This document shows, piece after piece, positions 1 through 64,000 of a stretch of DNA of 64,000 nt (positions are counted from its first letter, which is position 1; the number at the start of each line of letters is the position of its first letter). The DNA lies in the NCBI GenBank assembly GCA_963663405.2, contig CAXXSM010000073.1:32001-96000 (forward strand), in the 5' to 3' direction. The notes beneath the pieces were generated by a model, which ran no database searches, had not been told where the DNA came from, and was given only the letters and a program-made list of their open reading frames with translations. Position numbers and translations under genes: made by a program. The DNA is from a bacterium. Its GTDB lineage: Bacteria > Hinthialibacterota > Hinthialibacteria > Hinthialibacterales > Hinthialibacteraceae.

Positions 1-1074
1 ATCGAGTTTTTTACTCAACTTACGGGACTGGAATGCTGCAATAATAAATTGACAAGACTGGATCTGTCTAGCAATACCGCCCTTAGAGGCGTTCACTGCT
101 TTAACAATGAATTAAGAGTGTTGAAATTAGGGAAGAATCACGTATTGGCCTGGTTGTATTGCCAGCAGAACCGGCTTACCTCCCTTGATCTCACTCATTG
201 TCCTCAATTAGTTGAACTCAACTGTTCCGCGAATGCGTTGAGCGAACTTGATCTATCTTACAACACGGCGTTGGAAAAACTGGCCTGTGATTCCAATCGA
301 TTAGCGGCTATCGATGTATCCAATAACCCGAATTTGATTACTCTACTCTGTTGTGACAATCGAATCACCGAAATGGATCTTTCAAATAACACAGCATTGC
401 GGCAATTGGTCTGTGGCAAGAACCGGCTTATGAGTCTTGATCTGTTGAAGAATCCATCGTTGGTCTTTCTTTCGTGTTTTGACAATCAAGTAACAAATCT
501 TAATGTATCCTACAATCCAAAATTACGGATGTTGATTTGTCATGGAAATCAGCTGGAGGAACTCGATCTCTCCAACAATCCAATGCTATCCAGTCTTTTC
601 GTTCAGCAAAATCAATTGAAAACACTGGATGTCACGAATAATCCCCAGCTCAATTTATTAGATTGTTCCAATAATTCACTCTCGTTCCTCGATCTCTCCC
701 AGAATGAAAAACTGACCGCTGTACAATGCGCTTCGAATCAATTGGCTGCGCTGGATGTATCCCACAATAGTATACTGAATCGGCTCGATTGCAGTAAAAA
801 CCTGCTTACGGATATCGACTTCACGTCCAATCCGGCTTTACGATCGATTATTCTTGCGTCCAATCAATTTGAAACAATGCCCACGCTTGACAAGCAGAAA
901 TTTTTACAAACGTTTGATATACGGTTTAATCCACTCGATCGCGATGATTGGGATGACATCAAACCATTTGTAAAAGGTTTGCCAAAACCGGTTTTCGACA
1001 AAAGAAGCGCGTTGCAGATGGGATTCGCGTTTACAATGCTGAATGGTCTCGAACCATCGGAATATTCCCAATAG
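1..1074 (+). CDS. Leucine-rich repeat protein (internalin/Bacteroides-type 21-aa LRRs), 5' partial
   Basis: Repeated LxCxxNxLxxLDxSxNxxL units; the frame is open from base 1, so the start lies upstream of the window. Confidence 0.9.
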   Translation: MEFFTQLTGLECCNNKLTRLDLSSNTALRGVHCFNNELRVLKLGKNHVLAWLYCQQNRLTSLDLTHCPQLVELNCSANALSELDLSYNTALEKLACDSNRLAAIDVSNNPNLITLLCCDNRITEMDLSNNTALRQLVCGKNRLMSLDLLKNPSLVFLSCFDNQVTNLNVSYNPKLRMLICHGNQLEELDLSNNPMLSSLFVQQNQLKTLDVTNNPQLNLLDCSNNSLSFLDLSQNEKLTAVQCASNQLAALDVSHNSILNRLDCSKNLLTDIDFTSNPALRSIILASNQFETMPTLDKQKFLQTFDIRFNPLDRDDWDDIKPFVKGLPKPVFDKRSALQMGFAFTMLNGLEPSEYSQ

Positions 1075-1130
1075 AGCGAAGTGGAAAAATCAGAAGTGAA
1101 AAATAATTATTTCAGAAAAAATACCAAAAT

Positions 1131-1154
1131 AGGGACGCGGTTTTCCGCGTCCCT
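1131..1154 (-). terminator. Intrinsic terminator hairpin between convergent genes
   Basis: Perfect stem AGGGACGCGG-TTTT-CCGCGTCCCT followed by a T-rich tract on the minus strand. Confidence 0.75.
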
Positions 1155-1204
1155 GTGGATCTTTCATTTAATCGATTGGATCGCTGACAAGACAATTGAG
1201 TCCG

Positions 1205-1771
1205 TTATTCATCCGTCATTTTCCCGATGATCCGGTAGACGCCGATGAGTTTGGAAGCGGCGAGCGCTTTTTTCAAACCGGAGGGCATGTAGTCTTCATA
1301 AATCTCCGTCGCGGTTTTATCACCTATGCCTAGGCCTTTTTCAATTTCGCCATTCGTTTCGTAGGGACGGACGTAGGTTTCACCATAGATCATCGCCCGT
1401 TTGCTGTATTCGCCGATCTTAATGAGTTTCCCTTGCATGATGATGAGCAAAGGATTATCACTCTCTTTTGTCGCGAGTACAAAAGTTAGAGGTCTCACAC
1501 CTTCCTCGGAAGGGCCGTAATAGAATTTTTCCAATGTGCCTGTGCTGCCCTCAGTAGATGCGGTACCTGTCACCCAGCCTTCAGAATCGACGTTGAAAGT
1601 GAAATCGAATTCCATATCTTCCAATTCACCATCGCGGGTCACATAAGCGGCTTTTCCTTCGCCTTTCCAAGTAAAAGGAACATCCGATTCTTCCTGCGCC
1701 ACACAGGTCATCCCCACAAACAATACGCTTGCAACCATCATTGAAACCAGATACGTCCATTTCTTCATCAT
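1205..1771 (-). CDS. Secreted hypothetical protein, paralog 1
   Basis: AAGGAG RBS before MMKKW; signal-peptide-like N-terminus ending CVA-QE; strongly similar to 1917-2486. Confidence 0.8.
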   Translation of the reverse strand: MMKKWTYLVSMMVASVLFVGMTCVAQEESDVPFTWKGEGKAAYVTRDGELEDMEFDFTFNVDSEGWVTGTASTEGSTGTLEKFYYGPSEEGVRPLTFVLATKESDNPLLIIMQGKLIKIGEYSKRAMIYGETYVRPYETNGEIEKGLGIGDKTATEIYEDYMPSGLKKALAASKLIGVYRIIGKMTDE

Positions 1772-1916
1772 TCTCTCCTTCATTTGTTGATTATTATAAA
1801 AACCTATTTGCATAGGTTTATAATTTTAGTATGTGTTTATTTAGTGATAATAAGAATATGTTATCTTTTTGGTTGAATCAGGGAAAAGGACGTCTGCTAG
1901 AGCCGCCCTATGTTTA

Positions 1917-2486
1917 TCATTCATCGACGATCTTCCCGACGATCTGATAGATACCACTGAGTTTGGAACTGGCGATCGCTTTTTTGAGTCCGGAGGGCAT
2001 ATAGTCTTCATATATCTCCGTCGCGGTTTTGTCTCCTATTGCGAGGCCTTTTTCGATCTCTCCATTCTTTTCATAAGGACGCATATAGATCTCTCCGTAG
2101 GCCATGCTCCGTTTGCTGTATTCGCCGATCTTGATGGCTTTGCCTTTCATAATGATAAGCGCCGGCTCATCGCTGTCTTTGATCGATAGGACCATAATCA
2201 ACGGTCTCACACCATCTTCGGAAGGGCCATAGTAGATTTTTTCCAGCATGGCGCTGTGCTCGCTTTCATCAGCCTCCGCGGCGGAGCCTGTTACCCAGCC
2301 TTCAGAGTCGACGTGGAATTTGAATTCGAATTTTACTTCTTCGATCTCACCATCACCGAAGACTAAACAAGCTCCTCCTTCGCCTTTCCAAGTCAAGGGA
2401 GCTTCTTCTTCCTGCGCCACGCAGGTCATCCCTGTCAGCATCACGCCTGCAATCAATACCGAAAGCATAATTGACCATTTCTTCAT
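1917..2486 (-). CDS. Secreted hypothetical protein, paralog 2
   Basis: AAGGAG RBS before MKKW; shares TWKGEG, VDSEGWVTG, KIGEYSKR and IGDKTATEIYEDYMPSGLKKA with paralog 1. Confidence 0.8.
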   Translation of the reverse strand: MKKWSIMLSVLIAGVMLTGMTCVAQEEEAPLTWKGEGGACLVFGDGEIEEVKFEFKFHVDSEGWVTGSAAEADESEHSAMLEKIYYGPSEDGVRPLIMVLSIKDSDEPALIIMKGKAIKIGEYSKRSMAYGEIYMRPYEKNGEIEKGLAIGDKTATEIYEDYMPSGLKKAIASSKLSGIYQIVGKIVDE

Positions 2487-2753
2487 ATTTCTCTCTCCTT
2501 CAGTCATGTTTTAATGTATCAATATATTTACAATCAATATACAAGAGATTATAGGAACGAATTCAAAGATAAAGGGCCGATAGGCAGATTCTTATGTCTA
2601 TCTGTATCAATACGAGAGATCTTGTCTCAATCTTTATAAGCATCTATTAATATGAATACCTTTCAATCCTTTCATTGTTTTGACGCATAGAATTCGAAAA
2701 ATATTGATTTTATTTCAAGTCAAGGTTTTTTCATTTTGTATGGATGAATGGCA

Positions 2754-5633
2754 TTACTTCAGAATCGAGTTGAAAATTTGAGGATGCTGGTTTCTTGAAA
2801 ATGGAATCAGCCGGAACGCCGCTGTGAGTTCGCGTTCTTTCAACCGTTTCGCCTCCAGTGGGAATAAGGTTTGATGATATTGCGAGCCCAATCCTGCGAC
2901 GGAAGAATTTACACTGACAAGAACGCCTTCCTCTAATCGTTCTAGGCTGATATTTCCCCCGAACATCATAAGGCCTATGCCATTTCCACGCTCATCAGTT
3001 AATGCGAGGAGATCGATTCCACTGCGGTTTCCCTGTAAAAATCGATCTGAAAGAATCCATTGAAATAAACCCCGCTGAGAGAGCCGCTGTTTCCCCGGAT
3101 AGGCGGGAAAGGGTCCGTTTCCCAGCCAAGATATACGATCCAACAAGGGTGGCGCAAGAAATGACAGGCCCGTTTCGAGAAAATATCCATCGCGATTTTG
3201 CGGTTCCAGCGTATAGCGCACATCACAGTATCCGAATGGGGATATGAATAGATCCACATTGGCCCGGCATTCAAGATCAGGATCTGATTCATTGCTAGCT
3301 GCTTGAATGGAACTATAGGTTTCGTTCGTCAATTCCATTTCAATTTCGACATGATTCTCGATTTTTTCCGAGTGGAAGGAATCGATGCGAAGTTTTTTTA
3401 AAAGATAGGGATCAGGCAGCAAGGAACGGCCTTCTTCTTGATAGTGAATGCGATCGGCCCATCCCGGTTCCCGCCCCAGCCGGATGTAGGGGCCACCAGT
3501 AATCAACCGGACGTGACGTTTGGGTGTCATAAGGAACCACTCGCCGGTATGTGGATCGATACGGAGCTGATAGTTGCGGTGATCGATTTGGACCTTTTGC
3601 TGGTTTATTTGGATGCTCCAATCTTTATCCATTCGCAGATCGTCCAACCGCGTCAGAAACGATTCTTCCCATTTCGGTGGCTTCAATCGGACCACATGTT
3701 CATACAAAGAACGTTGCTGTGAGTCAACAAAATGGAGACGTAGCATATATTCATGCCATTCGATATCTTCCGGCAATGTGACAGTGACCGCCATCTCCAT
3801 TTTTTTACCCGGCTCCAGATCGAGAAGCATGTTTCCCCTGTCGATAATCGAATGGTCTTCCATGAGAAACCATTCGATGGAAATATCTCGTAAGTTTTTG
3901 AAATTATAGTGGTTATGGATCGTGATCTCAATTGTATTCAAGCCTGGGATTATAGTTTGTTCATTTTCGAGAATCTGGATGGGGGAATAGATCTGTTTGG
4001 ATTGCCAATAATCTGTTTGCGGCGCCCGGTCAGCATTGACGATTCCATCGGTTCCTTTTTCTTCCTGACTGTCGATTGTCTGATTCCGGCGTAGACCCTG
4101 ATCCGCGAATCGCCAGATCATCCCTCCCGCGAGTGTGCGGTTCTGACGCGCCGTCTCCCAAAGTAATCCTAATCCCTCGAATGTGTCTTCAAGCGCATCC
4201 GCGTATTTCAAAGCGATCACTGGCCGTCCCATTCGGCCAAACCGGCTCCATTCTTCGATGCTGGGAAACAATGGCGCGAGAATATCTATGGCTTTCGGCA
4301 GATTGCGTTCCGCCTTTCCCGGCAGCAGGATTGGCCGTGTTGGATCGGCGCGTTTTACATATTCCACTGATTGCATCGCGTTCTCAACAGACATGGTCTC
4401 ATTGCCCACACTCCATACAATTGCGGCGGCGTGATTTCGCATCGATCGAAGAGTGGTGTCTATCTGTTCCGGCGTCTCGCAGGGCAGAGAACAGACTGCG
4501 TAGATCCCCAATTGTTCGCAAAGATCCAGAAAACCGGGTGAAGGGGGGCTGTTGAGATACCAAACCGCATTGATATTGGCTTCCTGCATCAGCTGAAGAT
4601 CGCGTTTCCATTGCGGCTCACGCATCGCGAAACCGACATCTGGATCGAATCCTTGATAACAGACGCCGCGTAATTTGATTGGCGTTCCATTCAAACGTAA
4701 TTCACCCCGCTGGATATCAATCCAGCGGAGTCCGGCGGGTCGCTCATATTGTTGAATCGGTTCATCGTTCATCATGAGCGTTATATTGAGTGAATAGAGT
4801 ACGGGATTTTCAGCGCTCCATAATTTTGGATCGGAAACGGGGACGAGAAAATTGGCGTGGAGTCTATTTCCTTCGGATTTTAAATAGTTCACCACGATTG
4901 TTCCGGCGGGATTCGCGTCAGGATCATACAATTCCGCTTTCAGCGTAATCCCATCTGTAGGCGCGCCAATCCCCACCGCGGCCAATTCCACACTGCAGTT
5001 CAAACGCGTTGAGCCGGTCTTCTCTTCTCTTTCTGTATGAAAGACGAGATCGTTGATATAAATGTCGGGAACAGAAAGCAGCGATACACTCCGGTGAATC
5101 CCTGAGAACGCCCATGTTTTGGTTTGAGTGTGATTCGGTTTATAGACACGCGCGGCGAGTATATGTTTTTTCGTATTTGAGAGGACATCTGTGATATCAA
5201 ACGGCGTGGGAATCACAGGTGAATCAAGCATTCCTATGGTTTCACCATCTACCCAAAGTTGTATTCCATCCATCGCGCCATCTACTTGCAGAAATACCCG
5301 GCGGTCTTTCCAATTCCGTGGAATTTCAAATTCTTTCCGGTAATACCCAACCGATGGAGATGACATTCCAAAGGAAGGTTCTTCATAACCATACAATTCC
5401 CAATGTCCTGGAACTCGAATCAACGGCCAGTTTTTATCGGAATAGTCCGGCATAAAAAATGTGGAGGTTATCTCTGGATTTTCACGTTCACAGTATTTGA
5501 ATTTCCATTCCCCATTAAGGGAACGATGGAATTGTGGATGGGATTGATCGGGAAGAACGGCGGCAGCGAGAGAGGTATATATGAAGAATATGAAGTAAGT
5601 AAAAATGTGGAGTAATCGTTTCATCGGTTTCAC
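2754..5633 (-). CDS. GH2 beta-galactosidase-like protein (LacZ architecture) with degenerate active site
   Basis: SLNGEWKF, VPGHWEL, PKLWSAENPVLY, LNGTPIKLRGV, WSVGNE, GGMIWRFADQG, WLGNGPFPAYP; signal peptide; nucleophile motif reads IALKYADA. Confidence 0.85.
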   Translation of the reverse strand: MKPMKRLLHIFTYFIFFIYTSLAAAVLPDQSHPQFHRSLNGEWKFKYCERENPEITSTFFMPDYSDKNWPLIRVPGHWELYGYEEPSFGMSSPSVGYYRKEFEIPRNWKDRRVFLQVDGAMDGIQLWVDGETIGMLDSPVIPTPFDITDVLSNTKKHILAARVYKPNHTQTKTWAFSGIHRSVSLLSVPDIYINDLVFHTEREEKTGSTRLNCSVELAAVGIGAPTDGITLKAELYDPDANPAGTIVVNYLKSEGNRLHANFLVPVSDPKLWSAENPVLYSLNITLMMNDEPIQQYERPAGLRWIDIQRGELRLNGTPIKLRGVCYQGFDPDVGFAMREPQWKRDLQLMQEANINAVWYLNSPPSPGFLDLCEQLGIYAVCSLPCETPEQIDTTLRSMRNHAAAIVWSVGNETMSVENAMQSVEYVKRADPTRPILLPGKAERNLPKAIDILAPLFPSIEEWSRFGRMGRPVIALKYADALEDTFEGLGLLWETARQNRTLAGGMIWRFADQGLRRNQTIDSQEEKGTDGIVNADRAPQTDYWQSKQIYSPIQILENEQTIIPGLNTIEITIHNHYNFKNLRDISIEWFLMEDHSIIDRGNMLLDLEPGKKMEMAVTVTLPEDIEWHEYMLRLHFVDSQQRSLYEHVVRLKPPKWEESFLTRLDDLRMDKDWSIQINQQKVQIDHRNYQLRIDPHTGEWFLMTPKRHVRLITGGPYIRLGREPGWADRIHYQEEGRSLLPDPYLLKKLRIDSFHSEKIENHVEIEMELTNETYSSIQAASNESDPDLECRANVDLFISPFGYCDVRYTLEPQNRDGYFLETGLSFLAPPLLDRISWLGNGPFPAYPGKQRLSQRGLFQWILSDRFLQGNRSGIDLLALTDERGNGIGLMMFGGNISLERLEEGVLVSVNSSVAGLGSQYHQTLFPLEAKRLKERELTAAFRLIPFSRNQHPQIFNSILK

Positions 5634-5650
5634 GTACGCTTGGAATGATG

Positions 5651-5677
5651 GAGACCGTATCGGGTTGATACGGTCTC
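5651..5677 (-). terminator. Hairpin downstream of fumC
   Basis: GAGACCGTATC-GGGTT-GATACGGTCTC perfect 11-bp stem; no clear U-tract. Confidence 0.55.
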
Positions 5678-5713
5678 ATTATATACTGTCATGATTGTAT
5701 AAACGATTGATCC

Positions 5714-7105
5714 CTAGCTTTTGGGACCGATCATTTTTTCGGGACGCACGTATTGATCGAATTGTTCTTCTGTCAGGTAGCCTAGTTCAATGGCCGCTTC
5801 TTTAAGGGTGGTGTTGTCTTTATGAGCTTTTTTCGCGATTGCGGCGGCTTTATCGTAGCCGATGTGCGTGTTCAACGCTGTCACCAGCATTAGCGAGCCG
5901 TTCAGATTCTTTTTAATATTAACTTCATTGGGTTCAATGCCCACGACGCAATTCGTACGGAAACTGTCGCAGGAATCGGCCAGTAACCGGATAGATTGAA
6001 GCAGGTTGTAGATCATGACCGGCTTAAAGACGTTTAACTGGAAATTTCCCGATGCGCCCGCGAATCCGATAGCGGCGTCGTTTCCCATGACTTGCACCGC
6101 GACCATGGTGATCGCTTCGCATTGCGTAGGATTTACTTTGCCCGGCATGATGCTGGAACCTGGTTCGTTCGCGGGGATGTTCAATTCACCGATACCACAC
6201 CGGGGACCTGAAGCTGACCAGCGAATATCATTGGCGATTTTGAACAAGGACGCCGCAATTGTTTTAAGCGCGCCGCTCGTTTCGATCATCGCGTCGTGCG
6301 CGGAAAGAGATTCAAACTTATTCTCCGCCGTCACAAAGGAGATGCCGGTTTGTTTCGCGATGTTTTCCGCCGCTTTTTCCGCAAAGCCCGGTGGGGTGTT
6401 GAGACCCGTTCCGACAGCAGTGCCGCCTATCGCCAGTTCGTATAGGTAGGGCAGACAATTCTCGATTCGTTTCAATCCATGCCGCAGCTGCGCCGCGTAG
6501 CCGGAAAATTCCTGCCCTACAGTCAACGGCGTCGCGTCCATTAGATGGGTCCGGCCGATCTTGATGATTGAATTGAATTGTTTCGCTTTCTCTTCGATGA
6601 CTTCCGCTAACGCTGTCACAGCGGGGAGCAACCGGCGGTGGATCTCCATTGCGGCGGCGATATGCATTGCGGCGGGAAATGTATCGTTTGAGGACTGCGA
6701 TTTATTCACATCATCATTAGGATGGATTGGATCTTTACTGCCTCTTTCTCCTCCTGCGAGTTCGATGGCCCGGTTTGAGATGACTTCATTGCTGTTCATG
6801 TTCGTCTGCGTTCCGCTGCCGGTCTGCCAGACGGAGAGAGGAAAATGTTCGTCCAGTTTCCCTTCGATTACCTCATCGGCGGCTTGGACAATCAAGTCTT
6901 TTTTCTCTCTGGGGAGGACGCCCAGTTCTTCATTCACTACCGCGCAGGCTTTTTTCAAGATACCGAACGCTTTGATCATCTCCCGTGGAAAGCGTTCCGT
7001 CCCGATTTTAAAATTCATTATCGACCGGGCTGATTGCGCTCCATAGTACGATTCTTTTGGAACTTGGACTTCTCCCATTGTGTCTTTTTCAATTCGGTAT
7101 TCCAT
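5714..7105 (-). CDS. fumC: Class II fumarate hydratase
   Basis: [15 protein letters not shown] signature, [33 protein letters not shown]. Confidence 0.97.
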
Positions 7106-7606
7106 TCTTACCTCCCATTTTTGTTTGGACGAATCTACAAAGCATCCTTATAGTTATTGTTGCACGTTATGATTGTTTGCATGGATCGCTTTGGGCATAT
7201 AAGACGATCATCGGTTCGAAAGAGTTTTTTGTCAATAACGATCGATTCATTTATAGAATCTCAGGTTCCTTTTTTTTCTATTGATTCGATTGAGTTGGCG
7301 ATATATTATCAATTTTTTTAAAAAAAATATAATTATTATTCGATTATTTGTAAAAATTCGTTATAATATATTGAGATTTTGCCATTTATTGATCACGGTT
7401 AGACCAACACCTTTTTATTTGATTAAAATAAGGATGTTATCAATAATTAAATTTTAGGGTATATAATATCAATTTACTCGTTCAGAATAGGAGATGAATC
7501 ATTTCTAATCGCCTGGGAAGATATGAAAAAAACTCACTCTATTCAGGGAATAGTTTTAACATAGAGCAGTTTCTGAAACCGTTTTAGTTAAGGAAGGGAT
7601 TTACAA

Positions 7607-10024
7607 ATGAAACGAATAATACGCAAGGGAGAATCAGCATTGGATTCACGAATCAGGAAAATTGTAACGGTTTGTTTTATATTTTTGTTCATCGTTGGTT
7701 TTTCCATTCCCCTATCCGCCACTGATTCAGATTCGAACCGTCTGCCTTTAGAACCACAAGTCGCTTTGCTGATCGACGCGGGCGCGAATTCGATTATCAA
7801 TTTCGGCGATGGGATTCTGCTGCAAGGTTCCGCGGTCGGTGGAACAGGAAATTATAGTTTCTTCTGGTCGATATTATCCGGTCCGGATCGTTCAAACCAG
7901 CAGTTTACATTAACTACCCATCCCAATCCTTATTTTCTCCCATTTAAGATTGGTGTTTATACCTTGAAACTCAATGTTTCTGATGGAGTGACCAATCTCA
8001 GCGATACAGTGACGATCATTGTAACGGGAATAAACGATGTTGTGGTCTCCCAGGGCCTGGGAGGGCAGACGTTGGTGAATTATCGTAATTTAAATCCCGA
8101 TCAAGGGCCTGTTACATCGATTCTCCGTTCCTTTCGTGGTTGTGGCGGCGCATTCTTGGAAGCGGTCGGCGGGGGGATTGGGCGTATTACCTATGTTTCC
8201 ACCGGTGATGTTAACGGTGATAGTATTCCTGATACGGTTGTGTCGTTCGGTCCCGTCACGGCGGCGGGCGCTGTTTATCCAAACATCATCGTCGTTCGGG
8301 ATGGATTGACTTCCGCTGTGGTGGGGCATAGTTTTCAAGCGTTTCCTACGGGATCGGGGAGTCCTGTGAATTATAACTGGGGTGAAGTGCGAACCGCTGT
8401 AGGCGATTTCAGCGGCGTTGGAAGCGTACAAATCGCGGCCGCGCAGGGATACGGTGGAGACGCCGTTGTCCGGTTGTTCGAATATACGGGCGATCCCGCG
8501 CCAAATGGATGGCAAGTCGTAGGACAGTTCAACGGGTTGGTAGGAAACGCGCAAACAAATAACGCCAAGGGTGGAATCACGCTTGCGGCGGGGGATTTGG
8601 ATGGTGATGGAGATGATGAACTGCTGGTTGGACAGACTAACAGCGGCACATCACAGACGATCTTTCATGTGTTGGATATCCAATCCCATCAAGTCGTAGC
8701 CCGGTATCCCTACGCGGGATTCCAAGAAAAGTACCGGGGCAATGGAGGCGTTGAGTTGGCCGCAATTGATCTTAACGGTGATGGCCGCGACGAGATCCTC
8801 GCCGCCAGCCAAGGGAATGACCGCAACCATGAGGATCAGCGCGACGATGCGCCGATCAACGTGATCAGCGTCATAGAACCTGTTCTGAATGATGGACATC
8901 TCACCGGATTCACCCGCCCTTTACGCAGTGTCATTACAGTATGGAATGAGGATATTAATCCTTCCGGATCGGTTAGTCTAACACGGGCGGAATTGAATGG
9001 CGATCCGACGGATGGCGATGAATTGGTTGTAGGAACAGGGAGTATCGTTTCGGTCAGCGGTACTACTGTATCGGCGAAAGAATTACCTCTGGAATCCCGG
9101 TATCGTTTAATCAAAATCAATTACAGCCCCGGCGCTGTAAATGGTGTCTCGAATGTTATTGGCAGCAATCGAGGGTATATCGCGTATATGGGTGAGACGA
9201 ATCCGAGCAGCGGCTCTATCTATGTGGCTTCCATGAATCCCGCCGCATTAGTGCCGGATGAGCGCGACCGGCCATCGCCAACGCCAACGTTTACACCGCT
9301 TCCGACGGGAACGCCGACCATTACGCCGACCCCGACGCCCACGGCTACATCAACGCCGACACCGACCGCGACCCCGACGCCACTCACGATTGGACAGTGG
9401 GATTTCTCGTATAATTTGGATTCAACCTTTGCGGGTGGTTTTCCCTTGATTCCCAAAGCTGTCGCGCCCGCTGAGACACCTGCGGTGAGCTACATTGAAA
9501 GGACTATCGATCAAGAAAGAGGGACTGTCGCGAATATCAAGCGGGGCACCTATTTCGAGTTGACACACGGATTTGCTCCCAATGGCGGTGGACAAAACGT
9601 CAACCAATATACTTTAGTAATGGATTTCATGCTCTATGAGAATCCCGCGGGCTTTGTTTCCATCTTTCAGGCCGATCCACTTAACAGCAACAACAACGGG
9701 CAGTTGTTCGTCAGTCAGAATGGGATTGGATTCGGTCAGAATTTTGGAGGAACGATTCAAACCATGCGCTGGTATAGGATCGCGTTAGTCGTGAACGCGC
9801 CGGGTGGGTATTTATTATGCTATATTAACGGAGAGAAAGAACTGACGGTCCAATCCGTTGCGATCGATGGCCCCTGGTCATTGGAATCGACCGCCTTGCT
9901 CTTTGCGGATAATAATGAGCTGAACGCAAGTCTTTATGTCAATAGCGTTCAAATTAGAGATCACCTCCTTGATTCCGACTCCATCCGAGCGCTGGGAGGC
10001 CCCCAAGCGGCGGGAATTCCATAA
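7607..10024 (+). CDS. Secreted modular protein: PKD/Ig-like domain, FG-GAP-like Ca-binding repeats, Pro-Thr linker, LamG/concanavalin-like C-terminal domain
   Basis: GVYTLKLNVSDG; GDVNGD, GDLDGDGDDE and DLNGDGRDE repeats; PTPT linker; WYRIALVV...YING. Confidence 0.75.
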   Translation: MKRIIRKGESALDSRIRKIVTVCFIFLFIVGFSIPLSATDSDSNRLPLEPQVALLIDAGANSIINFGDGILLQGSAVGGTGNYSFFWSILSGPDRSNQQFTLTTHPNPYFLPFKIGVYTLKLNVSDGVTNLSDTVTIIVTGINDVVVSQGLGGQTLVNYRNLNPDQGPVTSILRSFRGCGGAFLEAVGGGIGRITYVSTGDVNGDSIPDTVVSFGPVTAAGAVYPNIIVVRDGLTSAVVGHSFQAFPTGSGSPVNYNWGEVRTAVGDFSGVGSVQIAAAQGYGGDAVVRLFEYTGDPAPNGWQVVGQFNGLVGNAQTNNAKGGITLAAGDLDGDGDDELLVGQTNSGTSQTIFHVLDIQSHQVVARYPYAGFQEKYRGNGGVELAAIDLNGDGRDEILAASQGNDRNHEDQRDDAPINVISVIEPVLNDGHLTGFTRPLRSVITVWNEDINPSGSVSLTRAELNGDPTDGDELVVGTGSIVSVSGTTVSAKELPLESRYRLIKINYSPGAVNGVSNVIGSNRGYIAYMGETNPSSGSIYVASMNPAALVPDERDRPSPTPTFTPLPTGTPTITPTPTPTATSTPTPTATPTPLTIGQWDFSYNLDSTFAGGFPLIPKAVAPAETPAVSYIERTIDQERGTVANIKRGTYFELTHGFAPNGGGQNVNQYTLVMDFMLYENPAGFVSIFQADPLNSNNNGQLFVSQNGIGFGQNFGGTIQTMRWYRIALVVNAPGGYLLCYINGEKELTVQSVAIDGPWSLESTALLFADNNELNASLYVNSVQIRDHLLDSDSIRALGGPQAAGIP
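9272..9382 (+). repeat. Pro-Thr low-complexity linker (ACGCCG-type codon repeats)
   Basis: PSPTPTFTPLPTGTPTITPTPTPTATSTPTPTATPTP. Confidence 0.9.
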
Positions 10025-10046
10025 ATCGCAGGAAAGCGCTGACGAT

Positions 10047-10526
10047 ATGAATATAGATTCAATCAATATGTACGCCCGTGAAGTGACCGATCCAGCGACA
10101 CGGATGAACGTCGCCGTGGGAGCGATTGTAACGGACGCGGCGGGCAGGATACTGTTGGAACAACGCAGCGATAATGGAATGTGGGGGATTCCTGGTGGAA
10201 TGATGGATGTGGGAGAGACGATCCTTGAAGCGGGAATTCGTGAAGTGAAAGAAGAGACCGGGCTTGATGTAAGGATTACCGGCTTACTCGGTGTCTATTC
10301 TGACCCCACTGATGGATGCGTCGTGAACTATCCAAAAGCCCCTCATCCCTGGCATATCATCACCATCGCGTTGATCGCCGAAATCATAGGCGGAGAATTA
10401 ACGATCAGTGATGAAAGTCTCACGTTAAGATTCTTTGAACCGGACGCTTTGCCGGACGAGATTATCCCTCCATTACTCCGCCCGGTAGATGATTTTGTGC
10501 GGGGGCGGAGGAATGTGATTCGGTAG
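10047..10526 (+). CDS. NUDIX hydrolase
   Basis: Nudix box GGMMDVGETILEAGIREVKEETGL; start chosen downstream of the preceding gene. Confidence 0.9.
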   Translation: MNIDSINMYAREVTDPATRMNVAVGAIVTDAAGRILLEQRSDNGMWGIPGGMMDVGETILEAGIREVKEETGLDVRITGLLGVYSDPTDGCVVNYPKAPHPWHIITIALIAEIIGGELTISDESLTLRFFEPDALPDEIIPPLLRPVDDFVRGRRNVIR

Positions 10527-10685
10527 TACACAAAAATGGAGATGTATTTTTCTGGAGAGAAGGATTAGAAGAATAAACTTATGGTATTCTAATTGATCAG
10601 CGGCCAGAAATGTAGGATTTCTCCCTCGTTATGCGGCGCTTGCTAGGAGTATATGTTAACAGTTCGATTTTACTGTTTCATCCTA

Positions 10686-11051
10686 TTAACTCACAGGTAA
10701 ATACAGGATAAGGTCTTGATATTCATGTGGGGCTGATGCTTCCCAAATCAAGATGAGTTCTTCGACAGTTTCACCAATACTCATGTTGGGATTGAGTTCC
10801 AATATGCCTGGAATATGTCTTCCTTTCGCAAGATGATCGGCGAGATGTTCCGGCATTGATTTGCGATTATTGGTAACCAGAGAGAATCCATTGTCCTCAC
10901 ACCAGTCTAAGATATCCGGATCTTTTGCGCCTACTGAGGGGACACCAGGATCGCCAATCTTCCATGCGATGATCGCCGAATTTTTCTGCAATAACGCTCT
11001 TCGAAACGCGGAATCAACGTTCTCATCAAATAAGTACCGAATCTCATTCAT
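10686..11051 (-). CDS. DUF5615/VapC45-like PIN-fold toxin
   Basis: YLFDENV, DPDILDW, LVTNN, HIPGI; ATGA overlap with the upstream DUF433 gene. Confidence 0.85.
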   Translation of the reverse strand: MNEIRYLFDENVDSAFRRALLQKNSAIIAWKIGDPGVPSVGAKDPDILDWCEDNGFSLVTNNRKSMPEHLADHLAKGRHIPGILELNPNMSIGETVEELILIWEASAPHEYQDLILYLPVS

Positions 11052-11383
11052 ACAATGGATGACCTCTGGTGTTGTCGTTGTTGTTTAAGATGACGGAGTC
11101 TAACAACAACTGGCGGAGGATTTCGAGCCTGATCTTCACGCATGCGTTGGCTAAATGCCAGCCATTCTGTCAGATATGCTTCAATACTCGACTTATTGTG
11201 AAGGTAATAGAGAATTGTGGCATACACTTGTTCAAGCGTGAGTGAGTGAAACCGTTTTACAATGGCTTCTGGGGATTGCTCTCGGTGGATATACTCATAC
11301 AGAATTGATTCAATCCCCACACGTGTCCCTTTTATGCGAATATCATCGGGGCCAAGATGATTAAAGTATTCTTCGATATTCAT
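11048..11383 (-). CDS. DUF433 antitoxin
   Basis: IRIKGTRVGIESIL...SPEAI...LTLEQVYATILYY. Confidence 0.9.
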   Translation of the reverse strand: MNIEEYFNHLGPDDIRIKGTRVGIESILYEYIHREQSPEAIVKRFHSLTLEQVYATILYYLHNKSSIEAYLTEWLAFSQRMREDQARNPPPVVVRLRHLKQQRQHQRSSIV

Positions 11384-11504
11384 GATTTAAACCTCGTCTC
11401 GTATTATGGATAAACAAAGCACACGCCTATAAACACAAGTGTAGTCTAACGCTTTAATCAACTACCCTACTCGACTATAGGTTTTCTGCTCTCGCGTGAT
11501 TTAA

Positions 11505-11726
11505 TCACGCAGCGTAACGGATGATCTCAAGTTCGGTTCCGCCTTCCACTTTCGCCAAGATTTCGTCGACCTTTTGTAGAACTATATCATCAATCAAATA
11601 TTCGGGACACTTGGCGCGTTGAAGAACGGGAAGGCCCTTAAGAATCACGATGGCCGTGTCGCTGATTTTGAAAGGTAAATCCGTTATTGCTGTTTTAAGT
11701 TCTCCACCGCATACGGAACATTTCAT
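11505..11726 (-). CDS. YgiT-type zinc finger (MqsA-N-like) antitoxin
   Basis: MKCSVCGG...GLPVLQRAKCPE; the second CxxC has lost one Cys (R); C-terminus EIIRYAA. Confidence 0.8.
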   Translation of the reverse strand: MKCSVCGGELKTAITDLPFKISDTAIVILKGLPVLQRAKCPEYLIDDIVLQKVDEILAKVEGGTELEIIRYAA

Positions 11727-11755
11727 TGCTTAATCCTTAGCTCACTCCACTTGTC
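11723..11755 (-). pseudogene. Possible C-terminal remnant of a DUF4258-like toxin
   Basis: DKWSELRIKQ* ends in an ATGA overlap with the YgiT start, which is the usual DUF4258-YgiT coupling; only ~10 codons remain. Confidence 0.35.
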
Positions 11756-11999
11756 AGTCAGTTTGTTCTGGATGGCGCTTGCTGGCGTTCATGATTGTGA
11801 GACCGATAATTTCCCCTTGCTCGTAGCGAATAATCACATCATCATCAGTCAACTCGCTGTCATCCGCGTGACTTGGCTTTTTAAAATTTACATATAGCAC
11901 ATCCGCTTCAGCATCGTATGAAGACCAGAGATAACGCTTCGGCGAATGCTTCACTGCGGGGATTAAGCGCATGTATTCATCGACCATTATAGGGGCCAT
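11754..11999 (-). CDS. DUF2283 domain antitoxin-like protein
   Basis: YDAEADVLYVNF...IIGLTIMNAS. Confidence 0.9.
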   Translation of the reverse strand: MAPIMVDEYMRLIPAVKHSPKRYLWSSYDAEADVLYVNFKKPSHADDSELTDDDVIIRYEQGEIIGLTIMNASKRHPEQTD

Positions 12000-12106
12000 A
12001 CTTGTTTCCTCCGGTTGAGCGAACTAACACGTCGAGTAAGAAAGGCCGTTATGATAAATCCATCTGGCGCCATTTCCCGATAAGGGACTACAAGATATTT
12101 TCCAGT
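11987..12106 (-). pseudogene. 5'-truncated RelE-like/BECR toxin partner of DUF2283
   Basis: Reads TGKYLVVPYREMAPDGFIITAFLTRRVSSLNRRKQVWPL* and overlaps the DUF2283 start; the N-terminal half is missing and cut at a hairpin. Confidence 0.65.
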
Positions 12107-12107
12107 A

Positions 12108-12147
12108 TGTAGGATGGGCTAAAAGCGGAGCGTAGCCCATCATTACA
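12108..12147 (+). repeat. GTAG-type REP-like hairpin
   Basis: TGTAG-GATGGGCTA-aaagcggagcg-TAGCCCATC-ATTACA. Confidence 0.6.
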
Positions 12148-12202
12148 TCGTGAGGTTGCATACGCATATTTGCTGGACTATTTGTTGAATTGCTTTTCAT
12201 AC

Positions 12203-12982
12203 TTAATCCTCATTTAGGGCACGAAGTATAAGCTCAGTCCACTTCAAGCAATCGAATACTAGAGGTTTTAGAATGGGCTTAGTACCGTGAACATCGCTCA
12301 TATTTGATCGCAAAGTCTGTATTACAAAAGCTCCCTGGTTCATAGCACCCTTAAAATTCTTACAGAATGACTTAATAACTTGTTCATTCCAACCAAGTTC
12401 TTGAAGTTGTTGCTCCATCTTGGTAATGATACCCATTGCGTCAAGAGAGCGTTTGCATTTCTCTTGATATGAAGCCTTAGTTGGCTCTCCAAGACCGGCT
12501 GTTGAATAAATCGCTGAGGTTGTCGCATCCAGTGCGCCACACATTGAAGAAATGGCGCCACTCAAATCACCGTCGCGTAGGCGTTGGGCTGCCTTTGTAA
12601 GATCCTCTTGAGATTCGGTTGGAAGTTCAGTAAGGATAGAAGGATCAAGAATCTTTATGGGTATGACAGCATTTCCACTAAGACACCATCCCAGGCGTGA
12701 AAGATTCTCCTCTAGTGATTTTCTTGAATCTGGTTTTCTTTTTAGCACTTCTTCGGTAATGACAGCAATAAAATGCTCATAAGACTCAAGTTCATGTAGA
12801 CCAGAGTCAATGCCTGTCATTAGTTGCCCTTTTGAAGCGCCTCCTTTAAATTTTTGCTCAAGGTGTTTGATGGATTCCAGATTAAAGCCAGCAAGCCCGA
12901 CGATTTGTTTTATCTCGTTGAAAGAGAAATCATTTTCCAAAGTAGATCTAAGAGCATTCCATGCTTTGTTTATATTTTCCAT
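12203..12982 (-). CDS. Abortive infection family protein (Abi_C-like C-terminal domain)
   Basis: A..RL..GD..GAISS.C..LD and LRSNMSDVHG (RxxxxxxHG) motifs; more AT-rich than flanking core genes. Confidence 0.7.
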   Translation of the reverse strand: MENINKAWNALRSTLENDFSFNEIKQIVGLAGFNLESIKHLEQKFKGGASKGQLMTGIDSGLHELESYEHFIAVITEEVLKRKPDSRKSLEENLSRLGWCLSGNAVIPIKILDPSILTELPTESQEDLTKAAQRLRDGDLSGAISSMCGALDATTSAIYSTAGLGEPTKASYQEKCKRSLDAMGIITKMEQQLQELGWNEQVIKSFCKNFKGAMNQGAFVIQTLRSNMSDVHGTKPILKPLVFDCLKWTELILRALNED

Positions 12983-13041
12983 TTTGCCCTTTCGACGGGA
13001 GGCAAAGGCAAAGTTTTTTGTCTTTGAGGATTTCTTATTTA

Positions 13042-13443
13042 TTAATTCCCTGTATTCAACGCCGCGTAGATCATCCGTACCGCCACTATGATCAAGATGA
13101 ACGCGAAGAGAAATTGCAGCGTTTTATTTGACAATCGATCCGCCAGCGTCGCGCCGATATTCGCGCCGATCACTGCTGTGATGGAGATCGCCAAAGCCAG
13201 TTTGAGATCCACGTGGATATTTGGATTGACATGATAACGGAACGCGCCCATCAACGCCATTGGAATCATGACAGTCAGCGCGATTCCCTGCGCTTCCTTC
13301 TGAGAGACCGCTGTCAGCAGGCTGAGCGCGGGCACAACGATGATTCCCGCGCCCACACCAAATAAGGCACTGAACACACCCGCCAATAGACCAAGACTTA
13401 AATAAAACACCATCGAACCACCTGAAAATTCCGCCGGCATCAC
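13042..13443 (-). CDS. TauE/SafE (TSUP) family half-size membrane protein
   Basis: LAGVFSALFGVGAGIIVVPAL, QKEAQGIAL, GANIGA. Confidence 0.85.
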   Translation of the reverse strand: MMPAEFSGGSMVFYLSLGLLAGVFSALFGVGAGIIVVPALSLLTAVSQKEAQGIALTVMIPMALMGAFRYHVNPNIHVDLKLALAISITAVIGANIGATLADRLSNKTLQFLFAFILIIVAVRMIYAALNTGN

Positions 13444-13493
13444 TGCGCTCCTATTCTATTTTCTCTCATTCAAGATTTTCCACTCCAGCCGTC

Positions 13494-14216
13494 TTAAGGC
13501 GCTGGGGTGGGAATGGACGACCATATTTCGGGTTCTGTGTCACTGATTTCAAAATTCTCGAAACGGGCCCATCGATCTGCGCCGGCTTGTCCGCCTTGGG
13601 TGAACACGCCTGCGCGGGGTAGTGGGGAGAGTGGAAATTCCGCTTTGCCAACGAAGAATTTTCCATCATCACCCCAGCACGACGCGGATACAACGCCATC
13701 GTTGAAGACCGCCCCGATCCAGACACTCTTTTCTGACCAGGGGACTTTATTCACGACCTTGGCCTGCGCTTTGATTTCCACAACGTACACGACCCACATC
13801 TGCCCATCGACCATCTCTTTGACTAGTTTGATGTAATCGTCATCACCGTGATAGAGAATCAATCCCGCTTGTTCGTACTGTTCTTTATGGACGGCGTCGA
13901 CACAGACTATTACCGATTTCGTTCCTTCCAAGAGAGGCCGCACAAGGATATTTTTCGCGTCTTTGCCACCTCCCATAAGACCGCCCGGTTCAAGTTTGAT
14001 ATACAGCCCATTTTCATCACTGCGGCGCCCCGCTGGATTCTCCCGAATCCATTCCCACGGCGCGACAGGCGCCGCATGGAATGTGTCTTTGAAAGCGATC
14101 GCCGGTTCGCTCGAATCTTGACCGGCTGGTTTACACGCGCTGGAAAGAACAACAGCCAACGCCAACGCGACAAACCATACTATGTTCTGTTTCATGCGAT
14201 TCTGTCCGTTTTTCAT
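13494..14216 (-). CDS. Lipoprotein with DUF1349 / GH43 C-terminal concanavalin-like domain
   Basis: Lipobox LSSAC; WEWIRENP, YEQAGLILY.GDDDYIKL. Confidence 0.7.
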   Translation of the reverse strand: MKNGQNRMKQNIVWFVALALAVVLSSACKPAGQDSSEPAIAFKDTFHAAPVAPWEWIRENPAGRRSDENGLYIKLEPGGLMGGGKDAKNILVRPLLEGTKSVIVCVDAVHKEQYEQAGLILYHGDDDYIKLVKEMVDGQMWVVYVVEIKAQAKVVNKVPWSEKSVWIGAVFNDGVVSASCWGDDGKFFVGKAEFPLSPLPRAGVFTQGGQAGADRWARFENFEISDTEPEIWSSIPTPAP

Positions 14217-14466
14217 AATGAACCCCCTGCTTGGATAGGTTAGAAGTTGAATGGCGCTCAGTGGAACGTCCTTCGATAGCAAGCCTATACTACGAATCAG
14301 AGATGGTTTCAAATTGGCCTTATAAGAATCCTAATACAATCTTATCTTTGAGAGAAGGATTCATATTTGAAAATAGCAATTTACATCTGTGAAAGAACTG
14401 TGGAAAAGATTACAATGCCAACAGTTTTGAGACGCCTTCGATAAAAACAGGAAAAGCGAGGAACGA

Positions 14467-15591
14467 GTGATGACACCCAAAGAACGGATGATGCGCGCTC
14501 TGAATCTGGAAAAACCTGACCGTCTTCCTTGTTCGATACATCAGTGGCAGCAATACCATCTCGATACGTACATGAATGGCGTTGATCCATTGACTGCGTT
14601 TCAGCAGACAGGGATGGATGCGGCGATTCAATATTTTGAAGCGATGGGGCAGTTCTGGCTCCCTGACGCGGACGAGAACGTCCTGCAATCTCCGGATTGG
14701 CGCGAGACACTGACTGTCATCGATCCCAATCCAAAAAATAAAATCCTGCTTCACACGATCGAGACACCTGAGGGCCAGCTCACCTACAAAACCGGCAGTA
14801 ACAATATCACAACATGGGTAATGGAATACCTGGTCAACAAGCATGAGGACGTTGAATTGATTGATAAATACATGCCCGTCGCTAAGTTGAATCGTGAGGC
14901 TGTATCCCAAGCGTATGATGAAGTTGGCGACGTGGGAATCCTGCGCGGTTTTGTTTGGGGGGATCAGGCGGGATGCTGGCAGCACGCCTGTTGTCTCATG
15001 AAGCCGGAGGATCTAATCGTGGAAGCGCTGGAAAATCCTGATTGGGTCCATCATTTCATGCGCGTTCTCTTGGAAAAGAAACTGCGATTTATCGAAGAAT
15101 CCTTACAGGGCGCCCGGTTTGATTTGATCGAAACCGGAGGCGGCGCGTCAAGTGATACGCTGATCTCACCGAATCTCCACCGCGAATTCTGTCTCCCCTA
15201 TGACCGTGAAATGCACCGTGCTCTTCACGCCATTGGCCATAAAGTCACGTATCATACCTGCGGCGGTATGATGTTTATCCTCGATCTCATTGTCGAAAAT
15301 GAAACCGACGCGTCTGAAACCCTCTCCCCAGCGAAGATCGGCGGCAATATCCGCGAACCCGAAAAAGTCGCGGATGTCTTCGGAGGGAAAGTGGCGATGA
15401 TTGGCGGGATGGATCAGATGACATATCTGACGGATGGAACCCCTGAGCAGATTAAACAAGAAGTGTATCGCCTTTTCGAAGGCTTCGGCGCGAATGGAGG
15501 ATACATCCTCTCCGCCAGCGATCATTTCTTCGACGCTCCAATCGAGAACCTAAAAGCTTACGCGGACGCCGCGAAAGAGTGCCGTTATTAA
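14467..15591 (+). CDS. Uroporphyrinogen decarboxylase-family / methylcobamide methyltransferase-like protein
   Basis: MTPKERM..AL..EKPDRLP, YHTCG, GGMDQ, GGYILSASDHF. Confidence 0.85.
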   Translation: MMTPKERMMRALNLEKPDRLPCSIHQWQQYHLDTYMNGVDPLTAFQQTGMDAAIQYFEAMGQFWLPDADENVLQSPDWRETLTVIDPNPKNKILLHTIETPEGQLTYKTGSNNITTWVMEYLVNKHEDVELIDKYMPVAKLNREAVSQAYDEVGDVGILRGFVWGDQAGCWQHACCLMKPEDLIVEALENPDWVHHFMRVLLEKKLRFIEESLQGARFDLIETGGGASSDTLISPNLHREFCLPYDREMHRALHAIGHKVTYHTCGGMMFILDLIVENETDASETLSPAKIGGNIREPEKVADVFGGKVAMIGGMDQMTYLTDGTPEQIKQEVYRLFEGFGANGGYILSASDHFFDAPIENLKAYADAAKECRY

Positions 15592-15596
15592 TCTAC

Positions 15597-16596
15597 CTAT
15601 TGGTTCCTTGTCTTATACTGATAAAAAAGCGCGTCACATACTCCGCAGGCTGACGATTGGTTTCGGAAAAACTCGGCCGCTTTTTTATCCTTCCAAATTG
15701 TGGCGATATTCACGTTAGAACGTGTCAGCGCGCCAATCGCAAAGTGGCGGGAGGTTGCAGCAGGGCGTACAGGTTCCATCCGTTGTGATGTAAAGGCCAT
15801 CATCGGTCCGGGGGCAGATTGTATCGCCATGAGCCGCTAAACGTTGAAACACGCTGGGCCGGTTCACGCTATGGACGCGGACACCACATTGTTTTCCAAA
15901 TGCAGAATATTCCTGGATTAATTGCTGTTCATGCTCCCAACTGGGGCGTTCAATCGCCGCGCCGGGATACATCTGCACACGCGCCAGATTGATCGAACGA
16001 ATGGAATATCGCCCCGCGAATTCAATGATTCGCTTTACATCTTCTTGATTCTCTTTGGTCACCATACATTGCAGAATCAGGGGAGTTTTCGAAACTAACT
16101 TTTTGTTCGAACTGTATTCAATAATATTATTTACAACCTTGGCGGATGGTGGATGGAGGGAATTTTTTCGTTCCGGCGCCGCTGTTGCGATGTCTGGCCA
16201 ACGATCGATAGAGATCGAAATGTTGGAAATGGAGAGTTTTTGGATATGTTCACGCCGGATTCGATCTAGGAGAATTCCATTGGTCGTGAATCGAACGCGG
16301 GCACGCGGCCAATACTGATTCGCATATTCAATGAACGTGAAGAAGTGGGGATGCAGCAGCGGTTCGCCCCATCCAGTCAACGTCAGCCACTTCGGAGCGG
16401 GATTCGTTGATACGATTTCATGAAAGAGGTTTACAGGGATATTATCCTGCGGAATTCTGCCATGCGTATGCGGGCAGATGGGGCATTTGAGATTGCAGGC
16501 GTTGGTCACTTCGATCTGAATCTCACGGGGATAAGCGCTTCGTCTTTTTATCAGCAGCCGGATAAATTTAGCCGCGTTATCAACAATCGATCGCAT
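15597..16596 (-). CDS. Radical SAM protein with SPASM/twitch domain (one frameshift near 15750)
   Basis: CNLKCPIC, GWGEPLLHP, TTNG, C...TPCC; removing one C joins it to ...IGALT...ACGVC in ORF 15597-15830. Confidence 0.85.
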
Positions 16597-16604
16597 CGTG
16601 TTCT

Positions 16605-18089
16605 TTATTCTCCCCTCCGGTTCTGCCTGTGTATGAATAAGTTCATTACAACACGCGCGTCGTTTTTAAGGAACGTCCACGAGCGATACGATTTCAGGCG
16701 GTAAAAGAATTGCGAAGGCCGTAGATAGAACCGCCGGTACGCATATCGGATCAATTTCCGCAACCTATCCGCGCTGAGATGCGGATACGAGATCATACTC
16801 TTCCGGAATGGATCGATCGCGTCGGAATCATCGATGAGGATATTCTTTTCTTTCGCCTGTTCGTAAAATGGTGTGCCTTTAAAAGGCGTCGCAATCGCGA
16901 ACATAACGTGATGAACTTTCAGGCGGATCAGTTCATCAACGGTCCGGATAATGTCTTCTTCCGTCTCCTCTTCCGAAGCCCCGAAGAGGATATTAATCTT
17001 CGGCTCCACCCCGTATCGTTGGAGCAATGGAACCGCTTCGTAAAAGGTCCGCAGATCGAGCCGTTTATCTATCAAATCCAATAGATGTTGTGAGAGGGTT
17101 TCAATCCCAATATCCACACTAATACAGCCCGATTTCGCAAGAGCGGCGACGATCTCTTCATCTCCTAAAAAATCGGGACGGCTCAGGCAGCCCCATTGCA
17201 GACCGAGTGATTGAATACCTTCGCAAATATTGAGCGTTCGTGTTTTTGATGCTAAAAATTGATCGTCCATGACCATGACCGATGGATAACCCGCTTCTTT
17301 GATTGTCTTGAACTCATCGATCACCCGTTCCGCCTTGGCGTAGACCGATTTCGGCTTTTGATTTGTGTGAGTGTTTCGGTATTCCAATTCTCTGGCGAAA
17401 CTGACCGAGTTCGGAACGCAGTAAGAACATGTGAACGGACAACCACGCGAGACCAGCATCGCAGCGACGGGTTGTTTGGGAAACTTGGCGTTCAAAAACT
17501 GTGAGGAGAGACGTTTCACAGTAGGATGAAAGTGAAACGTATGTGGGATTTCCTCAATAGGGATCGGCGCGAACGTATGGGGATGATGAACGATTTGATC
17601 GCCTTCAAAAAGTGATACCCCGTCTTTCCCACCGAATTGCAAATAGTTCAGGATGTTCTTCTCTGGTTCACCGCGAAAGATAAGAAGCCGCTCATTATAC
17701 GCCGCGTTTCCAACACTGGAAAGATATTCTTCCGGGACGCGTGTCGGTTCGGGGCCGTGGACGAGAATGGGCGCCTGGATTGTAGAGAGGATCTTTGGAA
17801 TGATTTCAATATCCGCCGGTTTGGCCAGGATCACTGAATGAAGAATCAACGCCTTGGGTTTTAATTCCGCAAGCCGGTTCAAGAATTGTTTATCAGTCAG
17901 ATTATCCAACGCCGCGTTGACAATTTCCGTTTGAAATCCATGTTTTTCCAAATAGGATAGCAGATATAAATTGGCTAAATCCGGCAATGGATACAGCATA
18001 TAACTGCATCCTGCGAACCGTTCGGGAATCAGGCTCCGATCGGACGCTGGGGGATCTATAAAGACAATAAGAGTATCCGTTTCACTCAT
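16605..18089 (-). CDS. Cobalamin-binding radical SAM protein (HpnJ/class B-like)
   Basis: N-terminal B12-binding-like region, SRGCPFTCSYC, DDQF, TPFKGTPFY. Confidence 0.85.
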   Translation of the reverse strand: MSETDTLIVFIDPPASDRSLIPERFAGCSYMLYPLPDLANLYLLSYLEKHGFQTEIVNAALDNLTDKQFLNRLAELKPKALILHSVILAKPADIEIIPKILSTIQAPILVHGPEPTRVPEEYLSSVGNAAYNERLLIFRGEPEKNILNYLQFGGKDGVSLFEGDQIVHHPHTFAPIPIEEIPHTFHFHPTVKRLSSQFLNAKFPKQPVAAMLVSRGCPFTCSYCVPNSVSFARELEYRNTHTNQKPKSVYAKAERVIDEFKTIKEAGYPSVMVMDDQFLASKTRTLNICEGIQSLGLQWGCLSRPDFLGDEEIVAALAKSGCISVDIGIETLSQHLLDLIDKRLDLRTFYEAVPLLQRYGVEPKINILFGASEEETEEDIIRTVDELIRLKVHHVMFAIATPFKGTPFYEQAKEKNILIDDSDAIDPFRKSMISYPHLSADRLRKLIRYAYRRFYLRPSQFFYRLKSYRSWTFLKNDARVVMNLFIHRQNRRGE

Positions 18090-18119
18090 TCAGTTTTCCT
18101 GGTGTAGTGGGGCGAGATT

Positions 18120-19586
18120 TTATGTGCTATTTTTATTACTCGAAAAGACGGTTTTAGACAACGCCCATGCGGATTGAAGAATTCCTTTTAAATAGCGTGG
18201 ACTTGGATTTCGAAGAATTCGGCCTGTGTAAGAGAGAAACGTCCGGGGCCGGAAATAGAAATCCCTCCAGATTTTGCGTTGCCAATAGAGAAGGTCATCC
18301 GCCGTCAATCCATGTGGAACGAAGACCGGTTCAAGAAGATTCATTTTCGTCCAGTCATCGCTAAATGTCCCATATTCATGAGCCTCGCGGAACAATCGCG
18401 AACCGGGAAATGGTGTCATGCATGTGACGCTGATATCTGAAAATGGAAGCGTCCGGGTTAATTGATGCGTCGCCTGGAGCGTTTCCCTCGTCTCCCCAGG
18501 ATGCCCAACGATGAAAAATCCCTTGGCCAGAATCCCGGCGTTGACTGTGTTTCGAACGCCATCTTCAATTTGGTCCAGCGTCAATTTTTTCGATTCCCGG
18601 TCAAGGATTTCCTGCGATCCACTTTCAACGCCATAGCTGATATGCCAGCATCCGGCCAGTTTCATAATCCGCAGCAGTTCCGGTTTCGCCAGATTGACAC
18701 GGCTGTTGCAGGCCCAGCTCATCTTGAGATTACTTCGCGCGAGCAAATCACAAAATCGTTCGACATTTTGACGATCGAGCATAAATGTATCGTCTTCAAA
18801 TGTAATGTCCCGAATACCAAACTGTTTGTTTAAATACTCAAACAACTCGACCATGTATTCAGCGGAATGCGCCCTGACAATCTTGCCAAATACGCTTGTA
18901 TCGCAAAAACTGCATGAAAAAGGGCACCCCCGTGAACTGACGAAAGAGGTGGATGGAGTTTGTTTGACTTTAAATAGAGCGGGTGTATAGCGTTCGGGAA
19001 ATCCAGCGAGCTTGTCCCAGGCGGGGAAGGGAAGCGAGTCGAGTTCCATAAACGGCGCCCAGGATGGAGTCCGTTTGATTTCACCGTTGTCAGCGCGGTA
19101 CGCGATACCTGCGACATGGGAATAGTCCGGTTTTTCCTCATGAATGGCGTCCAGAAGATCGAGAATCGTACGCTCACCCTCTCCAGTCGCCACTGCGTCA
19201 AAATGTGGACAACGTAGAAGAGTTTCTTCCGGAACGGCGGACGGGTGGGGGCCACCGGCGATGATCGGCGCGCTGGGCCAACGTTCTTTAACAATCTTCG
19301 CGAATCGTTCCGCCGGTATCGCGGATAATGTTGTAATCGAGAACGCGAAGGCGGCGGGCGTGACGTCCCGCAGTCGCTCCATACATTCGGCGGCGGTTAG
19401 CTCTTCCGCGGCGGCGTCGATGACAATCGCTTCCGCCCCGTGTTCCTGTATCAGCGCGGCGAGAATCAGAAGCCCCAAACTGGGGACACAGTTTCCGGAA
19501 GCCGCCAAACTCCCATATCGCTCCGCCAACGTTACAGGAGGGGTCATTAAGACAATTGTTCCACCGGCTTTCGATCGAGTTCCCAT
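18120..19586 (-). CDS. Cobalamin-binding radical SAM protein (class B methyltransferase-like)
   Basis: PSLGL, GGPHPS, GEGE, SRGCPFSCSFC, FEDDTF, GVESGS, TPFPGS. Confidence 0.9.
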   Translation of the reverse strand: MGTRSKAGGTIVLMTPPVTLAERYGSLAASGNCVPSLGLLILAALIQEHGAEAIVIDAAAEELTAAECMERLRDVTPAAFAFSITTLSAIPAERFAKIVKERWPSAPIIAGGPHPSAVPEETLLRCPHFDAVATGEGERTILDLLDAIHEEKPDYSHVAGIAYRADNGEIKRTPSWAPFMELDSLPFPAWDKLAGFPERYTPALFKVKQTPSTSFVSSRGCPFSCSFCDTSVFGKIVRAHSAEYMVELFEYLNKQFGIRDITFEDDTFMLDRQNVERFCDLLARSNLKMSWACNSRVNLAKPELLRIMKLAGCWHISYGVESGSQEILDRESKKLTLDQIEDGVRNTVNAGILAKGFFIVGHPGETRETLQATHQLTRTLPFSDISVTCMTPFPGSRLFREAHEYGTFSDDWTKMNLLEPVFVPHGLTADDLLYWQRKIWRDFYFRPRTFLSYTGRILRNPSPRYLKGILQSAWALSKTVFSSNKNST

Positions 19587-19724
19587 GGTTATAATATTAA
19601 TGGGGATTGCCCGGATTGGAAATGAGTTTAAACATGTCCTGGATTTTAACTATTATTTTGGAATGCAGGATCAAACCCTAGTGATTGTTATGATTGAAGA
19701 ATTATATATATTTGATGAAAATAA

Positions 19725-20720
19725 ATGAACAAAATTTCCCCTGAACTCTCTTTCATCGTCCCTGTCTTCAATGCCGAAGAAACACTGCTGGAAAGCCTTC
19801 GGCGCATTCATTCGCAGGAATTTCCTTCGCCCTTTGAAATTGTGATTGTTGATGATGGCTCCACGGATCGGTCATATGAAATCGCACGGGAATGGGCCGC
19901 GTCTGTGGAGGTTAAACGGGAAAAGGTCTCAGTCAATCTATTCTCGATACCCCATGCAGGAGAAGCGGCGGCTATGAACGCGGGAATCCAAGCGGCGCAA
20001 GCTCCCATCATCGCCTGGGTCGAGAGTGACGTCGAACTGGAGCCCGATTGGCTGCGGACGCTGACGCCGGAATTGGAGGAGGAAGGAATTGCCGGCGCTG
20101 GAGGATGGCTGCTTCCAGCGGAAAACGGCGCGGCTATCGCGCAGATTTTCGGTTATGAGATCGCGTATAAAATAAGAACGAATCCACCCTATCCCCGTCA
20201 CGTTACCAGCGCCAACGCAATCTATAAAAAATCAATATTTGAAGAACTGGGTCTTTGCCGGGAGGATTTGGCGGAATCGAGTTTCGATTCGGAATACAAT
20301 CAACGGATCCTTGAACGTGGATACCGGCTCAAGTTCAATCCCAACGCGATTGCGCGGCATCATTTTAAATCCCGTTTTATCGATTGTCTGCGCCGGACTG
20401 TATGGTATGGGTATAAACGCCCGTTCGTAAAAGGCCAAGTGTTATATCCCTTTGATTGGTGGAGTGGAATTACCGCGCTCACCTGCGGCTTTCTTTTACC
20501 CGCCTTTATTGCTGTTTGGTATTCTCCATTCATTGCGCTGATCTGTCTGGCGGCCTGTGTTGGCGCTCACATTCTCTATTCATTCATCTTGTTCCAACGG
20601 TTCAAGAAGGCTGTTTTACTGCTGGCGGCGCCGGTTTTCTTCATTCGAAACGGCGCGTTGCTTCTCGCGTATGCTTATGGATGGATTATCAAATTATTGC
20701 AATCACAAAAAGGCGAATGA
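19725..20720 (+). CDS. Glycosyltransferase family 2 with C-terminal TM helices
   Basis: SFIVPVFNAE, VDDGSTD, NAGI; the DxD motif reads ESD. Confidence 0.85.
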   Translation: MNKISPELSFIVPVFNAEETLLESLRRIHSQEFPSPFEIVIVDDGSTDRSYEIAREWAASVEVKREKVSVNLFSIPHAGEAAAMNAGIQAAQAPIIAWVESDVELEPDWLRTLTPELEEEGIAGAGGWLLPAENGAAIAQIFGYEIAYKIRTNPPYPRHVTSANAIYKKSIFEELGLCREDLAESSFDSEYNQRILERGYRLKFNPNAIARHHFKSRFIDCLRRTVWYGYKRPFVKGQVLYPFDWWSGITALTCGFLLPAFIAVWYSPFIALICLAACVGAHILYSFILFQRFKKAVLLLAAPVFFIRNGALLLAYAYGWIIKLLQSQKGE

Positions 20721-21967
20721 TGAGAATCCTCCATGTCATACCCTATTTCCCTCCCGCCCATTCCTACGGAGGCGTTCCCGAGGCGGTATACTCGTTAGCG
20801 CAGGCGCAGGCGGAACTCGGTCATGATGTTGTTGTTTGGACAAGTGACGCAGGTATTCAACTTGGCGCCGAACGGGAAGGGATCACTCTTGAGTGGCAAA
20901 CGGATTCTCACATTCGAGCCATAGGCAAGATGGCTGGTATGCGGGTAATCTACGTCCGCAACCGTTGGCCCTTCTTGGCTGAACGGTTTAAGGTATTTAC
21001 CGCTGATTATCTACGAGCTGAAACGTTTTCGGCGCCGATTGAAAAATTCGATATTCTCCATCTGCATGAATCCTATATCCTAGGCTATGGGCGCCTCGCG
21101 CGTTGGGCGGTTGGAAAGGGAGTCGCGATCTGTCATTCTCCCCACGGTTCGCTGTTACCTCCCGTTCATCGATCGATCAAAAAAGCGCTTCACGCGTGGA
21201 TTGATCCGCTCCTGCGTAGAAAATGGTTCCCATACATCTCCGCGTTTTTTGCGCTTTGTAAGAATGAACGGGAACAGATTTTATCGTGCGGCGCGTCAGT
21301 GGATTCAATCCATATCATTCCACATAGCGCCCCTTCATTCGCCGCTTCTCCTATCCCGCTTCCATTTGATTTTCCTCCGTTGGACAACGCTCCAACATTT
21401 TTGTGCGTTGGACGAATAGCCATAGCGAAAGGTATTGATATTGTTGTAAAGGCGTTTGTTGATTTATGGAAGAAAGGTCAATCCGCGCGCTTAGTCTTTT
21501 GTGGGCCTGATGAAGGAGGCGTTGGATTGATAACCGACGCGATAAACGCGGCTGGAATTCCCTTTTTTCAAGGCTATATAGAAAATGCCGTGGGAGTATA
21601 TATCCTTCCACCGATTCCGCATGATTGCTTACCTGGCCTATATGAGAGTGCGGATATAACACTCTGTCCCTCCCCCTATGAATCTTTCGGATTAACGGTC
21701 GCGGAATCTCTTTCTTTTGGAACGCCGGTGATTGTGACGGCGGCTTATGGGTGTTTGGAACACCTATCCGCGCCGGAAGAGATGATGGAAATCATTCCCC
21801 CTAACGACGCGCGCGCCATGCGGGCCGCGATGGAGCGAATGAGATGGAAGAAGGAATTAAGGCGGGAGAAGATAAGAAACCACGATATCTTGCCCTCTCA
21901 ATCCGCTATCGCTGGACAGACGCTTTCCATCTATCAAAATCTGTTGAAACACCGTTCTCATGTGTAG
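20717..21967 (+). CDS. Glycosyltransferase family 4
   Basis: MRILHV..YGG, GRIAIAKG, PSPYESFGLTVAES; ATGA overlap with the previous gene. Confidence 0.9.
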   Translation: MMRILHVIPYFPPAHSYGGVPEAVYSLAQAQAELGHDVVVWTSDAGIQLGAEREGITLEWQTDSHIRAIGKMAGMRVIYVRNRWPFLAERFKVFTADYLRAETFSAPIEKFDILHLHESYILGYGRLARWAVGKGVAICHSPHGSLLPPVHRSIKKALHAWIDPLLRRKWFPYISAFFALCKNEREQILSCGASVDSIHIIPHSAPSFAASPIPLPFDFPPLDNAPTFLCVGRIAIAKGIDIVVKAFVDLWKKGQSARLVFCGPDEGGVGLITDAINAAGIPFFQGYIENAVGVYILPPIPHDCLPGLYESADITLCPSPYESFGLTVAESLSFGTPVIVTAAYGCLEHLSAPEEMMEIIPPNDARAMRAAMERMRWKKELRREKIRNHDILPSQSAIAGQTLSIYQNLLKHRSHV

Positions 21968-22070
21968 ATGAAACCTCGATCGGTTCCTATAATAAGGGAT
22001 CGGCCGGCTGGCTTTTAGTTTTACCGTTCCGTTCGATACAAATCCCGCAGCGAGCACTGGATGTATTTCA

Positions 22071-22850
22071 TTGGACAAGAGCAACGAGAATTGCCCAATT
22101 CAAACCAATCGGACATTGATACTGGTTCCTGCGTATAATGAAGAAAAGCATTTAAAGGGGTTTTTACCTTGTCTGATACAGGAGGCGCGTTTGATCGCCG
22201 CGGATGTCATTGGAGTGAATGACGCCTCCACCGATGGCACCCCCGCTCTTTTTCAGAAATTTGGCGTCCGGACATTAAATCATCCCATCCAGATGGGATA
22301 TGGCACAACGCTGCAAACCGGGTATAAATATGCGCTGCGGAACGGCTATGATTACGTTATCCAACTGGACGCGGACGGACAGCACGATCCCCGCTTTTTA
22401 ACGCGTTTCTATCGGCATTTGACACGGGGGGACGCGGAGATCGTTATCGGATCCCGGTTTCTGAAAGAATCCCGGCCGTCCTTTTATCCGACCGGTCCTC
22501 TATATTCAGGAACTTTACTGCGCCGGATCGGCATCGTCCTATTCCGGATTGCGATTGTGATCCTAGGTTGGCGTTATGTGTCCGATCCGACAAGTGGATA
22601 TATTGGATTTAACCGCAGGGCGCTTCAATTTTTCTGTGGAAAGGGATTTCCATTCGATTATCCAGACGCCGATCTGATCCTTACGTTGATCCGGAATCGA
22701 TTCAAGCTGATGGAAATCCCGGTTTATATGTACGCGAATTCAGAGTATGGGAAACTGCACCGCGGTTGCCGTCCATTGTGGTATATCTTCAAAGTCTCGC
22801 TCTCTTTGTTGGTCACATCGATTCGCGGCCGGGAAAGAGAGCTGCACTAA
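22071..22850 (+). CDS. DPM1-like polyprenol-phosphate glycosyltransferase (GT2)
   Basis: VPAYNEE, VNDASTD, DADGQHDP, IVIGSRF, DPTSG. Confidence 0.9.
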   Translation: MDKSNENCPIQTNRTLILVPAYNEEKHLKGFLPCLIQEARLIAADVIGVNDASTDGTPALFQKFGVRTLNHPIQMGYGTTLQTGYKYALRNGYDYVIQLDADGQHDPRFLTRFYRHLTRGDAEIVIGSRFLKESRPSFYPTGPLYSGTLLRRIGIVLFRIAIVILGWRYVSDPTSGYIGFNRRALQFFCGKGFPFDYPDADLILTLIRNRFKLMEIPVYMYANSEYGKLHRGCRPLWYIFKVSLSLLVTSIRGRERELH

Positions 22851-22891
22851 CGGCGTGGTGAATGAACGTTATCAAATGAAGGAGTTCAAAT

Positions 22892-23263
22892 ATGCTGCCG
22901 TTTCGACAACAGATACTAATTTTAATCGTCAGCGGTTCGTTATTAATGGTTATTATTTATTTGATTCAAAAACGCAGGATGTTGGAACTCTATTCCGTCG
23001 TGTGGTTTTTGATTAGTATTCTCTCAATCTCTTGTCTTTGGCTATATCCTTTTGTCGTTTGGCTGACCGAATTCATCGGGGCGGGATTTACGTCGTCCAC
23101 CATTCTTTTTATCGGCGTTTTCATGGGATTATTGTTAAATATGCAATTGTGTGTAAAGTTGACTGAATTAACCCACCGGCAGAAAGATCTCATCCAAGAA
23201 ATTACACTGCTGCAAAATGAATTGTCCGAGTTGCGTAGGGATCACAACGCGTCTTCTTCATAA
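22892..23263 (+). CDS. DUF2304 membrane protein
   Basis: 3 TM segments plus C-terminal coiled coil (L.QEI.LL); typical position after a DPM1-like gene. Confidence 0.8.
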   Translation: MLPFRQQILILIVSGSLLMVIIYLIQKRRMLELYSVVWFLISILSISCLWLYPFVVWLTEFIGAGFTSSTILFIGVFMGLLLNMQLCVKLTELTHRQKDLIQEITLLQNELSELRRDHNASSS

Positions 23264-23308
23264 AAGCTGGCGCTTTGGCGCTTTGTTCGATTTATCATTA
23301 GGAATCCG

Positions 23309-25186
23309 ATGAATACAATTGAACCTACTCCAAATAGACCCGTTTGGCGCGTTCTTGCCTGGGGCGCGTTGCTTTGTTTGCTGATTTGCGCCGTTTACAT
23401 CCCCGCCCTTTGGGGAGGGCTGTATTTGGATGATAAACGCTTTATTTTTGATAATAATAACATACATAGCCTCTCTTCCATCCCTTATTTATGCATCCAT
23501 TTTTTTTATATTCGTGGATGGACACAGATATCCTTCGCTTTCGATTGGTATTTGTACAATGGCAGCGCGCTGGGAATGCACATCACTAGCATTATCCTGC
23601 ATCTGTTGGCTACGCTGTTGGTTTGGTTGACGGCTTCCCGTTTGCTGAATGGATTCGGTGATTCCTCCAAAGAGAACAGAACGATCTTTCCATCAGGTTA
23701 TCTCGCGGCGGTCTTTTTTGGTTTGCATCCCATCGCTACGCAACCCGTCACGCATTTGATCTCCCGCGCTAACATTCTCGCGGTTTTGTTCTATCTCGTT
23801 GGATTCTGGTTCACTTTAAAACTGATGCAAAAAGGATTCCAGGAGGATGGCGCCCACGAACGAGAGCGGTCACGGTTGCTGTTCATATCCTGCGCCGCTG
23901 GAGTAATCACTGTTCTCGGTCTTGGCGCCAAGGAAATTATTGTGACGCTGCCCGCGATGGTCTTAATTACCGCCGCTATCTATTGGCGAGAGGAGACTGT
24001 TTCTATTCTTTTCAGGCGTTTAGCGATTCTCACCATTCCCTTTCTCCTCTTCGCAGTATTGTTTTGCGCCACCCGTGTTATTGTCTTAGGCGGTGTGCTG
24101 GGATTTGAAGATGCGGCAATGCGCCCTTGGACCGTGAACTTGATGACGCAGGCTTGCGTCATTGTGTTATATTACATTCCGAAGATATTCTTCCCGCTGC
24201 GCCTTTATTATGATCCCTATTATCCCGAGATCCATTCATTGAATCTATCTGTTCTTTTTTCCGCTGGACTGATTCTCGCGCTGTTAGTGTTCGCTGTATT
24301 AATGTATAAGAGAGCGCCGGTTGTTTCTCTTGGGATTCTCTGGTTTTTTGTCACGCTCTCCGTCACGTCTTCGTTTATTCCTTTAGCCGACGTTGTGGCG
24401 GAGCGGCGCGTTTATCTTTCTCTCATCGGATTGAGTTTTATTTTTGAATTCATCGTCTTGTGGTTCTTCCAGTTCCGTAAATTCCACGTTTTCACCTATC
24501 TCTTCTGCGTCTGTCTGGTGATTTCTTTTTCTTATCGGACGTATCTTCGGAACACTGATTTTAAGGATATTTATCAGATCTACGAAACCGATTTAAAACA
24601 GCAATTGACGTATGGAAAAGCTCGCCCCCGAACCATTCATGGGATCGTCAAAGAATCACTATTGACCGACCAGCTCGAAAAAGGGAACGCGATTCTTACA
24701 AAATACAACATCGATTTATTCTATATGATGAACCAAGACTTAAAACTGGATGACAAGCACGATTTCCTGTTGTTCGCCTATACGTTCGACTGGAATGACA
24801 AAAGACTGATCTCTATCGCGGAGGATTTAGTGAATGAGAATCCAAAAAAAGCCGGATATTTAATCACGTTGCAAAACCTTTATCTCATTCATGGAAGGTA
24901 TAATGACGCGGAAACGATTGTTGACCGTACGCTGAAGCTATACCCTCTCGATCTCGATTCTTTGCTGAACAAAGCCAATCTTTATAAAGTAAAAGGAGAT
25001 ACAAAAAACGTTCTCAAATATATCCAAATCGCCCGAAAATATTATCCCAACCATGTCAAACCTATCACCCATTTGATTTACTATAATCAAGCCTTTGGCT
25101 TGGAAACAAAAGAGTTGGAAGAGGAACTCGAACGGTTAAAAAAACTCCCACAAAATCAATTTGAAACCTTACGGGTGTTGGAATAA
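23309..25186 (+). CDS. TMTC-like GT-C protein O-glycosyltransferase with TPR tail
   Basis: YLDD first-loop motif, FGLHPIATQPV..ISR, AKE, PLRL..D, AERRVYL, C-terminal TPR-like helices. Confidence 0.8.
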   Translation: MNTIEPTPNRPVWRVLAWGALLCLLICAVYIPALWGGLYLDDKRFIFDNNNIHSLSSIPYLCIHFFYIRGWTQISFAFDWYLYNGSALGMHITSIILHLLATLLVWLTASRLLNGFGDSSKENRTIFPSGYLAAVFFGLHPIATQPVTHLISRANILAVLFYLVGFWFTLKLMQKGFQEDGAHERERSRLLFISCAAGVITVLGLGAKEIIVTLPAMVLITAAIYWREETVSILFRRLAILTIPFLLFAVLFCATRVIVLGGVLGFEDAAMRPWTVNLMTQACVIVLYYIPKIFFPLRLYYDPYYPEIHSLNLSVLFSAGLILALLVFAVLMYKRAPVVSLGILWFFVTLSVTSSFIPLADVVAERRVYLSLIGLSFIFEFIVLWFFQFRKFHVFTYLFCVCLVISFSYRTYLRNTDFKDIYQIYETDLKQQLTYGKARPRTIHGIVKESLLTDQLEKGNAILTKYNIDLFYMMNQDLKLDDKHDFLLFAYTFDWNDKRLISIAEDLVNENPKKAGYLITLQNLYLIHGRYNDAETIVDRTLKLYPLDLDSLLNKANLYKVKGDTKNVLKYIQIARKYYPNHVKPITHLIYYNQAFGLETKELEEELERLKKLPQNQFETLRVLE

Positions 25187-25231
25187 TAGGCAAAAGAACC
25201 TTTGAAAAACCTGATAGTCATATCGTGAATC

Positions 25232-25267
25232 ATTCCCGGTGGATCGATAAAGCGTGAGGCGCCCTAC
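25232..25267 (-). repeat. Dispersed GTAG-initiated repeat, copy A
   Basis: GTAGGGCGCctcacGCTTTATcGATCCACCG; a related copy lies at 41132-41160. Confidence 0.5.
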
Positions 25268-25302
25268 CGCGACTCATATTCTTTTGCACGTTGTGATCTC
25301 AA

Positions 25303-25587
25303 TTATGCTGGTTTTATGTTTTTTGTTTCTTGATCGATTCGTTCTTTTAAGAAGATTTTGATCAATGATTGATAGGGAACATCTCTTTTATTGGCGATTG
25401 TTTTGATTTGATCCAAAACAAATTCGGGAAGCCGTAAAGAGATTGTCTTGGTGGAAGGTTTTAATTTGGGAAACGTTACTCGTTCCGCTTTCTTCCAATC
25501 GATATATTCGGTCGAATCGTTCTCCGCCCAAAACGCTCTTTCTTCATCTTGGTCTTTAAATGGTGGAATCGTTTTTCGTTTGTTCAT
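25303..25587 (-). CDS. BrnA/CopG-like antitoxin
   Basis: IPPFK..DEERAFW..NDSTEY...TISLRLP...IK..A.KRDVPYQSLIK. Confidence 0.9.
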   Translation of the reverse strand: MNKRKTIPPFKDQDEERAFWAENDSTEYIDWKKAERVTFPKLKPSTKTISLRLPEFVLDQIKTIANKRDVPYQSLIKIFLKERIDQETKNIKPA

Positions 25588-25645
25588 AATACATTCTTCG
25601 CTCCCTATTATTCATATCTCTTGTGGAGATCATTCTGTATCTCAT
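25556..25645 (-). pseudogene. C-terminal remnant of BrnT toxin
   Basis: RMISTRDMNNRERRMYYEQ matches the BrnT C-terminal R.ISAR.M...ER..Y motif and overlaps the antitoxin start; an in-frame stop lies just upstream. Confidence 0.65.
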
Positions 25646-25785
25646 TTTTTCATATATTCTTATAGGAATGATAGGTCTAAGCGAAATGGTTTTTTGTTCA
25701 TGTTAATTATACTTCTATACTGTACCCCAAAATTCGGACAGCCATCTAAGGTAGGTTACCTCGAAGCCGACAATAGGTAGAAGAG

Positions 25786-26085
25786 GTGAACCAAATGATG
25801 AAAATGCGAAAAAATTTTGATGGAGCGTTCAAAGGCAAAGTGGCACTGGAGGCAATCAAAGGAGAGAAGACCTTAACCCAGATAGCGAGCGATTACAAAA
25901 TTCATGTGAGCCAGATTCGACAGTGGAAAAAGCGCCTGTTGGAAGAAATCCCAGGCTTGTTTTCACGCAAGCAAGAAAAGAGTCAAGCGGAAGCCGAAGA
26001 ACTGACGTCGGAACTTTACCGCCAGATTGGGCAAATGAAAGTCGAACTTGATTGGGTAAAAAAAAAGTCTAACGTGCTCAGTTAA
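25786..26085 (+). CDS. IS3 transposase OrfA (HTH)
   Basis: FKGKVALEAIKGEKTL..IAS...WKK...LYRQIG.MKVELDWVKKK. Confidence 0.9.
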   Translation: MNQMMKMRKNFDGAFKGKVALEAIKGEKTLTQIASDYKIHVSQIRQWKKRLLEEIPGLFSRKQEKSQAEAEELTSELYRQIGQMKVELDWVKKKSNVLS

Positions 26086-26906
26086 GAAAAGACGAAGTTG
26101 GATCGAACTAACTAATTCTGAGATTTCAATAAAGAGGCAATGTGAATTGCTGGGGTTGTCTCGTTCAGGATTTTATTATCAACCCGTGGGCGAATCAGCC
26201 GAAAATGTAGCGCTGATGAACCTGCTTGATGAACAATATACCCGGACACCGTTTTACGGAATTCGGAAAATGCAGAAATGGTTGAGAACTCTAGGACGGG
26301 TTGTGAATAAGAAACGAATCGGTCGTTTAATGCGAGTGATGGGCTTGGAGACGATCTACCCGAAGCCTCGTTTGAGCCTCGGAAATGTTCAGCATAAGAA
26401 ATATCCATACCTGTTGAAGGGAGTGAAAATCGAAAGACCCAATCACGTGTGGAGCACCGATATCACCTATATACGTATGCGCCAAGGATTTGTTTACCTG
26501 GTGGCGATCTTAGGACTGGTTTAGTCGTTATGTGGTGTCATGGAAAGTCTCCACTTCGATGGAGGTTGACTTTTGCCTCGAAGCGTTGGAGATGGCTTTT
26601 GAAATTGATAAGCCAACGATCTTCAACAGTGACCAAGGCTCTCAATTCACAAGCACGGATTTTACGAGTCGCTTGAAGAAAGAGAGGACTCTCATCAGCA
26701 TGGATGGAAGAGGCCGAGTGTTCGATAATATTTTCGTCGAACGGTTATGGCGGTCAGTGAAATATGAGGAGGTCTATATCAAAAGTTACGAAACGGTGAA
26801 TGATTGTGTGCGCGGACTAACGGATTATTTTCAGTTCTACAATAATGAGCGTCTACACCAAGCCTTGGGATATAAGACGCCGCTTCAGGTTTATAGAGAA
26901 CACTAG
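26060..26906 (+). CDS. IS3 transposase OrfB (integrase core), interrupted by one extra G near 26513
   Basis: WSTDITY, FNSDQGSQFTS, SMDGRGR..DN..VER.WRSVKYE, YNNER.HQALGY.TP; VAIL/DWFSRYV split by +1. Confidence 0.85.
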
Positions 26907-27385
26907 AAAACTTGACGGTCCAAGAACTTTGCGTTTGAGTTTTTTAAGGCATTGGCAAATGCTCTGGATTATCTTGAAATGATCGAAAAAAGGGGATGAT
27001 CTGATACGTCTCCCTGACGGCAATCCGTCGCACACGCACCAGGATATCCCTTGACCGGTTGCTCTACAGCAGAACCGATCTCCGTTTCTCCTGGTAGTGT
27101 ATAATATCGGAAAGTTTTATGAGAATCTGGAATCATCATGATTTCCGGATCCCAAATAAGGAGACTTGAGTTGAACGAAATCGAGGTTGAAAACCTACTT
27201 TAAATTTCCTTGATTCCTGTCTTGACAATGGGGTACACCTCATTCCACTCATCCTTCTATGAATTTTGATTTTATATATTGTGTAGCTCTTTCTATATTA
27301 TCGATTTAAGTTCATTGATCACCGATTTTCGCGAGGTGCGGAACCGTCATAATTAGACCAAGATTTGGGCGGGTATGAGGCGGGA

Positions 27386-29122
27386 TCAAGGCGTATATCG
27401 TATCCGCATGCGCCTTCCTTCCAGCCAGGGAATTTCAAACGGTTTCTGCAGTTTCTTGATTCCAAGCAAGAGAGGCGTATGAGCCCGCTTGCGGATGCGC
27501 ACCTCAAAATTTTGCCCGTCGAAACGGACTTTTCCTGGCATATCGATAAAATTTCGAAAAATATCCGGCGCCAAATGGTTCTCAAACCGGGGCAAATCCT
27601 GCGCCAATCGCCGATAGAAAAAACTGGCCACCACACTCAACAAGAGATCGAAATAGATCCGGATCATGATCGGTGAAGAGAGCGCATTGATGTGAAAAAA
27701 ATCTACTAACTCGGCCAGTTTATTCTCGATCCGCCACCGGCGCGCATAGATGGCGAGTACCTCAACCAGATCCAAATCCCGGTTGTTGGTGATGACATAG
27801 GTGGGTTGATCCCGCCCATGATCTTTCATAATGATCTGCCGGAATGGCTTCGGGCAGGGTTTCAACGTGACCTCGCTTTCGTGAGCCAGGAAAGTCTGGT
27901 GTTTCCGCTTGGGGATGGGGAGTTTGACTTTCATCCAACTTGAATCCGGCAAGGCTTCCGTCTGCTGGATCAGGCTTTGACAGCGGGATCGCAACGTAAT
28001 GAATTTGATATTGGCCTGGTCCAATTGGCCTAAAATGTTGTACGTGGTTAAGCGGGAATCGAACACCAGGGTCTCGCGGACCACGCCTCGAATATCTTTC
28101 AAATACTCCACAAAATTCAGAATTTCTTCCGAGCCGTTTTTCCGTAGTACATCCGCGTTTGCATACAAAAGGGCATTGGTTTCCGCGTCTTGGACGAAAA
28201 ACGTGTTCGCGCCTTTCAGCGCCTTGTTGCGCGCCCCACACCAGACCTTCTCCATCTCGGATTTCTCGCCGAAATGAGGAATGGAATGAAAGTCCAGATT
28301 GATCGTTTCCCCCGAAAAAAACGATGGGTCCCACGCCGTCATGCGGGTTACCATTTCTTGCTGGAGTTGACGGCACAGGCCGGCGGAAACGAGGCAGGAG
28401 TACGTTCCCATGTACGTCGGTTTGGGCAACCGGTTGAGACCGGCGAACACGCCGAATCCCGCGTCATGATCGTACTGCCGCACGTGACAGAAGCGTTCGC
28501 CTCCCATCAGTTTCAGGGCGAGAAAACTTAAAAACGCTTGTTTTTTACCAATGACTTTGGATTCGGGGATGGGAAGCGAATCGAGCGTCTCCATGAGGCC
28601 CGATTCAATAATGTAAGGGAGGAACACGAAAAGTCCCGCAATTTGACAATCTTCATGAAAGGGTTCGAGATCCTCAAAATCCAGATTCTGAGCGGGTTGC
28701 GCCAGAAGTGTATTTTTTTTCGTCCGGCCTCGCTGAGCGGCTGTCCGGCGGGGCAGTTTGCCGAAGCCGGCGTCTTTCAAGATTCGTTCCACCGTGCTGG
28801 GGCTGATATCAATATTCTCCTCACGGAGCCGTTCGGTAATATCCGCCGCGGCCAACTGATTTTTTCTCCATTCCACAATCCGCTCGCGAATGTAGGGTGT
28901 CACGCGGCGGTCTTTTGGTCCGGGTGAGCGTTGGGGGAAAAATTCTAGCGTTCCGGCGCGGAAATCGTGAGCCAAGGCATAGAGCGAATTTTCGGTGAAC
29001 CCGAAGCGTTGGGCCACGTCGGCGGCCGGCGTTTCGTCAAGGATGTAGGCGCGCAGGGCTTCGTACTGCCGGTGTTTGGGGGATTTCGGAGCCAGGAAGA
29101 AGGATTTCAAGTCGTCGCGCAT
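27386..29122 (-). CDS. DDE transposase with N-terminal HTH domains
   Basis: HTH-like N-terminus; INLDFH, LVFDSR and Y..RWRIEN (IS4-type Y-R-E signature). Confidence 0.85.
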   Translation of the reverse strand: MRDDLKSFFLAPKSPKHRQYEALRAYILDETPAADVAQRFGFTENSLYALAHDFRAGTLEFFPQRSPGPKDRRVTPYIRERIVEWRKNQLAAADITERLREENIDISPSTVERILKDAGFGKLPRRTAAQRGRTKKNTLLAQPAQNLDFEDLEPFHEDCQIAGLFVFLPYIIESGLMETLDSLPIPESKVIGKKQAFLSFLALKLMGGERFCHVRQYDHDAGFGVFAGLNRLPKPTYMGTYSCLVSAGLCRQLQQEMVTRMTAWDPSFFSGETINLDFHSIPHFGEKSEMEKVWCGARNKALKGANTFFVQDAETNALLYANADVLRKNGSEEILNFVEYLKDIRGVVRETLVFDSRLTTYNILGQLDQANIKFITLRSRCQSLIQQTEALPDSSWMKVKLPIPKRKHQTFLAHESEVTLKPCPKPFRQIIMKDHGRDQPTYVITNNRDLDLVEVLAIYARRWRIENKLAELVDFFHINALSSPIMIRIYFDLLLSVVASFFYRRLAQDLPRFENHLAPDIFRNFIDMPGKVRFDGQNFEVRIRKRAHTPLLLGIKKLQKPFEIPWLEGRRMRIRYTP

Positions 29123-29152
29123 GATATTATGCCTAGTATAATTATGAAGGTT

Positions 29153-29182
29153 ATAATACCGCGAAATAGGAAGTAAATGCAA
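29153..29182 (-). promoter_or_regulatory. Putative sigma70 promoter of the transposase
   Basis: TTGCAT-N18-TATTAT about 30 bp upstream of the ATG at 29122. Confidence 0.4.
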
Positions 29183-29519
29183 GGGGGTTAAGAAAAAAAA
29201 CGTAGAAAAGTACGAAAATTCGAAGATTTTTGACCTGAGATGAAGAGAAATCGGGGAAAATGGAAGAAAGTACGTTCAGATCGTGGAAAATATATCCGTC
29301 ATATAAGTACAAAGATTAATACGCATTACGCCTTAAAAAAGCAGTAAAATCCGCGAAAAAACTATAGTTCAATTATGACGGTTGAGGTTCTCGCGAAAAT
29401 CGGTGTTGATCTAGAAATGTTCTCCTTTTATTTCTCCGGTTCATAATAAAAAAAATATTTTTTTGTTGACGTAATGAAATTATGTGCTAATAATATAAAA
29501 TATATCAGATGATTAAATA

Positions 29520-29570
29520 TTTACCTTTCTAGGTAAAGTTTTTAGAAAAAAGTTTACCGGGAAAAGTAAA
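29520..29570. promoter_or_regulatory. Two tandem TTTAC-N8-GTAAA palindromic operator-like sites
   Basis: TTTACCTTTCTAGGTAAA (29520-37) and TTTACCGGGAAAAGTAAA (29553-70), 33 bp apart, downstream of a TTGACG box at 29466. Confidence 0.4.
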
Positions 29571-29627
29571 GTTCAATCCGGAATGAGTTTTGAGGATCGA
29601 ACCTTCCAATAATATCAGACATGCATC

Positions 29628-30938
29628 TTGATTCGTTGTGTAAAGGAGTCTGCTATGAGAACCGTGAACACATCTTTGAAATCCACTACGAAATGTTCTC
29701 CGTATCGTTGGGCTTGCCGCCGGGAAACGAATTTGGAACAAGGATCGATTTTAGTCTTAACGGCAATGAGCATTGTATTCATTATGATATCCGCCGCGCT
29801 ATGTCTTGACATTGGATACATTATTTTAGCCGAAGGGCAACTGCAAAACGCCGCGGAAGCCGCCTCACTCGCCGGCGCCGCCGAATTGATTGATGAAGGT
29901 ATCTTATATGGTGATGTGTCCTTTGAGGATGATATCACGTTCGCGCGCAATAACGCCGAATCTATCGCTTTCCAGAACAAAGCGGCCAATAGATCATTGG
30001 CCTTACACCGCAATGATGAGAATCTTCCGGATGGAGGGATCGTTGTCGGCTATATTGAAGATCCAAGCGATCCAACGAGTCCATTACTCACAGACAATCC
30101 GGCCTATTACAATTCCGTCCAAGTTGAAACAAGTCTAACCCATGATGTGAATGGACCGTTGGGATTGTTTTTCAGCGCGTTCGCGGGAACTGGAACCGTC
30201 CAGATCTCCAAACGGGCGACAGCCACGATTGATGACCGGATTATCGGATTCGCCTTATCCGATGGGCCGTATGGTGAAGAGAGTCTCATGATGCTTCCTT
30301 TCACGATTCTCTACGACACTTGGGTTGAAGGTATGGATGGAGATGATCATCCCCTCGATTGCCCGTGTCCTCATGAACCGGATGTGGATGATTACACCTA
30401 CGATCCAGTAACAGGCGCTGTCTCCCCAGGCAGTGACGGCATTCCGGAAATGAAATTATACCCCAACAAAGACGGCGTCTGCGGCCAGGAAGATTTACCC
30501 GGTAATTTCGGGACCATAGATATCGGCCCCTCAAACAATAGTACGGATGATATACGGCGGCAGATAATTTACGGGATATCGCAGGCGGATTTGGACGCGA
30601 TCGGTGGCTTGCTCATGACGGATGAAGGTGGAGGGAATTTCTCGCAATGGTTGGAGGGTGACACAGGCGTCAGCACCACAGTGCGATTTGAATTGGATGA
30701 TATCATTGGACAACCACGTTTGATTGCGTTGTACCGTACTGCAATCAATAATGGAGACAACGCGGAATATAAGATTGTAAAATTTGCCGGCGTGCGGGTT
30801 ATGGATGTAAACATGACAGGCGCGTTACAAAACCGGAACGTTGTCGTTCAACCTTGTACGATTACATGTAACAGTGGAATTATCCATCCAGACGCGCCTC
30901 ATTCTGGACTCGTTTACGCAATGGCCCTAACGCGATAA
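29628..30938 (+). CDS. TadG/TadE-like Flp pilus-associated protein
   Basis: QGSILVLTA...LCLDIG.....QLQNAAEAASLAGA; NSVQV, A.A.I, PGNFG. Confidence 0.75.
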   Translation: MIRCVKESAMRTVNTSLKSTTKCSPYRWACRRETNLEQGSILVLTAMSIVFIMISAALCLDIGYIILAEGQLQNAAEAASLAGAAELIDEGILYGDVSFEDDITFARNNAESIAFQNKAANRSLALHRNDENLPDGGIVVGYIEDPSDPTSPLLTDNPAYYNSVQVETSLTHDVNGPLGLFFSAFAGTGTVQISKRATATIDDRIIGFALSDGPYGEESLMMLPFTILYDTWVEGMDGDDHPLDCPCPHEPDVDDYTYDPVTGAVSPGSDGIPEMKLYPNKDGVCGQEDLPGNFGTIDIGPSNNSTDDIRRQIIYGISQADLDAIGGLLMTDEGGGNFSQWLEGDTGVSTTVRFELDDIIGQPRLIALYRTAINNGDNAEYKIVKFAGVRVMDVNMTGALQNRNVVVQPCTITCNSGIIHPDAPHSGLVYAMALTR

Positions 30939-30957
30939 TAAATACAGGCGTTCTTAC

Positions 30958-30987
30958 AATGGAACGCGGGCGTCTCCACCCGTGAAA
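30958..30987 (+). repeat. 30-bp REP-like direct repeat, copy 1
   Basis: AATGGAACGCGGGCGTCTCCACCCGTGAAA, 24/30 identical to 32433-32462. Confidence 0.65.
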
Positions 30988-31005
30988 AACACTATCGTGA
31001 ATACT

Positions 31006-32427
31006 TTAATAATCCACCCGGCGCGCTTTTGCTAATCGTGCTCCCATCCCACTTCCTGTAAACAGCACAGGCTCAATTCCTTGTTTCTTCGCGTTATCCA
31101 TTGTGATCTGTTTCGCGGTTTTCACACCTTTTGGGCCGGCGCACAATACACAGACCGTTCCCCCACTGCCTCCTCCGGTGATCTTCGCCCCATATACACC
31201 CCGCTCCGGCCCCGCCGCTCTTACAGCCTCCACGATTTCATCCGTCACGGCGTTCCCCAAGCCACAGTTTGAGTAACTGGCGTGCGATTGATACATCAAT
31301 TCACCGAGTGTAAACAGATAGTCCCTCCGTTCTTTGGGCGTCATCGTTTCTGGCTTAAACAAGGAAAGCAGGTTCGCGAAGGCGTTTACTCTATGGTTTT
31401 CATATACTGGATGCGCCGCGCAGTTCTGAATCGCATACTCTTGATTCTGTTGAATTGTTGTGACCGAATCAATCGTTGTTCCATATTGTTTTAAGAACTC
31501 CCGTCCACTCATAACTTCCGGTAGTAGAATCCGGTATTTGGTTTCAAAAAGAGAGGGCGGAATATTGGCGAGGTAACCGGCGTATGGTAATCCGAAAGTG
31601 TCTCCACTGCGTTTCGCTGTTTGGAGAGATTTCATTGTGGCTCCTTCGCTTCGGGCGATGATGGTGTAACCCATAAACGCGGCCGCCCGCACATCTCCAT
31701 ACGACGCGCCACTCACCGCATGTCGAACTCCGCTGTCAATTCCCACAAAAGAGATGGTGTTTGGGATGGTCAGAGACGGCCGTACGAGATCCGGCTGACA
31801 GAGAATCGGCAACAAACGGTCTTTCTCTCCCAAGTAAGAAGCCAGCTGATCCATTAAACCACAGGGCGCTCCGGCGATCTGGTTCTCAACAGTCTGCGCC
31901 AGAATCGGTAATTCGGTTTTCCCCAGTTTCAACTTGCAGACATGGGCCAAAACTGTCATCACGGCTACTTCAATCGCCGCCGAAGACGAAACGCCTTTCC
32001 CGATCGGCACATTCGAGTCGATCCAGATATCCGCGCCCGGAATGGAAACGCCCTTCTCACATTGCAAGACTAAAAAACAACCGAGCGCATACGCCGCCCA
32101 TTGGCTCTCTTGATCTTTCGAAATCATGGCGCGAGCCTTGGTGTAATCGATTGTTCCATTCTTCCCAACGAAACGGTCTAAGGAATATTCAGCGCTCTCC
32201 GAAAGTCCGGCTCGCTTCGCCGATTCACTATAGATTCGAACACGCCTATCCTCCCGCTTGGCCAAGAAAGCGTCCGTCCGTTCTTTGATCGGCATTTGCA
32301 AGACTAATGAACCGGAGTAATCCGCGATCCCTCCCATGACATCCAAACGCCCCGGCGCCGACGCGGAATACACGGACCGATTCTCTCCAAAAAATTGTTT
32401 CATTTCAGTTTTGTTTTTTGTTTTCAT
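31006..32427 (-). CDS. GHMP sugar kinase, L-arabinokinase/galactokinase-like
   Basis: APGRLDVMGGIADYSGSLVLQMP, VPIGKGVSSSAA, GAPCGLMDQ, GAKITGGGSGGTV. Confidence 0.9.
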   Translation of the reverse strand: MKTKNKTEMKQFFGENRSVYSASAPGRLDVMGGIADYSGSLVLQMPIKERTDAFLAKREDRRVRIYSESAKRAGLSESAEYSLDRFVGKNGTIDYTKARAMISKDQESQWAAYALGCFLVLQCEKGVSIPGADIWIDSNVPIGKGVSSSAAIEVAVMTVLAHVCKLKLGKTELPILAQTVENQIAGAPCGLMDQLASYLGEKDRLLPILCQPDLVRPSLTIPNTISFVGIDSGVRHAVSGASYGDVRAAAFMGYTIIARSEGATMKSLQTAKRSGDTFGLPYAGYLANIPPSLFETKYRILLPEVMSGREFLKQYGTTIDSVTTIQQNQEYAIQNCAAHPVYENHRVNAFANLLSLFKPETMTPKERRDYLFTLGELMYQSHASYSNCGLGNAVTDEIVEAVRAAGPERGVYGAKITGGGSGGTVCVLCAGPKGVKTAKQITMDNAKKQGIEPVLFTGSGMGARLAKARRVDY

Positions 32428-32432
32428 AGCAT

Positions 32433-32462
32433 AATGGAGCGTGTGCGTCCCCGCCTGTGAAA
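32433..32462 (+). repeat. 30-bp REP-like direct repeat, copy 2
   Basis: AATGGAGCGTGTGCGTCCCCGCCTGTGAAA. Confidence 0.65.
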
Positions 32463-32577
32463 TAATTATATAGTAAGAAGCATTAATGCTTTAACATTTC
32501 AGGAAATGATTCCACGACTATCAACCATATCCTGAATATCCTTACAACTTGGAAATCCAGATTCAGACAAAAAACAC

Positions 32578-35500
32578 TCAATAAACCATCCAAACATCAA
32601 CTGGCGTTTCTCCCTCTTGAAATCCAGGGGTTGGAGTCTCCGCCGTCCAATTTGTGGGATCATTCCCCGATCGCTGCGCTGAAATCCTCTGAAGTGATAA
32701 CCCGGATCGATCCGCGCCGGATGGCCAGGGATCTTTGTCGAAATAAATCACTTCATCCACAATCCCCCATGCCACACCCACCGCATCGACATATACTGGT
32801 TTTTCCAAAGCGATCCGTTCACCCCGGTTGGAGAGTTTACCATCGTAAGGGCCAATAATCGGCGCTTGGATTGAATCAAGTCCATACGTATTCTTAAACG
32901 CTTTCAGCGACAACGCCTGCGCGGGGAGAAAATTCACAATCAGACAATAATCATGGGATGGAATCAAGGTTTGAGGTGGGAAAGAAAAATCGATTCCCCC
33001 AGCGAGCCGCCATGATCCGTTCTCATTCCAAAGTTCAATGGGCTGATCTGTTGGATTGGATAATTCAATGTATTCAAATCCATTGTCATCGCCGTCTAGT
33101 GGCGCGTACATGATTTCATTCATGACGATGTGGGGCGGACCGGCGTTATTTTCTATATTGCGGGATGGGTTCATGGTATGCCAGAAAGTGTTCCCATCAG
33201 CGTAACGTCCCAGCGATACTCCAGTTTCCTGCGCTTTATAACGCGCCGTATCTACTACCCGGTCAATTCCTTTGATTCCAGGTAGATAGGAAAGGTACAG
33301 TTCGCCTCCCCATTCGTCTAATTCAAATCCGTCATGTTCTGAATCAATAGAACTTAAGGTTGTATTGTAAAGAAAGGCTTCTCGATCGAAACTCGCAAAA
33401 CCGTTCGCGGCGATATCGGTTGTTAGAAATCGCCATTTATTTAATTCACTGGGATCGTCGCTCAGATACCAGCCATTCATGCCTATAGGCGCCGGGGATT
33501 GATTGTATATCTCAATCCAATCGTTTTCCCCTTCATTCGCCGCCAACTCATTCAACACGAGATTGTCAATAGAGAATGGTTCTTCATCACCGGGTGATCC
33601 ACCAATTGTCTGGCTGGCCTTCCAGTTTCCACCGTAATACAACGATCCCTCCGGCTGCGATCTCACCGCAGTATCCAAAGGGATAAGTGAATGACCGGCT
33701 CCATCGGCGGCGATTGGCCAGCCCCGCGCGTCATTGTACTCAAGCGAAACAATCACCGACACTTCATCCGAAGCGGTGAGGATCAATTCCTCTCCTTCGT
33801 TCGAAAGATTTTTCTTATACGGTCCGACAATCGATGCGCTACCGTTGAGTTCATAGTGATTGCGAAAAACATCCTGTTCTCTCCCAACTTCCGCGTTGAT
33901 TACTAAAAGGTAAGCGCCCGCGGGCACAAGAGTGTCTGGTTCAAATACGTAATCGATTCCCTCCGTAAACGCCGCGCCGCTTAGATCGAGCGCTAGCGTA
34001 TCATGCGAGTTATGCAGTTCAATATATTCAAACGCGCCGCCGTCCGGTGGATTGTACATCAACTCAGTCACTTGCAAATATTTACGTAGTATGGTGATTT
34101 CCGAGGAAGATTCGCCGGTGATAAATTCCGCTTCGCTCAATGCGCTCCAATTCGATCCATCATACGCCCGCGCCCGGATCTGTACGTTTTGTGTTATTGG
34201 AACGGCTTGTTTATATTGGATCGCTGTCTCTTCATTCAGAGCGCCTCCAGGCAGACGTGGATCAGAGCCATCCAAGGTATAATAAATTGGATACTCTTCA
34301 TTGCCATCTATCGGAATTTCAGCATCCAATGTCAGACCAAATACGATATCACTACTCGTCGCATTCGTTTGATGGACTTCTACGGCGATTAGATTCTCCC
34401 CTGTGGTTAACACATTCACAGGAATCTCAAATGGGCCTTCAAAATCGGCGTCGCCCACTGTCCGGTTGGCGAAATCCGTATAGCGGATCACGCCATCCGG
34501 CATCCCAATCCGGTATACTTCTTGATCGTTCAAATACACAACCGCGCCGTCATCGACAAATAATCGTAATGTTAATTTGGTTTTGCTTTAGATCGATTTC
34601 GGTGGGAATAGTGAAACGCTTCCGGAAATAGTATGTCGTTTGACCAAGTTCAAGCGGTGTGTTTTTCTCGGCGTTCAAGTCAGAACTTTCCACATAAAAA
34701 AGAGCCTTTCCCGATGGCCATCCCTCATCGTTATAAGCCTCCATTTTCCATCGAATGCCAAGATTGGTCCCGGATTGTTCGTATTTCCATGTATCATCGA
34801 TCGCAATGAAAGACACCGTAGTAAAAGATGGCGCTTTACTTGTCATGGTCAACGGAAATCCCACCTGCGTGAGTCCACCGTTATGATTGAATTCGGGCGC
34901 TGGAATTGTGGGATACAGATTCGCCTGCCGCAGTTGATTCAAAACAATATCCGTCCGGACTGAAAGATACTCATTCAAAATCCGGTTAATTTCCGGGAGC
35001 CAATGCTCGTCCCGTGTGCGTGGCGTGTTGCGGCCTGTATCTCCCCATCGCGCTGATTCTCCTACAATCGCCCGATCGATGTACGCCGCCAGTTTCCGGT
35101 ATCGCTCTTGCGAGGCTTGCGCCGTCAACGCGCCTTCGTTGAAAAAGTGGTGATGAATGCGATCGGCCACCCGAATTAAAAATTCTTTGTTTTGCCGCAG
35201 TTGCTGAAAAACATGCGCAGGATTATCTCGCCCATTGTGAAACTCGATTACGTTACGGTCATTTTCTTCCAACGTCCATTCCGAATCCCAGGCGTAAAAA
35301 TGATATCCTTCCCCAGGCTTTCGCAGCCGGGAGGAATAAAAATTCCACGGTGTGCCGCCTCCACCGATTACCGTAGGCGCGTCACGGTTCCCCGTAAAAT
35401 AGATTGTGAGCATATAGTCGATCAAACCGTCAATATCCACAAAGTCTTGTATTGCCTGATATTGAGTGTCATCTTCAAAGCCTCCCGCGTTCACTAACGT

Positions 35501-38156
35501 GATCATTTGATCCCAGGCGATATTATTCCCAGCTTTGACTTGAACATTGTTATAGTCCCGCGTTCCCCCGGTCACCACATCCCATTCATCTTTCTCTCCC
35601 CCCAAATGTTCGGCGGAGAAGGCTTCGTCCGGGCGTTCGCAAATGTTGTAAAGGCCCCAATACAATCCATTGAGATAGAGGTGCATGTATGTTCCATGTG
35701 ATGCGGGCTGCCCCAGCGCAAGTTGCGTTTTTTCGAGAGAATTCATCACGAATGTATTCTGCTTTTCCGATTGTGCTCCCAAATCCTCCTTCTTGACTGT
35801 GCCACGAATAGTTATAACTCCCACGCAGGGTGATCGTATCGAACCGGTCTACTGGTGAGTCGTCAAAGAGGGGATAAATCAACTGGGCGGGACCGTATCG
35901 TTTCTTGAACAGCAATCGAAATGAATGCTTTCTCCGATCCGGCAGACGGCTGTAACCTCCCTGAATTTGAATTCCACAGTCGATCTGAAATCCAGCGCGC
36001 TCATCGGGATAAATAAATTCCACCGATGTTGGACGCTCCCATTCTTCGCCTTTCTTCGTTGGGTTGGTATAAATCCCCGTGGATGGATCAAACAAATCGT
36101 CTCTATTTGTCACAATCGACAAAGAAGGGATCGTCAGAAGATCGTTCTGGATCGTGTATTTATAGAGTTCATGGTTCACAATTTCCGGATCCATATCATA
36201 ATCCGCTGATACATTGTTTCCCCATCGTGTTGGATATCCATCCGGGCGTGTTTGCTGAAGGATATCATCAAGAAAGATGTAGGTATGGGTTTCAATATTG
36301 GATGGATAGTGATCGGGTTTAAACGCAGCGGCGCGGAGTAAAGTTGTTGAATCAATTCGTATTGGCTCTTGGTATATTTCCCCATTCGTTTCGGTTGGGG
36401 GGCTCCCATCAGTAGTATAACGGATCACCGCCTCTTCATCTTCCACCGTAATGGTCAGATCGAAAAATCCGTCGTAAAATCCCCTTTCGCGGCTGCATTG
36501 AGTTGGACCGGCAAAACTGACCGCGCCTTTCCCATTGACCGCTCCTGGACTCGGTTCGCTGAAATAGCGTTCTTCATAGGCAAGGATCTTGGCGGCTTCG
36601 AATTCAGGCAAAATAAAAAAATTATCATCCACCGCGTTTGCGTTCAAACCATGAATCGCAAGAACATTCGTCCCCGATCGCAGAAGAGTGGTGGCGCTCT
36701 CAACAATAAGTTTTTCTTCCTGAATCGATTGCCCGGAAGAGAGTGAACCAGTAGCGGAGGAATTCCATTCTACAATATCCGGCGCGTTTCTTCGTGCGAA
36801 CTCCTGCCCGTTAAGATACGCGATGAATCCATCGTTATACTGAATGCTAAACAAAAATTCCATGTTGGAAGACAAATCATTCAAAAGAAAAGGTAAACGT
36901 AAATACACCGAAGCGTTTTTCCCTTTCATCTCCTCTTCCAGGTCTCCAGCGATCATCCATCCAAAACCACTCGGGCCGATCCCTCCATTTTTTATATCTC
37001 CAACAAGCCTGAAGATGTCAGCGTCAAAAGCCGAATGATGGCCGGGCGCGGCGAATAACTCCAATTCAGCGCCCCCATCGCGTTCAAAATACACTAATTC
37101 CAGGTCATGCGCGCCCTCAGTGAGTACAATGAATCCAAATGTATCATGTGGGCTATGCGTAAGGTTGTCTACGATCACGTCCTCACCATCAATTCGCAGC
37201 CGCGCCCCATCGTCCGAATTGATACCGAAAGTCCAAACACCGGTCTCTGGAATGATTATCTGCCCAGTGACTCGCACTGCGTAATCGCTGGCGTCTACTC
37301 CTGTGCCTAATCCTGGGAACGTTTGATTGGATTCGGTGTAATTCCCATCTGGACCGGTTTCGAGAAAGTTGATGATATCAATCTCTCTTGAGACCATTCT
37401 ACTTTGCCTCGATGGATCACTGATGAGAGAATCCGCCGCTGCAAGATTTCGTATCTGTGTTTTCGAAAAAAACGTCTCCGCTAAAAAACGCCCTGATTGG
37501 GTGTCAAATCCGATCCCCGTTTTTGCTGAAGCCCATGATGAATCATCAAATGTAGGATCTATCCATTGCGCTTCTAAAGATGCGTCTTCAGGGACGAATA
37601 CCTTTGCCACCATGCCAGCGCTGATGAGCGTTTCTACTTCTTCCCGCCGCCCATAGGAGAAACCAGGTTTCTGTTCGGGGAAATGCGGCGTAAATTCATG
37701 TTTGATTGTTAAACCATCCGGTTCTACCAGCGCCAAATATTCACCACTTGTTGACAGGCTGAAATTGGTATGCAGGTTTCCCGAAGGATCTATACGGTTT
37801 TTCCCGGAAGCGAATACGACGAGGCGCCCTCCCGCCGGTATGGAAATATCAGGGAACTTCCATTGCTTCAAATCACGTGGATTATCCGTCAAATACCAAC
37901 CGAATAAACTAACCGGTTCCATACTGGAGTTATAGATTTCAATCCAATCGGATAAATCACCGTCTTCATCCGCAAACGTCAGATTATCCGCCATAATCTC
38001 CGAAATCATCAAAACGCTCTCCGATTCCGGCGCGTTGGCGGGGGCTAGCGTATCTTGAGTGTATCCCGGTTCCGCAAAAATCAGCGTTAGCAGGCAGAAA
38101 AATGATACGATTCCTAAATCTGCTTTAGCATACAGTGTCTCTGTACAATACCCCAT
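32578..38156 (-). CDS. Large secreted LTD / PA14 / CotH-kinase / Fn3-like multidomain protein (two +1 frameshifts near 35733 and 34583)
   Basis: ISEIMADN..DWIEIYN (LTD), SDDGARL (PA14), YTTDGS.P, LYLNGLYWGLYNICER and WDSE (CotH), three C-terminal LTDs; removing one A at each A-run joins the three ORFs. Confidence 0.85.
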
Positions 38157-38454
38157 ATTTAAATAACCTCATTGGAACGACACGTCATTGAAAAGATAAA
38201 TATTAGAATATTGTTAAATATATTACACCCCAGCAAAAACGTAAAAGTAAAATTTACTATAAATTCTTGTTTTTCATCCTATATTTCTCTCACTCAATAT
38301 CAAATCTAATTGCAAAACGGTGATTTCTATCAGAGTAACTTCCCTTCAGCCTTCAGTCTTCAACCTAAACACCTTATAAGACTTGAATCTTATCATGGCT
38401 ATGCAATCCTCTTTTGGACGCAGGGAATGAATTTTGAGCATAAGAAAATGTACG

Positions 38455-39903
38455 ATGTCAAATAAAGAGGAATCAATTGTTAGATATAAAAACCAGATCG
38501 TTCAACGCGATCCGGTTTTCTTCTTTCTTTTGATGAGTCTGGCCGCCGCCTTGACGGTTGTGGGGATCGCCTATCCTCCATACTCCACCATATTAGCGTT
38601 GGGGATCACGGCGGCTTTCTTTCTTCTCATTACGCGTCCGGATGTAGTTTTCGCCTTGTTTTTCGCTGCCGAAACTCTCTTTTCGGAAGATATCCTTCTT
38701 GTCACTGAAAAACTGGCGATTACGATTTACCGGGTACCACTCCCCTATGTGGGGATCAATATCTTCGAAGCGATCCTCTTAATCCTGCTTCTCTATACGC
38801 TGATTCATCGTAAAGGCTGTATCGTGGGAACGCGGCTTGATTTCACGCTCGGATTATTTGCGGTCGCGTGCGCGATTAGTTATCTCACCTGCCTTTGGCT
38901 CTATGGCGATCCGGCGCGGATCTTTGAACCCCGCCGGTTGCTCCATTTTTTCGCCGCTTATTTTCTCACCGTAAATTTGATCCAGACGAAAGAATCGCTG
39001 CGGATGTTTTTAGCGATCTTCTTTATCGCGGTGATTTTAAAAGGTTTGGAAGGCGTGTTTCTCTACACCAGTGGCGCGGGCCTGCAGATTAAATGGAGAA
39101 TCCGGGCGATTTTCACCGGTTGGGGGGATTCCCTCTGTTTTGTGACTTATTTGCTTTTCTTAGGAACATTTCTCTTGGACCGGTGTCCAATCGCCTGGAA
39201 ACGATGGATGATTCTTGGAACGCCTTTTGTTGTCTATTCGTTCTTGTTCTCCTACAAACGGGCGTATTACGTGGCCATGGTGGTTGGTGTGTCCACTCTT
39301 TTCCTTCAGTTGCACAAAAAGGCTCGTTTACGTTTTATCGCCTTAAGCGCGGCATGTATGGTCATCATGATGGGAATGATTACTGTTATGGGGCAATGGA
39401 ACGCTATTGGAATGCGGTTTCATTCGATTCTAAATCCCACGAAAGAAAGCAGCGCCAATTACCGGTTGCTTGAATGGAAAAACGCCCTGATCTCAATCCA
39501 AAAACATCCCGTCTTCGGTATTGGTCTCGGCGGTGTGATGAAAATGGAGATTTTCTTATCCCGCACCAACCTCCTTGGCGTTCATAATACATATTTATGG
39601 GTAGCGGTCAAAATGGGCGCATTTGGATTGTTTACGTATCTCTTTCTCCATTTCGCTTTCCTGCGTCGTCTGCTGCGGCAGAACCGGCGGTTGTGCGATC
39701 CCTTCCTTCGTTCGGTTTCCAAAGCGATCTTTTGTTCCTTCATTGCTTTTTGTACCGCGCAACTCTTCGCGCCCATGTTCTCACAAATGCGCACTTCCGC
39801 ATGGTTAGGAATTATCTTTGGTTTAGGGATGCTCTTGCCGGAATTGGATCGCAGTGACGGGGAAAAATCAGAGGATGCGGCTTCATCGGAAGTTATCCAG
39901 TAA
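38455..39903 (+). CDS. O-antigen ligase / polymerase (Wzy_C) family membrane protein
   Basis: Multiple TM helices; SYKRA, S..YR..EW, HPVFGIGLG, VHNTYL...KMG..G. Confidence 0.85.
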   Translation: MSNKEESIVRYKNQIVQRDPVFFFLLMSLAAALTVVGIAYPPYSTILALGITAAFFLLITRPDVVFALFFAAETLFSEDILLVTEKLAITIYRVPLPYVGINIFEAILLILLLYTLIHRKGCIVGTRLDFTLGLFAVACAISYLTCLWLYGDPARIFEPRRLLHFFAAYFLTVNLIQTKESLRMFLAIFFIAVILKGLEGVFLYTSGAGLQIKWRIRAIFTGWGDSLCFVTYLLFLGTFLLDRCPIAWKRWMILGTPFVVYSFLFSYKRAYYVAMVVGVSTLFLQLHKKARLRFIALSAACMVIMMGMITVMGQWNAIGMRFHSILNPTKESSANYRLLEWKNALISIQKHPVFGIGLGGVMKMEIFLSRTNLLGVHNTYLWVAVKMGAFGLFTYLFLHFAFLRRLLRQNRRLCDPFLRSVSKAIFCSFIAFCTAQLFAPMFSQMRTSAWLGIIFGLGMLLPELDRSDGEKSEDAASSEVIQ

Positions 39904-39932
39904 ATCGTCATATTGATAGGAGAGAGCCTTCA

Positions 39933-41112
39933 CTATAAGCAATCTTCATACACTTTATACGTGGCTCTCGCCGTCTTTTCCCATGTGAAATTCTTCGATC
40001 GTTCAAGTCCTCTTTTTGATAAATCGTTCCAGATTGATTGATTTTGTACGATTGTATGAATGGCTTCAACAATCGTCGTTTTATCAGTTGGATCGATAGG
40101 CAGCGCTGCGCCGCCGGATATTTCACCCAACGATGTTGTCGAAGAGCAGATCACAGGAGTTCCGCAGGCCATGGATTCGAGAACGGGAAATCCAAATCCT
40201 TCCAAAAGTGAACCATTGATGGCTGCTAACGCCGCCTGATTCAAGCGGACGATATCGTTATCTGAAATCTCTTGCAGAAAATGAATTCTCGTTTCCAAGT
40301 TTAATTGTTCTATAGTCTTGAAAATAGTATGATCTTTCCAACCACGGCATCCCGCAATAACGAAGCATATATCCGTGTCTTTGGAAGATTGGAGATACGT
40401 GGAGAACGCCTGGATGAGCCGGACAAGGTTTCGCCGCGGATTTAATGTCGTTACACATAAAAGAAAATGGGGTGAGTATAGTCTAAATTGCCGCAATAGT
40501 TGTTGGGCCAATTCATTTCTATTGATTGCGGGAGTGAAGCGATCGTGATCGATTCCTGGATAAATAATGTTCAACTTGGATTGAACTTGGGGAAACCGTG
40601 TAACAATCTGTTCGGCGGAATAGTGTGAATCTGTAATGATTCCAGCCGCCTTACGAATCGCATGCCGTATTAGAAATTGACACGCAATGGCGTCTCTGTA
40701 CCGGCAAAATTCGGGATTGGTTATAGGAATAATATCATGGAGTGTCACAATCATTGGTATTTTTTTTTGAAAATGGAGGAACCGATACATTATCAAGCGC
40801 ATGAAATAGAGAAGGTTTGGATTCACGAAGAATCTTGGGCAGCGTAAATAGCCACCATAGCTGCCGGAAGCGTTTTTGGGTTTGTATTTGGTTCCAATGA
40901 GGAGACAGCGTTGGCATTCGTGATTGACTGGTCTCCCGTTGCCTGGCGTATTGAGGGATTGACATTGGGAGATCATTGCGAATTAACAGGAATTCACGAT
41001 CACCATAGAGTTGAACGAAGGATCGGACTAGTTCAAAAGTGTACGTCCCAATCCCCCCGGTGGCTCCTAAGAAACTTGTATCAAGCGCAATCTTCAATCG
41101 TCGTAATTCCAA
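39933..41112 (-). CDS. Glycosyltransferase family 4 (MtfB-like), frameshift in the A-run near 40765
   Basis: GGIGTY N-terminus; VTLHD, PRRNL, EGFGFPVLESMACGTPVI, FTWEKTA. Confidence 0.85.
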
Positions 41113-41131
41113 TTTTATTTAGCCGTGTAAA

Positions 41132-41160
41132 GTAGGGCGCGGCTTTATGATCCACCGAAT
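41132..41160 (+). repeat. Dispersed GTAG-initiated repeat, copy B
   Basis: GTAGGGCGCgGCTTTATGATCCACCGAAT, related to 25232-25267. Confidence 0.5.
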
Positions 41161-41280
41161 TCTTTCAGCATTTCCTGTGGGCCGGTCTATCGTGATCCAT
41201 CCGGCGTTTCTACTTGATCATAAATTTCCTTTATCCTGGATTTTAATTAATGCAATTAACAAACATTTAAATATAGTGGA

Positions 41281-42018
41281 TTAAGCGCTGGTTCGCTCTT
41301 TTTTTACTTTAACCGCCGGTAATTCTTTGTTGTGATCCGCGCCGACGGATTTTCGTTGGGAGATATGGAATGGTGGCGGTGTGACCATTCCACTCGATAC
41401 AACCATCTTCATCGCTTCTTCGACCGTCAGGTCAACGGGGATTAAACTCTCCTCAGGCACGATTAGAAAAAAGCCGGAGGTCGGATTCGGTGTAGTGGGA
41501 AGAAATATATAGATAAGTTTCTCGTCCACATAGTTTTCGAAGATATGCTTATCCTTGCCAGTTAGGAACGCCAATGAATATATCCCTTTGCGCGGATATT
41601 CTAAAATGACGACTCCTTCGAAGATACGAGACCGCCGTCCCATGATCGTCTCGCTGATTTGTTTCAACGCCTGATAGATATTCGAGATGATGGGGATCTT
41701 TGACAGGATCAATTCAAACAGGTGCAGTAGCTTCCGGCCGACATAGAGCTGTGTGATAAATCCAATTAACGAGATGATGGCGATGATGAATACAAGGCCG
41801 ATGGCGTTTTCTGGAATCCAACTCTCCTCAAACTTCGGGGAGATTTCAAAATTCATTCGTTTACTGAGTAAATCCGTGAACCAGAAATATATATCGTTGT
41901 AAAAATCGAGTAAAAACATGACCAACCATATTGTGGCCCCAATCGGAAGGATGACCAGCATCCCTGAAAAGAAAAGATTTCGCAGTCTTATAAAAGGTTC
42001 TCTTAAAAAATATCTCAT
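41281..42018 (-). CDS. DUF502 membrane protein
   Basis: FFSG.LV.LP..AT, IP....IY...KQ, EYPRKG, FLPTTPNPTSGF, VEEAMK.VVS.G. Confidence 0.92.
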   Translation of the reverse strand: MRYFLREPFIRLRNLFFSGMLVILPIGATIWLVMFLLDFYNDIYFWFTDLLSKRMNFEISPKFEESWIPENAIGLVFIIAIISLIGFITQLYVGRKLLHLFELILSKIPIISNIYQALKQISETIMGRRSRIFEGVVILEYPRKGIYSLAFLTGKDKHIFENYVDEKLIYIFLPTTPNPTSGFFLIVPEESLIPVDLTVEEAMKMVVSSGMVTPPPFHISQRKSVGADHNKELPAVKVKKERTSA

Positions 42019-42074
42019 GACATCCTCAACGCAAATGAATTGGATTGAATCATATTGACGATTTGGTACAAAGG

Positions 42075-42090
42075 GCTGGTTTAAACCAGC
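42075..42090. repeat. Perfect 16-bp palindrome (REP-core-like or operator)
   Basis: GCTGGTTTAAACCAGC. Confidence 0.4.
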
Positions 42091-42482
42091 GTGTGTTCGT
42101 TCTTTATATCATACATCGATCGAGTCCTTTCAATTAAGAAATCGAAGGAATGGATCATATTTTTCTGTTTCATCGAGATTGAACGAAAATCTGTGAGTTG
42201 AAATTACGTATTAAAATACGTTTTACACCATATTTGGTTTATTGCCAATCAACCTGCTGGAATTTAGAAATGGATTTTATGACGAAACAGCATGAAGCCG
42301 GTAACTTTACTATAGTCTTGGAGGGTCTTATTCCGCCGCGTCTATACTAATCAATTGGTTTCCAATTGTTTGTCTATTGTTGATTGCGCTTTCTAAAAGT
42401 TTACTCGAAACAATAGAAAGCCGCTGTATTCGAAATTCAAACGATATCCGTATTTTCCATTTCTAATTTCATGCGGCCTGTG

Positions 42483-43811
42483 TTAGTCCATCTTCTCTTC
42501 CAATTTTGACTGCGGTGTATCTTCATTCTGAGAAAGGACGATTTTCACTCGATTTATTTTTCGTTCATCTGAATCAAGAATAGTAAAGTGTAAAATTCCA
42601 AAATCAACCTCTTCATCGATTTTCGGCACGGTCCCCGACAAGGAGGTGATAAAACCTCCTAATGTATCGAATCCTTCTTGTGGGAATTGAAAATGCAACA
42701 CATCCGAGAGATCGTTCAGGTTGATTTTCGCGTCTGCGATAAGGCTTCCATCCTCTTGGATTTCGTATTTCGTGTTTTCCTCATCATACTCATCCTGGAT
42801 GTCTCCGACAATTTCCTCCAAAACGTCTTCTATCGTAACCAATCCCGCCGTGAGTCCGTATTCATCTACAACAATCGCCATATGGTTTTTTTCGATTCGG
42901 AAGGTTTGAAGCAGATCACTCACTTTTTTAGTGAGTGGCACAAATAAAGCCGGCCGGATAATCTTACGTAAATTGAATGACGCCGGGTCGTTGATACTCA
43001 GAAGGTCTTTGACGTAGAGAATACCGGCGATGCTGTCGATATCATTTTCGTAGACGGGAATGCGGGAACGGCCTTTATTGACCGCTTCCTGACGCACTTC
43101 TTCCAACGTCAATTCGATCGGAATCGCTTGAAATTCAACCTGGGGAGTCATGACTTCTTTAACGGTGATTTCTCCAAAATCGATGATGCTGTGGATCATC
43201 TCCCGTTCTTCTACTTCCAATACCCCTTCTTTTTCACCGATTTCGATAATGGTCCGGACATCCTCTTCCGTCAACAGCGGAACTTCTTTGATTCGTTCCC
43301 CACCCGTGAGCCGGATGAACAGATTGGCGATGAAGACGAAAAAAATAATAATAGGTTTGGTGACTTTGTAGAGCCAATCCAACGGCCTGATTACAAAAAG
43401 AGATACACGAACCGCATGTTCCTTGCAATACGTTTTTGGAATGATTTCCCCGAAGATTAATAGAAGAAAAGTAGTCGCTCCTACGGCAAGGGCGGAAGCG
43501 AGGGCCGTGGAATGTGACGTTTGGAATACGTTTTCTAGAATGAACTTGGAAATATTTGTAGCCAAAACCGACGCGAGGATGTTGGCGAAATTGTTCGCGG
43601 CGAGGATCGTCGTCAAATAGCGGTTGGGATCGTGAAGCCAGGATTCCAACCGGATGTAGGTTTCATCTCCCTCGCGAAATAATCGTTTCACCCGCAGTTT
43701 GGACATGGATGTGAGCGCGGTTTCTGAACCGGAAATAAACGCGGAAACCACTAAGCATAGAATGAAAATAATGATTTGAATCGTTAGTGTAAAATATGGA
43801 TCTACATTCAT
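42483..43811 (-). CDS. Hemolysin/CorC (CNNM-CBS-CorC_HlyC) family transporter
   Basis: SAF.SGSETA, FGEIIPK, SRIPVY, HMAIVVDEYG..AGLVTIED.LEEIVG.I.DEYD, TLGG. Confidence 0.93.
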   Translation of the reverse strand: MNVDPYFTLTIQIIIFILCLVVSAFISGSETALTSMSKLRVKRLFREGDETYIRLESWLHDPNRYLTTILAANNFANILASVLATNISKFILENVFQTSHSTALASALAVGATTFLLLIFGEIIPKTYCKEHAVRVSLFVIRPLDWLYKVTKPIIIFFVFIANLFIRLTGGERIKEVPLLTEEDVRTIIEIGEKEGVLEVEEREMIHSIIDFGEITVKEVMTPQVEFQAIPIELTLEEVRQEAVNKGRSRIPVYENDIDSIAGILYVKDLLSINDPASFNLRKIIRPALFVPLTKKVSDLLQTFRIEKNHMAIVVDEYGLTAGLVTIEDVLEEIVGDIQDEYDEENTKYEIQEDGSLIADAKINLNDLSDVLHFQFPQEGFDTLGGFITSLSGTVPKIDEEVDFGILHFTILDSDERKINRVKIVLSQNEDTPQSKLEEKMD

Positions 43812-43839
43812 TGATTGTACTGATGCGCACGGATGCGCG

Positions 43840-44379
43840 TCAATTTATCCTCCCCTCTATCATGGAGCCGCTGAACTCAATAACCTTGATTCCCTTGGGA
43901 ATATACGGCGCATGGAGGCCTTGCAGTCTTTCGTGAAGGATCGCCTCCATCCGTTCCCATTGTTCTCCCGTTTCTAGGTCATGGTCATAACCAAGCAAGT
44001 GAATCAATCCGTGAAACAGCAGTTCGCCGATCTCATCATCCAGGGAATGCCCCAGGTGTTCGGCTTGGCGCTGGGCAGTTTCCACGGAAAGAACGATATC
44101 TCCCAACGCATGATGTTGGCCGATCGCTTCTCCCTCTCGCTGCGAAAAGGAGAGTACATCGGTTGGTTTGTCCAATCCACGGTACTCATGATTAAGGCGC
44201 CGGATGTGTTCGTCGTTTACGATAGTAACGCTGATTTCCGCATCGTCCTCTCCAGCGGCTTGGAGTAGGGATTCAAGAAAGCGTTTCTGTCTTTCTCGAT
44301 CGAACTGGATTAAGATATCATTCACCTCAATTAAAACTTTCATTCCATCCTCATTTTGAATATTCATACTTGATTTCAT
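43840..44379 (-). CDS. ybeY: rRNA maturation RNase YbeY
   Basis: LN.EYRG.DKPTDVLSF, LGDIV, HGLIHLLGYDH. Confidence 0.95.
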   Translation of the reverse strand: MKSSMNIQNEDGMKVLIEVNDILIQFDRERQKRFLESLLQAAGEDDAEISVTIVNDEHIRRLNHEYRGLDKPTDVLSFSQREGEAIGQHHALGDIVLSVETAQRQAEHLGHSLDDEIGELLFHGLIHLLGYDHDLETGEQWERMEAILHERLQGLHAPYIPKGIKVIEFSGSMIEGRIN

Positions 44380-44485
44380 TAAAATAATATTAAATTTAAG
44401 AAGAATTGGTATAATGTTTTTTCGCTTTGTATTTTATGAATAGTACTCCCCTTCTATTCTTCATCACCTTTTTAGAACCAACTCA

Positions 44486-46956
44486 TCAAGCGGCGCCTTT
44501 TTTGATCTTGGATTGTTTGCCATTCTCATTTTTATCTTTAACCGCGATGGGTTGTTCCTCTTTTTCTGAATATCGTTTTTCCACTTCGGCTTCGGGTTCC
44601 GGTTCTTTTCGTTTGGCCGGCAAAACGGGGTATTCGATTCGCTGGTGCATCGTGTGCATGATCGTTTCGGAGAACGTGTTGTAAAGCGCGTGCAAATCTT
44701 TAAGAGTCAAGTCGCATTCATCGAATTGACCGTCCATGAACCGGTCGTTGATAATTTTTCGAACGAGTTGCCGCACGTCTTTTTCCAAGGTGGATTTCAG
44801 CGTCCGGGAAGAGGCTTCCAGAGCGTCCGCCAGCATGACGATGGCGGTTTCCTTGGATTGCGGTTTGGGGCCGGGGTAGCGGTAATCCTCCTCCTTCACC
44901 GTGCCTTCCGTTTCTTCTTGGGAAAGCGCCTCATGGTAGAAATAGGTTAACAAGGTTGTGCCGTGATGTTCCGGAATAAAATCGGAAATGACCTTCGGCA
45001 GATTATACTGCTTCGCCAATTCCAAGCCGTGTTTGACATGATTACGGATAATAAGGCAACTCATATTGGGCGTTAGTTTGGAGTGTTTTGCCTTGTCGGC
45101 GCTGCTCTGTTGATTTTCAACGAAATATTGGGATTTCAACGATTTACCAATGTCATGATAATAGCATCCCACGCGAGTGAGCAGCGCGTTGGCGCCGATC
45201 GCTTCCGCCGCAGTTTCCGCCAACGTGGCCACGCGCATACTGTGTTGATACGTGCCCGGCGCGTCATTTTCAAGTTTCTGGAGCAGCGCGTTTTTCCGGC
45301 TGAGTTCCAATAGTTTGATATCCGTAGTCATCCCAAACAAGTCTTCAAAAATAGGGAGAAGGGCGATGGATAGAATCGAGACCAAACCACCGTTTTACCG
45401 CTCCCCAAAGCAGGGACCACTTCAAAACTTTTGTTTGTATCAGCAATTCTTCAAAGGTTTTATATTGCTGCAGAGAAAGCGCGAGGATTAGAAAACTGGC
45501 GAGGATCATCACAACGCCACCCGCCCGGTATAGATCGCTGCGCTGCCGGATTCTCGCAGCTGTATAGATGGCTCCATAGGACGTGAACACGGCGACGAGA
45601 ATATAAGGCAGCGCTCCCAAACCCATTTCATCACCGATGATAATTCCCATATAAATCGAGGTCAGCACACAGCTAAATGCGGCGAGACGCGCTCCCACCA
45701 TAATAGTCAAAATCACTCCCAATGCGCCCATAGGGATTCCATAGCCGATCTGTCTCAGCTTGTTACTTCCCAGATCAAGCCGGGAGAGATGATCGAAGAC
45801 ATTGAACCAGCGCGAATACGAGAAGAACTGTAATAAACACCACCGCAATTTTGCGGCCGCTAATGGGCGACTTTCGGGTAGTAGACCTTCATGAATTTCA
45901 ACAGCATGAAGACAAAGATCACGGCCAATCCCAAATAGCCGATTTCCGCATGGGGGGGGAGCCGCATTATATTCTGCAGCGCCTGCAAGGTTGTTAACGC
46001 CTCTTTTGTGACGATTCGCCCGGTTGCCGATGATTGTAACATCTTTTTCGACGTGCTTCATGACCGGGGTGACGCTATCGCGTTTTTTCTCGTTTCCGTT
46101 GTTCTGTTAAGGTTTTATTGTATGTCAGAGAGGGTTTTTCATAGACCGCCCGGACTAAGAAAGCCGCGAGTTGTCTGGCCGCTTCGTTTCGTTCCGATTC
46201 AGGATAGTTGAATTCAATCTTCTCATCGAATCGTTGGAAGAATTTGTCCCGTGTTTTAATCTCATTTGCGGCGATGATGGTGTCCTCATTCCCTTTCGGA
46301 TTTAGAAAAGTAACACCGGGTGTGGTTTGGGACACTGGAGCGGATTCGGCGCCTGGATTCATTTAGAATGGTGATCGTATCGGCGATTCCCGGACCCGCG
46401 GCCGCTTCGATCCACTGTTGCGCCGAGGTCCAGAATGATTGCTCTCCGGCGCCGCTGAAATCCGCTATACTTTTCGCGATGGAAGAGGGCAGAGAATCCT
46501 CAAGTCTGACGCCTGCTTTTCTCAATACGGATAATCCCCATGACTCGATCGCCTGCTCTTCAATAGGTGTCGTTCGCGCGGCTTCGGCGATGGCTTGTAT
46601 TTTCTGTTTCATCTGAGGAATGGACGTCTGGATCGCGATTGAAGACAGGCGCGACTTTCGCTTCTTCCTCCAATTGTTTCCGCTCCGTTTTCTCTTCATC
46701 GACGTAGTCAAATTGAAACGGCGCAGTCACCGCGAGAGGGGAGGGTTTGCCTAATTGCACCTCGCTTAAATCCAATACCGCCTGGGGCCGGATAAGTAAA
46801 TAAATGAATAAGGACCGCCACCACAAGGGGGCCATAATATCCCGTGTGAGGCCGAATCCCATTCCAAAACTCGCGAAACCGGGTTTTGAAGGATTGTTTC
46901 TTCTGCCCACCACCACGTGTTGACTTTTTATATAAAAATTGGGAAACCGTTTTCAT
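44486..46956 (-). CDS. 7TM-HD (HDIG) phosphohydrolase, PgpH-like c-di-AMP phosphodiesterase family; split by about 8 single-base insertions
   Basis: APGTYQHS, YYHDIGK, F.ENQ, EHHGT, YPGPKPQSKE...LAD..EA; conserved phoH-HD-ybeY order. Confidence 0.85.
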
Positions 46957-48020
46957 GGCAATATGGGAGCCGTCTCATCCCGATCTGGAACGGTTGATCG
47001 TTTACCGTGGATGTCTTTCTCATGCGCATGGTTTCGTTCCCGGTCACGAATTTCATAAGCGCCAATAATTCGTTGAACCAGTGGATGCCGGACAATGTCC
47101 TTACGGGTCATGTGAATGAAGGAAATACCTTCAATGCCGACCAAAAATTCACTGACTTCGATTAATCCACTCTTTCTACCCGCAGGGAGATCGACTTGAG
47201 TGATATCTCCCGTAATGATGGCTTTGGAATCAAATCCCAAGCGGGTGAGAAACATCTTCATTTGCTCGCTTGTTGTATTCTGCGCTTCATCCAAGATCAC
47301 GAACGAATTGTTCAACGTCCGGCCCCGCATGTACGCCAGCGGGGCGATCTCGATAATCCGGCGTTCCATATAGCGTTGAACGACGTCCGCGCTGAACATA
47401 TCGTAGAGCGCGTCATTTAATGGACGAAGAAAAGGATCCACTTTCGCCTGCAGATCACCGGGAAGAAACCCGAGGGATTCCCCCGCTTCAACCGCCGGCC
47501 GGCAAAGAATAATCCGCCGCACTTCCTTTCGTTCCAACGCCGAAGCCGCCGCCGCCACCGCCAAATAGGTCTTCCCCGTTCCCGCAGGGCCGATGGAAAA
47601 GACGATGTCGTGATTGGCCATGGCGTGGATATATTGTCTTTGTCCAAAGGTTTTCGGTTTGATGATTCCTTTTTTTCCCTTCAATGGAACCGTAATCGGC
47701 GCGAATTCCTGGGATTCCAAATCAGTAGAGGAATTTTGGTTCATCGAGAGAAGATATTCCACATCTCGTGGTGTGATCCGGTCACCCTGACGAATCAGTT
47801 TCAGGAGATCATCGAGGATCGACGCGGCTTTGTCCACTTCCTCCGAACCACCGGATACGACAATGCCTTCCGAGCGTACGACGATACTCACTGAAAAATG
47901 TTTGCGGAGAAGCCGGAGATTACGATCCCGTACTCCAAATAGGCAGTGACTTTCTTCTAAATCCATAATAGGGATCGTTTGTTGACTCTCTTGTGTTTGA
48001 TCCATAAGTTTCATATTCAC
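46953..48020 (-). CDS. phoH: PhoH-like ATPase
   Basis: GPAGTGKTYLAVA, RPAVEAGESLGFLPGDL, APLAYMRGRTL, LDEAQN, GDITQVDL, VRHPLV. Confidence 0.93.
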   Translation of the reverse strand: MNMKLMDQTQESQQTIPIMDLEESHCLFGVRDRNLRLLRKHFSVSIVVRSEGIVVSGGSEEVDKAASILDDLLKLIRQGDRITPRDVEYLLSMNQNSSTDLESQEFAPITVPLKGKKGIIKPKTFGQRQYIHAMANHDIVFSIGPAGTGKTYLAVAAAASALERKEVRRIILCRPAVEAGESLGFLPGDLQAKVDPFLRPLNDALYDMFSADVVQRYMERRIIEIAPLAYMRGRTLNNSFVILDEAQNTTSEQMKMFLTRLGFDSKAIITGDITQVDLPAGRKSGLIEVSEFLVGIEGISFIHMTRKDIVRHPLVQRIIGAYEIRDRERNHAHEKDIHGKRSTVPDRDETAPILP

Positions 48021-48338
48021 CTGAATGAATTCATACTCCTTCTTTCTAGCGTCACTCAGTCCACTGTTGCGGATTCCCTGGTGAATGAATTAATAATCCC
48101 TTTATTTTTAGAGACTTGCCTTGTTTGATATTTGATAAAATCGAGGTGGATGTTATTGCGCCGCCCTTTCCGGCGATAATAAGCGAAAATGAAATCTTGA
48201 CGAAAAAACGCGCTCAAGATGTTTTGTCTGTGTTGAGTTCGGGTATTAAATGAGGAATCTTCGCATATGGAATGGTGTTTTCTGTTTATATATGTTTTAT
48301 TCTCAATAAAACTTTGGTTTTTAAAGGTATAAAGCGAC

Positions 48339-48390
48339 AAAAGCCCCAACGCAGGATCTTCGATCGCATCGCCCGCGGGAGCTTTTTTTT
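48339..48390 (-). terminator. Nested GC-rich stem with T-tracts (possibly bidirectional)
   Basis: Minus strand AAAAGCUCC-CGCGGG...CCUGCG-UU-GGGGCUUUU with G-U pairs. Confidence 0.5.
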
Positions 48391-48868
48391 GATTCAAGAT
48401 AAAAAGGTATGACGGAGGTTGTCCGTCAGTGTCTTCTGCAATTTCGCTCATATTGCTGGAAGTCTACACAGATCAGGTGTCATTGTCAATCACTTATTTC
48501 GTATACCGGACTTTATCATATCGTTCTTTTTTATGAAAATTAGTCTAGATAACTATTTCATTCGCAATCTCATCCTCGACTCATTTTCATTTGTTCGTTG
48601 TGATCTCGATTATGATGGTTTATATGTATCATTCGCGCCGAATCGATTTTATTTTCCGGTATATTTAATACTTAATTAGTTTACTCTATTCAATGCGCAT
48701 TGTCTAAGGGAAAAAGACCGGCCCTTTTTCTTCTTGAGATGAACGATTTTCACAAAGCGTTCTCATTTTTTTTATTGGATTCATACAAGAGGCAATGAAA
48801 TCGTTGAAATAGTAAATCGATCGGATCGTATTTCTAGACTAGATAAGTATGAATGAAGGAGTTATTCC

Positions 48869-48949
48869 ATGGTTGGAATTTGGGAAATTCTTATGATTCT
48901 TCTCATCGCCGCCGTTTTTGGAATTTTTGCGATTCGATTGTTTCGATAA
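48869..48949 (+). CDS. 26-aa single-TM small protein resembling the TatA N-terminus
   Basis: GAAGGAG RBS 7 nt before ATG; MVGIWEILMILLIAAVFGIFAIRLFR*. Confidence 0.55.
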   Translation: MVGIWEILMILLIAAVFGIFAIRLFR

Positions 48950-48962
48950 GTTTTCTTCACAA

Positions 48963-49679
48963 TCAGCGGTTTGGAATCATCGCGATAGCGTCTTTCAAAT
49001 CTCCTGCTTTTTTGGGTTTATGAGGTGGTTTGATCAGTTTCACACCACGGATTACTGTGATGATATCTTGATAGTCATTGTTTGTGGAAAATTCCCAGCA
49101 GACAACATACCAATTCGGCTTGACGCCCCACCGGGTTTGATAGGGATAGATTTTCGCCTTATGGATATCCATCCCAAATCGTTCGATACGGCTATTGAGA
49201 CGGTCCTGTGTATATACGGTTTCTTTCGCGTAGGTGAAGCCGGGATTGAAATTCGCGCTTTGAACGAAAAGACCGAACGGGCCCGAACCCGGATCGAAGA
49301 AATGGGGACAATCTGGCGTCGTGGGCAGACCACTGATTTGGCTCTGATCCCCAGCTTTCAGACCGCAGGTAAAAACGGGGCGCAGATCCGGTTCGGAAGA
49401 AAATGGATAATAGCCGGCGCGAACGTTGGAGGTGGCCGGTTCTACGCCGAATGAGTATTTGGCGACAAGCACGAGTTCAACCTTCGGCTCCACTTTTACG
49501 AAAAGACCCTGGCTTGGGCCGTCCACGTGGATCTCTTTACTTAAATCCACCTGAATCCCTAATTCACTCATCACCCGATCCAACGGAGGTTCGGTCTCCG
49601 CGCCCGTTCCAACGCTTACCAGAAACAATAGCAGCGAACAAGTGAGTATGCTTCGTAACATTGATTTTTCTCCTTTCAA
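48963..49679 (-). CDS. Secreted hypothetical protein
   Basis: AAGGAG RBS, signal peptide, C-terminal WE...NDYQD..(I/V) motif. Confidence 0.7.
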   Translation of the reverse strand: MKGEKSMLRSILTCSLLLFLVSVGTGAETEPPLDRVMSELGIQVDLSKEIHVDGPSQGLFVKVEPKVELVLVAKYSFGVEPATSNVRAGYYPFSSEPDLRPVFTCGLKAGDQSQISGLPTTPDCPHFFDPGSGPFGLFVQSANFNPGFTYAKETVYTQDRLNSRIERFGMDIHKAKIYPYQTRWGVKPNWYVVCWEFSTNNDYQDIITVIRGVKLIKPPHKPKKAGDLKDAIAMIPNR

Positions 49680-49714
49680 TTTGTATAGAGATTGTATTAA
49701 AAAAAGAATCTAGA

Positions 49715-50527
49715 TCATTCGGAAGCCCCAGCGTTTGTATCCTGCGCTGGAACCGGCTCGCGCAGACTTTGGGGAATCAATACGGGATTGATCCCCAGTA
49801 CCCAATCTCGTTTGTAACGGCGCCAAAAGGATGGCGTGAAATGTTTTGATCCCCGTAGCTGCGTGTCGTTTAACAGCCGGTCTATTGGAAGAGAATAGAA
49901 CTGATCCAGCAAAGGGATCGAGGTGGTTTTATAAGACCAGTGCCAAGGCTCTTCCGCAAAGCCGGTCCGCTTGGGATCGGAGGTATAGACTTCATAAAAT
50001 CCATACTGTCCGGCGTTCTTCCGCAACCAGTTGTATAATTTATGAAAAACTCCCCCTTTATGATAATTCCGCGCCTCGAGAAGGGAATCCGGTTGGGATA
50101 CGGCGTGATCGACCATATCTTCAAATCGGTCCCCCAATGGTGCCGTGAGGTTCCTGGAATTGCGGAGTAGCGAATGATTTCATCTATGATAACCGCTGGG
50201 GTTTTCTTTTTTTTAGAAAACGATGTGTATTTTCGATTCCAGATTTTGCGTTGATGCTCATACCCACGGTAACTGGATTGAGAATAGATCGTTATCCCAT
50301 CTTTCTTAGCGGCGGCGCGCATCGCGTCGAACGCTTCAGCGGCTTCTTTCCTGAGATTGAATCCTTTCCCGAAAAGGACTGGTCTTTTCCGCCCCAGCAA
50401 TTCGGGATTCAGGGATTATGGATTTTGCCGGCTGATTGGAACGATCCGCCCCTTGCGCTGTGGGCAACGGAAAAATGACGCCTGCCATGAATGCTCCTGT
50501 CGTGATTAAGAATGATTTTCTCTTCAT
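49715..50527 (-). CDS. M15B (VanY-like) D-Ala-D-Ala carboxypeptidase, two frameshifts
   Basis: SSYRGYEHQ, SAIPGTSRHHWGTD, WL..NA..YGF, EEPWHWSY; Tat-like N-terminus KRKSFL. Confidence 0.85.
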
Positions 50528-50692
50528 ACTCCCGCTGTCTTGCCGCTTGACGAATACGGAGCGGACAACCAAGATAATTTGTTTATAGTTAAATTAAGCG
50601 AATTTTCTGCTATCGCTTTCTGGATTACAGTGAGGAACTTCTATCATAAATAGAAACAAGACAAACGTCAATGAAAGGGCTCGTGTAACTGA

Positions 50693-52012
50693 ATGAAAGA
50701 CCAATTGCTGCGGCGCATAGAAAACCGGGAGGCGGTATTGGGGATTGTTGGATTGGGGTATGTCGGATTACCGATTGTGCTGGAGACAACCCGTGTGAAA
50801 TTTCGAACGATCGGATTCGATATTGATCCAATGAAAGTGGAGCGGCTGCAAGAGGGACGTTCGTACATTCATCATATATCCTCCTCGTTGATTCAAAACC
50901 TTCTGGACACGCAATTGTTTGAAGCGACCACTGACTATTCGCGGCTCCGTGAGGTGGACGCGATTGTGATCTGTGTGCCCACGCCCATTGGATAATTTCC
51001 GTGAACCGGATCTCTCCGCCGTGGACGCGACTGCGGAGGCGATCGCGGAAAACCTTCAGGCGGGGCAGTTGATCGTTCTCGAAAGCACAACCTATCCCGG
51101 TACCACCGATGAACGGATTCTGCCTCGATTGGAGAAAACAGGACTGGCTGTGGGAACCGATTTCTTCTTGGCCTATTCGCCTGAACGGGAAGATCCAGGC
51201 CGTAAAGATTACACTACGCATAGAATCCCTAAAGTCTTTGGGGGAACGACGCCGGCCTGTCTCGAAGTGGGAATGGCGCTGTATCAGTGTATTTTTGAAA
51301 AACTCGTGCCGGTATCTTCTACCCGCGCGGCGGAATTGACGAAACTTCTTGAAAATATATACCGGGCGGTCAATATCGCGCTTGTTAACGAAATGAAAAT
51401 GCTCTGCGACCGGATGGGGATCGATATCTGGGAAGTGATTGACGCCGCGTCTTCCAAACCATTCGGCTATTCAGCCGTTCTATCCCGGTCCTGGATTGGG
51501 GGGGCATTGTATTCCTATCGATCCATTTTATCTTACTTGGAAAGCGCGTGAGTATGATTTCTCCACCCGGTTCATTGAATTAGCGGGGGAGATCAATACG
51601 GAGATGCCGGAATTCGTTGTGATGAAACTCGTGCAGGCTCTATCCAAAAAAGGAATTCCTATCAAAAATTCCCAGATTCTGGTTTCTGGGGGTGGCGTAC
51701 AAAAAGGATGTGGATGATGTGCGTGAATCCCCAGCGCTGCGGGTGGTGGAGTTGATGCGGAATTGGGGAATGCGGGTTGACTATCATGATCCGTATGTGC
51801 CAGTCTATCCCAAAGGACGTCACGGAGATTTGGGAATGGCTTCCGTCGAGTTAAACGAGGAGACGATCCAGCAATACGACGCGGCGTTTATTTTGACGGA
51901 TCATCAATGCGTGGATTACCAATGGATCGTAGATCATATTGATCTAGTCGTTGATACCCGAAACGCGGCGAAAGATGTCGTCCGGCGCCGCGATCGAATT
52001 GTAAAGGCGTAA
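50693..52012 (+). CDS. UDP-N-acetylhexosamine / nucleotide-sugar dehydrogenase (WbpA/WecC-like), three +1 frameshifts
   Basis: [63 protein letters not shown]. Confidence 0.9.
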
Positions 52013-52014
52013 TC

Positions 52015-52830
52015 ATGAGTGAGAAGCGCGGTCCCTACGAGCAATTAAAGGAATACTATCAAACCAGCGAACGTTACCGGGACGATCTGGGCGACGCATG
52101 ACGATATCGTTTCTCGAACCGTTTCTACAATTGATCGAGCGGCGTGTTTCGAAAGGGGGGCGGATTCTCGATCTGGGCTGTGGGACGGGATTGTCGACTT
52201 GTCTGCTGGAACGGCGGGGGTATGAAGCGATTGGTATCGATCTCTCTCCCCTTTTTCTGGAAGTGGAAAAAAGCCGGGAATCCAGACGTTTCTCTGCTGA
52301 CGGCCAATGCGCTGCAACTTCCATTCGCGGATGAGATATTCGACGCGGTCGTTGGATTTGAATTCATTGAGCACGTGCATGATGTGCCTGCGCTGTTGGA
52401 TGAGATGATTCGCGTGGTGAAAGTGCGGGGGCATATCATCATTCATTCACCCAATTTACTCTCTCCCTACCTGCCCGCCTACGATCTGCTGCGCCTGATG
52501 CAGGGAGGGAAAGGGCGGCCTGTATTCGCGGAAACCATACCACAGGCGCGCGATTGGTTTAAACAAAATATGCGTCTCTCCATTAAGAAATGGTTTTCCC
52601 CCCCGTCCTCAATTTCTCTATCGTACACCGGATTTATCAGAAGAGCGGATCGGGGGAGACGCGGACAGCATCTACTTGGCTCATCCAATCGATCTGGCCT
52701 TGTATATGCGCAAGAATGGCTGCGCGATCGATCAACGGGCCCATGCGATGAGTTTCCGTAATAAAATTATCTCAGGCGATCACACCGAATTTCGCTCCCT
52801 ATATCGGATTGGTCGCGCATAAACTCACCA
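52015..52830 (+). CDS. Class I SAM-dependent methyltransferase, several frameshifts, 3' end uncertain
   Basis: ILDLGCGTG, GIDLS, LPFADE.FD, IEHV.D...L.EM.RV. Confidence 0.75.
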
Positions 52831-52889
52831 TTGCCGCCAAACCGGGGCATGTGTTTTATCCACCTGAAAAACGAATAATTTTTTCGACT

Positions 52890-53633
52890 ATGGCGATTCT
52901 TGAAGCAAGACAATTAAACAAAGATTACGGTTCCAAAACAGTCGTAAGCAATGTCTCCATCAATGTGGACCGCCGGGAGATCGTAGGTCTTCTTGGACCC
53001 AATGGGGCGGGAAAGACGACGACGTTCCGGATGATTATGGGAATCGTGAAACCAAAATCCGGCGAGATTTTCCTCGATGGACGGGACGTAACCACGTGGC
53101 CTCTTTCCCAGCGCGCGCGGAAAGGAGTTGGCTATCTTTCGCAGGAACCATCCATTTTCCGCCGTCTGACAGTCGAGCAGAATATTCTGGTAATTCTGGA
53201 AAATATGCCGATGAGCGCCAAAGAGCGTAAGGAATACTGTCACAAACTGCTCGGTGAATCTGAACTCACCCACCTCATAGGACGCCGGGCCGAAACGTTG
53301 TCGGGTGGTGAAAAGCGGCGGTTGGAAATCTGCCGCGCATTGGCGTCAAGGCCACGAATCATTTTACTGGATGAACCGTTTTCCGGAGTCGATCCAATCG
53401 CTGTGTCTGAATTGCAAGAAATAATTCTCCAAATGAAACAGCGCAATATCGGCGTCTTAATCACCGATCACAGCGTGCGGGAAACCTTGGAAGTGACAGA
53501 CCGGGCGTACATCATGCACGAAGGCTTAATTCTCACCCAAGGACCGGCGGAAACGCTCATCAACGATCCCATCGTTCGTGAAACCTATCTTGGCGAAAAA
53601 TTCTACTACCGCGCTGAATCGAAGCCTTTGTAG
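52890..53633 (+). CDS. lptB: LPS export ABC ATPase LptB
   Basis: GLLGPNGAGKTT, YL.QEPSIFRRLTV, LSGGEKRRLEI.RALA, LDEPFSGVDPIAV, ITDHSVRETL, YLGE. Confidence 0.92.
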   Translation: MAILEARQLNKDYGSKTVVSNVSINVDRREIVGLLGPNGAGKTTTFRMIMGIVKPKSGEIFLDGRDVTTWPLSQRARKGVGYLSQEPSIFRRLTVEQNILVILENMPMSAKERKEYCHKLLGESELTHLIGRRAETLSGGEKRRLEICRALASRPRIILLDEPFSGVDPIAVSELQEIILQMKQRNIGVLITDHSVRETLEVTDRAYIMHEGLILTQGPAETLINDPIVRETYLGEKFYYRAESKPL

Positions 53634-53638
53634 TATCA

Positions 53639-56600
53639 TCATTTCATTTCGGTTGGGTTGTCATCGTTTGTGTCCAGGGCTTCCCGAACCGCCCGGATCA
53701 TGTCCACCGTTTGATAGGGTTTAGAGAGATACCCCACTGCGCCGAGTTGGATTAGAGATTCCTTGATACTATCTTCCGCGTAACCGCTGCTAATAATGAC
53801 TTTGACCTCAGGAGACATCGACATGAGCTGCTCTAACACTTCACGGCCAGACATTTGAGGCATGGACAGGTCGAGTATAATCAGGTCGATTCGATCGCGC
53901 TCTTTCAGATAGATGTCAATCGACTCCTTCCCATCATTGGCAAGCAGGATATTGTAACCATACTGTTCCAAAATCGTTTGCGCGAATTCACGAATCAGCT
54001 GCTCGTCATCGACGAGGAGAATGGTTTCGGAACCACCGGTGATCTCCTCAGCACGCTTACTTGGTTTCTTTATCGATTCCTGTTTCGTAACGGGAAAGTA
54101 AATCTTAAATGTCGTTCCTTTACCCGCTTCACTATATACGTTTATCCAACCGCCGTGTTGTTTGACGATTCCGTAGACGCTGGCTAGACCGAGTCCTGTG
54201 CCTTCCCCGATTTCTTTCGTCGTAAAAAAAGGTTCAAAGATTCGGCGTTGTGTCTCCTCATCCATACCCATCCCATTATCCGTGACGCTGACAACAACAA
54301 ACCGTCCCGGTTTCGCGAAGGAATAGTGTTCGCAGTAGTTCTGATCGATGACGGCGCCTTTGGTTTCCATGGATATCACAAACCGGTCGCCCCGGCGTTC
54401 AGGCGCGATTCTCCCATTCATCACTTCATTAATGGCGTCCCGCGCATTCACACAGATATTCATCAGAACCGAATTTACCTGCGCGGAGTCCACACGGACA
54501 AGGGGAAGATTCTCTTCCGTATGAACGCTTATCTCAATGCGCCGGTCGATGGTCTGCCGCGCAAGGTGGGATACTTCTGTGAGGACATCGTTTAAATTCA
54601 CGGTTTTCAGATCAACATTTGTTTTCCGGCTGAAGGCAAGAAGTTGGCGGATCAAGTTGGCGGCGCGGTCGGCGGCGTTTTGAGCGTTTTGTAGAAACTG
54701 GCATGTTTCCCCGGATTTTTGGTGTTTTGCAAGGGTAATGTTGCCCAAAATTACAGTTAATAGATTGTTGAAATCATGCGCGATCCCTCCCGCCAGTTGT
54801 CCGACCGCTTCCATCTTTTGGGCCTGACGAAGTTGGTTTTCCAAATGTCTGCGTTCGGTTAGATCAAGGAAAGTGCCCAATGTCCCTAACAGTTCACCCG
54901 TGGTTGATAAAAGGGGAGATCCACAAACGAGCACATCGAGTTGTTTCCCATTTTTACCGATGATATTGACTTCGTATGTAGACGCGGATCCTTGTAAACG
55001 CTTCTGATGATGTTGTGCGATTGTATGAAGACTTTCTGGAGTGAAAAATGATTTCCATGACACGCCCGTCAGTTCATTAGCATTTTCTATTTCAAGCATA
55101 CTACACATGGATGGATTCACATAGATCGTTTGACCTTCCGCATCGCATTGCCAGACGCCGATTGGAGTATTATCAACAAGTGTTCGGAAGCGATTTTCAC
55201 TTTCGCGCAGCGCGTTCTCGGCTTGTTTACGTTCAGTGATGTCTTGAAGAATGCCTAGGGATCCAATGTTGTCGCCTTGATCATCCTGCACTTGTACGGC
55301 GGCGTTGGCGACCCATCGTTCTTCTCCCGTGCGTGTTTCAATTCGATAATCCGCCCGCCAGCTGATTCCTTCTCCTTTTCTCGCGGCTTGGATCGCTTCC
55401 TCATGGGATAAATTCGACAATTTGCCTAATAAGACCACTTCTCTCGTTATACAATCCCAAATGCCACAATTAAATCCATCCGCTGGATATCCAGTCATCT
55501 GTTCGATGCCTGGGCCGACAAATTCATAACTCCCGGTTTTATAATTCTGGTAGTAGGGAACGGCGCCCGCCACTTCAATTGCTGAGCGATACAGTTGTTC
55601 GCTCTCTTCCAGCGCTGTTTCCACTTGTTTTTGTTCTGTGATATCACGGGCCATCGAGAAAATTAAATTGTCTTTGATGATGGGAAAGGAATTCCACGAA
55701 AGCCACCGGTAGACGCCATCATGGCGCCGGTAGCGGTTCACAAGCGATAGAACAGGATTTCCTGCGTGTAACCGCTTTGTAGTTTGGATTGTAATTGCCC
55801 GGTCTTTAGGATGAATGAAATCAAACCAAGATTTATCTAACAACTGGTGTCCGGTCCATCCAAGGAACCGGATACAAGCGTCATTCGCTTGTTTGAAAGA
55901 GCCGTCTAATCCTGTGACACACATGATGTCCACTGACAAATTAAACATCCGGTCCCGTTCTTCTTTGGCCGCGGCGGCGTTAACGACGGTATTGGCGATG
56001 GAGAATGTCATCAACATAATAAAGGCCATGAACGAATATTCGAGAAGATAGATAAACGAATAGAAACCGGAATTTACAGCCATATCGTTGATGGCGCTCG
56101 CAAATACGCAGGTTGTTGCAAATACGAATAGCGCTACTTTTTTTTGATTTTTATTTTGAAAAGAGCGCACGCCTATCCATAAGGAGTAGAGGATGAAGCC
56201 GAAAGAGACGTATTCTTGAATATAGATAAATGGGCCAGGGGTGATTTCGTAATACGTGATCTGATAGTAGAAGGGGAACGTGATCGTTTTAACCAGGGGT
56301 TGATCGGTTAACCAGACAACGCCAGACCGGTCTAACGCTCCAAACACAGCCGCAAAGAGGAAAAACGCCGAAAAACTATAAATCCAATTTCTTCCAGAAA
56401 ATCCTGTATAGTCGACGACAAACCAAAGAAGCGCAATACTGGCCAGAGCGAGAACCACCATCTGGCCACGCTGCCACCACATTCCTTCCTGTGGAGAGTT
56501 TGCGCTATACAGACCTGTGCAAAACAACGCATACATTCCTACGCAAATACAGGACAATGCAAAGGTCAGATTCTCACGATGTTGGGGGCGTTTTAAATAG

Positions 56601-56674
56601 ATGAGAAGGTGAAACACACTGACGTAAAAAATGACGCTGGAGAGCACAATAGGAGGAATTAATAGGCTATTCAT
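53639..56674 (-). CDS. Hybrid sensor histidine kinase (N-terminal multi-TM, 3 PAS, HisKA, HATPase, REC; CckA-like)
   Basis: [60 protein letters not shown]. Confidence 0.93.
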
Positions 56675-56917
56675 TTTTCACTTTTCTCCGATTCCGGTTT
56701 GTGATTCACCTGAACCGGTAGCATTCTTCTCCTATCTATTATAAAGTAGATTGATTCAATCATGTAAAAAAATGTGTATCCGGGGTCAGTTTTTTTAGAA
56801 GATCGGAAAGGATTGAATCCAGTTTACTGATGTAGGTGAAAAGTATTAATTAAACATTATATTTCGCGTTGCTGATTCTGTCCATTGGCGCCGCGATTCA
56901 ATTTTGGAGAACAAACC

Positions 56918-58357
56918 ATGAAACGCCGGGAATTTATACGCACATTAGGAGCGGGCGCGGCGGCGGTTTCGGCGCCGGTGTTGAGTAATTATTCGAACGC
57001 GGAGTCGAAAAAACCCAATTTCCTGTTTCTTTTTACCGATGACCAGACATTTCGATCAATCGGTTCTTTGAATAATCCAGCGGTGAAAACACCGAATTTA
57101 GACCGGCTCGTTTCCCGTGGAGTCACTTTTACGCATACATTCAACCAAGGCTCCTGGTCAGGCGCGGTCTGTATCTGCAGCCGAGCGATGTTGAATACAG
57201 GGATGTATATCTATCACGCCCGGCAGGGCATCGGCGGAAAAGATGGCCCACGCGTTCCTCTCTGGGGAGAGACACTCGGCGCCGCGGGCTATGAGACATT
57301 TATGACGGGAAAATGGCATAATGGCGACCCAGCGTTGCGGAAGAGTTTCAAAACGGTTGGCCCGTATGGAGGCGGAATGCTTCCATCAACGGATATGGAT
57401 GGGGACGCCTATAACCGCCCGGCGCCCGGTAATCATTGGAGTCCTTTTGACACATCGCGCAAAGGCCATTGGCGTGAACAAGACGATGGCCGTGTGATTC
57501 ATAGCAGCCGGTTGTGGGCGGACGCGGCTATAGAATATTTAAAAAAACGAAAGAAGGGCCAGACGAATCCCTTTTTTATGTATGTCGCGTTTCACGCGCC
57601 CCACGATCCGCGTCAATCCCCTAAGAAATATGTGGATATGTATCCATTGGACTCGATTGAGATTCCACCCAACTTCATGCCGGAACATCTTTTCGAACAA
57701 GGCGAACGGTATACGTTGCGGGATGAGAGATTGGCCCCGTTCCCCCGTTCGAAGGAGGCGGTCAAAGTCCACCTGCAGGAATACTATGCCATCATCAGCC
57801 ACGCTGACGCGCAGATCGGCCGGATTCTCGACGCGTTGGAAAAAACCGGTGAGGCGGATAATACCTACATCCTCTTTTCAGCGGATCATGGACTCGCGGT
57901 CGGTCAGCATGGTCTCATGGGAAAACAGAATCAATACGATCACAGCGTTCGGATGCCGTTGATTATAAGCGGGCCAGGATTGGAGCCAGGGAAAACTATA
58001 GATTCTCTCGTGTATCTCCATAGTCTCTATGCGACAACTTGTGAACTGGCTGGGATTGAAATTCCCGAAAGTGTAGAATTTCCCAGCTTAATGCCTTTAT
58101 TGCGTGGTGAAAAGAAAACTCTTCACCATGAAATCTTCGGTTCGTATAAAGATTTCCAACGGATGGTCCGCACGGAAGAATTCAAATTAATCCGCTATCC
58201 CCAGGAATATCGAACACAGTTGTTTAATGTAAAAGAAGATCCTTGGGAAATCAAAAATCTCGCCCATGATCCAAAATACGCGGACACAATCGCGGATCTC
58301 AATCAACGTTTGAAACGGTTGCAAAAGAAAGTGGGGGATGAATTGGCGTTGGATTGA
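56918..58357 (+). CDS. Tat-exported Cys-type sulfatase
   Basis: MKRREF; PNFLFLFTDDQ, CICSRAMLNTG, GKWH, APHDP, ADHG...GKQN. Confidence 0.92.
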   Translation: MKRREFIRTLGAGAAAVSAPVLSNYSNAESKKPNFLFLFTDDQTFRSIGSLNNPAVKTPNLDRLVSRGVTFTHTFNQGSWSGAVCICSRAMLNTGMYIYHARQGIGGKDGPRVPLWGETLGAAGYETFMTGKWHNGDPALRKSFKTVGPYGGGMLPSTDMDGDAYNRPAPGNHWSPFDTSRKGHWREQDDGRVIHSSRLWADAAIEYLKKRKKGQTNPFFMYVAFHAPHDPRQSPKKYVDMYPLDSIEIPPNFMPEHLFEQGERYTLRDERLAPFPRSKEAVKVHLQEYYAIISHADAQIGRILDALEKTGEADNTYILFSADHGLAVGQHGLMGKQNQYDHSVRMPLIISGPGLEPGKTIDSLVYLHSLYATTCELAGIEIPESVEFPSLMPLLRGEKKTLHHEIFGSYKDFQRMVRTEEFKLIRYPQEYRTQLFNVKEDPWEIKNLAHDPKYADTIADLNQRLKRLQKKVGDELALD

Positions 58358-58567
58358 GGAGGGGGAATTGTTTCCGCAATATGAAATGAAAAATGTACCC
58401 ATCGATATAGATTGAAAATATCTTGCAATCTAATTTAATCGAGATTCTTATCTTGCAACTTCTTTTTGCCGCCTCACAGAATTGAATAAAACATTATGCT
58501 TCATTCTCAATTCTTTCTTGTTAACTTCTTCATCTGAAATAAAAATCAATCAATAGGAGCGCATATC

Positions 58568-59992
58568 ATGAGCAAACATAGACGGCGTGAGTTTTTAGGA
58601 TTCACGGCATTGGGAACAAGCGCAACGATAATATCAAACATAGCTTTAGCGGAACAACACGCAAATCAAAAACAACATGATTCAATGACATTTGTAGAAC
58701 CATCCCGGACAATCCCTGTTCAAGGTGATTATGATGTGATTGTTTGTGGAGGTGGTCCCGCGGGAATCGCCGCCGCTGTATCCGCCGCTCGAACCGGCGC
58801 CCGCACACTGCTGATCGAATTGGGAGGGTGTCTTGGAGGCGTTTGGACTTCAGGATTGTTAACATTTATTTTCGATTTTGATAAACCCGGATTAACGGAT
58901 GAAATCAAAAAAAGATTAGAACGCTTACACGCCAAACGAAATAAAGCATCAGATAAGTTTGTGTACGCGCCGGAACCGATGAAATTGTTGCTGGAGAATC
59001 TTTGTATGGAAACAGGCGTTGAATTCCTGCTGCATACCCGTGTTACAGCCGCCTATTTAGAAAACCAACGGGTAACAACGATTGTCACTGAATCTAAATC
59101 CGGCCGGGAAGCGTGGAGAGCGAAAGTATTCATTGATACGACCGGGGATGGGGATCTCGGCGCGCTTGCGGGGAATGGTTGGGATATTGGGCATGGAGGA
59201 GCGTCATGTCCTTGTCAACCGATGACCTTAAATGCGCTCGCTGTCGTTAAAGACATTGAAGCTCTTAGGGAATACTTGTCATTTTACGAGACGGCGGGAA
59301 CCAATATGAAAGCGCATGTTCCGGCTACTCAAGCGTTTAAGAAAGTGATCAAAGAAACGGGGATCAATCCTTCGTATGGACACCCGACACTGTTTCCCAT
59401 CAAAGATAATTTAGTGCTGTTAATGGCGAATCATGAATATAATGTTAGGGCGTTTGACGCGAAAGAAATCACAAAAGCGACCGTTAACGCGCGGGCGGAA
59501 ATTCATGCCATCGCCTGGGAACTGAACAAATTAGGAGGGCCTTGGGAAGGATTTCAACTCGCCGCCACCGCGGATCAAATCGGTGTCCGGGATGGACGAA
59601 GATTACATGGCCGTTATACCGTGACAAAAGAGGATCTGGTTTCTGGAGCGAGATTCAAAGACGCGATTACCCGTCCCACATTTGGAGTTGATATTCATGC
59701 TCCAGACCAGGAAACGAATGATAAACAACCCATCTCGCGGGGAGGAATCACGATGAAACCCTATGACATCCCCTTGAGAGCGCTGATTGCGAAAGATGTA
59801 GATGGATTGATGATGGCCGGCCGTTGTATCAGTGGAGATTTTATCGCTCATGCAAGTTATCGTGTAACTGGAAACGCCGTCGCCATGGGAGAAGCCGCAG
59901 GAGCCGTCGCCGCGATCGCCTCACAAAGTAACCGGATGCCCCATGAAGTGGAATGGGAAGAAGCGAGTGAAGTATTAAGTAGTTTTCGGTAA
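58568..59992 (+). CDS. Tat-exported FAD-dependent oxidoreductase (FAD_oxidored family)
   Basis: RRREFL; DVIVCGGGPAG, FIDTTGDGDL, YDIPLRALI, AGRCISGD, RV...A.AMGEAAG. Confidence 0.9.
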   Translation: MSKHRRREFLGFTALGTSATIISNIALAEQHANQKQHDSMTFVEPSRTIPVQGDYDVIVCGGGPAGIAAAVSAARTGARTLLIELGGCLGGVWTSGLLTFIFDFDKPGLTDEIKKRLERLHAKRNKASDKFVYAPEPMKLLLENLCMETGVEFLLHTRVTAAYLENQRVTTIVTESKSGREAWRAKVFIDTTGDGDLGALAGNGWDIGHGGASCPCQPMTLNALAVVKDIEALREYLSFYETAGTNMKAHVPATQAFKKVIKETGINPSYGHPTLFPIKDNLVLLMANHEYNVRAFDAKEITKATVNARAEIHAIAWELNKLGGPWEGFQLAATADQIGVRDGRRLHGRYTVTKEDLVSGARFKDAITRPTFGVDIHAPDQETNDKQPISRGGITMKPYDIPLRALIAKDVDGLMMAGRCISGDFIAHASYRVTGNAVAMGEAAGAVAAIASQSNRMPHEVEWEEASEVLSSFR

Positions 59993-60116
59993 TCTCTACT
60001 GTAAACTGTTACCTGATCGTGCTGAGTTTCCTATACAAATAGATGTCAAAGATGAATCGGTGTTGGATTGAGGATGGGGGGATGTTTCAGGACGGATGGA
60101 AAAGGACTATAGTATT

Positions 60117-60539
60117 CTATAAGTCATCGCGTTTCATTAACACAGAAAAACCTTCTTGCTCGAAATGGTGGTCATTTGTCAGCGCTTCCGCGATTGACTC
60201 GGATTCCATGACATTCATGGAAATGCAGTCTTGCAGGCTGTATTGTTTGTCTTTTCACGCTTCATAACGAGTTAATCCCTTTAGAAAAGAATCACGGGAT
60301 TGCGGAATGACTTTTATATTTGGATTCGAAAGAATCGCACGCACAGTCTTGACAGCGCGGTGACGTAATTCGGGTCCACACTTAGATAGCGCCGCAAGAA
60401 ATTCAGTCAACACTTCATCCGTTGTCACAAGCCATACGTGTCCCAATTGTTCGCGCGCTCTTTTCGCTGGCTCATTCCATTGGTCTCTCGGTAATAGAAT
60501 TGCAATCCAATATACAGTATCGACAAAAACGGTTTTCAT
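60117..60539 (-). pseudogene. VapC/PIN toxin with an internal in-frame TGA at 60255-60257
   Basis: VFVDT.YW, TTDEVLTEF; the same frame continues after the stop as KDKQYSLQDCISM...ALTNDHHFEQEGF to TAG at 60117. Confidence 0.85.
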
Positions 60540-61450
60540 GCGTCCGTCTTTCCATATAAGTAATAATCGAGTTTATCTGTAAGGTCTTGTGGGAGGTTGT
60601 CCCACTCTTCATCGGGGACATCTTTAAATATGTCCGTAATCACATCCTCAATGGCTGGCGTGCTTGTGTCGAAAACTGGCTCATCATTTCGAACGAGATA
60701 AAGATGGTTAACGCTGATGATGCGTTTTAACGTCCCGTGCAGATCCAGTTCACCACGGCCTTTTATTCTTAGGCGGACTTCCTTATGATCTTTCAGCGCT
60801 GTCGTTACTTCGGATTCTTCTTCTTCCGAGAACGAAACTTGCACACTCGTCCCTTCATCTAACCAAATCTGAAATTTCCTATTCCGCACATCGGCTTCCA
60901 GAACATGTCCTATGATATCTACTTCATCCTCATATGGCAGTTGGATTAAAGTGGATAATCGTTCCCGCTCGCATGTAGTTACACGAGTGGCGCTTTTCCC
61001 TGGCGGTGTGAATTCCAACTCCTCATCCCCGGAAAGACCCTGTCCCCACCGCGCGTATTCGGGCAGGAGTTCCTTTGGGAATTCATTTGGCAGTGGCTTA
61101 TTCTCGTGAACCGCTGTAAATGTACGATGGACTAAATCGATCGCCTCATTGGCCTCAACCGGTTCTGGTTCCCAGAATTCGCGTTGCGCAGGTTCCTCAA
61201 TGTATACTTCGAGTGGAACAGTGGCGCTGCCTTCCTCGATCTTGCGGAGGCATAGGCGTGTGCGGTCTTCGAAATGTTTTGGCAATCGATCCCGGTTAGG
61301 ATTTGCCTTTCGCCACAGGGCTTTAGCGGTTTCAGCGACCATCTTCTGAAATTGTTGAAGTTCGTTAAGGGCAGTAAGATCAAGGGCATGGTCACGGAAA
61401 CGATCGCCTTTGAAATGAAGCCTTACAACTTCCTTCCATAGTCCAGGCAT
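60536..61450 (-). CDS. Unknown ~270-aa domain fused to a C-terminal VapB-like antitoxin motif
   Basis: AGGAG RBS before MPGLWK; ends DVPDEEWDNLPQDLTDKLDYYLYG; ATGA overlap with the PIN gene. Confidence 0.7.
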   Translation of the reverse strand: MPGLWKEVVRLHFKGDRFRDHALDLTALNELQQFQKMVAETAKALWRKANPNRDRLPKHFEDRTRLCLRKIEEGSATVPLEVYIEEPAQREFWEPEPVEANEAIDLVHRTFTAVHENKPLPNEFPKELLPEYARWGQGLSGDEELEFTPPGKSATRVTTCERERLSTLIQLPYEDEVDIIGHVLEADVRNRKFQIWLDEGTSVQVSFSEEEESEVTTALKDHKEVRLRIKGRGELDLHGTLKRIISVNHLYLVRNDEPVFDTSTPAIEDVITDIFKDVPDEEWDNLPQDLTDKLDYYLYGKTDA

Positions 61451-61647
61451 CGCTTTATCTCCTAACAATCTGATTCTCAAGGTTCAGGCTGTTATCAGGA
61501 AAAACTGAAATCATGTTTTTCTTTTTACTTTTATAATAATTCTAAAATGGAAAAACAGAATGCTATTTATCTATCATAGAAAACCTGTTTCTACAAGTGA
61601 GAGTTCTAATAATTCTAATTGACCGCTTCAATAGATAGTCTATTGAT

Positions 61648-62379
61648 TCAGGAGATCCGTTTCAGAAAAAACTTAAGCAGAGCATATAGCAAAGCAATAT
61701 GATACACTGTTCCAACAACTAAAAACAGCCAGAAATTCGAACCATTATCAGACAGAATCCAAAACGCTTTCATGGGCCAATAAATAGGAATTACGCCGGT
61801 TAAAAGCTGCCATCCAAATGGCAGGAAATAGGCCGGGACAGGTAGAAACAAAAGCCCGCCGTATCCTTTAATCAAAGCGAATCCCTGCACTTTGTTTGTG
61901 CATAGAACATTCATCAGCAGTGTCGTTATCGGCGCGCCCAAGGAGACGACGATTGCAATGGCAAACAGTGGCAGGATCGCTACCTGAATCAAATTTGTCA
62001 CTTCGACCATTACAACCGTCATGATAATACTTAGGATGAAAGGGATGGCGCCTCGATAGAACAAGTAAAAAGGGAAGGGCAATGGCGTTACCCGCAGCGC
62101 CGTCAATGTTTGATCGTCCCGTTCGTCCAGCAGCAGAAATCCAATCACGCTCCCATACAAAAGTGAAGGTATCATAACGCACATATAGCTGACAATCAAA
62201 TGGTAGTAGAGGGTTAAATCCACGTACGGTTCCAACCATACTGTCAATGGAGGAATTGCCCATCGCAACACCAGCGCGTAAAAGACCGGCAGCCAGATCA
62301 TCCATATTAGGAGCGAGTCGCGTTGAACTAACTTGTAATCGTTTACACATAATGTATAAAACCAGGCTCCTGCTTTCAT
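61648..62379 (-). CDS. ABC exporter permease (fluoroquinolone-export Rv2686c-like)
   Basis: GFLLLDERDDQTL.ALRVTP, NKVQGFA..K, P.YWP. Confidence 0.8.
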   Translation of the reverse strand: MKAGAWFYTLCVNDYKLVQRDSLLIWMIWLPVFYALVLRWAIPPLTVWLEPYVDLTLYYHLIVSYMCVMIPSLLYGSVIGFLLLDERDDQTLTALRVTPLPFPFYLFYRGAIPFILSIIMTVVMVEVTNLIQVAILPLFAIAIVVSLGAPITTLLMNVLCTNKVQGFALIKGYGGLLFLPVPAYFLPFGWQLLTGVIPIYWPMKAFWILSDNGSNFWLFLVVGTVYHIALLYALLKFFLKRIS

Positions 62380-63086
62380 CGTAGATCCCCCTCCTTGCGA
62401 ATGATAAATCGATGGAAGCAGGTGTAGGCCCACCACCAGCCGATCCCGCTCCAGAGGATGGAATAACTAATCGCGTAAAGCCATATCCATGTGGCGGCCG
62501 GTTCGAAAGCGCCGCGTATCAGCAATAGCGGCGCTTGGGTGGGGATCAGGTAGAAGAGCCAATGGTTTAGGATGCCAAGATAATCAATAATGGGCAATTG
62601 CAGCGCCATCGTTACGAGAACCGACGGCATTAGAAAATCCGTAATGGAGTTGTAGCGGGTTACGAGGATAAATCCAGCGAACGAGTAATGGATTGACATA
62701 AACATGATACCAGTCAACAAAGAGAGCCAGTTGAAATCGAATCCATACGTGATCAGAAGAACGGATATATTTTCCAGCATGACCAAGAGTGTCATGGTCA
62801 CGAGTTTTGAAATTAGATATTCCGAAGGGCGGAGTGGAGTCACGACGATTCCTTCGAGTGTGCCTTCCCGCTTCTCCAACAGCGCCATGCCCGCGAAGAG
62901 ATAGAATGTGCCGCTGCCCATTGTCGCCAGTAGGAGAGGGGGAATCGCATACGCCACCCATTCACGGGCGAAGAACAACCGGAGCCAAAACGCCGTGAAG
63001 GCCGCGATCACCAGCGCGGCGAAATAAAAGCCATTGCGGTACTGGAGCGTGATATCCAGCCGGAAAGTCGCGAGAAGCCGGTTCAT
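62376..63086 (-). CDS. ABC exporter permease (Rv2687c-like)
   Basis: D..LQYRNGFY, LLEK.EGTL....VTPL...EYL.SK. Confidence 0.8.
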   Translation of the reverse strand: MNRLLATFRLDITLQYRNGFYFAALVIAAFTAFWLRLFFAREWVAYAIPPLLLATMGSGTFYLFAGMALLEKREGTLEGIVVTPLRPSEYLISKLVTMTLLVMLENISVLLITYGFDFNWLSLLTGIMFMSIHYSFAGFILVTRYNSITDFLMPSVLVTMALQLPIIDYLGILNHWLFYLIPTQAPLLLIRGAFEPAATWIWLYAISYSILWSGIGWWWAYTCFHRFIIRKEGDLR

Positions 63087-63937
63087 TGGAGGCTCCTTCC
63101 CGTAACTTGGATGAAGATATTTTCGAGTGTGGTTTCCTGGGTGTGAATCGTTTCGATTTCCCGTTCGCGCAAGAGTTTGAGAAACGTCTCGTTCTCACCC
63201 AAGCTGGTTAATGGGAATTCCTGGCTTTCGGTTTGATGATCCAAACGATATTCAACGCGGATCGAGCGTTTCCCATATTGGAGTTTCAAATTGCGGGGAG
63301 AATCAATCAAGCGAATTTTCCCATCCACAAGAAACGCGACCCGGTCACAGAGCTCGTCCGCCGTGATCATTTCGTGGGTGGTCAGAAAAATTGTGACGCC
63401 TTCGTTTTTCTTTTGTTTGATGATCTCTTTAATGATTCGAGAGTTGACTGGATCGAGACCGGCGGTCGGTTCATCCAAGAAAAGCAACTCTGGATTGTGC
63501 AGAATCGAGCGGGCGAAGTTCAGCCGGATTTTCATCCCTTTCGAGAATTGGGAAACGCGGAGATCGATATCGGCTCCTAAATTCACTTGTTCCAGCAATT
63601 GTCGTGGATCGGCTGTTTTCCCATTGTAGAGGGATTGGAAGTAGAGTAGATTTTCGAGCGCAGTCAATTTTAAATAGTGGTTCGGGAATTCGAAACAGAC
63701 ACCGATTTTTTCATAATAATCGGACGGCCAGGTCTTGAGATCTTTGTCGAGTACTGTGATGGTTCCCAGGTACTCTTTCAACAGCCCAATCAGTATTTTC
63801 TGGGTCGTGCTTTTTCCAGCACCACTTGGACCGAGGAATCCAAGAATCTCTCCTTTGGCGATCTCGAAATCAAGGTCTTTTAACGTAGGCTGATTGCATC
63901 CGGGATAATGAAAACGCAATTGATTGACCTGTATCAC
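63083..63937 (-). CDS. ABC exporter ATP-binding protein (Rv2688c-like)
   Basis: GFLGPSGAGKSTTQK, FSKGMK, FLDEPTAGLDP, TTH, IHTQE.TLE.IF. Confidence 0.9.
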   Translation of the reverse strand: MIQVNQLRFHYPGCNQPTLKDLDFEIAKGEILGFLGPSGAGKSTTQKILIGLLKEYLGTITVLDKDLKTWPSDYYEKIGVCFEFPNHYLKLTALENLLYFQSLYNGKTADPRQLLEQVNLGADIDLRVSQFSKGMKIRLNFARSILHNPELLFLDEPTAGLDPVNSRIIKEIIKQKKNEGVTIFLTTHEMITADELCDRVAFLVDGKIRLIDSPRNLKLQYGKRSIRVEYRLDHQTESQEFPLTSLGENETFLKLLREREIETIHTQETTLENIFIQVTGRSLQ

Positions 63938-64000
63938 AACCGTGTCCTTTCATTTTCTTTTGGATTCCTTAGCTGTTCCAATTGTAAAGCGTCTTCTATT

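Follow-up and report, generated by a model that had tools for sequence, protein, structure and literature searches.

The locus discussed here raises the question of what an antitoxin-like protein of 304 residues, the product of what we call gene A, contributes when it stands directly in front of a PIN-domain (VapC-like) toxin gene. The window, by which we mean the whole 64,000-nucleotide stretch of DNA that was analysed, carries the pair on its minus strand, with the stop codon of A and the start codon of the PIN gene sharing the letters ATGA (plus strand 'tcat' at 60536-60539), as the original prediction had described; the coordinates of the features are collected in Table 1. The product of A ends, by translation, in ...IEDVITDIFKDVPDEEWDNLPQDLTDKLDYYLYGKTDA, and its ATG start is confirmed by the N-terminus M-x-G-x-W-K-E-V conserved in the homologue alignment, the alternative on reading the open reading frame being a TTG at 61480 that would give 314 aa. 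The span first assigned to the pair, ending at 61470, runs 20 nt past this ATG; the statements made about the sequence within it stood. The pair was also said to lie alone between unrelated genes, and so it does: a sulfatase and an FAD oxidoreductase are found on one side and ABC-transporter genes on the other, no defence neighbour was found among the flanking genes, and around the cassette there were neither flanking direct repeats or insertion scars nor a GC anomaly.

Table 1. Features of the A-PIN cassette in the window.
Feature	Positions	Strand	Details	Basis
Antitoxin-like gene A	60536..61450	minus	304 aa from ATG; stop TGA 60536-60538; three modules plus linker	ORF, translation, homologues
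N-domain	60941..61450	minus	residues 1-170; alpha/beta	AF2 model
OB-fold domain	60686..60940	minus	residues 171-255	VIA-align, Foldseek
Linker and acidic C-terminal tail	60539..60685	minus	residues 256-304; pI 4.1; ending LPQDLTDKLDYYLYG	
PIN (VapC-like) toxin gene	60117..60539	minus	140 codons	translation, PF01850
In-frame TGA at PIN codon 95	60255..60257	minus	replaces Arg codon	
RBS motif GGAG	61459..61462	minus	8 nt before the ATG of A	read from sequence
AT-rich upstream intergenic region, presumed promoter/operator	61463..61647	minus	GC 0.35	

The PIN frame extends from 60539 to 60120, is closed by a stop at 60117-60119, and is interrupted once on the way. Read through the interruption with an X, the protein passes the PF01850 model (E 8.6e-7, 30 bits, cut-off 23.6); the 94-aa stump, at 18.2 bits, fails the same cut-off. 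The window protein is 72% identical to the intact PIN protein of the related locus L001, and its nearest solved relative by sequence, VapC20 (5wzf), is matched at an E of only 0.029. The position of codon 95 holds Arg in 56/56 intact homologues (CGA 22, CGC 15, CGG 9, CGT 6, AGG 3, AGA 1), and 43 homologues share four invariant acidic residues, D7, E46, D103, and D122, of which the last two are missing from the TGA-shortened product. The TGA is present in run X1, the probable source, on a single contig at depth 4.27, and the contigs of run X2, which come from another study and a related strain, have a G at +60257 that gives CGA. A single change from CGA to TGA appears, from these sequences, to have inactivated the toxin of the window, the alternative being a low-coverage error. 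Decay of the PIN gene beside an intact A was seen in 6/62 complete loci. For this genome alone the cassette is of little weight, as an isolated copy with an interrupted toxin gene.

That the 304-aa architecture belongs to a gene family is apparent from the homologue survey, in which 448 relatives of A were found. The best 120, which were listed, measure 268-374 aa and cover 88-100% of the query; among these 120, all but two (P0043 and P0113) are 301-317 aa long at 55-77% identity, and the predicted fusion of a large domain to a tail is thereby seen to be conserved at ~304 aa. Counted as representatives, that is, clusters at 50% identity, the relatives number 1406, 671, and 166 at E<=1e-3, 1e-10, and 1e-30, respectively, and the C-termini of the best 150 representatives comprise an LPxDL-type tail in 133 by pattern and a further 7 by eye, other endings in 3, and fragment-like sequences in 7. 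A PIN gene, the neighbour for which a survey of homologues had been proposed, lies directly downstream of A in 76/76 loci with at least 100 nt of downstream sequence (82 loci in total), the overlap being 4 nt in 70/76 and 1 nt in 6/76. Mean pairwise identity amounts to 0.64 for the N-domain, 0.57 for the OB-fold domain, 0.68 for the tail, and 0.64 for the PIN protein; the head, as we call the N-domain and the OB-fold domain together, is no more variable than the other parts, which is not the pattern that an arms race against phage proteins would suggest. Head and PIN distances are strongly correlated (r 0.82, 903 pairs), which shared descent explains as well. An assembly chimera had been named at the outset as a possible refutation, and a chance fusion of an unrelated gene with a small vapB gene would be a further way in which the 304-aa reading frame could prove to be an artefact; beyond the low contig depth of 4.27 we found no support for either. 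Against both stand the recurrence of the full-length architecture in independent contigs, which number in the hundreds and span several sources and phyla, and an independent run that covers parts of both genes, so that the probability is vanishingly small. The A-PIN pair is conserved and is not an assembly chimera.

The C-terminal tail is what ties A to ordinary antitoxins. It had been called typical of the small antitoxins of this VapC subfamily, and it does occur there: among 29 subfamily PIN genes with an upstream open reading frame, drawn from 35 genomes of the same phylum, a tail of the D/H-x-Y-[LIA]-[YH]-G type ends 21 of the upstream partners, 13 of which are 71-101 aa long. The N-terminal part of these 71-101-aa antitoxins we take, by eye, to be AbrB-like. 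The same tail is carried by unrelated heads (L004, L005), and it is the common element across partners that are headless, that have the OB-fold domain only, that have the N-domain and the OB-fold domain, or that bear an unrelated head; a 371-aa partner at L089 was not counted as a separate architecture, its start being probably over-called. In the structural model the tail has helices at residues 267-277, 280-284, and 294-299 with a pLDDT of 62-75. On sequence grounds we infer that the tail is probably the PIN-binding, neutralising element.

Between the tail and the N-domain lies a beta-rich segment that had been suspected of being OB-like, and the comparison of its model with solved structures bears this out. 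VIA-align places residues 172-255 on the single-stranded DNA-binding protein (SSB) chain 4dam_A at Z 8.8 (rmsd 4.0, 80 aligned residues), nine chains from bacterial SSBs and RPA reach a Z of at least 8 (8.0-8.8, residues 172-256), and the Foldseek matches are likewise to OB folds (E ~3e-3, probability 1.0). The SSB and RPA scores are to be read as evidence of a common fold only, the five-stranded beta-barrel of OB domains. Close homologues retain F193 and W196, and partners of 143-167 aa that consist of the OB-fold domain and the tail, without the N-domain, accompany PIN genes of the same subfamily (L003, L090, L091).

The N-domain is modelled with confidence by AF2 (pLDDT 91.6, pTM 0.87) and has no match among solved structures, the best Foldseek result in the PDB being at E 0.11 and the best in the wide VIA search at Z 4.9; among its best fold rows, which are weak, there are RNA binders of RRM-, RAMP-, and ferredoxin-like type (Z 3.4-4.9), below the level of kinship. 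Matches in BFVD are to uncharacterised phage proteins only (best E 4.4e-6). A BFVD protein named DUF6575 resembles the domain structurally (E 2.4e-3, TMq 0.52) without a Pfam match to PF20215 (DUF6575), and the Atlas feature match to DUF6575, at 0.80, lies under the level that counts; PF20215 had no match in the 35 phylum genomes or in 14 control genomes, and the Atlas feature search with the N-domain reached a top score of 0.86 with hypothetical proteins throughout, both of which are uninformative. Conservation falls for the most part on G, P, F, A, and L, with R17, E30, S75, and R162 in addition, and the conservation analysis found no conserved residue set of a catalytic type. The sole PDB profile match for A1 and A2, 9hnh, was rejected as spurious, being a designed solenoid repeat matched through a repeated 'PLPEEF' segment. 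The observation that A has no recognisable HTH, RHH, or AbrB N-terminus holds, since no Pfam or NCBIfam family matches the 304-aa protein at E<=1. With a pI of 5.6 for the N-domain and 5.3 for the OB-fold domain, the head is acidic, which is unusual for a nucleic-acid binder.

The head is also found away from PIN genes. Residues 6-256 of A match positions 4-256 of 375 in PDC-M32A (E 3.5e-50), a component of PDC-M32, which is a two-gene phage defence candidate of PADLOC-DB v2; the PDC set is that of Payne et al. (2024; 10.1101/2024.01.29.577857). True members of PDC-M32A match model positions 5-372, and A has no such whole-length match. At three plasmid loci the PDC-M32A gene overlaps the gene for PDC-M32B, a product of ~140 aa that is unrelated to the PIN protein (hhalign probability 0.45%). 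Because the PIN partner has no PADLOC match, as searched with the proteins of the window and of L001, and because the C-terminus of PDC-M32A is replaced in A, the PADLOC models would not call the pair. The initial reservation that the pair might belong to an already described system is thus touched in respect of the head, which sits in a catalogued candidate, but the tail and the PIN partner differ. The head is further fused to an MNT-type antitoxin domain in six clusters (369-372 aa), in which the MNT domain resembles MNT genes adjoining DUF86/HepT genes on cyanobacterial plasmids; head fusions longer than 532 aa were not found, which is weak evidence. Judged from these arrangements, the head looks independent of toxin type.

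The proposal made at the outset, of a phage- or stress-sensing antitoxin fusion in a candidate abortive-infection pair, is supported in part. Sensing by the head is plausible, and its main rival is operator binding, on which the region upstream of A bears directly. In the window this region contains two 15-nt direct repeats and an 8-nt perfect palindrome; a site scan found no minus-strand sigma-70-like site upstream of A, the sole minus-strand site lying inside the gene at 60940-60912. When the best perfect inverted repeat in the 150 nt upstream of 74 loci was compared with shuffles, inverted repeats were not enriched (mean z 0.12; z>2 in 4/74 regions), and 8-mers shared by the upstream regions were rejected as an operator, being the coding end of the Mod methylase gene plus the RBS. 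These data can be set against the proposal that the pair is an ordinary type II addiction module, in which the head would be an unconventional operator-binding or oligomerisation domain that autoregulates the operon, and the module would stabilise host restriction-modification loci or islands without any phage sensing. DNA-binding domains of type II antitoxins are toxin-independent, shuffled N-terminal modules, a pattern that the head's own toxin-independent shuffling fits; the head moreover sits where the 71-101-aa partners have their N-terminal domain, a place that the OB-fold domain alone can fill, to judge from the 143-167-aa partners, and both the equal conservation of all parts of A-PIN and the decay of the PIN gene beside an intact A (6/62 complete loci), expected for selfish modules, are in keeping with it. 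However, the query has no known DNA-binding motif and none recurs consistently among 100 diverse members of the A family, the head is acidic and, at ~255 aa, large for an operator binder, the inverted repeats that an operator might have left are not enriched, and the head recurs in a family that was picked by its embedding in defence systems. We hold the addiction-module proposal to be possible, though rather unlikely.

The genomic surroundings of some of the relatives connect them with defence. A type III-like Mod methylase is present in the flanks of 18/82 loci, and in 19/77 loci the coding end of the Mod C-terminus immediately precedes A, either as part of a type III-like mod gene or as a copy of the final ~25-30 codons of such a gene; these 19/77 include the nearest relatives of the window copy. 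In a quick tree, the window A belongs to a clade of seven with L006-L009, L001, and L002 (98% SH-aLRT), and all six relatives stand beside a Mod methylase; an HMM of the Mod C-terminus found no coding scar of this kind upstream of the window A. Other loci have TIR, OLD, HEPN, Eco57I-type, or MqsA neighbours, and 13/24 long-flank loci have only housekeeping or uncharacterised ones, both as raw tallies. No copy of A-PIN was found in a phage collection, and neither A1 nor P0189, one of the head-MNT proteins, had a match among IMG/VR contigs. The tight placement of the cassette after mod genes would also suit a two-subunit nuclease rather than a true toxin-antitoxin pair, in which nuclease A, through its OB-fold domain and N-domain, targets or activates the PIN protein on nucleic acid alongside the neighbouring restriction-modification system. 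The likeness of the OB-fold domain to SSB- and RPA-type nucleic-acid binders, the RNA binders among the weak fold rows of the N-domain, and the correlation of head and PIN distances, for which shared descent suffices, lean the same way; but the N-domain matches lie under kinship level, plain small antitoxins of this PIN subfamily end in the same tail as A, the placement of A in front with a 4-nt overlap is the classic gene order of an antitoxin and its toxin, and decay of the toxin alone fits an inhibitor better than a co-factor. All told, a nuclease of this kind strikes us as improbable.

The reading that we prefer, to which we give roughly even odds (about 0.5), is that the cassette represents an uncharacterised and widespread VapBC-type family carried as cargo by defence loci, with a three-part antitoxin whose toxin-independent head is likely to sense, and with a dead toxin in the window. 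By its family, the PIN protein would be an RNase toxin; A would be the three-part antitoxin whose acidic tail binds and blocks it; and the head, which appears to recur with other neutralising ends and effectors in PDC-M32A with PDC-M32B and in the MNT fusions, would most likely set the timing of toxin release through an infection- or stress-linked ligand. The window cassette would then have come to lie outside its usual restriction-modification setting, with its antitoxin gene still intact and the toxin gene next to it dead. A bolder extension, which we regard as tentative and decidedly unlikely, makes the head a new and promiscuous, Panacea-like sensor of a single conserved cue of infection, for instance an intermediate of nucleic acid or a phage-altered host factor, with interchangeable C-terminal adaptors that release at least three unrelated effectors (PIN, PDC-M32B, and HepT), and with cassettes that are inserted and swapped where type III mod genes end (3'), the conserved segment coding for the Mod C-terminus being the site of recombination. 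If the head is regulatory, it would join Panacea as the second antitoxin domain to work with several families of toxin. The family also extends the candidate PDC-M32 to a much larger PIN-linked group that today's defence finders would overlook, is a further instance of cassettes behind a methylase-gene scar, and offers both a confidently modelled N-domain without a solved-fold match and a genetic handle, in that tail, OB-fold domain, and N-domain occur in a natural truncation series.

The comparison with known systems begins with VapBC type II toxin-antitoxin pairs, which A-PIN resembles in its PIN-domain toxin, the antitoxin gene coming first, the 4-nt overlap, and the acidic C-terminal tail, but A is ~3-4 times larger than VapBC antitoxins, lacks an RHH, AbrB, HTH, or Phd/YefM domain, and has the N-domain and the OB-fold domain where those antitoxins have their DNA-binding domain, while its PIN partner is distant from solved VapCs. 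Defence cassettes embedded in restriction-modification loci offer a parallel for the relatives that lie directly after mod, though not for the window copy, which has neither methylase nor scar; the 'guilt-by-embedding' approach of Payne et al. (2024; 10.1101/2024.01.29.577857), in the portion of the paper on which we draw, surveyed Hma, BREX, DISARM, and type I restriction-modification systems, and not type III. PDC-M32 is, like A-PIN, an overlapping two-gene cassette with a ~140-aa partner, and differs in that A has the VapB-like tail in place of the final ~120 positions of PDC-M32A and that the partner of A is a PIN protein, not PDC-M32B. MntA-HepT (MNT-HEPN) is linked to the family by the six clusters that carry the same head on an MNT domain, a domain that the window A does not have. 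There is also a likeness in organisation to PanA, in which, as in A, one globular antitoxin domain, Panacea (presumably DUF4065), is combined with varied short neutralising elements and varied toxins. The NetFlax study (Ernits et al. 2023, PMC10440598) attributes neutralisation to the appended element and proposes that the globular domain acts as a sensor. The likeness is one of organisation only, given that A has no Panacea Pfam match at E<=1; the head of A comprises two domains, one of them an OB fold, and has so far been met in three effector contexts, of which the HepT one is inferred.

The cassette joins the genes of a modular protein and a VapC-like PIN protein, which are coupled in translation and conserved as a pair: the acidic tail of the large protein is common to small antitoxins, its head is common to other two-gene modules, and the cassette often lies behind mod genes, which encode type III-like restriction-modification methylases. 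The sequence observation of the original prediction at 60117..61470, namely the ORF, the ATGA overlap, and a PIN gene containing TGA, was borne out in every point (see the table), and we place the start of the large protein at the ATG because homologues keep the M-x-G-x-W-K-E-V N-terminus. The PIN frame with X at the TGA passes the Pfam PIN model (PF01850, E 8.6e-7; score 30 bits, cut-off 23.6), and the 94-aa stump fails it. The large protein has zero family matches in Pfam and NCBIfam at E<=1, in agreement with the claim that it has no recognisable DNA-binding N-terminus. As also predicted, the cassette lies alone among unrelated genes, with sulfatase and FAD oxidoreductase genes on one flank and two ABC-2-type permease genes plus an ABC ATPase gene on the other; neither a GC anomaly at the cassette nor repeats flanking it were found. 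In the AT-rich region upstream, TT(A/C)TAATAATTCTAA occurs twice at a spacing of 73 nt, and there is a perfect palindrome of 8 nt (TCAATAGA/TCTATTGA).

Coordinates of features in the window and in loci (L-numbers) carrying related genes
Feature	Location	Strand	Remark
Large ORF	61450 to 60536	minus	304 aa from ATG
GGAG motif	8 nt 5' of ATG of large ORF	minus
Alternative TTG start of large ORF	10 codons upstream of ATG	minus
ATGA overlap	60536-60539	minus	stop of large ORF / start of PIN gene
PIN gene	to 60120; final stop 60117-60119	minus	140 codons; TGA at codon 95
TT(A/C) repeats	61531-61545; 61604-61618
Palindrome	61628-61646
Methylase genes	L006:1-1330; L016:353-2998; L079:233-2875
Mod scars upstream of gene	L030, L033, L045, L055, L065, L029, L039, L032
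Loci with RM-to-DUF559 neighbours	L001, L002, L014, L015, L016, L025, L030, L033, L050, L053, L059
Second PIN gene	L029:425-826
Proteins with a different head	L004:3284-4123; L005:3089-4123
Tandem PIN genes, L103	G028:C2:599692-603039		starts near 632, 1453, 2132
PDC-M32B	L117:5157-5576; L118:5121-5552; L119:5080-5502

The head consists of an N-domain (residues 1-170) and an OB fold (171-255). In the AF2 model of the full-length protein (pLDDT 80.7), residues 172-255 form the OB fold, with VIA-align giving Z 8.8 (rmsd 4.0, 80 aligned) to SSB 4dam_A and nine chains at Z>=8, every one an SSB, RPA, or OB protein, and with Foldseek giving OB matches at E about 3e-3, so that the beta-rich segment is indeed OB-like. 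The N-domain, modelled alone with 100 diverse sequences (pLDDT 91.6, pTM 0.87), found no convincing relative among solved structures (Foldseek best E 0.11), and its best Z in an all-against-representatives structure search was 4.9, below the level reached by chance arrangements. Among predicted viral structures it is matched by three uncharacterised phage proteins (best E 4.4e-6, TMq 0.58); one, of 381 aa, belongs to Leptospira phage LE1, and another (E 2.4e-3) bears the name DUF6575, a domain that Vassallo et al. 2022 (PMC9519451) list among those newly tied to defence. This link is a lead only, since the large protein does not match the DUF6575 Pfam model. Across the 100 diverse members, the conserved positions are chiefly G, P, F, A, and L, plus R17, E30, S75, and R162, and no catalytic-looking residue set stands out. 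With a pI of 4.1, the final ~49 residues are strongly acidic; the model shows short helices there, at intermediate confidence.

The large ORF is real and conserved. A word-indexed search yielded 448 relatives among 1387 candidates, the best 120 of which, query included, measure 268-374 aa; all of these save P0043 and P0113 are 301-317 aa long, with 55-77% identity and 88-100% query coverage. An exhaustive search returned 1406 cluster representatives at E<=1e-3, 671 at E<=1e-10, and 166 at E<=1e-30, and the majority of the best 150 are of ~300 aa and match end to end. An LPxDL-type tail was detected by pattern in 133 of these 150, while the remaining 17 comprise six with variant tails (judged by eye), one in which a Cys-rich extension follows the tail (P0139), three with other C-termini (P0189, P0267, and P0271), and seven that are fragment-like. 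By source name, members come from Planctomycetota, Deltaproteobacteria, and Nitrospirota. We fetched 82 loci with a relative (2 genomic, 80 metagenomic), and once six with <100 nt downstream are left out, a PIN gene lies directly 3' in 76 of 76; the two genes overlap by 4 nt in 70 loci (64 ATGA, 4 GTGA, 2 TTGA) and by 1 nt in 6, and the PIN genes are complete and open in 56 loci, reach the contig end in 14, and are interrupted in 6. The predicted fusion and PIN adjacency thus both hold across homologues, the ~300-aa architecture being widespread. Among individual members, the Cys-rich part of P0139 (405 aa) adds about 100 residues, in P0258 (453 aa) a low-complexity insert (about 150 aa) separates N-domain and OB fold, and the short contig of L029 carries a further PIN gene of the subfamily, 60% identical to that of L001, upstream of the cassette.

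Within the phylum of the window, a search at E<=1e-10 found PIN proteins of this subfamily in 16 of 35 genomes. Of the 29 ORFs that lie upstream of such PIN genes, 21 code for partners with a D/H-x-Y-[LIA]-[YH]-G type tail at the C-terminus. Thirteen of the 21 are only 71-101 aa long, which upholds the view that the tail is typical of small antitoxins of the same PIN subfamily; other partners join it to the OB fold alone (143-167 aa; L003, L090, L091), to N-domain plus OB fold (window, L088, L093), or to an unrelated head in proteins of 279-344 aa (L004, L005), a head with zero matches in Pfam and PADLOC. Because partners with differing heads share the tail, it is the tail that accompanies the toxin, and the N-terminal part can be exchanged; from this we infer that the tail is a putative neutralising element. 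The L004 and L005 proteins (279 and 344 aa) are gammaproteobacterial, have a wholly different head, overlap a same-subfamily PIN gene, and carry the tail as DVPDEEW..LPDDL..YLYG. L103 has three subfamily PIN genes in tandem within ~2 kb, of which two are each paired with a tail-bearing protein of 70-73 aa; the genome has 10 matches in total.

The TGA of the window PIN gene aligns with an Arg invariant in 56 of 56 intact homologues, most commonly encoded by CGA (22/56). Contigs from a second public run (another study, related strain) have G against the window's A at +60257, giving CGA on the coding strand, and the run that covers the whole stretch, probably the assembly source, shows TGA, with a contig depth of only 4.27. 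Because the related strain has CGA and the source TGA at this depth, the break appears to be one recent C-to-T substitution; it may also be an error due to low coverage. The stump is without D103 and D122, two acidic residues invariant across 43 PIN homologues, and the window copy is probably dead as well as isolated. Decay of the same kind occurs in six fetched loci (L011, L023, L037, L038, L048, and L072; 6/62 complete PIN regions), in which a stop or frameshift breaks the PIN gene and the upstream gene is intact.

The 8-mers shared upstream of the large gene are the final codons of the Mod methylase plus the RBS. The L001 methylase was found by tblastn in the flanks of 18 of the 82 loci; nine of these have its end immediately upstream, on the same strand, and in L001 and L002 its start is just downstream. 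An HMM of its last 32 residues, run against the translated 200 nt upstream at E<=0.01 with seeds included, matches 19 of 77 upstream regions, several without any remaining methylase gene, and does not match that of the window. The coding end preceding the cassette spans the last ~25-30 codons and finishes ...AVKI[IV]DDRGIESLKI[IM]EV. It is as if cassettes had been swapped in by recombination through the Mod C-terminal segment. A quick maximum-likelihood tree of 80 proteins requires 10 changes of the Mod-scar label, against a shuffled mean of 15.6 (0/500 shuffles as low). In this tree the window protein groups with L006-L009, L001, and L002; the seven-member clade has 98% SH-aLRT support, and its six other members all adjoin the methylase. 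In a Pfam survey of 111 flanking ORFs, by raw count, 11 of 24 loci, some mutually kin, have RM, TIR, OLD, HEPN, toxin-antitoxin, transposase, RadC, or DUF559 neighbours, the other 13 having housekeeping or unknown neighbours alone.

In the proposed working, the PIN protein would be an RNase toxin, the tail would block it, and the head would decide when it is freed. That the head senses a phage protein is one reading; however, it is conserved as much as the toxin, is acidic, and occupies the place of the N-terminal part of the small antitoxins, which by eye we take to be AbrB-like. These features speak against sensing of a phage protein and make an operator-binding or oligomerisation domain of an unconventional kind a serious competing reading; upstream, though, inverted repeats show no enrichment. 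The predicted sensor-antitoxin abortive-infection system is partly supported: the fusion, PIN adjacency, shared tail, and frequent mod-gene setting speak for it, and the isolated, probably dead window copy against it. The family merits bench study.

The head also occurs with other effectors. PADLOC models of PDC-M32A match residues 6-256 of the large protein at model positions 4-256 of 375 (E 3.5e-50), and true PDC-M32A genes, matching end to end, are found on three plasmids (Limnohabitans, Rhodococcus, and Rhizobium), each overlapping a downstream PDC-M32B gene (about 140 aa). Invariant in PDC-M32B are R18, H21, P22, K40, D41, S46, R49, S51, E81, H100, and D104. PDC-M32B matches no Pfam family, hhalign detects no relation to PIN (probability 0.45%), and the protein may be an unrecognised enzyme toxin. 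In a third architecture (six clusters, 369-372 aa) the head is fused to an MNT nucleotidyltransferase domain that resembles MNT genes adjoining DUF86/HepT genes on cyanobacterial plasmids. Payne et al. (bioRxiv 10.1101/2024.01.29.577857) count PDC-M32 among 145 untested candidates, derived from genes that lie within Hma, BREX, DISARM, and type I RM systems; a full-text literature search found the name in one paper, as a list entry. The window locus is a VapBC-type cassette with a PDC-M32A-like head: the head is common to both systems, whereas the partner is PDC-M32B in one and PIN in the other. The organisation of head and tail is paralleled by the multidomain PanA antitoxins, in which, according to PMC10440598, neutralisation of the toxin falls to appended elements, the globular Panacea domain being a proposed sensor.
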